This document shows, piece after piece, positions 1 through 64,000 of a stretch of 64,000 nt of DNA. The position numbers and the translations under genes were made by a program. Each line of letters starts with the position of its first letter. The stretch's first letter is position 1. Below the pieces are notes generated by a model that saw nothing but the letters and a program-made list of their open reading frames with translations, made no database searches and had not been told where the DNA came from. The DNA comes from Lama glama (lineage: Eukaryota), in contig CM052816.1 in assembly GCA_028534125.1 (NCBI GenBank), positions 31,622,001 through 31,686,000 of the forward strand, written 5' to 3'.

Positions 1-1019
1 CTTTGTGAGCTCTGGCTGCAAATCTGAGGCCCATGGTGCAGGCCAGGCTAAGCTGACCAGGGACAGTGAATTAGTAAAGTCTGCCAGGACTGCATATAGG
101 CATACAATTTTTATGGGATCATATATTTTCTGTTAAATGCCTATTTCTTCTGTATCTTAACAAGCTCGAAGCTGAGTTTCTGCCCAAGTCTGTCTTTTAA
201 AGGGCACAAAATCTTTCATGTCATATTCACAGATACATTTAATAGTTATCTTCCAAGGATGACTGATCCTGAGGCAAAGTAATTTGTTACAGAAAATATG
301 CTTAATAGAATATTTCATGTAAGTTAGTTTTTTCACTTAAACTTACAAACAAGTTCAGTAACAGGAGGTTAAATGTACCTAACAATCTTGTGACAATTAA
401 CTATCAACCAAGGCCTTGGTGACTTTGTTATAATATTCCCTTATTAAGAACATATGTAAAAATCTCCCTCCTAGAAAAGGTAGCTTTTGTTTGTAACATA
501 TTGTGATTCTATCTGATTATTTTAAAGTAAGACATAATATCTCCTTCCACACTTATAAAAACTACATGCACTATACATGATTAATGGTCTGTGGGAATAA
601 AATTCTGTCTATAAAATAGATGAGTGGAAATTTTGAGAATAGCCATTAATATCATCTAAGTGAAGACTAACAATATGGGAAGGTGCTCACGAATTAAATT
701 GTAGTAAATAAAGCAGGAATCAAATATTATGTACAATATACTCAGATCCCTGTATGGAAGGAACAGGATATGGAAACAAACACACACAAAGAAAGACAAG
801 AATGGTAACTAAATTACAGATGACTTTACCAAACTCATTATATATTTCCATTCTTTCCCTACTTTCTATATTATTACTTTCTAATCAGAATTTTATCAAA
901 ATGAACCTAAAAATACCTTAAGTTGAGAGCTATGATGGGTCATCAAAACCAAAATGTTTAATAATTTATTAAGCAGAAATCTGATCATTTATATCCTTCC
1001 AGAATGAAGACTGTGTGAA

Positions 1020-1202
1020 CAGAGGGTTTGATCAGCTTAGAGGAGAAACTTATACTGCAGAGACAAAACCAGAGGACCTTGTTGAAATGTAGATTTTTTT
1101 CAATTCCAATTCAGCAGGTCTGGATGCGGCCAGAAATCTGCACTTTATCAAGCTCCCTGGTGATTCTAATGCAGCTAGTTGAGGACACACTGAAAAATAC
1201 TG
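1020..1202. mobile_element. MER5-type hAT-Charlie MITE
   Basis: Motifs CTTGTTGAAATGTAGATT, TTCAGCAGGTCTGG, AAATCTGCACTTT, CAAGCTCCCTGGTGATTCTAATGCAGC and GGACACACTGAAAA follow the MER5A order. Confidence 0.7.
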
Positions 1203-3948
1203 GCCAAAAGAGAAGTCCAAAACATCAATACTTCACAGAGACTCTCGGTATACCATCCAGGAACCATGCTGCTCTGCCTCTGAGAACCCCAGGCCTCTAG
1301 TTCCCAGGGCAGATCCTACTAAGGACCAGTGTATTATCTCCTCTTGTCCTGATGCATCCTCATTTAGCAGGTTTCTTAGGATTGGCTTTCCTTGTGACTT
1401 TATTAAGAGGAGAAAATAGGCTGTTCTATCAACATTGGCATCTGAGGTCATTTGAATGTCCTCATTGTGAGTGAATAAATCAGTGAAGGGTTTATACATC
1501 AGTCTCTCTGGGCTCAGTTAATGTGAGTCTAGCCCTGAAACTTGGATCCATTTTCAGATAACTGACAAAACTACGCATATGATTCTCAAGGCTAAAGTCT
1601 CTCAGCTAAGAGGTAGTAGGTCTCTCTTCCCAAAGAAGCAGACATTTATCGTTTTTGCCAGACAGGCACCCTTTCTCATTTTTCTAGTACAACAGCTTAA
1701 ATTTCCCTTGGGGAATCACCACTCTTCTGTTCTCAGAGTCCTCCCAAGTCTGAACATGGCTTGCCTTCTAAACTCACTCTCAGAATTTTTGTTAAAACAA
1801 AATTAAGCTTTCGAGGTAAAGCTTAAATCTGTCAGCGTGGGTCCTGGAGCCACAAGAGAAAATCGTGCCTGAGACCACCACCATCTTGGACAAAATAAGA
1901 ACCAAGAATTAGAGATAACACTGTGGGGAGAGCAGGGGGAAAGGAGGAGAGTTTATAACTTCATTGCTTTAATCCTGGATACAGCTGGTCCTACCCTCAC
2001 TCTTTGTTTCGCAAGAGCCGAGAATTTCCCTTTTTATTTGAGACAGTGTGATTCAGACTTCTTTCATTTACCAAAGAGTCTTAAATAAAACACCTCTATT
2101 TCTCCGTATACAGCATATACCATCCATTCAAGGGCAACCATGGGTCCAAAGATCTATCACTTGATCAGGGGAAAATTTAGAAGATTCACCCTAGTAGGAA
2201 GCAGAGACTAGCTAGACATGAATTGCATGCCACAACTCCTTCATTTGAGAATAAGGTGAACCTAATAATCATCACTGGAAAACAATGATACCACAGGCTC
2301 AGCCTCTGCAACATCGGGAGGCAAAAAAGACATGAGGTGTTTTGCAATCCTCATCTCTTTCTCTGGGGCATAAGAATCTCCCCATGCTTACTACTTGGGT
2401 ATATTTCTATAAAAATGAGAGGAAGCCCAACTCTCTTTGCCCCAAGGAGCAAAGAAAAACTAATGACTGGGTATCATCACAGTCAATCAATCACCTCAGT
2501 TGGAGGTTATCTGTCCACAGGAAAAGCAATGGGCAGATTAATTTCACAGCTTTAATTACATACAAAATTATTTTTGCCTGCCCTTTTGAAGTTAGGTGAT
2601 CTTCACTACTTATACACATGTGATAATTAAAAGGAAAAAAAATCCCATAAGCAAAGATGAGAAACTAGTGAAGACAAATCCTCCCCCGCCCCCAAATCAT
2701 ACACAGAACAATAAACCCTTCAATTTGTTAAACAGACTTGATTCTCCAACATAATGGCTCCCAGTGTTAGGGTGGGATTGGGTTGCAAAATATAATGCTA
2801 AGAGTCATCTAAAACCATTGATGTTTAGGAACTGCCTAGCCTCATGACATAATGTTTTTGTTCATAATCTCCTTCCCCACTGCAAAAACAAAACAAACAA
2901 ACAAACAAAAAAAAAACCTGACTAGGAAAAGAGTTAATAGCACGTAAAAAAAGATGGGTGTTCGGAAGTGACAGCTCAATGGTGTCACAAGGCTATAAAG
3001 CATGCAAACTCCATTTTATATGAGAAAAGAGACCTGGCTCTGCCAAACAGTAGAAGAAAAACCAAATCCTTGGAGTTGACTTTTGCAAATGTCCAGGAAG
3101 ACTGTTGTGTCTGGTAAGATTATTGGAAGGGAAAAGACCAGTCAAGGCTAATACTGCATTTATCTTGGAACTGATACTGAGCATATGGTTAAAAGCAGGA
3201 TGGCACTCTATACCAATGGATAATCTCAGCCTCAGAATGCAGTTTGCAAAAATAGTATCAAAGTAAGAGACCTCATAGTATGCATTTTGGTAAAAACCAA
3301 TAAACAAACAGACAAACAAAAGCACCATGCACCTTCTCAGATTCCCTCAACCTCTTCCTCCTCCCGGTGTTACTAAGCTCCTCAACTACACCCAGGTGTG
3401 GCACCCTCCACTTTTGGACGTGGAAGAATAATGTACTGTGTAGGATGGTACCCAGATTCCTCAGCATCCACTGAGAGGCAGGAGTGTGTAGACTTAGCTT
3501 CCTATGGGGTGAAACTTTAACAGGGAAAAATTAAATTACAGGGAGCCGGGAAGCTAAGTTCCTCTTTCTTTTTCTCGTCCGTGAACTACACCAAGGTACC
3601 ATTTCTTTTTGCAACCTTTCCAGAGAAGCCCCAGATGCGAAGTAAGATAGTATAGAGTGACCACAGCTCGTTATTACACAATAGCGTGTGGCAATACACG
3701 GCACTACACTGCATCACATCGCATTCTTTCTCTCTTGCCTGTTATCCTCGCTTTCCTAGGTTGCACAGCCCAAATAAACTGATACAGCACTATGAGCATT
3801 GTTTTGGGCTCTGCCTTCTACAGGACCCAAGAGAAAGCACTGCTGAATCTACTATGTTGACAAGTGAAATCTCTCGGTCATTATCACTAATAACTGTATT
3901 CATATAATTAAGAATTTCCCCTTCAAATATTCAGCACTATGGTTTGAA

Positions 3949-4092
3949 TTTGCATTGAACTTTGATCTGGATGACGAATAAATCATTCCTCACTTACACA
4001 GGGCTTATTCGAAATGCCCCTTTGCATTGAACTTTGATCTGGATGACGAATAAATCATTCCTCACTTACACAGGGCTTATTCGAAATGCCCC
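3949..4092. repeat. Perfect 72-bp tandem duplication
   Basis: 3949-4020 is identical to 4021-4092 (TTTGCATTGAAC...CGAAATGCCCC). Confidence 0.95.
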
Positions 4093-4189
4093 CTTTGCGT
4101 TACTGTTAGCAGGCCCAGACTTGCGATTCAGGTATATAAAACAAACCACCCAAAGTGAAATGACCCAAGGCAAATATGAGGGGGGACTT

Positions 4190-4700
4190 GCCTGCGTGGT
4201 TCCGAGCGCGGTGGCACCAGCTGGGGTCACACTTGGCCAAAGTCAGCTGTTAGCTGGAGTGTGCGAGAAGGCCCCAGAAAATGTCCCCACAAACTTGCTC
4301 CTTGGGGCCGCGGCTCGCCCTCCCCGCGGCGCGCGGCGCGTCCTCACAGCAGCGTGGGTTCGGGATGGGCAGACAGACGGCTTACACGGGGGCCGGCTTT
4401 CCGCGGGGAGGAAGCAAAGCCTACCGGGCCACAAGCCCCAGAACTCACCACCACTAAATTTTACTGTTCAAAGCAAGAGTCAAAGGGAGCGTGACTCAAC
4501 GGACAGGAAACAGACGCTTCTTGTGAAAACGGCGTGTGCGCGGCAAACGGGAGCTACTCAAGGCCGCCATCTTCGGAGACGCCCCGCCGCAGCGCCGCCC
4601 AGGCTCGGCTGCCAATCAGAATCACCTGGGGAACTCTGGCGACGGTTAAGAACCCGGCTCACAGCCTAAACCAATAAATTCAAAATGGCGGGTAGCGGGC
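4190..4700. promoter_or_regulatory. CpG-island housekeeping-type promoter, possibly bidirectional
   Basis: High GC and CpG density. YY1 motifs in opposite orientations (GCCGCCATCTT 4563-4573; CAAAATGGCG 4681-4690), CCAAT at 4612 and 4671, AP-1 TGACTCA at 4492-4498. Confidence 0.85.
4449..4590 (-). other. Probable first exon of an unidentified minus-strand gene (5' end approximate)
   Basis: Minus strand has the YY1 motif AAGATGGCGGC near the start and ends at a strong donor GTG|GTGAGT (ACTCAC at 4443-4448) within the CpG island. Confidence 0.55.
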
Positions 4701-4775
4701 AGGCATCCCTTTGTTTCGTTTTTCTTTTTAAAAGCTCCACAGGTGATTCCAGTGTGCAGACAAGTTTGGGAATTC
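4605..4775 (+). mobile_element. MER5(B)-type MITE overlapping the promoter
   Basis: ATCAGAATCACCTGGGGA ... TTTTAAAAGCTCCACAGGTGATTCCAGTGTGCAGACAAGTTTGGGAA matches both ends of MER5. Confidence 0.7.
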
Positions 4776-5190
4776 CCCAAACTACCAGAACTTACGAGAA
4801 AAGAGATTTAGAAAAGCTGAAGATTCTAACTGGCAGCCCTCTGTTACACGTGATTCCGTGTCATTCCACAGCGTGCTCAGTGGCTTTTCTTGAGCTTAAA
4901 ATTTAAGCCAAACACCCGTCACTTTAAAGCACAATAAAGCTGCCGTGTTAAGCCAGCCCAGACTGTCTCGTATGATGACCAACTTTCCAGTTTGCCTGGG
5001 GCTGAGGAGTTTCCTGGGACACGAGACTTTCAGTGCTAAAACCAGGACGGTGTGGGTCCCACTGAACAGTTGAGCAGCATAACATTGCCTTCCCCACCTC
5101 TGCAGGGCTAGTCATGTTCTGGTGAATTTGGTTTCTGAAATTCATTCCCACTGTTAACACCTGAGTCTCCTCCAAATTCATGACCTAGGC

Positions 5191-5322
5191 CAGTGCTGCT
5201 TGAAGGGTGTTCCGTGGACCTGCAGCGTCAGCTTCACCTGAGAGCTTGTTAGAAATGGACCTTTGGGGAAATTCTAACAGAGTCAAAATATCTGAGACTA
5301 GGGTCTGGAAATCTGTGTTTGG
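5191..5322. mobile_element. MER5A fragment
   Basis: CAGTGCTGCTTGAAG...GGACCTGCAGCGTCAGCTTCACCTGAGAGCTTGTTAGAAATG...AAATCTGTGTTT. Confidence 0.65.
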
Positions 5323-7404
5323 AAAGACAAGAATATGACAAACAGTGGTCTGGCCCGGCCTGCCATGCTATCCTCTGCATCTGTCTCTACCATTCCACAT
5401 GAGGCAAAACCGGGATTCTGTTTTGCAGTGAAAGTATAATAAGCATAGCAAGAAGATTCAATCAATGCTAATTGGCTAGAGATGCCCTGACCACGAGCAG
5501 CCAGCATCTTCAGACACATACATGACCATCATTGTTTCTGGTGTAGTTTTTGGCAGCCTTTTATCTGAGGGACTGTATAAAAATTTTTTATATCAACAAC
5601 AGAGGCTGCAGTCTGGAAGGAGTGCGCTGAGCACAGCTGTCTGCAGCTAACAAGCTCCAAGTCTTCCAGAACACAGCAAAGCCGTCTACACAAGTCAGGT
5701 GGTAAATTTTTCTCCAACCTGAAAGGAAAAAAAATCTCTCCCTTCAAGTTAAGCAGAAACTCAAGTTTTATCTGGGAGTGAAGTCTTGGTTTTCAATGTG
5801 AATTTATAGCAAAACATCATTCAGTTTTCAGTAATTTATAAATTATGTCCTTGTTAGATAGCTTAGGCTGAAGTTTACCTAGGTACAAGGAAGAGTTATG
5901 TTGAGCAAATTAGTACCCTAAACTTTTAACCACTTTAAAACAAAACCAGATTTGTTTCGGACTTACCTATTTATAGTCAACTGATACTAATAATTGCATG
6001 TGAATTTTAGCCATACATAGAAGAAACTCTCATCGAAAACACTGTGTTAGTACTATTACTACATGAACTGAAAGTATAGCAAAGCTATTTCTTAAAACCC
6101 TCACAGACAGTGTAATTCAGACATTTTATGAATTCAGACAAGTCTCCCTCTATACAGAACAAAAATGGTAGTAGTATTTCTTTACCAGTCAATTAACACG
6201 TAACTTGATCCCTATTACACTGAAGTAAATGGAATTTTAAAAAACTCTTTTGAGAACTCACCTTTGATAAATAATGGCTCTTATTTTTCACATGTTTCAC
6301 AAACTAAATTCAAAGAATATGACCAGTTAACCAACTGACCCCTTGCTGAAGCTAATATAATCAAAGTTATTGTGGTATGGTTAGAGCTGGGGAAGGAAGT
6401 TCTCCTTCGGTATTTCTGAAACTGCGGTATTGCTGCACTGCAGGCCTGGCAGGAGGTGTCTGAGCTGCCCCACCCAGACATTCTGTGGGCAGCACAAACA
6501 CCTACTAATATCCTCTACAAATATAATAAATACAATAGATTTGAAAAATACATTTGCTCAGCAACAAACTCACTCTCCCATGTTATAATCACATGACAAG
6601 TTCGTGAGGTTTACTTTCCCTAATTAAAATATATATATATATATATATTCTTTATGTAAAAACCCTAAGCAGATTTTATTCAATGATATATTCTGAATCG
6701 GAAGACTTCCAAGTGCTTCGTAAATGACCAACTACAGTTAAAATATCTCTGAAAAATTACAAATAAGTCATTCCATTTTTAAGGAGGTTGAAATGACTCC
6801 TATATTCTTTGCGTAGAAACAGCCAGCAATACAACTGACTGAACAAGCATTGTGAAACTGGGGAATGAAGAGTTCTGTCAATTCCTCCACTTCCCAGTTG
6901 CACAAGCATGGTTAATCCACCAAGCTTCTAGTGCTGATTCCTTTTCTCAGGGGAACCATCCTGATCCTCACCTGGGCTTTGCCTCGTGGCCAGTACCAAG
7001 AGTGAGTCCCGGAGATTGGAAGGTTTGGACAAAGCTGATCAAATGGGATGAGTTGTTAGTTTAAGTCTACAGAGAGCAAAGGTCCCAACAGGGAAGCTAT
7101 ACTTGGCCATCAAATCCAAGGGGGTAAAACTCAGAATCAAAACTAAACCCTAGTTCACAAGAATGGTGAGCTAGACAGACCCCTGCATGGGGACAGCGGA
7201 AGAGGCTGGAAGGACAGATCATGGCATAAGACAGTGTGCCTTATGTAAATGCATCTGCTCAATGGAGTCTTGGATTTCATTCATAAAACGGGAGTAGTAA
7301 TCTACCTACACGACATGAAGTTGTTATGAAAATCAAATGAAATAATTAAAAGTGAACTGGTTTGTAGTTTGTAAATATACGTGCAAATCCAAGGGACCAT
7401 CACT

Positions 7405-7883
7405 ATTACTGAGATAGCCTGGGACCTGGGACCCTTTACTAGAGTGCTTGCACCTGGACAAAGTCTCCACCAGTAACACAATACAAAGAAACTATAAGGG
7501 ACTGAAAATAACTGCACCCATGCACACCTGCAGTTGGGGTGATTATAAACAATAAGATACAAAAAGGCCACAAACTGCCACTTCCAAGATGCTGGGAGAA
7601 AAGGCAGGACACTGCACATGATTCCTGCACACAGCACCACCAAGAAGGGAGGCAGACCACCTAAGCCACCCCTCTGGCCAGACCCACTGATCCACCCCTA
7701 CCCTCACCCCTTTTAAGAAACCAGCCAGCCCTCAAAGAATGGAGAGCAAGCAAGGGAACTCATTAACTTGTTTTCACTCCCTCCTGGTACAGCACCAGTT
7801 CCAATAAAGCCTCGCCTGAATTTCTCATCTGGCATCTTACCAATTTTTACTGATCAACGAGTCCAAAGACCCAGGTTAGTAAC
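7405..7883 (+). mobile_element. Solo LTR (ERV1-like)
   Basis: Ends TTACTGAG...TTAGTAAC form an imperfect inverted repeat; AATAAA at 7803; ACTATTA on both flanks; ~480 bp. Confidence 0.65.
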
Positions 7884-8379
7884 TATTATGTTCACACCAT
7901 TCTTCCCAGCACTGGGCAGAGGGTCTTATGGCTGGGGTCCTGGACCAGAAGTAATCCTATGAATGTACACTGTAAATGTCTGCTTATCTGTCAGCCTCCC
8001 TAACTAGTCTGTGTGATTTCCTTGAAAGCAGGGACTGTGTCTTAGTCATCACTGCATCTCCATTTACATAGTAAGACATTCAATCACTGTTTATGGAATG
8101 TTGAATGAATACATTCTGAATCCTCACGGTTATTCAGACTCCTGGCTGGCCGTGAATTATGTGCAGTGGAATACTACGTGGCGTAATGTGAGAAATGAGA
8201 CAGCAAATGCCCATGTGCCCAGGAATAGTTTCCCATCTGCCAAAAATGGCTACTACCTCCCTGCCAGAGCACAGGCGCCTCTGGATAAGGAGCCTAAATT
8301 CTCAGAAGCATTCCTTGAAGTCAGTCAATGAAGGAGGCACTGACAATTAAATGAAATGCCTTAGAAAATAAGAACAACT

Positions 8380-8605
8380 AAACTTTTACTGTGTCCCTGT
8401 TATGTGCCAGACACTGTGCTAAGAAGCTTCACATCATTATGTTACTTAAAATTCACAATGACAGCATAAGGAAGGTTTTGTTATTCTCCACATTTGACAG
8501 ATGAAGAAACTGAGTCCGTAGAAGAGGTTCAGTGACCTCATCAAGCTGTATGTGGTAGGCCTGAACTGAATTCCAGGGCTATTTTAGTCCAAAGCTTACA
8601 TTTTT
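8380..8605. mobile_element. MIR SINE
   Basis: Core CCACATTTGACAGATGAAGAAACTGAG, preceded by TATGTGCCAGACACTGTGCTAAG. Confidence 0.75.
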
Positions 8606-9299
8606 AAGCAATACTGTACCCAGCTGTCTGAGGAAAGAGAGGTCCTTGTGCACTTATCACTAGTGAGAATGGGATGCTCTCATCCTGACCATCTTAAAAG
8701 CCAAGAAAAAAGGGGAATTCTTCTTCCTCCCCCCCTTCCTATCCTTTGAGAACTGTTGCATACATCCCATAAGCCAGTCACTGTGCTGGCACTAGAGATA
8801 CACCAATGAACAGGGCCAAGGGGCACCACTGGAAGAAAGGAGACAGATCAGTAAAGAGATGGGAACTGCAATGGGAGGGTGGTGGCTGGGGAACTAGATG
8901 TAAGCAGAGCGATGAAATTTGATGACGTAAGAGAACCTCGTCGGCCCAAAGGTAGTCGGGCAGGGCCAACCCCTGAGGTCTGGCCCCAGAGGGTATTGCA
9001 AAGCTCAGTGCTGCATGTGACAATGGCACCAACATTAGACTTGCTTCAGCCTCAGGGGGAATTGACACGGACTCAGCCTTAACTTTTAGCCCCTGGTAGG
9101 GTCGTGTCACCCAGGACACTTCTTCCCTGAACCTTCTATTTCTCCACGTCTATATGCAACCAATATTTACTGATCACCTATACTACTTTACCCTCCTTTG
9201 CAGATTAAAAAAAAAAAAAAAGACAAAATTTCTCTGCCCCAAAGGAATTCACAATCTGAAAACAACTTAAGCAGAGGACTTTGAACTATACCATCTACA

Positions 9300-11285
9300 G
9301 GCTTATAGTTTCCACAGTTAAATCTCTAGCCTTAAATTCTCCTTCAAGCTTCAGATTCAAACCAGCTCCCTATTTACACTTGACCATCTAATAGCATTTC
9401 AAAATTAATATATCTAAAATATGATTTTCTCCCCTTCCCTGCTCTTCCTCTTCTCTGTAAACAGCATCAACATCCCCAGAGGCAAATTAAAAAATCCAGG
9501 TGTTACCTTTGACTCCTTTCTTTCCCTGACCAGCCCCTATATCTAGTCCATCAACAAGTCTTGTCCATTCTATCTCCAAAATGTGTTCAGAATCCATCTA
9601 ACTTCTCTTCAAATCCATTCTCACGGCCCAGATCACCAGTGGGCTGCTGCTGGTCCTGAGCCCTTTATGCAAGTTTGAAAAAGGTGCCCCTCCTGCAGGC
9701 CTTCACAACCCTGTGATAGGACATTTGCTGGCAAGAGGAGCATAGGCTGGGTTTGACCTCCAGGCTGGTGCCCTCTGCAGTAAATAACCTGCAGAAACAC
9801 AGTCCCACTCCTGCCACCATCTTCTCTCCTCTCCTACTGCAGTGGCCTCCAAAGGGCCCCTCCCGTCATCTAGTCTGTTCTCCACACAGCACCAGAGAGG
9901 CCTTTTTAACCTTAAATCCATTTATGTCACTCCTGCTTAAAACCCTTCAATCTTTTCCTTGACCTACAAGGCCCTGCATGATCCCAGCCTGCCTGTCTGA
10001 TCTGCTGCCCACCCTTACTCTGGCCACCTTCCTCTTCCTGAAAAACCTCAAGCTACCATTCCCTGACTGAGATATCTGCCTTCTGCTCTTTCCTACCTAC
10101 CTTCCATTTACACAAGGCTTGAGGAAGGAATGATTCCTAAACCACTTCAGACCACAGTACACAGAACAGGATTAGTCTTAATATTTGGTTCATCATATAC
10201 TCTCATCATTAGTCCACACATGGCCTGTCATATTGCATTCTTTACTAGTTATTTTTAGCAATGTAATAAGCACACCTGGCCCTACCAGCCAAAACTCAAC
10301 TGAGACCTTGCCACTGACTCACCTCCAACCATATGGTCATCCTGCTTCTCCCCATCCAAGGTAACCACGTGTTCAAATCTCAGGTTCACATTCTCTTGCT
10401 TTCCTGCTTATTATTATAATGTTATTGCAACTATGTATATTCCTAAGTAGTAGGGTTTTTTCATTTTAGTAATTTTATTATTATAAGATTATCATGCTAT
10501 AATCTTTCAACCAATTTTCACATATTATATTGCTTACATCCAATCATATCGCTATGTGTCACTTAGTCTATTCATTTTTGACTGCTGTATAATATTCCTC
10601 TGTGTGACAATATTACACTGTTCATCTATTCCTTGATGATGGAGTTCTTTTATTTTTTTCATTTTTGGGAACCAGACTGTTATGAATATTCATGGACATG
10701 TCTCCTGTTGAACATGCACAACAGTTTTTAAGAGATATAAATCTAAAAATGAGTTGGACTTTGGATCACAGGTGTATGAATATTCAAATTGGGCTATAAT
10801 GCCCACTGTTTCCCAAAGTCATTGTGCCCGTTTATAGACTCCTACCCACAAAGCTTTAAGGTCCTGTGGATCTACATCCTCTTCAATCACTTGATATTGT
10901 CAATCTTTTTAATTTGGGGCCAACCAAATGAATGTACAGGGGACACCCAGTGTGACTTCAATTTGCACTTCTGTAATTACTGAAGGTAATAATTATCATA
11001 TGTTCACTAGCTATTTGCATTTCCTCTCCTCAATGCTTTAAGGTCTCAGCATGAATGTTCCCACTACAAAGAGAACTTCCCTGCTGGCTCTCCATATGAA
11101 GGTCATTGCTCTCTAGTATAATACTCTGTTCTCTTTCCTTTGTGGCATCTACCACTATCTGAAGTTATCTAGTCTGTTTGCTGATATATTGTCTGTCTCT
11201 CTCAATTAAAATATAAGATCCAAGGATCTTATTCACTTATTCACCTTGTTCACTACTGTATCTCAGGGTGGATGGATGAATATGT
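9300..11285. mobile_element. L2 fragments interrupted by an old minus-strand L1M fragment (~10200-11030)
   Basis: L2 motifs (CTTTGACTCCTTTCTTTCCCT, TCCATCAACAAGTCTTGT, CACTCCTGCTTAAAACCCTTCAA, TTCACTACTGTATCTC) flank L1 3' motifs (TTCATTTTTGACTGCTGTATAATATTCC, TTCAATTTGCACTTC). Confidence 0.6.
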
Positions 11286-11297
11286 GATGACAGAGAT

Positions 11298-11535
11298 ATG
11301 TAGTGGGTTAAGAGTTGTGGTCCAGAGTCAGACTTCTGAGTTTCAATCTCAGCTTCCCCAATTTATGGCTGTGTGATTATGAACAAATTACTTAAATCAT
11401 CTGTTCCTGAGTTGCCCCACATGTTAAAAAAGAAAAAGAAAAAGGAAAGAGATAAATAGGAATCCTTCACGGAGTTCTAATTGCTCATGAGAAAAATCCC
11501 ACAAATATAGTAAGTGCTTGATAAATGGTTATTGT
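11298..11535. mobile_element. MIR SINE
   Basis: GTAGTGGGTTAAGAG...AGAGTCAGAC...CAAATTACTTAA...GTAAGTGCTTGATAAATG. Confidence 0.7.
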
Positions 11536-12529
11536 GATTAATGTGTGATTATAGTTACTACTTCATGGCATGAGAGCACAGGGGCACCAGACCAGCCTGG
11601 ATCTAAGGAGCTTTCTCCTCTCCCACATGTTCTACACCCGCCTGGTCTTGCAGACACCTATTCCTGCAGCCTAGAGGAAAGGAGAGAGGCTCTGGGAGGA
11701 AAATTGGGGGGAGGGGCAGCTTATTTTCAAGAAAATGCTCTGGTCATCCCACACATAAAGAAGTTGAATAACAGCACAGAGTGCTCAACAAGGCTTGAGA
11801 AAGAAATGATTCCTAAACCATCAACCCCTACACCCTAGAGCCCGAGCATTACATCACACACAGGGTCACCACATTCTCCACTCTCTCCCTTCATTTTGGT
11901 TCATAATTCCAAAGAGGGAGAATGGAATTTAGAAACAGAGATGGCAAAGAAATTAAAGTAGGCTGTATTAAGAAAAGGGGCAGCAGGAAACTCGGGCAAG
12001 GGAGAAAGGAGAGTAGGCGCAAGAGATGGAGGGGAGATGGGAAATTTCAAGTCGTACTGTGGCATCTGCGTATAGTGCAGAATAAGAAAATGCTGAAAAT
12101 AAGGACATGAGGGAGTCCCTCCACCCCCTACCCACCCAGGGTAATTTTTCTTTATCAGGTATGTGTGGGGGCAGGGAAAAGGTGAAACAGAAAGAGGCCT
12201 GGGGAAGGGGATGGGGAGGGGAAGCCCAAGGCAAACTTCATTTCATCACCTTGCCTAGGGGGAGGATGGTCCCCATTAAATCTGGTGTCCCCAGTCAATG
12301 TCACCTTAGTCTCCAGCTTACCTTGTTCTGCAACCAGGAGCCCCTCTCCATTTGGAGCCTTCCCGGTCTCAAAGTGGTAAATGCGGCCTTGCTTAAATGC
12401 GCCAGGAGGCAAAGCCGAAGTGAGATTCCACTGAGAATTCCAGCAGGTTCACTGGGAGAAACTGTTTCCATTTGAGAAGGATCAGGAGTCCTGGCCAGGG
12501 ACCAGCTGCCACTTGGGGTGTCAAATTCC

Positions 12530-13520
12530 GTGACAGTTCGCTGCCCGGGAGAATGACGCGCCCCTCCCTGCTCCTCCTCTCCGGGGCTCTGAGCACCCAC
12601 CGGGGGAGCCCGGGCGCGCGGGGGGCCTGGCCGGGTTCGCGCCGCCCACTGGTGGCTGCTCGGGGTCCACCTTCGGGGAGCCCAGCTCCCACTAGCTGGT
12701 CCCTGCTTCAGCACCGACCTTGCTGAACACTGAACCTGATCGCAGGATGCCCTGCCAGGACTGGGAACTCCCTCCTCCAGTCCTTGGCTGGCAGGAACAA
12801 GCCCAGACGGCGGGGGCCCGGAATGCTCAGGGTATTGCCGACCTTGAGGCTACCGAGGGGGAGTGCTTGCGCCAAAAATAACACACGCGCGCGCAGACAC
12901 ACACACACAGCTCTTGATAGTTCCCTCCCAAGGAAAGTAACTGTCCAGTAAGCAGCACGCGCGGAGATAACCCTACACTGAAATATGACAGCCAACACCA
13001 TTCCCAAGACCAAATTTGGGATGATTTTAATCTAAAGGCATGGATTTCAGCCGCTCGGTTTTTTTTTTTCTTTTCTTTTCTTTCTTTTTTTTTTTTTAAA
13101 GTCATGGAACAAATTCCCTCTCTCGTGTATTTTCAGGCCGAATTACAAGTGTTAACCAGAGCTTGAGGGGAAAGAGAGGGAGGGAGAGGAATCCCAGACT
13201 GTGGTTTTCCCAGTACAGGATCAGAAGCGTATCTGCATTTCCCTTTGCAGCGTATTCGCCATCACACCCTACCCGCTGCAGCCCGGAGCTGCCCGGCATC
13301 GCGGCGGTTAACGCCGCCCGCCCGCCGCCGCCGCCACCGCCGCCGCGCAGGCTTCCCCGGCCGTGAGCGCGCAGCTGCGGCGCCGGAGGGATGGGGAGGG
13401 GAGGGAGGGGAGAGCCCGGGATCTCCTGCCCGCTCCCCCTCCGGAGGGCGCTTCCCGCCCCGCTCTATTTATAGCTCTACTCCAGCTGCTGCAGGGAACT
13501 CACCAGCCGCGCTGAGCGTT
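12530..13520. promoter_or_regulatory. Second CpG island / promoter with MEF2-TATA element
   Basis: CpG-dense at 12540-12960 and 13250-13520, with a (CCG)n-like tract at 13312-13347. CTATTTATAG (13465-13474) is a perfect MEF2 consensus and reads TATAAATA on the minus strand; a GC-box/E2F-like CTTCCCGCCCC is adjacent. Confidence 0.75.
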
Positions 13521-14659
13521 GAGAGCTGGGAGAGCCTTCCAGAGACAGGGGGTTTTCATGCATTCTGTGAATGGCAGAAATATCTCTAGCCTTCGGGATT
13601 TTGATTGCTTCTGTGCAGTCTGTCTTTCATTTGTTACATTTCCAAGTTAAAAAAAAAAAGAGAGAGAGAGAGAGTAAGAGAGTCAAGAGGATTTGAGACA
13701 GGTGAACTGCAGACAGGTGGTGTGTCATGCTGGGGACCTTTTGTTATCAGGTGCCAAGTTTTAAAAAAATCCTCCATGGATTCACTGTCTTCAGGCTCAT
13801 TTCATATTTTCTGCAACACTCAACCTGTTTGGGTTTTTGTCTGTCAGTCTCACACACGGTCAAAACAGGTTGAAGGGACTCTAAGAGCAATGAAGGATCA
13901 CATCCTCTGTCATCCAATTGCGGGCTTACTGAGGGTCTCAGGGCTGTCTGTCAGCATGATACACACATCTAGATAGTCTCTGTATCAAATCCTACACTGA
14001 CCCTTCACAAAAAAAAACAGGGTAGTTATGGTGTCACATATGGGTTCCTGGCCCCAGTGGATACTGGTGATACGGGAGAAACCATGTGTGCTCCTATTCT
14101 TACCCTCATCATACAGAAGGCTCCCAAGCTCCTTCATTCAAATACTCCTTCCTGAAACAGTTCCTGAGCCCCTGTGCTGTGTAAAGCCCCTGAGAACCCC
14201 TAGGTGCTTCAAAGGCACACGGAACAGCATCTGACCTCAGAACTCAGCCCTGAAGGAGGGCTCTGTTTATGAGACGTGGAAGGATGCCTGGACCTCATCA
14301 AAGGGCACTCGTGCAGGTCAGAAGTGGGGGTGCTAAGCCCACCAGCCCTACCCCTCTTCTTCCCTGTCATCCACCTTCCAGTCTCTGTGTTTTCCTTTTA
14401 GAGCTGATCCTAATACAGTAAGACGTTATTATTTACTTAACTGTACTCAATCAGAATGATCCTGGAACAGGGCTTCTAATTAATTTAACTTTCCAGTCAT
14501 CTGCGGACTAAGTGGAAACCCCTTTTGATTCAAATTCCCTGCTGTTGAAACATTTTTTCCTGTGTTCACTTTCCTGCCCTAGAACAGAGAGGGTCCTGAA
14601 TATATTATTTCTGGGATGAGTCAGGATCCAGGAGTCAATCAGGGAAATACAAGAGAAGG

Positions 14660-14882
14660 CCTTAGAGCACCATGTGCTGAGTTCGTCCTGGCTGTTTATA
14701 CGATCTTATTGAATTTACTTTACCTGTTTGTGCTTCAATTCCTTATCTGTAAAATATGAGTAAGAGTAATAGTAAACATTTCATAGGGTTCTTGTGAGAT
14801 TCAATGTGATCACCTACTGAAGTTGCTTAGTTGAGTGCCTGGCCAGTGGTAAAGCTCAACAGACACGAACTATTATTATTAC
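14660..14882. mobile_element. MIR SINE
   Basis: TTCAATTCCTTATCTGTAAAAT...CATAGGGTTCTTGTGAGATT...AGTGCCTGGC...GTAAAGCTCAA. Confidence 0.7.
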
Positions 14883-15963
14883 TGCACAAATATGAGCTAG
14901 AGTTGATTTGGTTGAATTTGTACAAAGAAGCATTTAAATAAAACCTATTTTATCTATGTAAGTCCACAATGTAAGTAGGGTTTCCTTTTCATTGTACTAA
15001 AGCAGATCCCTGAGGGCGTTCCATGTATACAGGAGGCTCCTGGTCACTAACCCTACACTGTCTTCTTCCAGGGAAAGAAGACATCCCCTCAAAAGGCCTT
15101 TAAAAAGTCCTGCTGCTAATCTATATAAGATACACTTTGACACCCGGGGTAAAGAATCGCCGGCTTAGAGTGGTTCATTGCTGTCCTGGGGATCGTACTT
15201 AGAGATATGAAAGTTTTTTAAACATAAAAACACTCTGTGAAGTTTTCCAAGGGAGTACTAAGGGAAAGTATTTCTATTTAGCTAAAAACTCAAAGATCAA
15301 CACAAGTTTGTACAGTTTCTTTTTCCCCCTCCTAAAAAATTAGGCTCTAGAAGGTAGTAACTGGGTTCTGTAAAGTGTATGCCTCTGACAGAAAGGATTA
15401 GTTATCCACCCCAATTTCACTCTCCCTTTCAAAAGAAGAGGACCCCTGATTTTTAGACATGCAGCCAGATGCGCTCTGCATGTTCTGGCCAATGAGCTGT
15501 AAAATAAAGCGGCAGATGGAAGCTTCCAAGAAACCTCCCCCAAGATACCTGGCGGTGGTGGTTTCGTACTGTTTTCTCTATGGTCCGGGGCCAGGATGAG
15601 GCACAGGAGAAATCCGCACAAGGTTTGGAAGGCAGAAGTGAAGCGGCGGCCATGTTTACCCTGGGAAGGTCAGTGTAAAGTCAGGTGTCTTTGCAGCCTG
15701 TGCAGCTCCTCGCAGATCTGCTGGCTCATCTTGTCAGCATGACATAGCAGCTGGGTCTGCCACAGCTCCTGCTGGATCCTACTGCTTCTCCAGCTCCTGG
15801 ACAAAGCGTGCTAGCTTCATAACAAAGGGTGCCAGCTTTTCCTCCACGTCACCAGCCTCGTCAGAGTTGGAGGTTTGGAGGTGGTTAGAGATGAGGGCAA
15901 GTTCCACTTCGTCTTTCATCCTCATGGGTTCCAGGGCATCCTTGTTCTCTCTCACCTCAGGTC

Positions 15964-16325
15964 TGTGTCAGTCAGGGCTCTGCCAGACAAACAGAACCAG
16001 CAGATGATATAAATTAAGAGAAATATTGCAAGGAATGGGTTTACACCAAGACTTGGCTATACAAGTTCAAAGTCTGTAAGGTGGATCATCAGGAAGGGCA
16101 GGCTGGACCTCTCAAGTAGTCCAAAAGTGAAATTTCTTCTTCTGGGAAGCCTCAGTTCTACCTTTCAACTGATAGAATCAGGCCCACTTAGATTATCAAG
16201 GATAATTTTTCTGACTTAAAGTAAACTGATTACAGAGTTTAGTCACATCTATAGAATACCTTCACAGCAGTTGACTGGATGACTGGGGGATGATAGCCTA
16301 GCCAAGCTGACATATGAAACTGACT
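15964..16325. mobile_element. MLT2-type (ERV-L) LTR
   Basis: TGTGTCAGTCAGGGCTCTGCCAGACAAACAGAACCAG...TCAGGCCCAC...AATACCTTCACAGCA...GCCTAGCCAAGCTGACA. Confidence 0.7.
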
Positions 16326-16462
16326 GAAAATGTCCATCTTTCTTTCTAAATGGCCTGTCCTGCTATCTTCCAGGACCACACAGAGAACCGACACAGAACA
16401 TAAACAGTTGAACCCATGCCCACGGTTTGGAAGATCTAGTCCCTAAAATAAATCCCTTATTC

Positions 16463-16643
16463 TTTTTTTCTCCCATCTCATTGTGGTTCCTTCTTTATAG
16501 TTATGGAAGATCTTTAGTTATGGAAGATCTTTTCTGGTATGTTCCAGTCTTTTTTATCGAAGGCTTTTCTGCAGTGAGTTGTGATTTTGGTGTGCTCCTG
16601 AGAGGAGGTAAGCTCTCGCTCCTTCTACTCCACCATCTTGGCC
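16463..16643 (-). mobile_element. Isolated L1 5'-end fragment followed by an A-rich tract
   Basis: Minus strand GGCCAAGATGGTGGAGTAGAAGG...GAGCTTACCTCCTCTC...CACACCAAAATCACAACT is homologous to the L1 start at ~57670-57830 in this window. Internal 17-bp tandem duplication at 16498-16531. Confidence 0.65.
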
Positions 16644-17479
16644 AGCAGCCTCCCCTACTTCACTCTTCCTGGACTTACTTTTCTGATCACACATGGCTGA
16701 TATTGACATAGTGGGACTCACACTTCACTGCTTTCTTCCCTTTCCACTATCCTGTCATCTAGAATACAGAGATGACATCCAAGACAAGCCACCTTGGATA
16801 TGAGGACACGGGCCACACTCCAGGGATGGTGGAATGATGAGCTGCAAGAACTGAATCATGAAATAGCAGAGCTACCTCACCACCCCTAAGCAGCCTGTCT
16901 CTGCATTTCTTTTCCAAGAGAGAGAAATCAATTTCTGTTTTACTGAAGCCACTGCTGTGTTGCTATCTACCGTTGCTTTCACCAAACCCACTTCTGACTG
17001 ATGTAATCCTCTGTCTCCTACATAGAAATACACTGTAAGTAAGCATCAATTGGAAGACTCAAGAGTTGGAGCATCATGTATTGGGGTATCTGGGGGCAGG
17101 GGGGATCTCTAAACTATTTTATTTTCTTTTCAACTAATTTTCAAGGGAAATCTGTTAAGGTAATCTTACATCTGACAAAGGCAGTCACTCGCTCTGAAGA
17201 CTTAAGCCAAGTTCCTTTCATTTTCTGAGCCTCAACTGTCACATCTATAAAATGAGAAGTTTGGACCAGATTAGTCTACAGTATCTTTAGAGATCTCAAG
17301 TGTATGATATCAACTGAGAACACAGGGAGTACCAGGGAGAAGGGGTGCTTACCAGGACAGGAATAAATTTTGTCAGAAAGGCAGGGTGAACTACTGCAAA
17401 ATTTTATCCATCAGGTAGGAAATTTTGTTTCCAGAAAACCTATGCAAAGTGTTTTACATGAATTATCCACACCACCATG

Positions 17480-17643
17480 CCTTCCTTATAATGTACAATA
17501 CAGGTTGTACAAGGATGGGACTCTGCCTGTTTTGATCACTGATACATCCTAGAACGGCACCCCAGCACAACGTAGGCTCTCAGTGAATGCGTGCTGAACG
17601 AATGAATGAATGCATGAATGAATGAATGAATGCATGAATGAAT
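17480..17643. mobile_element. L2 3' end with (TGAA)n tail
   Basis: GTAGGCTCTCAGTGAATG followed by TGAA repeats. Confidence 0.7.
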
Positions 17644-18139
17644 GGCACAGGTGTTATATCCATGTTTGGTATGAAAGACAACTTCAGATTTACTGAGGAA
17701 ACCAGAGCACAGTTTAGTGAATCAAGTCCTGCCAACACCCAGATGCATAAACTCTGTCTCATTAAACATCATTTTACTTTGACCTCAGAGAAACTGACTC
17801 ATGAATGGGATTTCCCCATCTGCGTGGTACCCCAGAAAGATGTTAAAGAAAACACCAAGAAAATGTCACTTTTGGGGGGCGTTCCTGACTCACTGACTCC
17901 TGATATTGCCATAGGTGTACACAGTGCCTGACACTGGAGACACTGAACCATTTAGCAGATGACTCTGTTACAATCCATGAGAGTGGGCATATTTAGTACT
18001 ATACCCACTAACTTCTTTTTATTTCCCTCTGAGCTCACGGAGGAAAGCCACCATGCTCCATCCTCCATTATTTATCTTCCTGCCATTTTGTTCTTGATCC
18101 CTACCTTTATGCCCACACTGAACCTAGAGAGAAGTAATA

Positions 18140-18340
18140 TTTATAGCTTATGTTTATTTAAAGTTACTACACGCCAAGTGCAGGTCTAAGTGCTTTACGT
18201 GTATTGGATCATTAAATCCTCATAATATCCCAATTGGATAATTACTATAACTATCCCCATTTTATAGGTAAGTAAACTGAGTTACAGATAAGTTGCCCAA
18301 GGGGCCATGATTAGTAAATAGCAGAGCCAATGCACCAGAC
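18140..18340. mobile_element. MIR SINE
   Basis: CTAAGTGCTTTAC...AATCCTCATAA...TATCCCCATTTTATAGGTAAGTAAACTGAG...TTGCCCAAGG. Confidence 0.7.
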
Positions 18341-18735
18341 TACGGTGTTACATTCATGTCATTCAGAGAAACCAGCTGTAGCAGCCCAGCATCTTGAACT
18401 GGTTCCAGTGCTCACCACTGGCTGCAGCTCAGGCAACCTGCCTGTCTTGAAGACTAGAATAGAAGAAGAAAGCTGCTTGTCTCCTCGTCTTCCTGGCACT
18501 CCACCACTGAGGAGCCAACGTGGAAAAATATCCAAATGAGTTCTTACACTCTTGTCATGGTTTTAACAACCATCTTTTTGTTGTCAACTCCCAAATTTAT
18601 CCACAGCCCATACTTGTTTCCTGAAATCCAGGCTTGTATATCTGATCAACAACTAGGCAATATCTCTGCAGTTTCAGGCACAACAGATCTAAAATTTACC
18701 TTATATTCTTGACTCTTCATGCTCACTGTTCTCAC

Positions 18736-19237
18736 TGTGAATGAAAAATAGTGCCTGCCCTATCAGTAAACAAAGGATGCTGTGGCCATCAAGTCATCAG
18801 CCACTACCACCACCCGGACAGCCAGAGGGAACTCAGGATGTAGACCAGCAGGCAGCCGGGCCTCTGCTGCCACCTGCAAGGTGCCCCCTGAGGGGACTCA
18901 GGATGTGGAAGAACAGGACACCGGTCCTAGTTAGCGTAAGTGCCTATCAAAGGAATGATTTCAACGAGCCCAAACTTTTGCACCTCCTCATACAAAGAAG
19001 AGAACTAAATTCCTTAACTTGAGATATCTAGTTTTCTTTTTAATTAACAGTAATCTTTTCTTGTTCTGACTATGTGGCCTTCGACAAAAACTCCTGTATA
19101 TCCTGGCTCCACTCCTACCTCTTCAGAGCAGTCCCTCAGAGCGATCTCAGAGGCTGCATCCAGGCTCAAGTCCTCAGAAATGTCCGCCAAATAAAACTAA
19201 CTCTCAACTGTTAGGCTGTGCATTTTTTTAGCCGACA
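18736..19237 (+). mobile_element. Solo LTR (ERV1-like) inserted in an L2
   Basis: TG...CA termini (TGTGAATGAAAAA / TTTTTAGCCGACA), AATAAA near 19189, ~500 bp, L2 sequence on both sides. Confidence 0.7.
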
Positions 19238-20759
19238 TTGCCCACCACATGCAAACACACAGCACTAAGTGTTACTTATTTTACCTCCTTGATAGCTCTT
19301 GAATCCATCTGCTCTTTTCCCCACTGTAATTAGTTGGGTCCAAGCCACCATCCAATTTTTTCTTAGACAACAGCAGTAACTTTCTCACTGGTCTCCCTGC
19401 TCCCACTCTTGCCTCAGGAATAAACCATTCTTCATTTAGCAGCCAAATTTTTTTCTTGTCACTCTCTTCCATTTTTACTAAGAAAAAAAAATCCTTCATA
19501 CAGCCTACAGCCCCTGCCTGGTCTGGCTGTGTTCTAAATCTCTAGTTTCAACTCACACCAACTGCCTTCTTCCCCTTCAAAAGTATTGAGCTTTCTTTAG
19601 CTCCTTCTAAAAAGATTTTTGTTTATTTGTTTGTTTGTTGCCCTTTGGTCTCTGAGCATTTCTCCCCCAATTTTTCCTCTGAAATGCTTTCTTTTCAACA
19701 TCTGCAACAGCTTGACCTTGAAAAATCCTGCAGCGTCAATCACTTCCTCCAGAAAGCCTTCCCTGATTCCATGTCACTGGAATGACACATTCATATGTCG
19801 CTGGTAAACAGGGAATAACCGTGTACTATTGAAATCACATTGGTTCATATATGATTTTTTCTTTCTAGCATATTAAAGTTTTACACCAATAATAGCAGTT
19901 GAAAACCAGCTTCACTAATACAGCAAAACACAGCAAGCCACAGAGGAATACGACTCTGAACATGAAACCTATTCAATCACATTCTTCTTGGATTGAGTTT
20001 AGCAAAGTGTTCTATCTTGGAAGGACTTACTGCATGATTCCCTCAAACTATGTACATTTTTCTCTTGGCTCCGTGATTCAGGAGCCTCAGCTCTTCCTTA
20101 TGCCAACTCCATCAAGACAACTTACCTTTTAACTTTTTAAAGCAAAGATCTATATGTATTAGAGAGTTTTTAATGCCTTTTAACTGTGCAAGAATTTGTA
20201 TTAAGATTGTGATTGCTTTTGTTGGTGCCCTAGTTACAGAGCTGCCTAGGTTTTGAGTGATTGAGAGGAAGTGATGACTTTTAATGTCTAATCTTATGTT
20301 CTTAATGTAGAAAATACTTGAGGATACCAACACCCAGATCTTCTCTAATTCTGAGTACAAAACAAGATCACACTTCTCTACCTCCTTGACAATGGGAAGC
20401 TTGCCAACTCTCACCCTGAAGCCATGTGTGGGGTCTCCCTCAGCCTGAGTCCCTGAGCAACAAGGACAAACAGAGCTGCCAGCAGACTCACTGTAGATGA
20501 GTAACTGGAAGTGAGGCATAAAGATTTGCTGCTCTGTGCCCCTGAGACTGTTCACAGACTAACATGATTAATTCATAATTTGGTATGAGGTGCAGGATGC
20601 TGCCAAAACAAAACCTTAAAATATGTGGGGTTGGCTTAAGTAACCATTCTGTGGGTAATGGTGAATGATCACGGAAGTTTAAAAATAGTGTCCATGTTAC
20701 ACAAGGTGAAAAAAAAACACTGTTGCCTGCAGAAACATGGGGTTAATTATGCACCTACG

Positions 20760-21490
20760 AACAAGCAGCAATGAAAGACTGGTGACGAGGAAATCTGGAG
20801 AAGAGTTATGTGAATAAATCTCTGAAGGGGAAAAAAATGTGAAGATATTTGTATCCCGTATGAATGTTCACCAAAGGGTGATTTCAGCAGAGGTAGACTT
20901 TAATAATTAAGTGGAAAAATGACCTGTTCTGTGGATACTAATGAGCCTTTTTTTCCCAGTCACCCCTGCGATCACCCAATGGGCGCATGAACAGAGTGGC
21001 CATGGTAGCAAAGACAGAGGTTGTGGGCTCAGCAACATAGACTTCCACCCACCAAGGCTGATCAGGCTATGGTCGCCACTAGTGCCAGATCTGCCAGTAG
21101 CAAAGAACAATGCTGAGTCTCCAGGATGGCACCATCGCCCACAGTGATCAGCCAATTATCTGGTGGCAGGTTGATTACACTGGGTCACCTCCATCATGGA
21201 TGGGACAACATTTTGTTCTTACCAGAAGAGACACTTACTCCTGGATATGGATTTGTCTCCCCTACATGCAGTGCTTCTGCCAAAAGTACCATCCATGGAC
21301 TTAAAGAATGCCTTATCCACTGTCATGGTATTTCACACACTTCTGCTTCTGGTCAGGGAACTCACTTTACAGCAAATGAAGTGAGGCAGTGGACTTGTAG
21401 AATTCACAGCTATGACCACGTTCCCAACCATCCTGAAGCAGCAGGCTTGATAGAAAGGGGGAATGGCCTTTTGAAGACTTACTGATGGTG
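20760..21490 (+). mobile_element. ERV-L pol remnant (RNase H end and integrase core), frameshifted
   Basis: Translations WWQVDYTG, GYGF, STIHGLKECLIHCHGI, ASGQGTHFTA and PEAAGLIERGNGLLK are the ERV-L integrase DDE region; second Asp appears mutated. Confidence 0.85.
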
Positions 21491-21499
21491 CCAAGCTAA

Positions 21500-23205
21500 G
21501 TGGTAAGGAACTTGGCCAAATGGTGTTCTATGCTTTGTGGAAAGTGGATGTTAAAAATGATGAACTAAAAACGGTTAGCTAAGAAGATTTCTAAGCCAAG
21601 TGTTGAAGGTGCAGGCTGGCTTGTCCAAACTGTTGATAGTATAATGTGAGAGGAGAGAGAGGAATTGAAGTAATTTCTAAGCAAAAAGCAACCAAAACTT
21701 GAAGATTTGGAAAATTCTCAGCCAAAGGGACATACTGCCAAAAATGAGAGAGTTCCAGGGAGAAAGTGAGTTCAAGGGCATGGTTGGAAAATCATTTGAT
21801 AAAGAGATCATGGGTGTGACTCATGGGTGTAATCAGGCATCACAGCAGGAGCCAAGAACAGAGATGAGATTATACCAGCAGGGACACTATCAGTAGGAAG
21901 TAAAGGGGATGGAGGTAGGATGAAATGAAGGAAGACAGAATTCTGGGATTCTACAGGATGGGACAATAGAGCTATCTGGCTGCTGACATGCATTATTGTT
22001 CAAGAAAAGAAAAGAATGATCAAGGATGATTCAGAAATCAACAGGGCTGCCCCTGCCATCACAGACCTGGGGGACAGGGCCACTTTCACCTTGGCTCCAT
22101 AGGCAAGGCTGTCTCCTCATTTCCTCTGGGCCAGGCTGCAACCATTGGATGCCTCAGGTGCCAGGCTCTCACTCAGAGCCTTCGAGGACTGTGCTGTCAT
22201 CCGGAGTCATGCCCCAGTGGACCTAGAGAGCAGTGAGGATGCAATCAAAGAGGATTATTTTTGAGCTTTAAGATCTAATGGAAGAGGGGAGGGTATAGCT
22301 CAGCGGTAGAGCACATGCCTAGCATGCGTGAGGTCCTGGGTTCAATCCCTAGTAATTCCATTAAAAATAAACACATAAAAAAAACCTAATTACCCCCAAC
22401 AAAAAATTATATTAATTAACAGAATTGGACTGCTTATTTACACTAAAACTAGTGTATTAAAAAAAAAGATCTAATGAAAAAAAAAATCTAATGTAATTTC
22501 CTTTCCCAGGTTTTGGACTTGCTTGGGGCCCATCACCCCTTTCTGTCTCTTCAGTTTCTCCCTTTTGAAGTGGGGCTATCTGAACTAGGCCTGTCCCACC
22601 AGTCTATTTTAGAAGCACATAACTTGTCTGGCTTCACATGTTCACAGCTGGAGAGGAATTTTGCCTCAGAAGGAACTGTAACTCGAATCTCGCCTATACC
22701 TGATTTGGATGAAATTTAGATGAGACTTTGGACTTAAGAGCTTATATTAGAATAAATTAAGAATTTGGGGGCTGTTGGATGATATGAATGTTCTTGCATG
22801 TGAAAACGACATGAATTTTGGGGGCCAAAAAGTAGAAGACTTACACATGCCCCATACCCCCCACCAATTCCATGCGGAAGCCTTAATACCCAGTGTGACT
22901 ATATTTTGACATAGGGCTTTTAAAGAGGTAATCAAGTTAAAAAGTGGTTATAAGAGTGAGGTTGTAATCCAATATTACTAGTGTCCTTGTAAGAAGAAGG
23001 AGACACCAGGGACCAAAGCAGAGAGAGAAGGCCCTGGGAAGACATAGCCAAAAGTCAGCTGTCTGCCAGCCAAGGAGAGAGGTCTCAGAAGTCAGTCCTG
23101 CCAGCACTTTATCTTGGACTTCCAGCCTCCATAACTGTGAGGAAATTAATTTCTTTTACTTAAGCCATCCATTCTGTGGTATTTTGTTATGGCAGCCCCA
23201 GGCTG
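21500..23205 (+). mobile_element. MaLR internal sequence plus MLT1-type LTR
   Basis: AAGGAACTTGGC...GATTTCTAAGC...TGAATTTTGGGGGCC, then LTR motifs AAAGAGGTAATCAAG, CTTGGACTTCCAGCCTCCATAACTGTGAG and TGTGGTATTTTGTTATGGCAGCCC. Confidence 0.7.
22284..22466 (+). mobile_element. tRNA-derived SINE, camelid vic-1 type
   Basis: GGGGAGGGTATAGCTCAGCGGTAGAGC (A box), GGGTTCAATCCC (B box), A-rich tail, TSD AAGATCTAATG at 22270 and 22466. Confidence 0.8.
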
Positions 23206-23389
23206 TATTTGACAAAGTAAAATAAAAAAGAGTTGAGCTCATAAAAGAATTGGCTGGTTTTCAAGTAAAAGTGGAACAGAGAACACAAAATGTTCAGGGT
23301 CTTGCAGAGTTAAATGGTAATTTTTTCTTTAGTTTGAAGAATAAAAGGTAAGCTTGAGTATGCCTCTAAGAGACAAATGACCATAATTT

Positions 23390-25260
23390 TGAAAATTAAC
23401 TTTAATTACAATGAAATTCATATATTTTAAGTTATACAGTTTGATGAGTTTGGCAACTATACACAGCCAATCAAAATATAGAGTATTTTCATCTCCCCAA
23501 AGGGTTTCCTTAATGTCCTTCCCAGTCTCGCTCTACTCCTGGACTCAATCAGCAACTGATCTGGCTTTTATCACCATAGATTAGATGCATCTTCCTTAAA
23601 ATATCATATAACAAAATTACACATTACGTACTACTTTGTGTCTGGCTTCTTACACCCAGCATATTTTAAAAATGTGTCCATGTGTATCAGAAAGTTATAT
23701 TGTTTTTTGCTAAGTAGTATGCCACTGTATGGACTACTGCCATTTGTGTATCCATTCATATAAGGATGAAAATTTGGATTGTATGCAGTGTTTGTCTATA
23801 ATAAATAAAGCTTCTTTGAGCAATCATATACAAGTCTTTGTGTACACATATGTTTATCCCCTTTGAGTAACTATCTAGACATAGAATCTCTGGGTCATAT
23901 GATATGTACATGTTTATCCTGATAAGAAAACGCCATTTTTTCAATATGGTTGTATTATTATGCCTTCCCACCAGAAACATATGACAATTTCAATTGTTTC
24001 ACATCCTCACCAACATTTGGGGTTGTCAGCCTTAATTTTAGCTATTCAAGTAAATGTGTAGTGGTATCTCATTGTGAATTTAATTTGCATTTCTCTGATG
24101 ACTAATGATGTTGAGCATTGTTTTATGTGCTTACTGACTATGTATATATATTCTTCTGTGAAGGGTCTGTTCAAATCTTTGGTTCTTATTATATTGGGCT
24201 GTTTTTCTTCTTATTATGAGTTGTAAGAGTTCTTTATGCATTTAGAATATATAAATAACTCTTACATGTATTTTATGCATTTGGACATTTTTATTCAATC
24301 TGTGGTCTCTATATTCAGTTTCTTAATGATATCTTTCAAAGAGTGGCTGTTTTCATAATAATAAACTCCAATGTATCAATGATTTTTATGGTTAGTGCTT
24401 TTGGTATTTATTTTTTTAAAAATTTGCTTATCCCAAGGTCATAAAGATTTTTACCTATTTATTTTTCTAGAAGATTTATAGCTTTAGCATTGATGTTTAG
24501 TTGAGCTATCCATTTCAAGTTAATTTTTGTGTATGGTATGAGGTAAACATCAAAATTCATTTTTTTCCTTATAGATATAATAAAGCCAGCACAGTTTGTT
24601 TCAAAGACTGCATTTTCTCTACTGATTTAACTGGCTACTGGCTGATTTTTCTCCTAATTATGGTTCTCACTTTCTTGATTTTTTATACCTAATTTTTTTT
24701 TTTGGTATTCTGGATATCATGAAGTTTATATTGTTGAGAGTCTTGATTTTTGTTGCCTTCTTGTCAGGAATTTGGGCTTTGTCCTGATGGACAATTAAGT
24801 TACTTGCTGTTTAGTTTGATCCTTTTAAGTTTTCTTTTTAAGCTCTGTTAGGGTCATGAACAGATTGTTATTCAGCTAATGAAGCTAAGGAACTCATAGT
24901 TAGATTTCTAGAGCCCTTTTCTGTGACATTTTTTCCTCTCTGGAACTCTTTTCCACAATTTCTAATCACCTCAGACTCCCTGAACATTTACCTCTGCCTT
25001 CTCAACTTGTGGAGACAACTGCAGTTCTGTTTGGCATCCTCTTCCTGCTTCGCTGGTCCAAATGTGCCTCTCGGAAGAAAATCTGGCCAGCCCAGAACAC
25101 TATACACTTGCTTCCTGTTTCTCAGTCCTGTGCTACCTTATATCTAATGTGTGCAAACAGATGTTTCATATATTTTCCCAGCTATTTAGTTGTAGAAAGT
25201 AAGAAATTAAACTGACTCCATGTTTCTCCAACACAGCCAGAAGTGGGAGTCATGACACAG
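23390..25260 (-). mobile_element. Old L1M fragments (ORF2 3' part and 3' UTR)
   Basis: GTAGTGGTATCTCATTGTG...TTAATTTGCATTTCTCTGATGACTAATGATGTTGAGCA, GGGTCTGTTCAAATCTTT, TTATCCCAAGGTCATAAAGATT. Confidence 0.75.
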
Positions 25261-27270
25261 TAACTTTCCAACTAGAAAAAAATGACTCAAAAAGTTGTGG
25301 TCTTGCACTGAAGCCAACAGACTCAAGGTGCCTTCCTTAGTTAAAAAGTAGAACAAGAGATAACGGTTGATCAAGTTTGCCCATGTAGCAGTCTTGGAAA
25401 CCTTGCCAAGAATGAGGGCTGTGGCTACTGGCAGGTTGAGACTGCTAGAATCCAACAGTGGTTCTCATTTACTGCCGAATCTCCCAAGTACCTAATGCAG
25501 ATAAAGCAGGTTCTCAATATAATTTAAAAAATAATTATAAGCTTGAACAAAACAAATCAATGCTATTACCCTTCATTTCATAATCTTAGAATAATATCTT
25601 GATTCTGTTCCCACAGTCATATAAGCAATAATTAAATATTATTGCTACTTTTGTACCTCAAAATCATCCGTATCTTAAAAAAAAAAACCACTTATCACAG
25701 CATTATTTTTCATTTTAGATACTGGGCCAATCCTGAAGATAAATACTAAACTTGCCACATGCACAAAATTTAATTCTTCTCCTTAAAAACAGACAGTGAA
25801 ATAAAACAAGTTTTTTCATCCTTACCAAAACAGGCAAATACTCTGTCCTAACAAATGTGAAAAATATAGTATAGAGTAAATGACATTTTGCAGAATATCA
25901 AATACTAACACATATTTAAAAATGTACTTTCTAGAAAGCAGTGATTTATTTTGAAACGTAGTAGGGTTATAGTAAGCCTAATAAAGCCTATATCAACACA
26001 GGAAATGTTACTAATTTATAATTCAAGGAACGCTTTATCTAAAATGTAGTCTTTGCTAATTGATTAGAGTAGTGAGATAGTGGTATTTAACCTATACTTA
26101 GAGAAATTGCTTTGACAAAGTTAAGTTTTATTAGCTTGTTGGTCAACTTGTATTTTGATAATTAAATTCAAGTGTTGGAGCACTTCCTAGATGTATTATG
26201 CCACAGTGTCATATTAAATCAAGCAGGCTTTGAATCCACATTTTACACGATATAAAAATTTACATGAAAATTTAAGAACATTTGCTATATATTTTCTTTG
26301 ATTTTGATAGAACATTTCTTCTAGCTTTTCTTTTTTATACACTTTGAATAAAGAACATAAGAATTTAAAATAAAGATGAATAAAAAACCCTTCTCTAACA
26401 TATGTAATGAGTACCTATATTACAGAAAAACAGTAATATCATTTCTTAAAAATATCTGAAGCTACAATTTGCCAGTTCTATTTCTTTAAATAACAATATC
26501 CTTTGAATTTTGTTTGTTAACAGTGAGTTCAAACTTGTGGGCTCCTACAATTATCTCCTTACAATGAGATAAAAGTCAGAGACACATGGGGTCTTTCTCA
26601 ATTTCCTGGGACTTGACCCAAGGTCAACAGTAATTATTTTAATCAGCTACATCTGGGTTACAACTCTTGCTCTAAGGCAGGGCAAGTTACTCTCTGCCCA
26701 GAGAAGTTAACACTAAGAGTTGATTTCTCAACAACAGCAATGCAAGAACTAAGACAGAGTAGTAATAGCTTTAAACTGAATAAAGCAGTCATCAAACTAG
26801 AATTGAATACTAATTAATATTATCTTTCAACAATGAGCATGAATAAAGACATTTTCATTATTGGCAGCCTCTCCCTAGAGAAACCTATAAAAGAAGCCCC
26901 ACGACAAAAGAATAATGATCACAGGAGGAAGGTCAGAGATGTAGAAGAGACAGAATGCACAAAATGGTAAACACACAGGCAGTGTGCCCACAAGGGAGTT
27001 ACTCTGCAGCATTTCCAAGGAGATACGCATGATTTTCTCAATTTCAAATCCCAAGAAAATCAGTTGAGAAACTGAGAAAATTTGGAAAAGTACAATTCTT
27101 CTCCGAGGCTTAGAGTTTAATCAACACAGAGATGTGTTGGCTCAAAGGAATCCACCAATGTCATGTACAAAGCAAAAAGCAAGGTCTGGAAACACTAGCA
27201 GGTGCCTGGGTTATGGAAGAGAAAAGTCACCATTATCTAATCCATCTTGCTTATAATGCTACCAGGTTCT

Positions 27271-27470
27271 TTTCTTATTTACTCTGTAGGTGTATTTTTT
27301 TTTAACTGAAGTATAGTCAATTTACAATGTCGTGTTAATTTCTGACATACAGAATAGTGATTCAGTTGTACACACATAGACACACACACACATATATATT
27401 CCTTTTCATATTCTTTTTCATTACAGGCTATTACAAGGTACTGAATATAGTTCCCTGGCTATACAGTAGG
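27271..27470 (-). mobile_element. 5'-truncated artiodactyl-type L1 3' end
   Basis: T-tract then GAAGTATAGTCAATTTACAATG...AATATAGTTCCCTGGCTATACAGTAGG; TSD TAATGCTACCA(G/T)GTTCT at 27254-27270 and 27471-27487. Confidence 0.8.
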
Positions 27471-28179
27471 TAATGCTACCATGTTCTAAGAGCGCCTTTG
27501 TGGACCTCTCTGCTGCCAACAATGAGTAATTCTTGCAAATAAATTAAGATTAAGACATTTATATATATAACATACTCTATGCAATTCCTTTAAGTGGCAG
27601 TCTAAAAAAATAATAAGCTTTGGTAGCAGAGTAAGTCCTTAAATTGGCAACATTGACACATGATTCTGTGAAGCACTGTGGGTCTTGCTAGGAGATTGGA
27701 ATGATACATTTTTTTTTTAATACTACCCAATAATGGCTGCTGGTTTTTCCACTGATAGATTATTCACTATAGGCTGCCGCTAAAGGAAATGAGAAGCAAA
27801 GACGATGTGAATGCTCAATGTTATGGAATATCCTTTTATAAATTCAGAAACTGATCTAAAATACAAAGTAGTAAAACATTGTATCAGTTTCAACACCAAA
27901 ACTAAAACCAGGACAAGCAGATAAAATATTTTATCACTATCAAATTATTACAGAAGGACATGAGCTTATATGAAGGACCTATACCCTAATACCAACTTAA
28001 GCAGGCTTTTGGATTCACCCTTAGAGATACGACTAATGTCAACCAAAAAATTAAGAAATTTTCTATGACTGATGACATATTTTTACACTTTGTGGCTGAA
28101 CCGTAAAGAATTTCTGGTACGTGTGTGTGCAGATATTCATACGTATGTGTGTGTGTCTGAATGGTCCAGGGGAGAGAGG

Positions 28180-28800
28180 GAGAAAGTGTAAACGTAGCAC
28201 AATGTTAAAAACAATACTACGGGCTGTAGCGGAAGCTTCAGCTAAGGTGATGTTCCGAGAGAAAATTATACTTGTAATTGCTTATATTAGGAGAAAAATA
28301 AATGGCAGAAGAAGTTAGAGAAAGAAAAACAGAAAAAAAATTCCAATGAAGTAGAAGGAATGGAATAATAAAATATGATCAGAAATAAATTAAATAAAAT
28401 ACATACACATATAACAAAAAGGATCACGGTGCTCTGAAACAAAACCAAACAAAATCAAAGTTGGTGCTTGGAAAGGCTTAAGTTAAAAAAATCTTTGTCA
28501 AGATTAATCAAGGAAAAAAGGAAGTACAAATAAACAGTAATAGTAATGAAAACGGAGAGAGAACTCTGGATAGAACATAGATCAAAAGGACAAAACAAGT
28601 ATAAGTTTGATATCAAAACGTGACAGATACTATAAAAATTAAAATGTTGGCTATTTTTAATAATAAAATATATACAAATATTCTAAACAAAGTATTAATG
28701 AACCAAAGAAGCAATATAAAAAATATAATTATGATGAAGTTGTGCTATCCCAGAAATGGAAAGGTATTTAATCATTAGACAATCTATTAGTTTATTTTCA
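28180..28800 (+). mobile_element. Degraded L1 ORF2 fragments
   Basis: A-rich, with AAAATCAAAGTTGGTGCTTGGAAAG, CAAGATTAATCAAGGAAAAAAG and CTATCCCAGAAATG. Confidence 0.55.
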
Positions 28801-29009
28801 GTCCCTCCTTTCTAGTAATATAAGTGTTTCAAGGACATAAAATTTCCTCTGTGCATGGCTTGAGTTATGTTCTCCTGGTCTTGGTTAAAAGTTTTTTTTT
28901 TTTCTCATTTTTGAAAAGTTGTAGGTAATATTTGATTTCAGTTTTAATTTCCTCTGTGATACAGATATTTTTTATAGTGAATTCTTACTTTTCACACAGT
29001 TCTGATAAT

Positions 29010-29232
29010 TGACATTACTATATATAAAATAAACAACAAGGACCTACTGTATAGCACAGGGAACTATATTCAATTTCTTGTAATAACATATAATGGAAAA
29101 GAATCTGAAAAAAATACATATATATACAAGTATGTATATGTATAACTGAATCACTTTGCTATACACTTGTAACTACTATTGTCATTAATCAATGACACTT
29201 CAGTAAAAAATCAACTGCACTTCAGTAAAGAA
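29010..29232 (+). mobile_element. Artiodactyl-type L1 3' end
   Basis: ACAACAAGGACCTACTGTATAGCACAGGGAACTATATTCAA...ATAACTGAATCACTTTGCT. Confidence 0.8.
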
Positions 29233-30449
29233 CAAGATTTTAAAAAATTTTGATAGTTGGCTTTACTGGATTATGGTTACAGAATATGGCCTATCAATTT
29301 CTAATTTTAGAATTTATTAAGCTTTATTTATCCAAGTACACAATTGGTTTAAAAAAAAAAAACAGTTGCATAAGCATGAAAAAGCAAAGAAAATTTTATT
29401 GTGCCATACAAAATTTTGCATGTATCCTATGTTCTCCTCTCTCCAAATAACTATAAAAGTACAGATACATGTTTATATTGGTTGTATTATTTAAATCCTC
29501 TATCTCCTTGATTCATTAAATTCTAAGGGACATATAATAAGAAGTATCATTTTGTTTTCATCTTCATCTCTCTGGAGTTTGAGGAATTTCTGCTTTATAC
29601 ACTTAGCAGTTCTTACTTGATGACTGAACTTTGCGGTCATTTTTTCTTCTTGATGGATTGTAACTTTAATTACTACATAACATGCCTCTTTGTCTCATGA
29701 AATGCTTTTGGCTTTGAAGGTCCTTTTATCACATCAGGTATGTTTCTGTTTTCTTTTAGTTTGAATTTGCCTTATATATCTTTTGCGTAATCTTTTATTT
29801 TTGACATTTCTCTATCATTCTGTTTTTAATATATTACATGTAACACAGTACAGGATTTTTAACCCAGTCCAACTGTCTCTGTCTTTCTATGGGGGAATCC
29901 AACATTTTCTGTTTATTGCAACAACCAGTGTACATGGCTTTCTTTTTTCCAAGTTATTTCATTTTCACCATTTAATACACTTCTTGGTTCTTTTCTTTTC
30001 TCCTTTCCCTACTTTACTGCATCAGTGAATTGTCTCTTCATTCTACCTCCACTCCTCAACGTGTCATGCTTGACTTCTCCCTCTGCTCTCTGGTGCCTGT
30101 CCTCACTGACCAGGTAAAACTTTTAGGAAGAGATGCTGGTACTTTACCACCAGTCCCCTTCATGTCCTGGGTTATACTGAGATAATTTAGAATTTCAAGT
30201 ACCAGGCTAACTCATTACCATCTACATTAACCTTCATCACCTATAATGAAAGGCTGGTGCTCATTTCCGTTGGCTCTCTGCTCTCCTCTATGTTGAGATC
30301 TCTGTTTTGGTTCAGTGAGAGTACTTTCCTTACTGTTTCTTTCAACATACAGTATGGAGTAGAATGCTTTCTGAAAACCTATGTTTCCAAATATCTTTGT
30401 ATTAATTTTCTATTGCTGCATAACAAATGAACATGAACCTTACAATTTA

Positions 30450-31352
30450 TAAAACCACAATGGCCTATCACATCACGCCTGTTAGAATGGCCATCATCCA
30501 AAACACAAGCCGTAACAAATGCTAGCAAGCACATGGAGAAAAAGGAATGAAACTGTGCACTGTTGTTGGGAATGCACATTGGTGTAGCCACTATGGAAAA
30601 CAGTATGGAAGATCTTCAAGAAACTAAAAATAGAACTACCACATGATCCAGCAAATAATTCCACTTCTCGGGATATATCTAAAGGAAATGAAAACACTTA
30701 ACTTGAAAATATATCTGCACCCCCATGTTCATAGAAGGATTATTTACAATAGTCAACACGTGGAAACAACCCTAAGTGTCTATGGGTGGATGAATGGATA
30801 AAGAAATTTTGATATACATATATAATGGAATATTACTCAGCCACAAAAATGAGGAAATCCTACATTTGTGACAACATAGATCAACTTAAAGGCATTATGC
30901 TCAACAAAATAAGTCAGACAGAGAAAGATAAATACTGTATGATCTCACTTAAATGTAGAAACTGGAAAAAAAAAAAAACCTCACAGAGAAAGAGATCAGA
31001 CTTGTGGTTACCACAGGCAGAGGGCAGGCAAAGAGAGAACTGGAGGAAGATGGTTAAAATGTACAAACTTCTAGTTATAAGATAAAAGTACAAGGGATGT
31101 AATGTACAACATGATGACTACAGCTAGCACTGCTGTATGATATGTAGGAAAGTTGTTAAGGGAGTTAATTTTGAGAGTTTTTATCTCAAGGAGAAAAATT
31201 TTTTTTTCTTTTTGTTGTATCTATATGAGATGATGGATGTTAGCTGAATCAACTGTGGAATCATTTCACAATAAATGTAAATCAAACCATCATACTATGC
31301 ACCTTAAATTTAGACAATGATTTATGTCAACTACTTAGTAAAACTGGGGAAA
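30450..31352 (+). mobile_element. L1MA/MB-type 3' portion inserted in an MLT-type LTR (host ~30398-31885)
   Basis: ORF2 C-terminal motifs (CCTGTTAGAATGGCCATCATC, MEYYSA) and 3' UTR; CCTTACAATTTA duplicated on both flanks; MLT motifs on either side. Confidence 0.75.
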
Positions 31353-34300
31353 ACCCTTACAATTTAAAAGACGTTTATTATCTCAAAATTGTATAGGTCA
31401 GAAATTCAGGCAAACTTGACTGAAATCTTTGCTTAAGGTTTCACAAGGCTGAAATCAAGGCTGGCCAAGATGTGTTCTTATCTTGAAATTCTGGGTAAGA
31501 ATTCACTTCTACACTCATGCAGATGGGTAACCAAATTCAGGTGGCCTTGTGATTATAGAGTTGGAGGTCCTCATTTTTTTGCTGACTATTAGCCAGGGAC
31601 CACTCTCAGCTCTCAAAGGCTGCTCACATCTCTTAGCATGTGGCCCCCTCCATCTTATAAGCCAGCAATGGTGTCAATCTCTGACTTCATCTCCTGTTAC
31701 CAATCAGAGAAATTTGTCTTTCTAAATTACTCATGTGATTGGGTCAGACTCACCTCCGTATCTTAACAGATACGGGGTTTTTAATCATATCTGCAAAATT
31801 CATTCACATCAGTATCCATCAGATTAATGTCTGACTAAAAAAGGACGAATGTTGGGATCCCATCTTTACAATTCTGCCTCCCATACCGTCTTCAAAGATG
31901 AATGATTAATGATGTATCACTGGAAACTGAGTTTTTGGACTACAGTTATTCACTTTCCATGACTCACTAATTTATTTCACTGTCTTCTATTTTCTAAGGG
32001 TGCCAATGAGACATCCTATGCTATTTGGATATTTTTTCATATATAAATAGCATCTTCCTCCCCTACTGAAATCTGTTAAGAACTTTTCTTGGTTTTCAGA
32101 ATTCAGGATACCCAGCATCAGTCTCCTGGAGCCACCCTCCAGACCTGTTACCATCTCCTACAGGGTATCTACCTTTGCATTTTAACTTTCTGTTGTGAGA
32201 TATTACTTTCTAAGAACTAATTCTGTGCTCAGGAGAAATCATTCTCTTTTTAAGTTCATTGATTCAATTCTCAAATGCAGAAAGGCTGGTATCTTGCCCC
32301 CTAAGTACTTTCAATGCTCTAGTTTTATCTCTTTGAGAGTTCCCATAGGTTTTTATTCAAATTCCCTTCCATTAATTCTAGTTCACTGGGAGCCATCTGT
32401 TCTGATGAGCTAGGTCCTGCTCTTCCATGTTACAGAGTCCCCTTGAACGGGTTGTAGATTTTCATCTGCTCATGGTCCTGCCTTCATTCCATACTTATGC
32501 TGTTATGCTGTTGGGATCTCACCACCGTGGCAACCCTGTGGTCATAGTCTTTTCCACACTTGTAGGCCAAGCATGTAAAGTGGAAACCTCTTACCTTTCT
32601 TTTGAGGTACTGGGGAGCTGTCTCCTCTCTCCACATCTAATGTACAGCAGTTCTCTCCAAACCAGAGCAAAGGGGAGCAATTTTGCCCAGTAAGGCATCC
32701 TGCCCGAGTCCCACTGGGATCAGAAAAATTAGGAGATCCTTTCCAGGACCTCACTGATGTACCCTCTCTTAGTGAGAAGCACCAGGATTTCTCTGCCTAT
32801 GACTCCTTGGGACACTGTTAACTGTACCATCTTTGCCTCAAGTTGGGTCAAGACTGAAAGGAGAGTTTCAAGAAGAAGTCATATCAGGATCTACAGAAGG
32901 TTTGGTGTCTTGGCTTAAATGAGAGCAATCAGGTGAAAACATCTTAATACATTACTGATTTTTTTTTTAACCTCCTTGATAATAAACAGAGAAAACAGTC
33001 TATCAAGATCCTGAGCAAGGCTTCTGGGAAGATGGCTGCCTGGATACCTGATCCTGAAGCTTTCCCACTGCTGACCTTCTGCTGTGCATTTAGGAAAGAG
33101 AATTTGGGTGGGGTTGTATTCCTCTTGGCTCTGGGAAGAAGCAAAGATCAGCAGTAGATATAAAAGTTGGCCTCCGATAATTTTGAGGTGTAAATCACAA
33201 GTTTTAAGAATCCCTGAAGGAAAAACAGCAGACAGAGGATGACAGACAACTATGGAAAGAGCAGCATCTAAAAATAATCTTTAAGGAGAGGCAAACTTTC
33301 TTTCTCTCTGGCCTCTGATTCCTTGTTCCGGTTCAGGGTGACAAGAGGGCTGAGCCTTCACATCCAACCTATACTTCAAAATAGCATGCATATGTGCACA
33401 CATGTGTGTATACCCAGACACACACATACCAACACAGAGAAAGACAGAGAGCAAAATTTTTCATATATAGTGATTATCTTTCAGTGTTGGAGTTATAGGT
33501 CATGATTTTCATTAAAATTTTTATATTATCTAAAACTCACTTCATGAGCATGCGTTCCTTTTAGAATAAAAAGCCATATTTTATAAAATATAATGGCTGC
33601 TACTGATCTGATTTTTCCTAAAATATCTAGGATAATTTGAGGCCCCTAAGAGCACTTGCTTTTTTGTGGAATCCCTATTCTATGCTATGAGAGTTTCACA
33701 AAGCTGACTGTTTTGATTGCAAAACCAAAACATTAAGGTTCTTGGAAATACTAAAGATCAAAGTGGAAATATATAGATAGCTTATTTATTATTGTCATTA
33801 TTGTTGTTGTTAAAATAGCCTTTCTTGATTTACATCTATTACTTGGATTCAAAATACTTAACTCATTGGGAAATTGACTAGTTTCCTATTATACATAAAG
33901 TGAAAACAAACAAAAGAATATAGCCTGCTATATCAAATTTTTTGTCCTCCTTTACTCACCTATTTACCAAATTAGGTGCACAGCCATTGGCAGATTCACT
34001 CACCCATCCATCCATCCACCCGTTTATCCAACATCCATCTTTCCACTCATGTATCTCTTAAAGATATGGAATGCAAGGCACTGTGATATGCACAATAAGG
34101 GAAGTGTCCAGATAATGCCTTGACTCTCAAAAATTTTACAATGTCGTTGGGGAAACAAATGGTGTAAAATTCATACCTCAAGAGAAAACAAGTCTCTAAC
34201 AGGTTGATCCTCAGTCGTGGTAGATTAGTAATAAGAGTGATAAAGCATGAAATATTAATTGGAAGAAGGAAATCATGTGGAGTCTCTCATTTAAGCAGTC

Positions 34301-35469
34301 TTTATAGAAAATGAACTTCAGCTGCACTGCTAAACACACACACATACACAACACCAATGTTTTGGAGGGAGAGAGCAAAATAACTTGAGAAAACAGAAAA
34401 GAAGCCAAACACTGCAGCCAGGGTGCCTACCCTCCACAGGTGACACCTGATGAGAACACCATTTGCACCTGCCCCGCAGATCACCAGGTCATGGAGTCTG
34501 CTCAGAGTGAGAGCCTTTATATGTGGTCTCAGATTCAAGACTACGGCACCTTACTGAGTAGAAAATTAACGAGGAGATAGTTTCCAGTTGATTTACTCTT
34601 TGAGATGCTACCAGATCCATCTCTTCTAGTCACTGTTCATTATGTATTCATGAGCCGGGCTGGCTATCTTTCATCCTTTATTGTATTCAAGGAAGAAAAA
34701 AAGCCACATAAAACCATTTTCCTGGCTGAATGGGTGAAATAATTTAAAAGCCAATATGTTAGGCTGGCAGCTTGTCTAACAACCATGAGATTCTCTTCAG
34801 AACAATAATTAAAGTAGCTCTTTCTTTATAATATAAATTATTCATTCACTTTTTAACACCAGGTGAATGTTTATGTTTATACGGAATGAGTACTGACGAC
34901 AGTTTTGCCATTGCAAAAGTCACCTCCCATTAGATTGTCGCACTTTCATCATGAAATGAAGTTACGGCACAGCTGCTTCCCTGAAATGAATACCTTCAAC
35001 TTACACCAGTATAAGACTATACAGTAAGAGTAATGCCATGTTTGCAGAGACTCGCTGACATTGTAAAAGCATGCATCTACTCAACAGGAACAGAAGTACC
35101 CTCAAGGGCAAGAAAACATTTTGTGGGTATCTCCTTCTGTACATCCTGAAAACACTGGCAAATACACTAACCCCTGCGATGCAATTCGTGGAGACAAGAT
35201 GAGGAGATGGAGATTTCTTAATGCTAAGTTCAAGCAACGTTTTAAGACTCCAAAAATCCTTCAGGCACAAGTGATCCGACTCCTGATCTTTACACCGTCC
35301 GTCACCTCCTCCTGTACTCACTTCCCTCTTCACTTGCTTAGACTCCATGCTGTTGCTACAGTCACTTCTTGGTCCACATCCTGAATTCCCTTGGATCTAT
35401 CCCTCTGTAATACTCAGCTGACTGAACTCCACCAAGTTAAGTTCAACTTCCCACTAACATTTATTATTG

Positions 35470-35701
35470 TCGGTCTTTTAACTTTTGGCCATTATTATTT
35501 GAGTGTAGTGGTATTTCCCTGTGATTTTAATTTGTACTTTGCTGCTGAAGAATGATATTGAGCACTTTCCCATTTGTGTTTACCTATTGAGATATTATTT
35601 TATGACAAGCACCAGTTCAAGTATTCTGTCCATTTTTCCATTTGGGTCATTTGTCTTTTTCTTATTTATTTGTAGTTCTTTATATATTTATATATATTTA
35701 C

Positions 35702-35732
<31 letters not shown>

Positions 35733-35920
35733 TATGTATGTATGTATATATTCTGGATGTGTATCTTTTAATGTTTATATATATTCTAAATGTCTTCTCC
35801 GAGTCTAAACTGTATCTTTTCAATCACTTATTGGTGTCTTTGGATGAGAAGATTTATTTAATTTTAATGATGTTCAAGTTACCACTTTTTCCTTTATAGC
35901 TAGTGTTTTTATGTCTTAAG
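35470..35920 (-). mobile_element. Old L1 fragment containing a (TA)n microsatellite (35683-35750)
   Basis: GTAGTGGTATTTCCCTGTGATTTTAATTTG...ATATATTCTGGAT with an expanded TA run. Confidence 0.7.
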
Positions 35921-36899
35921 AAGCCATTGCTAATGAACTTACATTTATTAATTCACTGATAAAAACAGAAGCAACCAATAAACAGCTTCTATACCTTGTC
36001 TAACAACAAATCCATCAACCTACCTGCACTTCTACTTGTATACTCTGCCCTGGATCCTGCTACGATGAATGAATTTTCCCTGCTCCTTGCTAAGGCCAAA
36101 CCTCCCACTGCTTCCCATCCGCTCTCAACTCATTTAAGATCTTCTCTTGCATCTTTTTCCTCTTCTTCATCATCAATGTGTCCTTCTCCACTCAATCATT
36201 CCCATCAGTAAACAAACATGCTGTATTATCACCCATTGCAGGAAACCAGCAGGAAATTGATAGTTCCAAATTAGAATAATGTGAAAAGGTTTTATAAAAT
36301 GGCCATTTACAAAGACAAGGGCAGGATGGAGAGAAAACACGAAAGATACAAAGTGCCACAGGGTTTGTACAGTGACAATGCAGCCAAGCCTAGGTTCCTA
36401 TTGAAGAAAGAGATTACTGGCACTCAAAAAGAGTCAGTCATGCAGAATGACTTCCGAGAGAAGTAGTAAAGGGAACCAGCTAGCTCCTTCCTGCAGGGAT
36501 AGGGCTGGGGAATAAATATCATGAACTTACTTTCCCTTCTTCCTCCAATCTCCAACTGGGATTCTCCACTAGCCAAACTCAATTGGAAGCTAAAGATTAA
36601 GCAATTCTTTGTTTATGTAATCCATATGGGTCAGCTTTCTGGGGCATAGAGAAGGGTGGAGAATGATGGAGATAGCTCTGAAATGGCAAATGACAAGTAG
36701 ACAGCAGGGTCCATCCTTTACTCCTCTTATTATCAGCAACTGGGTGAGAAGTTTATGTCCCCAAAGAAGGGATACACCTTTCCTTCAGCTCCCATACTAG
36801 CACAAACTGATGCTAATTAGTCATAAGTTCATCTGAAATCTAGAATATTAGTATTACCAGTGTTCTCCATATAAGATAAGAGTGGAGGGAAGGGAAAAT

Positions 36900-38160
36900 A
36901 AGGAATTAAAGTCCCTACTTCTGCAGCCAAGCCAATACCTAAATTGGTTAATACGGCTGCCTTTTTGTAGATCACTCATGCCATGTTTCATTCAGTACCT
37001 TGTCTGGAGCAGCTCTTTATGGAAGTAAGTGATCAAAAACTCCATTCCTGTAAAATCAGGATACTTAATCATTGTATCATTACGGCACTGCCAAAGTTGT
37101 CCATGGGCCTATACTACTGGGCTAAGGAATATTGAGAGGCACTCCAGTAATTGTCTCAGGTTCCAAACACAGTCTTCTTTGTCCCTACTCTGTTGCATCA
37201 GCTTCTGGTTTTAGAAGGTTAGCCATTCAGCACAGTAGTAGCCAGAAAAGCGTAGGTCAAAAAAAAAAAAAAAGATTGTGATAGCCTTAATTGCAGGTGC
37301 CATGACCACATGGCACATGGATCTATTAAGTAGGTTCCAAGATGACTAGTAAAAGAGGCTGATATCTAGAAAATGAGTTCTTTTGTCCACCTGATTGTTG
37401 AAGGTCTACTCCAAAGTGGCTGCCCTCTGGTAATCATTTACCGGACATAAATATCTTCATACTCTATGCCACTCTGAGAGGGACATCTGCATCTCTCTTC
37501 CCCAGAACTTTCTCACTAATTTTCCAGTTTGTTCCTAACCCATGAGTAGCAGGTCAATGAAGTAGCTCCTGTCCATGAGTCAATGTACATTTGCACCTAA
37601 GACCATCTCCCTTTTAATGCCAAGTGGGCAATAGATGCACCACCCTAAACTCTGCCCACGGGGAGAATTTCCCTCCACCACTTCCCCCTCCCTCGAGCTC
37701 ACCTGGTGAGAATGTAGCATAGTAGCTGTTCTTCCCCAGCACATGGGGCAGATATACCTGTAAGCAGGCCCATGCTTTTCCCTCTTCCTTTAACCAGCCA
37801 GAGGGAATCAGTCATGAAGGCACAAGTGTGGGCTGAGGCGGACGCAATGAGTGGAAGGAGCAGGTACCGTTTGAGTCTGAGCCCCTTGATCATGCCATCT
37901 ACATTTGCCTTTTGGACCTGCTTAGACCTGGTCCCTACATTCAACTTCCATTTCATAATAGAGTTTGCCTTGCATGTCCAATTTTGTGGTTCAATGGGTT
38001 AGATAACGCCAGTACATGATTGGCAGTTGAGGTCCCATACTCCCTTGGTGACCCACAGCCATTCATGCAGTCACCATAAGGACTCAGTATCAAACCAGGA
38101 GCTAGGTTTTAAGCAGAGAATAGTTACTGGCAAAAGATAACAAGGTATTATTCAAAAATC
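36900..38160 (-). mobile_element. Highly degraded ERV-L/MaLR-type internal sequence
   Basis: Reverse-strand similarity to the ERV-L pol segment at 20760-21000 (AAATATCTTCA, TTCCCCAGA..., GCCCACTG-like motifs); no intact frame. Confidence 0.45.
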
Positions 38161-41100
38161 TATTGTCCTTCTGTGGTTTGTGATATATGTATGTGTGTGT
38201 GTGTGTGTGTGTACATATATATATACATACACTTACTTGTTTAAGCTTAAATATTTTATAGTAAATTAGTATTTTGAGATTATTATACCCATATCTTAGT
38301 ATGCATCTCTAAAATGAAAAATATTTTCATACTTCCCCAAAATAATACTGTACTTAATAAAATTAAAATTCCTTAATTTTATTTAATACTCAGTCTATAT
38401 TTAAATTTATTTAATTGTGGGAAATGCTCCTTTCACTTAAATGACTACACTTATAACTTTTCTCCTGGCTTGACACTTTTAAAAGTAAATTGTGGGAAAA
38501 AAATTGCAAAATCAGACAAAATTAAATTAAGCTGCCTAAAATTGCATATATAAGAAGCAAATCTTCAAAGAAAAGCAAGTAAATTTAGGACTGTGGTTAA
38601 ACTCTGAGGAAAGGGCTATGATTGCAATCAGTTAGGTGCAAACATGGAGCCTTGGGATGCTGGCAGTGTACTATTTCTTGATCTGGGTAATGGTTGCATA
38701 AGAAATTCCATTATGAGTAGTCATTAAATTATAACTATGTTTATGCATTTGAAAACAAAGGTGTGATATAATGTATGAATAATACATTAAAATACTTTTG
38801 GAAAGTAAACTGATAAACAGTTATTCAGTTTTCTTGTATTAAATAAAAAGAAAAGAATAGAGCTTTCACAGTGATCTTTTGATTTACAGTGGCCACATTT
38901 AAATAAAGGTGGCTTTTGCAACGCGAATTGTTTAAATTCAACTTATCAAAAGACATTACTGAGGATCTATTTTTGAGGATAACATTGTAATAATGACATA
39001 TTATTTTTACATAGGCTGTTAGCTTATATCACAGCTTATGACCATTAATTCTAAACCTTGTTCCATCCAGCATTCTAAATAATTCCCAAGCACTGTAATA
39101 TTATTCCCACAGTTTGCTTTGACAAATGTTCTAACAAACAGTATCTGAAAAGTTTACAGGAAGACTCAAGAAGGAAGTTTTACAGTTATAAAATTTTATG
39201 TTTAAAAACTAAAGATGTCCTTTTATTGTTGAAGACTAATGCCACGTAGTTAATCTCTTGGTGAAGTGAACGTCCTCCAGGTTCTACCAGGGAGAACAGT
39301 TAGAGAGCAGCTTAGCTGGCTGCAAATCATAGATCATTCCAACATTCCCATTTCCTGCGTCTTCAGACTCACACCTTTTCAACTTTTTAAAATTTAGGTC
39401 ATCACTGAGTTCATGCTTAGACTTGTTAACCCTGCAGATGATCAATTTCTCAGGGTCCCACTTCTTGAACCAGCACACCAAATCTTGACTCTTTGGTGGT
39501 ACACCCATAGCAGTGCATCTGGCCATTTGAGCTTTGTATCTCATCCCTCTGATTCGAACACCCTTAAATTCACTTCCACATGCTCCCCAGGCTCCTGGTG
39601 ATCTAGACTGCTGAGGTCTCATATGTTTTTGGTCTAGGGCTATCTCTGCCATGAGCAGCCCTTCTATTTAAACCTCTTAGCTCTGCTGGTTTCTAAATCT
39701 TGTACCTGCCCTGGAGGCAGTAAGAGGTGGTAGGGATAGGTGCTGAAAAGAACTAGCATCAGTTTGGGAGGCTAGTACCTCATGTGTAGTCTTTGAAAGA
39801 CTTCTATGGGAGTCTCTCAATAGGAAAGGTAATTTATGGGACATTCAAGACTTGCCTAAGTCAGCCCGAATGTCTCTACCCTGTTTCTCAGAGTCCCACT
39901 TCTTTCCCACTTCTTATCTTAGTCTTCAACTCTACAACCTTATAATCTGTCCTGGGATTGATCCTTAGTCTTGTCAACCCTGAAACATTGGGAGACAAAG
40001 CATTCTTTCAAAGCTTTCATAGAGATCTTCTAGTTTCTCATATGTGTTCTTTACTGGCTGCCCAGGGCCTTTAATTTTCCCTGTATATGCTCTGCAGAAA
40101 CATACTGCGAAGCCTGATGATTCTAACCATCTTTATAATCACTTTGTTGCTATAGTGACAAAATTTTATTCCCACTTCATTCTATCCTACAGTGATAACC
40201 TGAGTAGCTATGATTCCACTGCTTGTTATGGGTTACCCTGATCCTTGCTCCTCCACTCCCCTACCCCAGGAGATTATAATCCTTGGACATATGAGAAATG
40301 TCATTCAGAAATATACTACTTGGAGGACCTGTTCCTTAAAGCTACTTCATTTAAATCCTCTTTGAATTACTATAAAATTGTGTTGCTGTGAGCCACTAAG
40401 TACCACTAAGTTTGTGGTACTTAATTACAGCAAGAATAGAAAACTAATATATCCTAATATGTCCAACTAACAACTGTTATTTCAGGACAGCCACCTTCTT
40501 TCATTTCACTGAATGGCTAGAGTTTAGTTATCTCACAGAGCAGTGTAAATTTTTTTTTATTTTTGTTTTTATTTGGTGGAAATAGAGCTCACCAAATTCT
40601 AAAGGAGATCAAAGGAGTATTTATCATCATTCAGTTGTTCATGCTTTTTACTGAATGTTTATTATGCATTCAATTCCCTCTCTCTCTCTCTCAAAAGTAC
40701 ACACACATTTTAATTATAATCCTGGAAATTATTACCCTGGAAAATTTTAGGGCTATTATTTTTCATTTTAAAACTATCCAAAGTCTTAGAGTGGTTAAGA
40801 TACTTGCTTAAAGTCACAGAGTTAATATGTGCCAGAGCCAGAAGTCAACTCCCAGAACTGTAGGAATTCAAAGTCCATGTCAATTTAATGAAACGATGTG
40901 GCTTCCATAGAAGCCAGCAACAGTTCACTCTAAGCATGTTAGCTACATTATGCTCATCCTTCTTCTAGTATAGCCAGGAAGAAATATGCATGAAATAATT
41001 AATGACTACTGAGTAGAATCTGAGAGAAGAGGGTGTCAGTGAGCATAGTTCCCCATTCTTATCCCAGCCTTTAGTTTCAGCTTACCTCAGCTTGCCCTCA

Positions 41101-42909
41101 TAAAGAGAAACTTTTAAAGGACCAAAGAGTTGCTGTAAGCACAGAGTCTAATCTCTCAGTCACACCCCTGGACCATATTAAATCAGGTTGTATTCAATAA
41201 CGGAGCTTCCAGACATGCTTTATGAACTTCAGAAGATCAGACAATAGATGTAAAGAATTTAAAAAGGATTAATCCCTTGACAGGGAGCTCAAAATATCAC
41301 TTTCTATCTATTGACCATGGAACCAGGTATGTACATATATTCCAGGAAATCTGGTATACGTATTTATTAAAAGAATACTCCTACCTCTGAGCCCTGATGG
41401 ACATCAACTTGGTATTAACATTGACATCATCTATGAAAATCTGTTTTATTAACATCAAATTTTATGGGCTTCCCCCACCCCCCCCGACATGTATAAGCTA
41501 AAATTTAAAAGGATGAACTATAATGCTACACACTATAGGATCTTGTCGTTGAGATTCTGGGAGAATGTGTTTCCCTTTCTCAATACATTCATTTCTCAAT
41601 AGTGTGCTCTATATTTTGTTTCTGTAATTGGTCTTACACAAGTAAGAAAACTGAGTTCACAATCATTTTTTACCCCTTTGAAATTGTATAGTTCTTTGCT
41701 ATAAATAACTAGCTTTTCACTTCTATCAACAGAAGTCTACAAGTGATTGACTCTGAATGGTCACCCGCATAGAAGGCTGTCAGAGTGATTTCTCCAAGAT
41801 GAGAAATGAGCTGGGCAACCCAGCTTGCCCAGGTGAGTGAGGCACAAAGGCTCACATCCATCACATCAGCCCACTGTTATTATTTTCCCTTCATGCCATT
41901 AACCCACACAGCGGGATCTAGACTACCAACCTCAAGTTGCTAAAGTGACATCAAACAAGAAAGCTGGTTAAGACGCAACCACTCACAACTGGAACTAGAA
42001 TCCATGAATCAGGGCTAGGACAAAGAATAAGTGTTCCTTTGTCAGTAAAAACATTTTTTTTTCAATAGCAAAAAGAGCAAGAGTGACACTTGGTGGCCAG
42101 TACAGGGCATCACAAAGGACTGTCCCATAGCAAACATTCTCCTCACCAACCTTGCTCTGGGAGTTTTGAATGTAGGGGAGAACTACGCTGTTTATAGAGG
42201 AATGAGACCCATGTGTACAAGAATAGTATTACTCTTGCTCTGGTTTGTAGCTAACTATCAGAAGTGTCACCACAATACTGCTTTGGGGAATACATTAGGA
42301 GTCAGTGTGTCTAAAGATGAACATTCCAAGAAAAAAGAAATAGTCATTAGAACACTAATTCAGGTAACTATTATGTGTCTGGACAGAACCTTATGTAATA
42401 AATAAAAAAACTTTAAATAAAGCAGTTATCAACCACTGCATAGAATTTCATCAGTCAGTTCTACACTTTGAACTTAACATTCGTCCAGGGTAAATGCTCT
42501 AACCTTTGTTAAAATCAAAACCCCTCCTATTAACGTTTCTTAGGATAACCAAATTAATTTCCATTCACTTGTAACTACCTTCTTATATTTTATCAGTTAA
42601 AGCCCAGACCAAGAAAGAGCCCATTTCAAAGTATTTAGCAAATAAATGCATGTATAAATGAATGAAAAAGATCAAGCAAATGGGAACAGAATGGTTTACG
42701 AAAATATCACCCCAAGTCAGGTAGAACAGAGACAAACAATTTTTAAAACATAGCTTTCCAGGAACAACAGGGAACAAGAGTTTCCAAGAGATGCTAAAAA
42801 AGGGCTACAGTCCATCCTTATACTCTGGAAACAGAGATGCTGGAAAATGTGTTCTAGTGCGTTTGTGGGTATTTATGCCTAAAGTAATCACTGGGCATGC
42901 AGTCCCTGG

Positions 42910-43088
42910 CAGTGGTTCTGAACCTTGGCTATACTTTAGATTCACCAGAACAGGTTTTTAAAATCTTTTCATCCAGGCTGAAACCCAGACTAATCAATCA
43001 GAATTTCTGAGTGTGGAACTCAAGCATGAGAAGTATTTAAAGGTCCTCAGCAGATTCTGATGTGTAGCCATGGTTGAGAACAACTCTG
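42910..43088. mobile_element. MER5B-type MITE
   Basis: CAGTGGTTCTGAACCTTGGCT...AATCAGAAT...GATTCTGATGTGTAGCCATGGTTGAGAACAACT. Confidence 0.75.
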
Positions 43089-43107
43089 CTAAGAGAGAGA
43101 ATGAGAA

Positions 43108-43240
43108 TGGTGTTCTCAAATATTTTGGTCTCAAGATCTCTTCACATTCCTAAAAATTATGGAGACCTCCAAAGAGCTTTTCTTTAGGTGAGTCCTATTT
43201 TTTGGTATTTACTATGTTAGACTTTAAAACTGAGATTAAA
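43108..43240. mobile_element. hAT-Charlie family fragment
   Basis: TTCTCAAATATTTTGGTCTCAAG...AAAAATTATGGAGACCTCCAAAGAGCTTTT. Confidence 0.6.
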
Positions 43241-43351
43241 AAAAAAAAGATGAATGGAACGTCATAGCAAGTTCCATGGAAGTAGGGGGACTGAGTCCTC
43301 TTGTTTCTAAGTCACACTGGTTAGGTGATGTGTGAATGGGGAATATGACTC

Positions 43352-43920
43352 TGTAACAGAGAAGAACAAACCCGACTCCCTGTTGAATCTGTTCCTTTAG
43401 CTCTAACCTTTGTGCTCTGTTGCCTGTGCTTAGTCATGCTGGCTCTGCATTTTTGTTTTGTCAAAAGGTAGAAGAATGTTGCCTAGAGCCTGAAATATAC
43501 ATAATTGCCCTTTCTCAAGGTTCTGCCTCCCAGACTTGACCTTTAAAGGCATAACATTTTTCATTCATGTAGAGATAACATGTTGTAGAATAGAAAATAA
43601 CATTTGTCTTATTGAAGGTTTATAGGAAGTGACCAGACCTATGTAGACAGTTGCAAGAACAAAGGATTATCACATCCTCTCTGGGTCTGCCTGGCAACAG
43701 AGATCTGCAATAACCAGCCACACCTCTTCCTATTTTAGTACAAAAGGAGCCTGAATTCTAATGCTGGTAAGATGGTTCTCTGAGACACGAGGCTGTCATC
43801 TTCTGGTTCTGCTGGCTTTCTGAATTAAGGAATAAAGCCCCTATTCCTTTCCCCAACATCTTGTCTCTAGATTTATTGGCCTGTTGTGGGGTGAAGAGTA
43901 TGAGCTTGGACTTGGTAACA
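43352..43920 (+). mobile_element. Solo LTR (ERV1-like)
   Basis: TGTAACAG...GGTAACA termini, AATAAA near 43831, flanks ACTC/AGTC (degenerate 4-bp TSD). Confidence 0.75.
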
Positions 43921-44081
43921 AGTCGAGATGTGCATGTGAGTTTATGTCACAAAATAAACTGATCTCCCACTGGCAATGTGACATTGCTTATCTTAAGGCA
44001 CAGAAGAAAGAGCATGGGGACACACATACAAGGACATTAACTAAGTCCAAGACGTGCCACTCTTTCACTATATGAAACTAG

Positions 44082-44545
44082 TGTTACAGAAACGACAGGC
44101 CAGCCAAGAAACAAGCACCACTCGGAGGGTTGGAGTACTCAGATGTATTATGCCGGCGGGCTCAGAGGGGCTTCTGCTCTGAAGCTCTGAGCACCTCCAA
44201 GATGTGTGCATGAGGTTTTATAGGGTAAAGTACAAGCTTGGGGTATTAGGCCCATAGGCATGGAACAGCTTTAGCAGCATTATCATCACAAAAGCGGAAG
44301 CGGGGAGGCAGCAAACCAACATTCCAAAGCCAGATATGTATCTTTGAAAACCCAGCTGGCTAGCAAAAATCATGAACAGCAAACCAACACTAATTAACCT
44401 AGATTTACAAGTTAGTCTAGCAGAACTCAGATCAGTATTCCAATACTTAGATTTGTGAGTTATCTTGTTAGCCCAGCCCAGCCTCTCCTTCACATTCCTA
44501 GACTTCTGAGTTATCTTGTTAGACCAGCCCGGCTTTTTCTTCACA
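44082..44545 (-). mobile_element. Young solo LTR, gammaretrovirus-like (ERV1)
   Basis: TG...CA termini with a perfect 4-bp TSD CTAG (44078-81, 44546-49); minus-strand CCTATAAAA near 44216-44224; tandem U3-like repeats; CpGs retained. Confidence 0.85.
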
Positions 44546-47500
44546 CTAGAACAAATGATTTCATTTCTCTGGGCTTCGATTTCCTCATTTGTGAAATGTG
44601 CAGTTGTTTGTAGACTGGATCAGTATTCTTCAAACTGGCATATGAGTATCCCCTCAGGGTTTTCAAAAAATTTCCAAGTGAGTGGGCATTGAAAGTTTTA
44701 GGAAAATAAATATCAGAATCCTCAACTTGATGCATTTTGGTGTAGCTTGGGAGCAGGAGACAACAATACCTGGGTGGAAACAGAAGGGACTGCCAGCTAG
44801 CCCAACAGCAGTCACGAACCAGGCCTAGTTTATTTTTGTATCCACGTTATTGAGTACACACACTGGGGCGGAGTCGGGGTTTCATCAACTACGTTTATTT
44901 CTAACATAGCTCTGAATGTCACAGGCAAAGTGTGCCATTCCAGATCCTGAGAACTTGATAGGTCAAACTCTTAAATAATTGTTTGTGGGCCTTTAAAAAC
45001 TGCCTGGGAAATGTGTACAGGGTAAAATTTAACATTTTAACTCTAATCAGTAACCAGCCTTTGAGATTTCCTCAGAGAGCGATGATAATTTGTCTTAAAT
45101 CTTTAATTCGGCAGGAGAAAACAAACGTAAACATCAGTTATAAATGGAAATGAGCCACCTAGTAATGAGTGGAATCTCCGACTCAAATGATAGTTAATAA
45201 TGGAACAACAATGAAACTCCCTGGCTTGGAGTAAATAGGAATCCTGCCCATGGTTGGTAACAATAGCTACCAATTACTGTGCACTTGCTACTTGTCCAGC
45301 ACTGTGCTTTATCTGCATAACAGTTCTATCAGTGTTCTTTCCCCTTTAATTGGGGGAAGAAACAAGGTTAGAGGCTAAATGATCTGCTTGTGGTCAGAGA
45401 ACTGCTAATGGGCAGGGCCAGGATTTAAACCCAGATGGCAACCTAGATGGGTTCCAGGAGAATCTCCAGCTGTGAGATTCAGTGGTGGTGTGCTGATCTC
45501 CCGGGAGCCACAAGAACGGCTTGCCCATAAATGGACTGTGTGGCAATGAAGAGAGCTGGAGTGAGCTGTGTGGGTGTCAGCCTGCACAGCTGAGCCCCGC
45601 AGTTCTGTGCGCGGTTTTACCAAGATGTGAAGCTCCAGCATCTTTTCACATGGGGATCGCTGTATGATCAAGCATATTGATAGGCTCCCCACTGTTGAGC
45701 AATTCACTAAAAGCAAGTATAATATAGATGAACCATGCTTGGTTAAGTCCATCTATAATTTAAGATCAGTCCAATTTGACCTGAAAGTTTTTCAACTAGT
45801 CAGTTGCTAGTTTAAAAAATAACTTTTTGGGCAAGATTGAGAGTAATGCAAATTTCTGCATGAAGAAATGCATGTGGCAGTTGGAATTCCAATTTGATTT
45901 TGTAAACTACTTTTCAAAGAAATTCACAGTTAACATATCAATACACATTTGATTTCTCAAAGTCTAAGAATGTCATTGCATAGTTTTCTATGCCTCTGTC
46001 TATTCTTTTAACATAAAAGAAACCAATGGGATTCAGCTCCCCAAAATCATTTGTTATTGCCACCATGGTCATAGTTATACCCCGTGACCCAAAATTCATC
46101 ATTTAAAGATACACAAATACTTTCTTAAAATCATAGGATAGCAGGGCATACCAAAACTATCAGGTCAGCCAGCATTATTTAAATGTAGATGGAAACACCA
46201 GGCCAGATTCTCAGGTAGGAAAAGACCAATTAGCAAATGACTGAATTGGAAGAATGCACATTTGGTTTTCAAATAACTTGGCCATCACAGTCTTGTTTTT
46301 CACCCCTCGGCAAGCCAGATCTAGCTAGCAGTCACTGAATAAACTGAAAGTATGAATACAACCAGGGCCCTTGTAGAAACAACTAAGAGAAAACACATTT
46401 TCCTCAAAAAGCATGCGATGTACAAACCTGCAGTTGTCATCTGTTCCTTATTCCTGATGGCAGAGGTCAGGGTCATATATGAGTCTGTCTAGTTCCGTGC
46501 ATGAAATTTATCCCAGGAAACTGGCCTTAGCTTTAGCAGCTGTGGCACAAGACTCCAGAGCACTGTTGTAAAAGCATTGCCATTTCCCATCTGTGTGACT
46601 ACGGAAAAGTCACTTATTTAAAAGTATTTATATTACTGCAGGCAGTTGCCTAGAGAATTAAGTAGAACAATATACATGAAATACTTAACACCATGACTGG
46701 TACCCAGTAAATGCTCAGTAATGTATAATATTAATATATGTGATCAGACTTTGTAGAAAACAAATACGAATCTGTGAATTCACAAGAGTGGTCACTGGAG
46801 TCAAAGAGATCGGTATTCACATCTCAACTCTACTATTTACTGGTGGTTTGACTTTGAGAATGGTACTTAATCTCTCTGAATCCTGCTTTTTAAATTTCAA
46901 CTGTTCTTTGTGAGGAATTGAGTCCTTTTTTAAAAACAACATATTCGGAATTATCCTATAGAAGAAAGATATGCTTAAATGATGCAACTCCTCAAAACTA
47001 TGCCTTTTCCATGACCAAAGGTATACAAAGGGGAGGAGGGGGGATGTGAGAACATCATTTAGGTACAGGCATTAAGGATTGTATGGCCTTTAGAGAATTT
47101 TAAAATGATAATACAACTAACTCAAAGCTTGTCTGCTTTTTATTATCACTATGGTTAGATGTGGGGTATAAAGGAACCACCAGATTTTGGCCTCTTAAGG
47201 ATTTGATCACTCCAAGGCTTACGTTTGCCCTTACGGGAAATGTGGGGTCTATTATATAATATATTAATACATTTCCTTCTCTCTCTCCTATTTAAAATCA
47301 TTCCATGTAATGTGTAGTATGCGAAGGTAGTTTTAAAGCTGATGGCTGAAATATTATTATTTCTTCATGTAAAGACATTTGTTTGTATGGACTTTACATG
47401 ATCATTTTATACTAGAATGAAGACATTAGAGACATGATGTGTCACAGCTTAACAAGATTGTCACGAAGAATCAGTCTAAGCCAGTCTGCACTCCCAGACA

Positions 47501-49819
47501 ACCAGTCAAGCAGTTAATGATTGAGAAAATCTCCTAGTTAATTTGTCAGCTGAAAACTCGGTGGTGAGGCACTTCATATAGTACACAGCCTGCATCCTAT
47601 CAACAAACTGTCATCTAAAAATCCCGGAAATGGCTGATGGGTAGAAATCCTCTCCCTCCCCTTTAGAACTGCTACTTCTGGTGAAAAAGAGTATTCCTGT
47701 CAACATCTATCCATGCTCCAGTGACAAGGCTCAGAAAGACCAACCACCTGTAGCCTGCTTAAGTCCCCGGATAGCCCAGTATTGTGATTACCACCCCCTG
47801 GCCAGGAACCTGTGCCAATATAAATGAAACAACATGTAAATGGAAACATGTCCCAGGCAGAACTGACTTTCTTGACTATGCTTACTGAACTCAAAATGCC
47901 AGAGTCAGAAACACAACGTAGGCATAAAATCACTTCTAGGAAGTTAGCATGTACGATCTTAAATATTTCCAAGGGATCAAATTAGTCCGGAGAACATTAA
48001 GCAATCTCCCCAAGATCTTCTGAGGGCAACACGTGCCTAATGCAAGGGAAGCAGAAGTTGTCTGCGACCACCAGAAATAGGAATGTCTCCCCACTGCGCA
48101 GAAGTCCTCAAGCCCTGGAGTCTGGGCTCCTGCCTACAAATTTTGAAACTGCTACACCTTCAACGTATAAAGGGAAGAGGAAAGTACGGGCAAATGATGG
48201 AGGCACAGACAGCAGTCTTGTTTGATATAAAACACTCTTTATATACCCAACTTGAAAAAAGAGGAAAATGGGCATGGGAATGTCAAAATGCTAAAATTCA
48301 TCTATTTAGTTGTAGCATCTGAATTCTATACACTTTATCTAAAGCTAGTTTCTTAATGTGTCAGTTTTCTGGGAAGCTCTCCGAGCACTCTGATCAGATA
48401 GTTACATCTCCCTCCTAGCCTCTCAGCAAAGTAGATCTGAAAGGGACTTGGAGAGCTTCTCGCCCAGTAGCTTTGACTTCAGAAAACAAAATCAGAGGAG
48501 GAAGATGCTTTCCCCAAGGTTACAAGTTAAATTAGACATAGAACTGAAACTAGATGCAGGTCCTGACTCCTCGCACAATGACATTTTCTCTCAGCTGTGT
48601 ATGTGACAAGGGACGGTGAAATACCCTGCTCTCAAGTCTCAAAACCAGGGCTACACTGAAGTTTCCCTACAGAGGGTTCCTTAGGACAAAATTGGGCAAT
48701 AGGATTTTATTCTTACCTGTTTAGAGGTTTGTTATAAAGATCTTCCCTACAGCCCTGATGATTCAGGGGTTTTCATGCTAACTTCCTATCCTGAATTTCC
48801 CTCTTGGGCAACTCCCCATGATCCCTAAGCCTGCTCACAATCACTCTCTCCTGTGCTAATACTTACCTTTCCTGTCCCCTATTCACTCAGTCTCAGCAAA
48901 CATTTGGCTGACAAATTGATTAAACCTATCCTATCTACACCAGAAGCTTTCTTAACATGTCTCCATTTAGCTGACTCTCCAGATTAAGAGGCACTGGTTT
49001 AGTGATCTTACAAAACACATTAACATAAATTAAAACAGACAATTTTCATATATTCTTCCTCGCCCTTCACACTTTGCAACAGTTACTAAAAGCTAAGATA
49101 TTTAGAGACTTAAAATTTGATCACTTTATGTTCGAATCTGTAAGGTCAGAAGTTTAAGAAACTATAAGGGAGGGGAAACAAGTAGGAGAAATGGAGTCTT
49201 GCTGACCATTCATTTTCTTAACTAAGCATATTCCCTGTTTGGAGCTATTTTTCAATCATGCACCATGGTTTTTATATCTGCCTGTTTTTTGGACATTCTT
49301 TGTTTTTATATTTGCTTTCATCAGTTTTGTTACAGATGTTTATAATGTGTTGAACTCCAAACATTTTAATGTGTTGAATTGCTCCCAGTACTTAATTTTT
49401 TATTAGACTGATGAAAAAGTTTTATTTCTGCCTTTCTTTTCAATTCCCTAGATTTTATAAAATACCAAAGCTCTCTTACTTCTTGGGGAAATATTTCCTT
49501 CCAAGTCAAGAGAACTTAGGCTATTATTTTGAGGAAAGTCAAGTTTTATTTCAGTAATCACCACATCGATCATGTTTCTAATTCTGTCTACCTGAGCACA
49601 AAGCAAATTAATCCTGCTCTTGGGATTATTGACAGACTGGAAGAAAATACAGAAACAGTCTCCTGCGAAGATATAACTTATTAAAGTGCTGTCTTAAGAT
49701 CATCTGATAAATTCAGAACCAACTACTTGTCTTTGGCAAACCAACAGAATCAAACAGAAATCTGCCTAAACACCATATGACCTAGATTTTAAGAAATGCT
49801 CTCCTTCTCTATACAAATA

Positions 49820-50072
49820 CATTTTTAAGTAAACACTTCTAGAGTAGTTGTAGATTTACAGAAGAATTATAAGTATTTACAGAGAGTTCCTGTATACCCC
49901 ACACTCAGTTTCCCCTGATGCCAACATCTAATGTTAGTATGATGGTACATTTGTCACAACCACCAAACAAGCCACCACTGATATGCCATTTTTAACTAAA
50001 GTCTATACTTCAAATTTTCTTGGTTTTTACCTAATGTCACACTTCTGATCCAGGACCCTATCTAGAATACAG
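49820..50072 (-). mobile_element. L1MC-type 3' end fragment
   Basis: TAGATTTACAGAAGAATT...ACAGAGAGTTCCTGTATACCCCACACTCAGTTTCCCC...TCTGATCCAGGA. Confidence 0.7.
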
Positions 50073-51221
50073 TTGAAATCAGCGATCTAGTCAGTATCAA
50101 AACTAGGACAACCATCTACATATGACATACTGCAGTCTAGTCCTGTTTCAACCACACAATGCAACTTCCTCCTTTTTCAAAGTTTACCCTCAAGACACAA
50201 GATATCCACCAGATTTAACCAAATTTGGTAAAACACTGAGTCGATTCAGTGAATCAAAATTAGCTACACTGGTTGTTCTCCTGAATAGACAAAATGACTG
50301 ACTGAAATTGTTGCTCCGATAACAGCTGACAGAAGCGGCTAGAAAATCAGAAATGGCAAGCGAGGGCTTTCATTGGCTGAACAGAAAGTACAGTACCTCA
50401 GGGACAGGAGATGCTCATAGGTTGTCCCTTGGGACCCTTGACTTCCCTCTGAGTATCTCATGTCCTGTTCTCTAACTCCAGATTGGTCCAAGCCTAATAT
50501 AGATAAGGTAGGTAAAATTAATCTTTTATTCTTTTACCTCCTTTTATTTTATATTGGATACTGCTGATTGAAGGTAAAGTCTCCTTTGAGTAAATATGCA
50601 TTCCTTTAGTTTTTCCCATTACATCAGCTGAGACACCCCCACAGTCCGTGTGGGAACAGGGATACAAGTATGTGCCATCTTTTCCGCTGTGTGCTCCCCC
50701 AGCAAGAAAGTCACAGGGATCATCCAGGTTCCTGCTAAGCTGGTAAATTATTCTGGGCTATCTGTCCATTTGAACTTGGGTGAACCAAAATGTGAACAGC
50801 AAAAAGAGGAAATTTACAAGTGGCTATTCAAAGGGCTTACCATGTTTTACCAAAATTTATTACTGAACTGCCTTGAAATCTTAAAATTGGATACTAAAAT
50901 CAATGGGATGAGAATCTGTAGAATGTAAACGAAGTCCCATGAGCAGTTTCAAACTTTAAAACTCTTTTCATTTTTATAGTTACCAGCTTATTGCTAATGC
51001 AGTTTCTAGTTAAGTTTTGCAGACTATGCAAACCTTTCATTCTAGTCTAAGAAATTATGCAACCTTTATTGATTATGCTCAGAATGTGTGACTGGTCACC
51101 GTAAGACCCTGTGCTTGGGAGCCAGACTCCCAAACCAGGTTTCCCCAGGTTTCTGCTTGGCCAGTCTTGAAGTAGTATGCAAACACCCAGGCTTACAACT
51201 GGATACTTGGATTTCCTAGAC

Positions 51222-51370
51222 CAGCGTTTCTCAACATGTGGTCCACAGACTGACAATGTCAGAATCTCCAGATATTTAAAATGAAGACTCCTGGGCTTTA
51301 TGCAAATTATGGTACTGGAATTTCTCCTGAAGGCGGAGGAAGGCAGAAACCTGCACCTTTAACAAGGGCT
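51222..51370. mobile_element. MER5-type fragment
   Basis: CAGCGTTTCTCAACATGTGGTCC...AAACCTGCACCTTTAACAAG. Confidence 0.55.
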
Positions 51371-51780
51371 ATAAGCCACTGTGATAACTGGCAGTTTTAT
51401 ATGAGATTTTATATATATATATATAACTATTATATATATATATAATCATGAACAGGGTGTTTTGATTGTGGGATTGGACCTTTGGAAGTGTATTTTCATG
51501 ATGGATTTCAGGCTTGGACCACGCTGACCTGAAGAGGAAGGAGCTCTTGTATTCATTTGTTTTATCTAAGAACCAATTGATCGGGTTTTTTCATTCTACT
51601 ACTTTAGTTTGACACTAGTACATCTTCTGACAGTAAAGCCATACATTGTTAAGAGGGATTACTAAATAAATTTACCATGTTAGAGCCATAACAAAAGAAA
51701 ATTTACTCTTAACATGAAAATTTACAAAATAACTCTTGACTATTGACAATAGATTAAATTTTGTTTTGAAAGCATACATG

Positions 51781-51849
51781 GACTGAAGCATTGTGCTATA
51801 CATTAGAAACTGACACAACACTGGAAACTGACTATACTTCAGTTAAAAA

Positions 51850-51890
<41 letters not shown>
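51781..51890 (+). mobile_element. Very short L1 3' end whose tail carries a (CA)n microsatellite
   Basis: GACTGAAGCATTGTGCTATAC...AACTGACTATACTTCA + A-tract + (CA)n; TSD AAAGCAT(A/G)CATG at 51769-80 and 51891-902. Confidence 0.8.
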
Positions 51891-51892
<2 letters not shown>

Positions 51893-52678
51893 GCATGCAT
51901 GCCCTCAAACACCTGGAACGTGACTTACAAATGAGAAGTCCTTGTTCAGAGTAAGCACCCATGCATTATATGTCAAAGTTAAAATAAGCAATTGCAAATT
52001 ACAAAGACAGAAAAAAGATATTCTGTCATTTTGGTACATGTAGTGGGGAACGCATGAAAGAAAAAGAGCTCATATATCAACAGTATCACTGTTGTATAGT
52101 TACTGAACCTTCATAAGCACAAGTCCCCGAGTGATTACTCAGTGTTGAAGGTCTGGACTTATTACATAAAGTATCCATCAACGCCAAGATGATGAAAGAT
52201 AAGCAGCTTCCATGTGATTAATAGGTACAAGAGCACAAAACAAAGGAGATTAAAAAAGCCAATGGGTTTTATTGATAGAGTCAACCTTAACTCTCAACAA
52301 GGCAAAATACTGATTCAGTCAGCAACCCATTGAGCAGCTTAGAGAAATACTTCTCTGCCCTAGATGACACACTAACGTGAGTTTGTAGATGGAAGCACAT
52401 TTAGCAAATTCATTCATGAAGTTCGAGGAGAAATATGTGTTTTATTAAAAATCATGATTTCTTAAAAGAGATCAAATCAACATAGTCTTATAACAAAGGC
52501 ACAGGATTTTATTTCATCTAGAAAACCCCTTGAGTTCAGCTGAAAAATTTTACTGAAGCTGCTATAGATTCAATTAAGGAGGAGCTGACTAAACAGCACT
52601 AATCTAAGAATCCGCTTGTAATTCTTTCCATTCACTGATTCTTTCTCTCTGTGTGTCTGTGTGTCTGTCTGTCTCTTT

Positions 52679-52788
52679 TAGGGTAATCAGATTTAGCAAG
52701 TAAAATTACAGAGAACTCAGTTAAATTTGAATTCCAGATAAATAAGAAATATGTTTAAAATTATTCTGTATTTTGTCTGGCAATCTAG
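52679..52788. mobile_element. MER53-like hAT MITE with internal deletion
   Basis: TAGGGT..CAGATTTAGCAAGTAAAA...CAGTTAAATTTGAAT joined to CTGTATTTTGTCTGGCAA. Confidence 0.65.
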
Positions 52789-53959
52789 CATGCCTATGTA
52801 TGCATGTCTGTGTATTCAGTTTTCTTGTTATAGCTACTGTTCTTAGCACAAGAACAGTTACTATTTACATGGATAATATCCTTAGAATTAGAGAATTTAG
52901 AGCAGGAAGAGACAGGCATAATGTACTCAAATAATTGTATTCCAAAGTTAAGTAAACTGAGACGTAACCAGATTAAAAGACTTGTCAAAATCCCACAGCT
53001 AGTTAGCATCCAGAGAAGGAACTAGAGGATACTTATTCCAGTTCCCAGTTCTTTCTTTTTCCAGTACTACACAGTTTCTCTTTCAAATCTGAACTACTAG
53101 TTGGTTTTTCAGTGACAAGTTTAGGCCAGACTGATCACTTCACTTAGACAGACATACCTATTTAGAAATCATTTTCATTTCTGCATATGGGATGAAATAT
53201 ACACACACATATACATAAGCCAGAAGGAGAGTTTCAAGGCAACACATTATACAGAGAGAACATTCGTTGTTTGGGGTTGCCCAGAATCCATCCCTCCTTT
53301 AAGTATTAGTGCCCACAACTTATTTTAAAGAAGAACCTTTTCCTCCACGGAATATAATCTGAGGGCTGTTGATTAGGACACCTTTCCAAGCAACTGAGTG
53401 AGCACATGACCCACTCAGCAAGCTAAACCAGTTGATCGTTTTCATTTCCCAGCTCCCTGCTAGACTTCAGTTCTAATTTTGACGCAAGCATGAAAAAGAA
53501 TATTTCTCCACCCCTACCCTACTCCAGATAGCAAGATGGTTTAGGGTCATTCATTGTAGCAGAAATGACTGAGCAAGAAATGGAACAGTTCATACTTCCA
53601 AGACCATTTAGAGCTAATTATTTCCTTCTATTTAAAGCCTAGTTCTTCAGCTCCTTTCATAGTCTTCTAATAAATTACCTGTTTAGCTTATAGAAACAAA
53701 ATTGGCTTCTGTTGCTTGCAACCAAGGAACTGTGATTGACACATACTATTTATATATTTCAAAAAGAAACTGAATTGTAATGCTATCATGGAAAGAACTT
53801 CTAATGTCAGAGGCAATCCATGAATTGAGTGATGCAAAGCAAAGAATACTGAGTCACTGAGAATTTAAAATATACATTTTTTACTTGTGTCAGTATAAAA
53901 TTGGTCCAAAAAAATTGTTCAAATGCAGAAAATGAAAATTCAAAATGTTATATAGATTA

Positions 53960-55960
53960 TTATTAATAAACTTACAAATACCTAAATATAAAAACTGAAA
54001 ATATAAAGCTTGTGGAAGAAACATAGGAGAAAACTTTTTCTACCTTGGGTTAGGTAAAAGATTTCTTGAAAAGTCAAGAAAAGCCTGAACCATACGAAGA
54101 AAATGTTGATAAAATGGACCTCGGCAAAACTGCAAACTTTTGCTTTTTGAAAGATGCTGTTCAGGAAATGGAAAGACAAATTATAAACCTCAGAATGAGA
54201 GTAAAACTTTATAAAAATATATCTGATTAAAAATTTACAGCTAGAATATTTAACCAAAAAACTTTAACACTCAATAATTTAAAAAAACAGTAAAAATAAG
54301 CAAAAGATTTGAACAGATACTTCACCAAAGAAGATACACAGATGTCAAATCAAAAAATGAAAAAACGTTCAAAATACCTAGTTATTAGAGAAATGCAAAT
54401 TAAAAATACAATGAAAAAATGTCACAACCAAAATGAACCTAAGGATTCATGACAACTTAATGTAATTTGTTATTCCAGATAGCATCCTAGAATCTGGGAA
54501 AACCTAAGGAAATCTAAATAAAGTACTGAATTTAATTAGTGATAATGTATTAATATTAACTCATTATTGTAATAAATATGTTTTACTAATATAAGATGTT
54601 ACATACAGGGGAAACTGAGTATAGGATATACGGAAACTTTCTGTATTTCAGTAAATCAAAATCTTTCAGTAAATCAAAATCTTTCAGTCAAAAGACTGTT
54701 CGAAAAAATAAAATCTATTAAACACACACACAAATCCCTATTACAATGACTATACCAAGTGTTGATGAGGATGTGGAGATACTAGCACTCTCATATACGG
54801 CTGACAGGGATGTAAAATAGTACAACTGTGCAAAACAGTTTGACAAAACAAAATCTAACTAAAAAAAATAAACTTGTATCCAGAATACATTTTTTAAAAC
54901 TCTTATAATGCAATAGCAAGAAGATAACCCCGAAAAAATGGACAGAAGATGTGAACACATACTTTATCAAAGAAGGTATACAGATGCCAATAAGCACGTG
55001 AAAAGATATGGAACATCGTTATTCATTAGGAAAACATAAATTAATAACTACCAACAAAATATAACTATAGTGTAAAAGGGCTAAATTTTAAAAGACTTAT
55101 GATACCAATTACTGGTGAAGGTGCAGAACAACTTAGAAGTCTCATATACTGTTGGCGAAAGTGTAAAATAGTATACTAGTATAGCCCATTTGTAAAACAG
55201 CTTGCTTGTTTCACATGAAGATGAATATACATTTACCATACAGCTCAGCAATTCCTCTTCTGGGTATTTATCCTAGAGAAATGAAAACATCTGTCCATAC
55301 AAAGACTTGTATGTAAATGTTTACAGCAGCTTTGTTCTATTAGCCAAAACCTGGAAAGAACCCAAATGTGTATCAACAAATGAATGGACTGGCATAGATA
55401 AACAAACTATAGTACATCATATGACAGAATTTTACTCAGAAATAAAGGAATGAACTATTGATACATGCAAAGATATCAGTGACTCTCAAAACCATTACGC
55501 TAAGTTAAAGAAGCTGGACAATAAAAGCAATATACTATATATTTCGTCTATACGGCATTCTGGAAAAAGCAAGACCATAGGGGTGGAAATCATCCCAATG
55601 GTTATCAAAGGCTAAAGGATGGCAGAGGAGATTGACTGACTGCAAAGGGGCATGAGTCACTTTTTATGCTGATGAAAATTTTACATATCTTCTTTTTGAA
55701 GCAAAATCAATTACAATGTGTCAATTTCTGGTGTACAGCACAATGTCCCAGTCATGCATATACATACATATATTCGTCTTCACATTTTTCTAAAGATTAT
55801 TACATAATATTGAACATAGTTCCCTGTGCTATACAGAAGAAACTTTTTATATATCATGATTATAGTGGTGGTTACATATTTAACAAAACTCACTGAACTA
55901 CACACATGAGAAGAATAAATTTTATTTTATGTAAAGAATGCCACCAAATACCTTTTTAAA
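53960..55960 (+). mobile_element. Old L1M 3' regions (several pieces), with a small minus-strand L1 3' end inserted at ~55690-55845
   Basis: AAAAGATTTGAACAGATACTTCACCAAAGAAGATA, AGCAATTCCTCTTCTGGGTATTTATCC, TGAACTATTGATACATGCA; the small insert is flanked by TTTTA(C/T)ATATC. Confidence 0.75.
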
Positions 55961-56091
55961 AATGAGGCAAACATTAGAAAGAAAAAAAAAACACACTTGC
56001 AGGAGAGAGATAAAAGGAATTTGAAATACGTTAGTGAAAACATTAAGGCTTTCCAGGCACTAAATCTGAAGGACTCTGAAAGATTAATAGA

Positions 56092-56170
56092 GGCCAGTGA
56101 TGAGGACTTCTCCCACTCCTGTCACGTTTCCCAACCATGAGATGACTCCACATCCACTACCATCTGAGGC
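56092..56170 (+). ncRNA. SNORD33: Retroposed copy of box C/D snoRNA SNORD33 (probably non-functional)
   Basis: Box C GTGATGA 56097-56103, box D CTGA 56164-56167, terminal stem. Body ACTTCTCCCACTC...CCATGAGATGACTCCACAT.CACTACCATCTGAGGC matches SNORD33 as I recall it, and it lies directly upstream of RPL13A exon 5, as in the native host gene. Confidence 0.9.
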
Positions 56171-56676
56171 TGCCTGGCTGCCTGCCTACTTGCGGCAGCA
56201 GGGGCCTTGCGCGCCACGCCCCCTGAGCCAGCCTGCTGTCCTCTGCCCACAGGCATGCTGCCCCACAAGACCAAGTAAGGCCAGGCCTCTCTGGTCTGCC
56301 TCAAAGTGTCTGATGGGATCCCGCCACCCTATGACAAGGTCTCTAAACCCCTCTCCTTCCCTAACAGAAAAAGTGGATGGTGGTTCCCGCCGCCCTAAAG
56401 GTCGTGTGTCTGAAGACTACAGGGAATTTTGCCTACCTAGGGTGCCTGGCTCATGAGGTTGGCTGGAAGTGCCAAGCAGTAACAATCACCCTGGAAGAGA
56501 AGAGAGGAAGGAAAAGGCCACGATCCATTACCGGAAGAAGCAGCTCATGAGGCTACAGAAGTAGGCTGAAAAGAATATACAGAACAAAATCGACAAATCC
56601 ACAGAGGTCCTCAAGACCCATGGACTCCTAGTCTGAGGCCAGGAAAATTGACTGTTTATTCTTTAAATAAATAATA
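56092..56676 (+). pseudogene. RPL13A: Partially processed RPL13A retrocopy (SNORD33 + 3' intron 4 + exons 5-8 + A-rich tail)
   Basis: Encodes GMLPHKTK*G...[34 protein letters not shown] and TEVLKTHGLLV* (TGA 56634-36), with premature stops. TSD AAAGATT(A/G)ATAGA at 56079-91 and 56677-89. Confidence 0.95.
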
Positions 56677-58770
56677 AAAGATTGATAGAAATGTATGTGG
56701 TAAAGGAGAGAAGTGATGGGTGTGTGCAGAGAGTGTTCCACATAGGGAGTGCGGTCTGCACAGAGGATTGATGGCAGCAAGAAATAGGGCGCATCCCGAC
56801 CTGGGGAAATGACAGTAAACCACGGTGGCTGGGCACTGACAGCAGTGCTAGACATAGATAGGACCGAATTTCACAGTATCAAGTACAAAAGGTAGGGTAC
56901 AGTTTTCCAGTTTACTGAGCTGAATGGACAATGGTATACCTCCTCATGCAGGTACAGCAGCTTTGCAAGAGAAGATCATGAGTCTGTTCTTGTACATGTC
57001 AAGTAAAAGTTTCCTGGAGGTGCTACAAATATGACAAATAAGGCAACTGGACAGTTGAGGTTAAGTCATATAAAATCTCTAATAGTCAGCCACCTTGACC
57101 TACAAAAGGCAACTCATATGTTTTGATCTAGTAAGTTCCCAGAGCTCCTGTCCAACCAAGAGTGATATTAGTACCTTTATTTTAAAAAGAGAAAATGCTG
57201 AGTATTCTTCAAGTAAAATTATTATACCAATCACACTTCATAATATAGAGCCTTTTATGAAGAATATATAAGATTCAAAGTTGCATATGATGTGAAATAT
57301 ACTTTATGCATCATGTATTTTTGGCAGTAGCTATTAATCAATTCCTTTCGAAACAAATTAAAGTAATTATGATCCATCATAGATGTTGATATAAATAACT
57401 AAGGGAATTTGGAAAAGAAGTAATTCACCACTGGAGATTTGCCAATAAATAAATTCTTCAAGTATGACTCATGGTTGTTCCTCTGAGATCAGTTAATTAC
57501 TTCTGTAAGTCAAACTCCAGCTTCCGTAAACTCAAATAACCTGTCAATTTTTTTTCTGTTGTAATATTATTTCATGCAAAATGATACTAATTATTATTTA
57601 ACTGTAGGTAGGCACATTCTTCACCAACTTCATAACAGAATAGGTTTTAAGAGATAACTCATAGGCTCCAGATCAAGAAAATAACGTGGGAAGATCCTGA
57701 GCTCACATTCTACCATAGACACAACAAAACTACAACTACCTATTTCCACAACTGTCTCTGTAAACGACCTGGGGACTACCAGAACTGTTCTACAACTCAG
57801 GATACAAAGAAAAGGTCATACTGAAATAAAAAGGTGGGGGCAGAGACACAGTCTAATCTGAACCCACACCCCCAGTGTGGTGACCCCCAGATGGTAGGAG
57901 AAATCACAACCTTGAAGTTCCCCACTGAGGAGTAAGGGGTCTGAGCCCTGCATCAGGCTCACAGCCCTGGGTACCTGCACCAGGAAGACAAATTCCCAAA
58001 ATATCTGCCTGAATCCCAGCAGGGCTTACATTCAGGAGAGCCAGAGGGCTATGGTAAACGAAGACTCTGCACTTGAAGGGCTCCCACAGAAACTCACTTG
58101 CTCCCAGTCCAAGCACAGAGGCAGTCTGGGTCATAGGAGAAGGATATTCACTGCCCAGTTTTAGGGCATGTGCCAGAGGGGCAGGGATCTGGTGGAACTT
58201 TCTCCAGGGACAGAAACACTGGCAGGAAACTTTTTTTTTTAAACGCTCCTTTCACCTAGCTAGCAGGTACCATTTTTCTTACTCTCATCATCTCCATCAT
58301 TCTAAGCTAATAGCTTATGCCCCACTCTGGTGTTCCCCTGAGTACCCACCCTGCCCAGCCTATCCATCTGGGCCAACCCCTCCAAATCAATTCCCACCCT
58401 GCCCCACCCAGCAGGCCATCTCGGCCAGCACCAATGTCCCTCCAAATCCTGCTCTGCCTCACCCAGCAGGTAGCCCAACAAACACCAGCATTCCTCCAAA
58501 ATGGCTCCCACTCCTGGGATCTATCCCTGCACACCAGCTTACCAGTGACAGGTGAGGCCAGGCCTTATAGACACTTGCATTGGGGGTCAGCCCCATGTAT
58601 CGGTGCACCTGTAGTAGCCTTGGACAGGCCTCACAGATGGCCAGTCTGAGGACAAGTCCTGCCCACCATGCGTTCACAGCAGTTGCATCTGAGCCTCGCA
58701 GCCAGCTAATCTCAGGGTCAATCCTGCCTACCAGCACATCCTCGGCAATCATGGCCCAACCATAAAAGGA

Positions 58771-58963
58771 ATGTGGAAATATTGCAGGAAACTCAGCTGT
58801 GCTCCAGACTAGAGCCTCTTTACCTATGCTATGGATTTTTAATTTATTTTCTCTTATTTCATGTACACTGCTTTTTTTGGTTACCATGTATGATGGATAT
58901 GTATGGAAAAAAATATATCTTTGGGATAACAATTACAGTTGGTTAATTTGAAAAAAAAAAAAA
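58771..58963 (+). pseudogene. Probable retroposed mRNA 3'-end fragment inside the L1 5' UTR (source gene not identified)
   Basis: Abrupt AT-rich, 3'UTR-like block ending in A13 within the GC-rich L1 5' UTR; L1 sequence resumes afterwards. Confidence 0.55.
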
Positions 58964-61025
58964 CACAGGGGCTCCCACACAGGGGATACCCCTGAATACT
59001 TGGCTCTAGTGACCAAGGGAGACTGCACCACTGGGCCCTACCAGATACTATCTGCATAAGGCTACTCTTTTAAGACCTGGAAATGTAGCTGATGTACATA
59101 ATACATAGAAACAAAACCAGGGAATTAGACAAACTGAAGAAACAACAGAATATCATACAATAGAAGAATAAGATGAAACCTCAGAAAAAGAACTAAATGG
59201 AACAGAGATAAGCAAACTACCAGATAAAGAGTTCAAAGTAATAGTCATAATGATGCTCACCAAACTTAGGAAAACAATGGATGAACTCAGTGAGAACTTC
59301 AACAAAGAGACAGAAAACATAAAAAAGAACCAACCAGAACTAAGGAATACAACTACTGAAATGAAAAATACCCTAGAGGGCACCCACAGCCGATTAGAGG
59401 ATTCACAGGAAAGGATCAGTGATCTGGAAGACAGGATGGTGGAAACTACCCAACTGGAAGATCAAAAAGAAAAAAGAATTTCAAAAAATAAAGGTAGTTT
59501 AAGGGACATCTGGGACAACATAATATTCACATTATAAAGATCCTAGAAGGAGAAGAGAGAGAAAGAGGAACAGAAGAATTATTTGAAAAAGTAATGCTGA
59601 AAATTTCCTGGTAAAGGAAACATACATCCAGGTCCAGGTAGCAAAGAGAGTCCCAAACAAAGGGAATCCAAAGGGACCTACAACAAAACACATTATAATT
59701 AAAATCTCAAAAGTTGAAGATAAAAAAGAATCTTAAAAGCAGCAAGAGAAATATGACTAGTTACATACAAGTGGTCCCTGATAAAACTATCAACTGATTT
59801 TTCAACAGAAACTTTACAGGCTAGACAGGACTGGCACAATATATTCAAAGAGCTCAAAGAAAACATCCTGAAACCAAGAATACTTTACCTATCAAGGTTA
59901 TCATTCAAAATTGAAGGAGAGAGTTTCTCAGACAAGCAAAAACTAAAGGAGTTCATCATCAATAAACCAGCCTTATAAGAAATGTTAAAGGGATTTCTTT
60001 AAGTGAAAAGAAAAGGCCATAACTAGAAATAAGGAAACGATGAAAGAAAAAATATCACTGGTAAAGGGAAATATACAGTGATGGTAGTGGATCAACAACA
60101 TATAAACCTAGCGTGAAGGTTAAGAGAAAAAACTAACAAAATCATCTATATCTAAAATAATTAGTTAAGTAGTACACAAAATTAAAAGATGTAAAATATG
60201 ATATACAAAACATAAAACATGGTGGGGGCTAGTAAAATGGTAGTCCTTTTACAATGAGCTCAAACTTAAGTGATCATCAACTTATAATAGACTGCTATAT
60301 ACACACATTGTTATATATGAACCTTATGTAATCACAAAACAAAGACCTATAAATGGATACATAAAAAATAGAGGGGAATACAAATATAATGCTAAAGAAA
60401 TTCATCAAATCACAAGGGAAGAGAATAAGAGAAGAAAGAAATGAACTACATAAAAAACCAGAAAACAGGCAAGAACACACAATGGAATAAAGACATTCTC
60501 TTCAGCAAATGTTGGACAGCAGCATGTAAATTAGTGAAGCTAGAATACTCCCTCACATAATACACAAAAATAAACTCAAAATGGCTTAAAGATTTAACAT
60601 AAGACAAGACACAATAAAACTCCTAGAAGAAAACACAGGCAAAACATTATCTCACATACATCTTAGCAATGTTCTCCTAGGGCAGTCCACCCAAGAAATA
60701 GAAATAAAAGCAAAAATAAACAAATGGGATCCAATTAAACTTACAAGCTTTTGCACAGCAAAGGAAACCACACACAAAACAAAACAACAACCTACGAAAT
60801 GGGAGAAAATATTTGCAAAAGATGAAACTGACAAAGGCTTGATCTTCAGAAAATATAAACAGCTCATACGACTTAAGAAAAAAACAAACAACCCAATCCA
60901 AAAATGGGCAGAAGACCTAAACAAGAAATTCTCCAAGGAAGACATACAAATGACCAATAGGCACATGAAGAATACTCAGTATCACTAATTATCAGAGAAA
61001 TGCAAATCAAAACTACAATGAGGTA

Positions 61026-61940
61026 AATTTATATGGAACCATCAAAGACCTAATTGCTAAAGCATTACTGAAGAGAAAGAAAGAGGCTGGAGGAATAACT
61101 CTCCCAGACTTCAGACAATACTATAGAGCTACAGTCATCAAGACAGCATGGTATTGGTACCAAAACAGACATATGGACCAATGGAACAGAATAGAGAGNN
61201 NNNNNNNNNNNNNNNNNNNNNNNNNNNNNNNNNNNNNNNNNNNNNNNNNNNNNNNNNNNNNNNNNNNNNNNNNNNNNNNNNNNNNNNNNNNNNNNNNNNN
61301 NNNNNNNNNNNNNNNNNNNNNNNNNNNNNNNNNNNNNNNNNNNNNNNNNNNNNNNNNNNNNNNNNNNNNNNNNNNNNNNNNNNNNNNNNNNNNNNNNNNN
61401 NNNNNNNNNNNNNNNNNNNNNNNNNNNNNNNNNNNNNNNNNNNNNNNNNNNNNNNNNNNNNNNNNNNNNNNNNNNNNNNNNNNNNNNNNNNNNNNNNNNN
61501 NNNNNNNNNNNNNNNNNNNNNNNNNNNNNNNNNNNNNNNNNNNNNNNNNNNNNNNNNNNNNNNNNNNNNNNNNNNNNNNNNNNNNNNNNNNNNNNNNNNN
61601 NNNNNNNNNNNNNNNNNNNNNNNNNNNNNNNNNNNNNNNNNNNNNNNNNNNNNNNNNNNNNNNNNNNNNNNNNNNNNNNNNNNNNNNNNNNNNNNNNNGT
61701 GGGAAGGGATAGACTGGGATTTCAAAATTGTAGAATAGATAAACAAGATTACACTGTATAGCACAGGGAAATATACACAAAATGTTATGATAACTCACAG
61801 AGAAAAAAATGTGACAATGAGTGTGTATATGTCCATGAATGACTGAAAAATTGTGCTGAACAGTGGAATTTGACACAACATTGTAAAATGATTATAAATC
61901 AATAAAAAATGTTAAAAAAAATAAAAAATGTTAAAAAAAA
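61026..61940 (+). mobile_element. Youngest nested L1 (5'-truncated), spanning the assembly gap
   Basis: Perfect 17-bp TSD AAAACTACAATGAGGTA at 61009-25 and 61941-57; ORF2 sequence before the gap, 3' UTR and poly(A) after. Confidence 0.9.
61199..61698. other. Assembly gap (500 N)
   Basis: Run of N. Confidence 1.
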
Positions 61941-63381
61941 AAAACTACAATGAGGTATCACCTCACACCAGTCAGAATGGCCATCATTCAAAAGTCTACC
62001 AATGACAAATGCTGGAGAGGGTGTGGAGAAAAGGGAACCCTCCTACACTGTTGGTGGGAATGCAGTTTGGTGCAGCCATTGTGGAAAACAGTATGGAGAT
62101 TCCTCAAAAGACTAAAAGCAGACTTATCATATGACCTAGCAATCCCACTTCTGGGCATATACCCAGAAGGAACCCTAATTCAAAAAGACACCTGCACCCC
62201 AATGTTCATAGCAGCACTATTTACAATAGCCAAGACATGGAAACAACCTAAATGTCCACCGACAGCTGACTGGATAAAGAAGATGTGGTATATTTATACA
62301 ATGGAATACTATTCAGCCATAAAAAAGACGACATAACGCCATTTGTAGCAACATAGATGTTCCTGGAGAATATCATTCTAAGTGACGTAAGCCACAAAGA
62401 GAAAGAAAAATATCATATGGTATCACTTATATGTGGAATCTAAAAAAAAAGAAAAAGAAGACAAATGAATCTAAATATGAAACAGAAACAGCTCACAGAC
62501 ATAGAATACAAACTTGATGTTGCCAGCAGGGAGGGGAGTGGGAAGGGACAGACTGGGATTTTGAGATTTGTAGATACTGACAGGTATATATAAAATAGAT
62601 AAACAAGTTTATATTTATAGCACAGGGAAATATATGCAAGATCCTGTAGTAGCTCACGGTGAAAAAGAATATGAAAATGAATATATGCATATTCATGTAT
62701 GGACTGAATTGTGCTGTACACCAGAAATTGACACAACATTGTAAACTGACTATAACTCAATTCAAAAAAATTTTGATAAAAAACAATAAAAGCATTCAGG
62801 ACTTCAGATTTACCCTGAAAAAAAAAAAACCCAGAAAATAATTAACAAAATGGCAACAAGTATATACATATCAATAATTATTTTAAATGTGAATGGACTA
62901 AATGCTCCAATCAAAAGACAAAGGATGGATGAATGGATTAAAAAATAAGCCCCATATATATGCTGCCTACAGAAGACTCAATCCAGATCTAAAGTCACAC
63001 ACAGGCCAAAGTAAAAAAATGGAAAGATATTCCATGCAAATGGAAATGAAAATAAAACTGGTGTAGGAATACTTGTATTAGACAAAGTAGACTTCAAAAC
63101 AAAGACTAAAACAAGAGACAAAGAAAGGCACTGAATAATGCCAAAGGGATTAATCCAAGAAGAGGACATAAACTTGTAAACATCTATGCATCCAACTAAG
63201 AGCACCTAAATACACAAAGGTAATATTAGCAGATAGAAAGAAAGAAATTAACAGTAATACAATAATAGGAGGAGACTTTAATACCTCCACCATGTCAATG
63301 GACAGATCATCCAAACAGAAATTCAGTAAAGAAACATTGGCCTGAAGTAAAACATTAGACCCAATGGACTAAATAGATGTA

Positions 63382-63588
63382 CAGTTGACCCTAGAAAAAT
63401 ATGAACGTGAACTGCACAGGTCTCCTTATCTGTGGGTTTATTTCACTAAATACATACTACAGCACTACACAATCTGCAGTTGGATGTGGAACTGCAGGTA
63501 TAAAGGGTGGATTATAAAGTTATACACAGATTTTTGGACTGTGAGAGAGCTGGCACCCCTAACCCTTGCATTGTTCAAAGGTCAACTG
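63382..63588. mobile_element. Tigger1-derived MITE (TcMar-Tigger) inserted in L1 ORF2
   Basis: TIRs CAGTTGACCCT...AAAGGTCAACTG, TA on the left (CA on the right), 207 bp. Confidence 0.85.
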
Positions 63589-64000
63589 CACACATAACAT
63601 TATACCCCAAAACAGCAGAATAAACATTCTTTTCAAGTACACATGGGACATTCCCCAGGACAGATCACATGCTAGGTCACAAAACAAGATGCAATAAATT
63701 TTAGGAGATTAAAATCATATCAATCATCTTTTCTGATCACAATAAAACTGAAATCAATTACAAAAAGAAAACTGGAAAAACACAAATACTTGGAGGCTGA
63801 ACAACATACATGTAAGGAACAGATGGGTCAATGAAGAAATTAAAGAGGAAATCAAAAAATACCTTGAAGCAAAAGAAAATGGAAATACAATGTTTCAAAA
63901 TATATGGGACACAGCAAAAGCAAATCTACGAGGAAATTTACGGTGATATAGGCCTAACTAAAGAAAGAAGAAAAATCTCAAATAAACAATCTAAGTTTAC

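What the first reader, a model, noticed from the sequence alone, without database searches (positions are those of the whole stretch)
56079..56689. Fossil of a snoRNA-capped, polyadenylated RPL13A RNA (SNORD33-intron 4-spliced exons 5-8)
Seen: a 13-bp TSD (1 mismatch) brackets an insert that starts 5 nt before box C (GGCCA-GTGATGA). It contains the whole snoRNA, ~82 nt of intron ending CTGCCCACAG (56252), an 86-nt exon (56253-56338), exons 6/7/8 joined without introns, the 3' UTR and an A-rich tail. Known: SNORD33 sits in RPL13A intron 4, mature C/D snoRNA 5' ends lie about 4-5 nt before box C, and snoRNA-capped polyadenylated RNAs and snoRNA retrogenes carrying host exons are known as general classes. 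Inference: the template was an RNA whose 5' end was trimmed back to, and protected by, the SNORD33 snoRNP while intron 4 stayed unspliced and downstream introns were removed. Random 5' truncation landing on this nucleotide is unlikely. It points to a splicing-independent SNORD33 processing route or an SPA-type RPL13A decay product, present in the germline or early embryo.
Basis: partly seen in the sequence, partly recalled or inferred. Interest (0 to 1): 0.88.

Follow-up and report, generated by a model that had tools for sequence, protein, structure and literature searches.

The report
SNORD33-led RPL13A retrocopy (Type-3 snoRT)
This is a decayed retrocopy of a ribosomal-protein RNA that began exactly at the start of an intronic snoRNA, a kind of element described in 2006, so it is a tidy but largely ordinary example.

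Summary
Window 56092-56676 is a retrocopy of the species' own RPL13A gene, flanked by a 13-bp target-site duplication (12 of 13 match). Homology to the parent starts at GGCC, 5 nt before box C of SNORD33 (Rfam 67 bits), and nothing upstream matches. It then runs through the rest of intron 4, exon 5, exons 6-8, the proximal poly(A) site and a 12-nt A-rich tail.

29 nt of intron 5 lie between exons 5 and 6. In the parent they follow an upstream AG, so an alternative 3' splice site was most likely used. That isoform is frameshifted and NMD-eligible.

The inference of a snoRNA-5'-ended, polyadenylated template is well supported. It matches the "Type-3 snoRNA retroposon" defined by Weber (2006), who proposed the same cut-and-trim mechanism.

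The same genome holds three more C/D snoRNA retrocopies: SNORD36/RPL7A (Type 3), SNORD35A (Type 1) and SNORD14 (Type 2). All four start 5 nt before box C.

What is modestly new: the case is C/D-box (Weber searched H/ACA only), the RPL13A/SNORD33 instance has not been found in print, and the +29 junction is unusual. No RNA evidence could be obtained. Verdict: new member of a known kind; interest about 0.3.

The parts
56079..56091 (+). 5' target-site duplication, AAAGATTAATAGA
   Evidence: 12 of 13 identical to 56677-56689. On the top strand it is preceded by TG, giving TG|AAAG, a loose match to the L1 endonuclease ttAAAA consensus quoted by Weber 2006.
56092..56173 (+). SNORD33 copy. Box C GUGAUGA, box D CUGA and the terminal stem GGCC/GGCU are intact.
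   Evidence: RF00133, 67 bits against a cut-off of 44; 76 of 82 aligned bases identical to parent SNORD33 (parent scores 87.2 bits), plus a 1-nt deletion. One G>C change lies 10 nt before box D, in the stretch that I recall to be the rRNA guide.
56174..56252 (+). Rest of RPL13A intron 4, from the snoRNA 3' end to the 3' splice site CTGCCCACAG
   Evidence: 62 of 70 aligned bases identical to parent L004 1658-1589, with 9 inserted bases in the copy.
56253..56338 (+). Exon 5 (86 nt), carrying an in-frame TAA at 56276-56278
   Evidence: 75 of 86 identical to the parent; the translation shows MLPHKTK*.
56339..56367 (+). Last 29 nt of intron 5, joined directly to the end of exon 5. This is a footprint of an alternative 3' splice site 29 nt upstream of exon 6.
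   Evidence: The parent reads ...CTTCACTCCAG|GCCTCTAAG...CCCTAACAG|AAAAAG. The 143 nt between (the 5' part of intron 5, including SNORD34) are absent.: +29 nt gives a stop 140 nt before the last exon junction.
56368..56427 (+). Exon 6 (60 nt)
   Evidence: 51 of 59 aligned bases identical. It joins exon 7 cleanly.
56428..56549 (+). Exon 7 (122 nt in the copy, 123 nt in the parent; indels of +2 and -3)
   Evidence: 110 of 120 aligned bases identical.
56550..56664 (+). Exon 8 with the stop TGA (56634-56636) and the short 3' UTR up to the proximal poly(A) site. AATAAA has decayed to GGAAAA.
   Evidence: 105 of 114 aligned bases identical. Homology ends where the parent continues CACGCTTGG.
56665..56676 (+). 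Decayed A-rich tail, AAATAAATAATA
   Evidence: It is not present in the parent. Its border with the TSD is ambiguous by up to 3 A.
56677..56689 (+). 3' target-site duplication, AAAGATTGATAGA

Best explanation
This is an L1-type (target-primed) retrocopy, now a decaying pseudogene, of an aberrant RPL13A RNA.

Features of the template RNA:
- Its 5' end was the mature 5' end of SNORD33, in intron 4.
- It kept the remaining roughly 80 nt of intron 4.
- Exon 5 was spliced to an alternative 3' splice site 29 nt upstream of exon 6. That removed SNORD34 and most of intron 5.
- Introns 6 and 7 were spliced normally.
- It was cleaved and polyadenylated at the proximal RPL13A poly(A) site.

Shown directly: the anatomy, the exact start of homology, the TSD, the tail, the splice junctions, and the RNA-mediated origin.

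Inferred: the pre-mRNA, or an intron-4-retaining mRNA, was cut upstream of the snoRNA. A 5'-3' exonuclease then trimmed it until it was blocked by the assembled C/D snoRNP. The result was a snoRNP-capped, polyadenylated RNA, which the L1 machinery copied in the germline or early embryo.

This is Weber's Type-3 snoRNA retroposon, here for a C/D-box snoRNA. The template works like an SPA or cSPA RNA.
For: 1. RNA-mediated copy.
- Exons 6/7 and 7/8 are joined exactly at the parent's splice sites, and the 12-nt A-rich tail sits at the parent's poly(A) site.
- The 13-bp TSD matches at 12 of 13 positions. The chance rate is 2 of 62,588 window positions.

2. The 5' end is at the snoRNA end.
- Parent homology starts at GGCC, 5 nt before box C, and the flanks are unrelated upstream.
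- The snoRNA is complete (RF00133, 67 bits, model positions 1-85).

3. The same 5' rule recurs in this genome.
- Six C/D families were searched (RF00133, RF00211, RF00147, RF00049, RF00212, RF00016). Four gave one off-locus copy each and two gave none.
- 4 of 4 off-locus copies begin 5 nt before box C, with parent homology ending there:
  - SNORD33 (this window);
  - SNORD35A on C15, with about 14 nt of intron, a short A run and the TSD AGTTCAGCAA;
  - SNORD36 on C4, with the rest of an RPL7A intron, three spliced exons, A12 and a 15-bp TSD;
  - SNORD14 on C10, with the whole downstream intron and A7.

4. Fit to the known class.
- Weber 2006 (PMC1687206; sections 5, 8, 13 read) defines Type-3 snoRTs by exactly this anatomy.
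- He proposes endonucleolytic cleavage followed by exonucleolytic trimming to the snoRNA 5' end.
- He also reports one rat U69 case with a cryptic splice.

5. SNORD33 is known to cap longer RNAs.
- A sno-lncRNA with SNORD33 at its 5' end and SNORD34 at its 3' end, containing RPL13A exon 5, is abundant in mouse ES cells (Zhang 2014, PMC4234469; passages read).

6. The +29 junction is most likely a splice.
- Its left edge is the exon-5 donor.
- Its right edge follows an AG preceded by a pyrimidine-rich run in the parent.
Against: - No RNA of this form was observed.
- The mature 5' end of SNORD33 in this species was not measured. That C/D snoRNA ends lie 4-5 nt before box C, and that the human SNORD33 annotation starts GGCC, come from recall.
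- No orthologous empty site could be examined, because no related genomes are held. The flanks are single-copy in this genome, so no paralogous empty site exists either.
- The +29 junction reads GACAAG|GTCTC in the copy but would be GACAAG|GCCTC after splicing. That needs one C>T change. A deletion after the intronic GT would need no substitution.
- The family searches scored only 58-108 of 53,614-607,440 first-look candidates each. The census of copies is therefore a lower bound, and 4 of 4 is a small sample.
- The insertion site TG|AAAG is only a loose match to the L1 consensus.
Confidence: 0.85

Rival explanations
1. Ordinary 5'-truncated retrocopy. L1 reverse transcriptase copied a capped, intron-4-retaining RPL13A pre-mRNA and happened to stop or disengage at the first nucleotide of SNORD33.
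For: 5' truncation is common in L1-mediated copies (established knowledge). Other RPL13A retrocopies in this genome have various 5' extents. One old copy on C26 (L036) begins within the last 4-6 nt of SNORD35A, so RT-related ends near snoRNAs do occur. Weber also mentions truncated versions.
Against: - Landing on one given nucleotide out of the roughly 1,000 or more available upstream has odds of about 1 in 1,000.
- The same nucleotide relative to box C is the start of 4 of 4 off-locus C/D snoRNA copies found.
- An RT stalled by the snoRNA structure or snoRNP would stop at its 3' side, not after copying all of it.
Confidence: 0.07
2. Same Type-3 retrocopy, but the 29-nt piece is not a splice footprint. 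The template retained all of intron 5, with SNORD34, and a later genomic deletion (or an RT jump) removed 143 nt.
For: A break after the intronic GT reproduces the observed GACAAGGT|CTCTAA without any substitution. AGG microhomology flanks both sides. The copy has other indels (21 gap columns).
Against: - The left edge falls within 2 nt of the exon-5 donor.
- The right edge falls within 2 nt of an AG that follows a pyrimidine-rich run (CTTCTCCCGTCTGTCCTTCACTCCAG).
- Both coincidences are expected for splicing and unlikely for a random deletion.
- One C>T change is unremarkable at 9.7% overall divergence.
Confidence: 0.12
3. Template-switch chimera. L1 RT copied a 5'-truncated, partly spliced RPL13A RNA and then jumped onto a free mature SNORD33, as in U6- or U3-mRNA chimeric retrogenes.
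For: Such chimeras with full-length small RNAs at the 5' side exist (cited in Weber 2006, Discussion).
Against: The snoRNA-intron junction is colinear with the parent gene, with no break, filler or duplication. A jump would have had to occur exactly at the snoRNA's 3' boundary. The SNORD36 and SNORD14 copies are colinear too.
Confidence: 0.01

Closest known systems
Type-3 snoRNA retroposons (snoRTs) of Weber 2006, PLoS Genet 2:e205 (for example U70/RPL10, U17, U69/Rpl39)
   Same: [quoted passage not shown] It is ribosomal-protein hosted. The same proposed origin applies: a cut in the pre-mRNA, then trimming to the snoRNA 5' end. One published case also shows a cryptic splice.
   Different: Weber's search covered H/ACA snoRNAs and scaRNAs only. 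RPL13 and U33 do not occur in the main text; his supplementary .doc figures and table could not be read. Here the snoRNA is C/D box, three exon junctions lie downstream, and one of them is a frameshifting alternative 3' splice site.
SPA lncRNAs (SPA1, SPA2) and the cytoplasmic SNORD86 cSPA of NOP56
   Same: These are RNAs with a C/D snoRNP in place of a cap at the 5' end and a normal poly(A) tail. They are made when a 5'-3' exonuclease is blocked by the snoRNP. The cSPA arises from an alternatively spliced, NMD-cleaved host transcript (reviews PMC10557570 and PMC11028025; passages read).
   Different: Those are observed RNAs with assigned functions. Here only a DNA fossil exists. The host is RPL13A, and no RNA, protein binding or exonuclease dependence was tested. 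The 2024 review counts only three known SPAs.
RPL13A-region sno-lncRNA (SNORD33...SNORD34) of mouse ES cells, Zhang et al. 2014
   Same: Same gene and the same 5' cap (SNORD33). It contains the intron-4 remainder and exon 5, depends on alternative splicing of RPL13A, and is seen in a pluripotent cell type.
   Different: The sno-lncRNA ends at SNORD34 and is not polyadenylated. The fossil lacks SNORD34, continues through exons 6-8 and has a poly(A)-derived tail.
Ordinary RPL13A processed pseudogenes
   Same: L1-type retrocopies of the same gene. At least six intronless copies are in this genome.
   Different: Those lack snoRNA and intron sequence. This one starts inside intron 4, at the snoRNA.

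Membership tests
Type-3 snoRT (Weber 2006) | [quoted passage not shown] | tested here: met
   Homology to the parent starts at GGCC, 5 nt before box C, and the flanks are unrelated upstream. The position of the mature end is taken from the general C/D rule (recalled), not measured in this species.
Type-3 snoRT (Weber 2006) | Contains the entire intron sequence downstream of the snoRNA | tested here: met
   56174-56252 aligns to parent L004 1658-1589, up to the 3' splice site CACAG.
Type-3 snoRT (Weber 2006) | [quoted passage not shown] | tested here: met
   Exons 5-8 are present. Junctions 6/7 and 7/8 are canonical. Junction 5/6 carries 29 nt of intron 5 from an upstream AG. Weber reports comparable cryptic-splice variants.
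Type-3 snoRT (Weber 2006) | A-rich tail at the host gene's poly(A) site | tested here: met
   AAATAAATAATA lies directly after the point where parent homology ends, 18 nt past AATAAA. It is short and decayed.
Type-3 snoRT (Weber 2006) | Target-site duplication of 7-19 bp bracketing the insert, at an L1-type site | tested here: met
   13 bp, 12 of 13 matching, with an empirical chance of 2 in 62,588. The site TG|AAAG only loosely resembles ttAAAA.
Type-3 snoRT (Weber 2006) | Insertion shown by an orthologous empty site in a related species | not testable with these tools
   No related genomes are held (header). The flanks are single-copy in the own genome.
SPA / cSPA RNA (as the template) | An RNA molecule with a snoRNP-protected, uncapped 5' end and a poly(A) tail, detectable in cells | not testable with these tools
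Only the DNA copy implies such a molecule.
sno-lncRNA | snoRNAs at both ends and no poly(A) tail | tested here: not met
   SNORD34 is absent from the copy (RF00147 hits only the parent; see also the alignment). An A-rich tail is present.
SNORD33 (Rfam RF00133) | Covariance-model score above the gathering cut-off, with boxes C and D and the terminal stem | tested here: met
   67 bits against a cut-off of 44. Whether the copy is expressed or functional was not tested. It carries 6 substitutions and 1 deletion against the parent.

The most novel reading that the evidence does not exclude
Type-3 C/D snoRTs such as this one may be genomic fossils of a widespread, mostly unseen class of SPA/cSPA-like RNAs. 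These would be made from ribosomal-protein host genes (RPL13A, RPL7A and others) in germline or early embryonic cells. Lacking a cap, and so untranslated, such RNAs would be immune to NMD. That would explain why an otherwise NMD-doomed +29 splice isoform survived long enough to be retrocopied. On this view retrocopies give a free census, across mammals, of which snoRNAs cap long poly(A)+ RNAs. C/D snoRNAs would also spread by borrowing the host's poly(A) tail, despite the current view that they rarely retrotranspose.
Probability: 0.35. Interest if true: 0.55.

Novelty: new member of a known kind. Interest (0 to 1): 0.3.

Why it matters
The element is a decaying pseudogene with no sign of function, so its value is as a record of an RNA species.

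- It shows that an RPL13A RNA capped by SNORD33, partly unspliced, mis-spliced at intron 5 and polyadenylated once existed in germline-competent cells.
- Together with the SNORD36/RPL7A copy, it shows that Weber's Type-3 route also operates for C/D snoRNAs. Recent reviews hold that C/D families grow mainly by cis recombination and that H/ACA snoRNAs are the retrotransposing class (PMC8178906). Only three SPA-type RNAs are counted as known (PMC11028025).
- A systematic census of such fossils could point to further snoRNA-capped RNAs worth looking for. That is a useful lead, not a surprise to specialists.

Tried and rejected
The existence of the +29 junction and of SNORD33-started reads remains open.
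- Earlier notes of this scan: nothing held.
- Paralogous empty site. A search with window 55500-57300 found only a repeat at about 55676-55900 and the RPL13A copies. The immediate flanks are single-copy, so no empty site could be inferred.
- Other RPL13A-derived copies carrying the +29 piece: none. Among the matches, only the window and the parent cover that stretch.
- SNORD34 and SNORD38: no off-locus copies were found, with 68 of 311,831 and 64 of 289,436 candidates scored.
- SCARNA7-like hit at 58192-58296 on the minus strand (26 bits against a cut-off of 65). Read and judged a chance match.
- Template-switch chimera and DNA-level duplication: rejected because the copy is colinear with the parent and the exon junctions are spliced.
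- The C26 copy (L036). I tried to define its L1 context. The result was complex and I did not resolve it.
- Literature. Searches (and 11, 39 for SPA/NMD) listed no paper describing a SNORD33/RPL13A retrocopy or Type-3 snoRTs of C/D snoRNAs. This covers only the open library searched. Weber's supplementary .doc files could not be read.
- Wrongly formatted search terms gave errors.
Full report
**What is in the sequence**

Window 56079-56689 was read directly. Rfam finds a complete SNORD33 at 56090-56173 on the + strand: 67 bits against a cut-off of 44, model positions 1-85, with box C GUGAUGA and box D CUGA.

The window lies in a 2.35-Gb assembly at C1:31622001-31686000. The species' own RPL13A gene lies on C12 and was read as L004 on the minus strand. 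That locus has the arrangement recalled from human:
- SNORD32A-like, SNORD33, SNORD34 and SNORD35 sit in four different introns.
- An intronless 99%-identical copy (L002) encodes a Ribosomal_L13-family protein.
- L002 matches the locus in seven pieces, exons 2-8. This places SNORD33 between exons 4 and 5.

**Alignment to the parent**

Homology begins at window 56092, GGCC, 5 nt before box C. The 11 bases before that point are unrelated: GACAGGTGGGT in the parent, GATTAATAGA in the window.

| Segment | Window | Identity to parent |
|---|---|---|
| SNORD33 | 56092-56173 | 76 of 82 |
| Rest of intron 4, to CACAG | 56174-56252 | 62 of 70 |
| Exon 5 | 56253-56338 | 75 of 86 |
| 29-nt piece | 56339-56367 | 26 of 28 |
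| Exon 6 | 56368-56427 | 51 of 59 |
| Exon 7 | 56428-56549 | 110 of 120 |
| Exon 8, to the proximal poly(A) site | 56550-56664 | 105 of 114 |

- The proximal poly(A) site lies 18 nt after the parent's AATAAA.
- A 12-nt A-rich tail follows exon 8, and then the second copy of the 13-bp TSD.
- Overall, 505 of 559 aligned bases are identical (K2P 0.104).
- The TSD matches at 12 of 13 positions. Only 2 of 62,588 window positions show so good a repeat at that spacing.
- The copy is dead as a gene. It has a TAA in exon 5, indels in exon 7 and a decayed poly(A) signal.
- The snoRNA part shows no clear excess conservation over the intron part (92.7% against 88.6% on small samples).

56339-56367 is the last 29 nt of intron 5. 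The parent reads ...CTTCTCCCGTCTGTCCTTCACTCCAG|GCCTCTAAGCCCCTCTCCTTCCCTAACAG|AAAAAG. The copy joins the end of exon 5 to the base after the upstream AG. It omits 143 nt that include SNORD34.

The simplest reading is use of an alternative 3' splice site. In the parent this isoform would be frameshifted, with a TGA 140 nt before the last exon junction. By the usual rule, recalled here, it would be NMD-eligible if translated. The junction needs one C>T change to fit. A later deletion after the intronic GT fits without a substitution, but it requires both edges to fall on splice signals by chance. I give the splice reading about 0.8.

**How it arose**

The spliced junctions, tail and TSD show an RNA-mediated, L1-type insertion. 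The key question is whether the 5' end reflects the template or a chance RT stop.

Three points favour the template:
- The copy starts on one specific nucleotide.
- An RT blocked by the snoRNA would stop on its 3' side, not after copying all of it.
- The same rule recurs in this genome.

I searched six C/D families in the own genome. Each search scored only 58-108 of 53,614-607,440 first-look candidates, so the counts are lower bounds. Four families gave one off-locus copy each, and SNORD34 and SNORD38 gave none. All four copies start 5 nt before box C, with parent homology ending there:
- SNORD33, in this window.
- SNORD35A on C15, with about 14 nt of intron, a short A run and a 10-bp TSD. 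This is Type 1.
- SNORD36 on C4, with the rest of its intron, three spliced exons of an L7Ae-family gene, A12 and a 15-bp TSD. It is 92-97% identical to its parent. This is Type 3.
- SNORD14 on C10, with the whole downstream intron up to the 3' splice site and A7. It is about 70% identical to its parent. This is Type 2.

A fifth, old RPL13A-derived copy on C26 begins within the last 4-6 nt of SNORD35A. It carries the rest of intron 6 and exons 7-8. It may be an RT-truncated Type 3.

**What is known**

Weber (2006, PMC1687206) defined exactly this anatomy as the Type-3 snoRT. He proposed that the host pre-mRNA is cut and trimmed back to the snoRNA 5' end while the 3' part is spliced and polyadenylated. 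He noted that such elements had been mis-annotated as ribosomal-protein pseudogenes, and he described a cryptic-splice variant (sections 5, 8, 13 and 19 read).

His search was restricted to H/ACA snoRNAs and scaRNAs. RPL13 and U33 are absent from his main text. His supplementary .doc files could not be read.

Later literature bears on the template RNA:
- SPA1, SPA2 and the SNORD86 cSPA of NOP56 are real RNAs with a C/D snoRNP at the 5' end and a poly(A) tail. The cSPA comes from an alternatively spliced, NMD-cleaved host transcript (passages of PMC10557570 and PMC11028025).
- In mouse ES cells, SNORD33 caps a sno-lncRNA containing RPL13A exon 5 and ending at SNORD34 (passages of PMC4234469).
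- Current opinion holds that C/D families expand mostly by cis recombination (passages of PMC8178906).

My searches listed no description of a SNORD33/RPL13A retrocopy or of C/D Type-3 snoRTs. This covers the open library only.

**What could not be done**

- No RNA evidence.
- No related genomes are held, and the flanks are single-copy. So there is no empty-site test and no firm date.
- With a recalled neutral rate of about 2x10^-9 per site per year, the 9-14% divergence suggests tens of millions of years. This is rough.
- Whether the cut and trimming were nuclear (SPA-like), cytoplasmic (cSPA/NMD-like) or part of splicing-independent snoRNA processing cannot be told from DNA.
- An in-frame stop of an intron-4-retaining mRNA would lie inside SNORD33 itself. 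This does not settle the route.

**Verdict**

The element is a new member (C/D box, RPL13A/SNORD33) of a kind known since 2006. Interest 0.3.

Noticed in passing
L063 (G000 C4:74448033-74451107), minus strand, about L063 985-1575: A younger Type-3 snoRT of a C/D snoRNA. It has SNORD36 (65.8 bits), the rest of its intron, three spliced exons of an L7Ae-family (RPL7A-type) gene and A12. The TSD is AAAAGTAGCTTGATT / AAAAGTACCTTGATT. It is 92-97% identical to the parent on C26 and starts 5 nt before box C.
   Followed up: yes
L039 (G000 C15:20742339-20745435), minus strand, L039 about 1480-1610: A Type-1-like retrocopy of SNORD35A (56.8 bits). It derives from RPL13A intron 6, not from the second SNORD35 copy 6 kb from RPL13A. 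It has about 14 nt of intron and a short A run, the TSD AGTTCAGCAA, and box D mutated to CTAA.
   Followed up: yes
L071 (G000 C10:9987080-9990169), minus strand, L071 about 1360-1590: An old (about 70% identity) Type-2-like retrocopy of a SNORD14 copy. Its parent lies in a three-copy cluster on C31, next to an exon ending ...PTIEEVD (Hsc70-like by recall). It has the snoRNA, the whole downstream intron to the 3' splice site, CGGGGG and A7. No clear TSD was seen.
   Followed up: partly
L036 (G000 C26:8886391-8889664), + strand, L036 about 1499-2166: An old RPL13A-derived copy that begins within the last 4-6 nt of SNORD35A. It carries the rest of intron 6, exon 7 (interrupted by about 265 nt of L1 ORF2-like sequence), exon 8 and an A tail. 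The TSD is AAGAAGAAATAAT / AAGAAGAAATAGT, and it sits inside an L1 ORF2. Its structure was not fully resolved.
   Followed up: partly
L002 (G000 contig C313377, 1397 bp): An intronless RPL13A copy, 96-99.6% identical to the parent exons. It has an open 206-codon frame, starts at a CTTTCC (TOP-like) 5' end next to unrelated AT-rich DNA, and carries the long 3' UTR running to the contig end. It is either a very recent full-length retrocopy or an assembly oddity.
   Followed up: partly
window 55676-55900: An interspersed repeat with at least 36 other copies at 83-90% identity in the genome. It looks like an L1 3' end by eye (recalled, not tested). The retrocopy inserted about 180 bp downstream of it, in single-copy DNA.
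   Followed up: no
window 58192-58296, minus strand: A weak SCARNA7-like Rfam match (26 bits against a cut-off of 65, E 0.0025). It covers only a box-C-like AUGAUGA start and an A10 run. Judged a chance match.
   Followed up: partly
G000 C12:4940263-4940353, minus strand (L043): A second SNORD35-family gene (74.8 bits) about 6 kb from RPL13A on the same strand. This is consistent with the SNORD35B/RPS11 neighbour recalled from human. The host gene was not checked.
   Followed up: no
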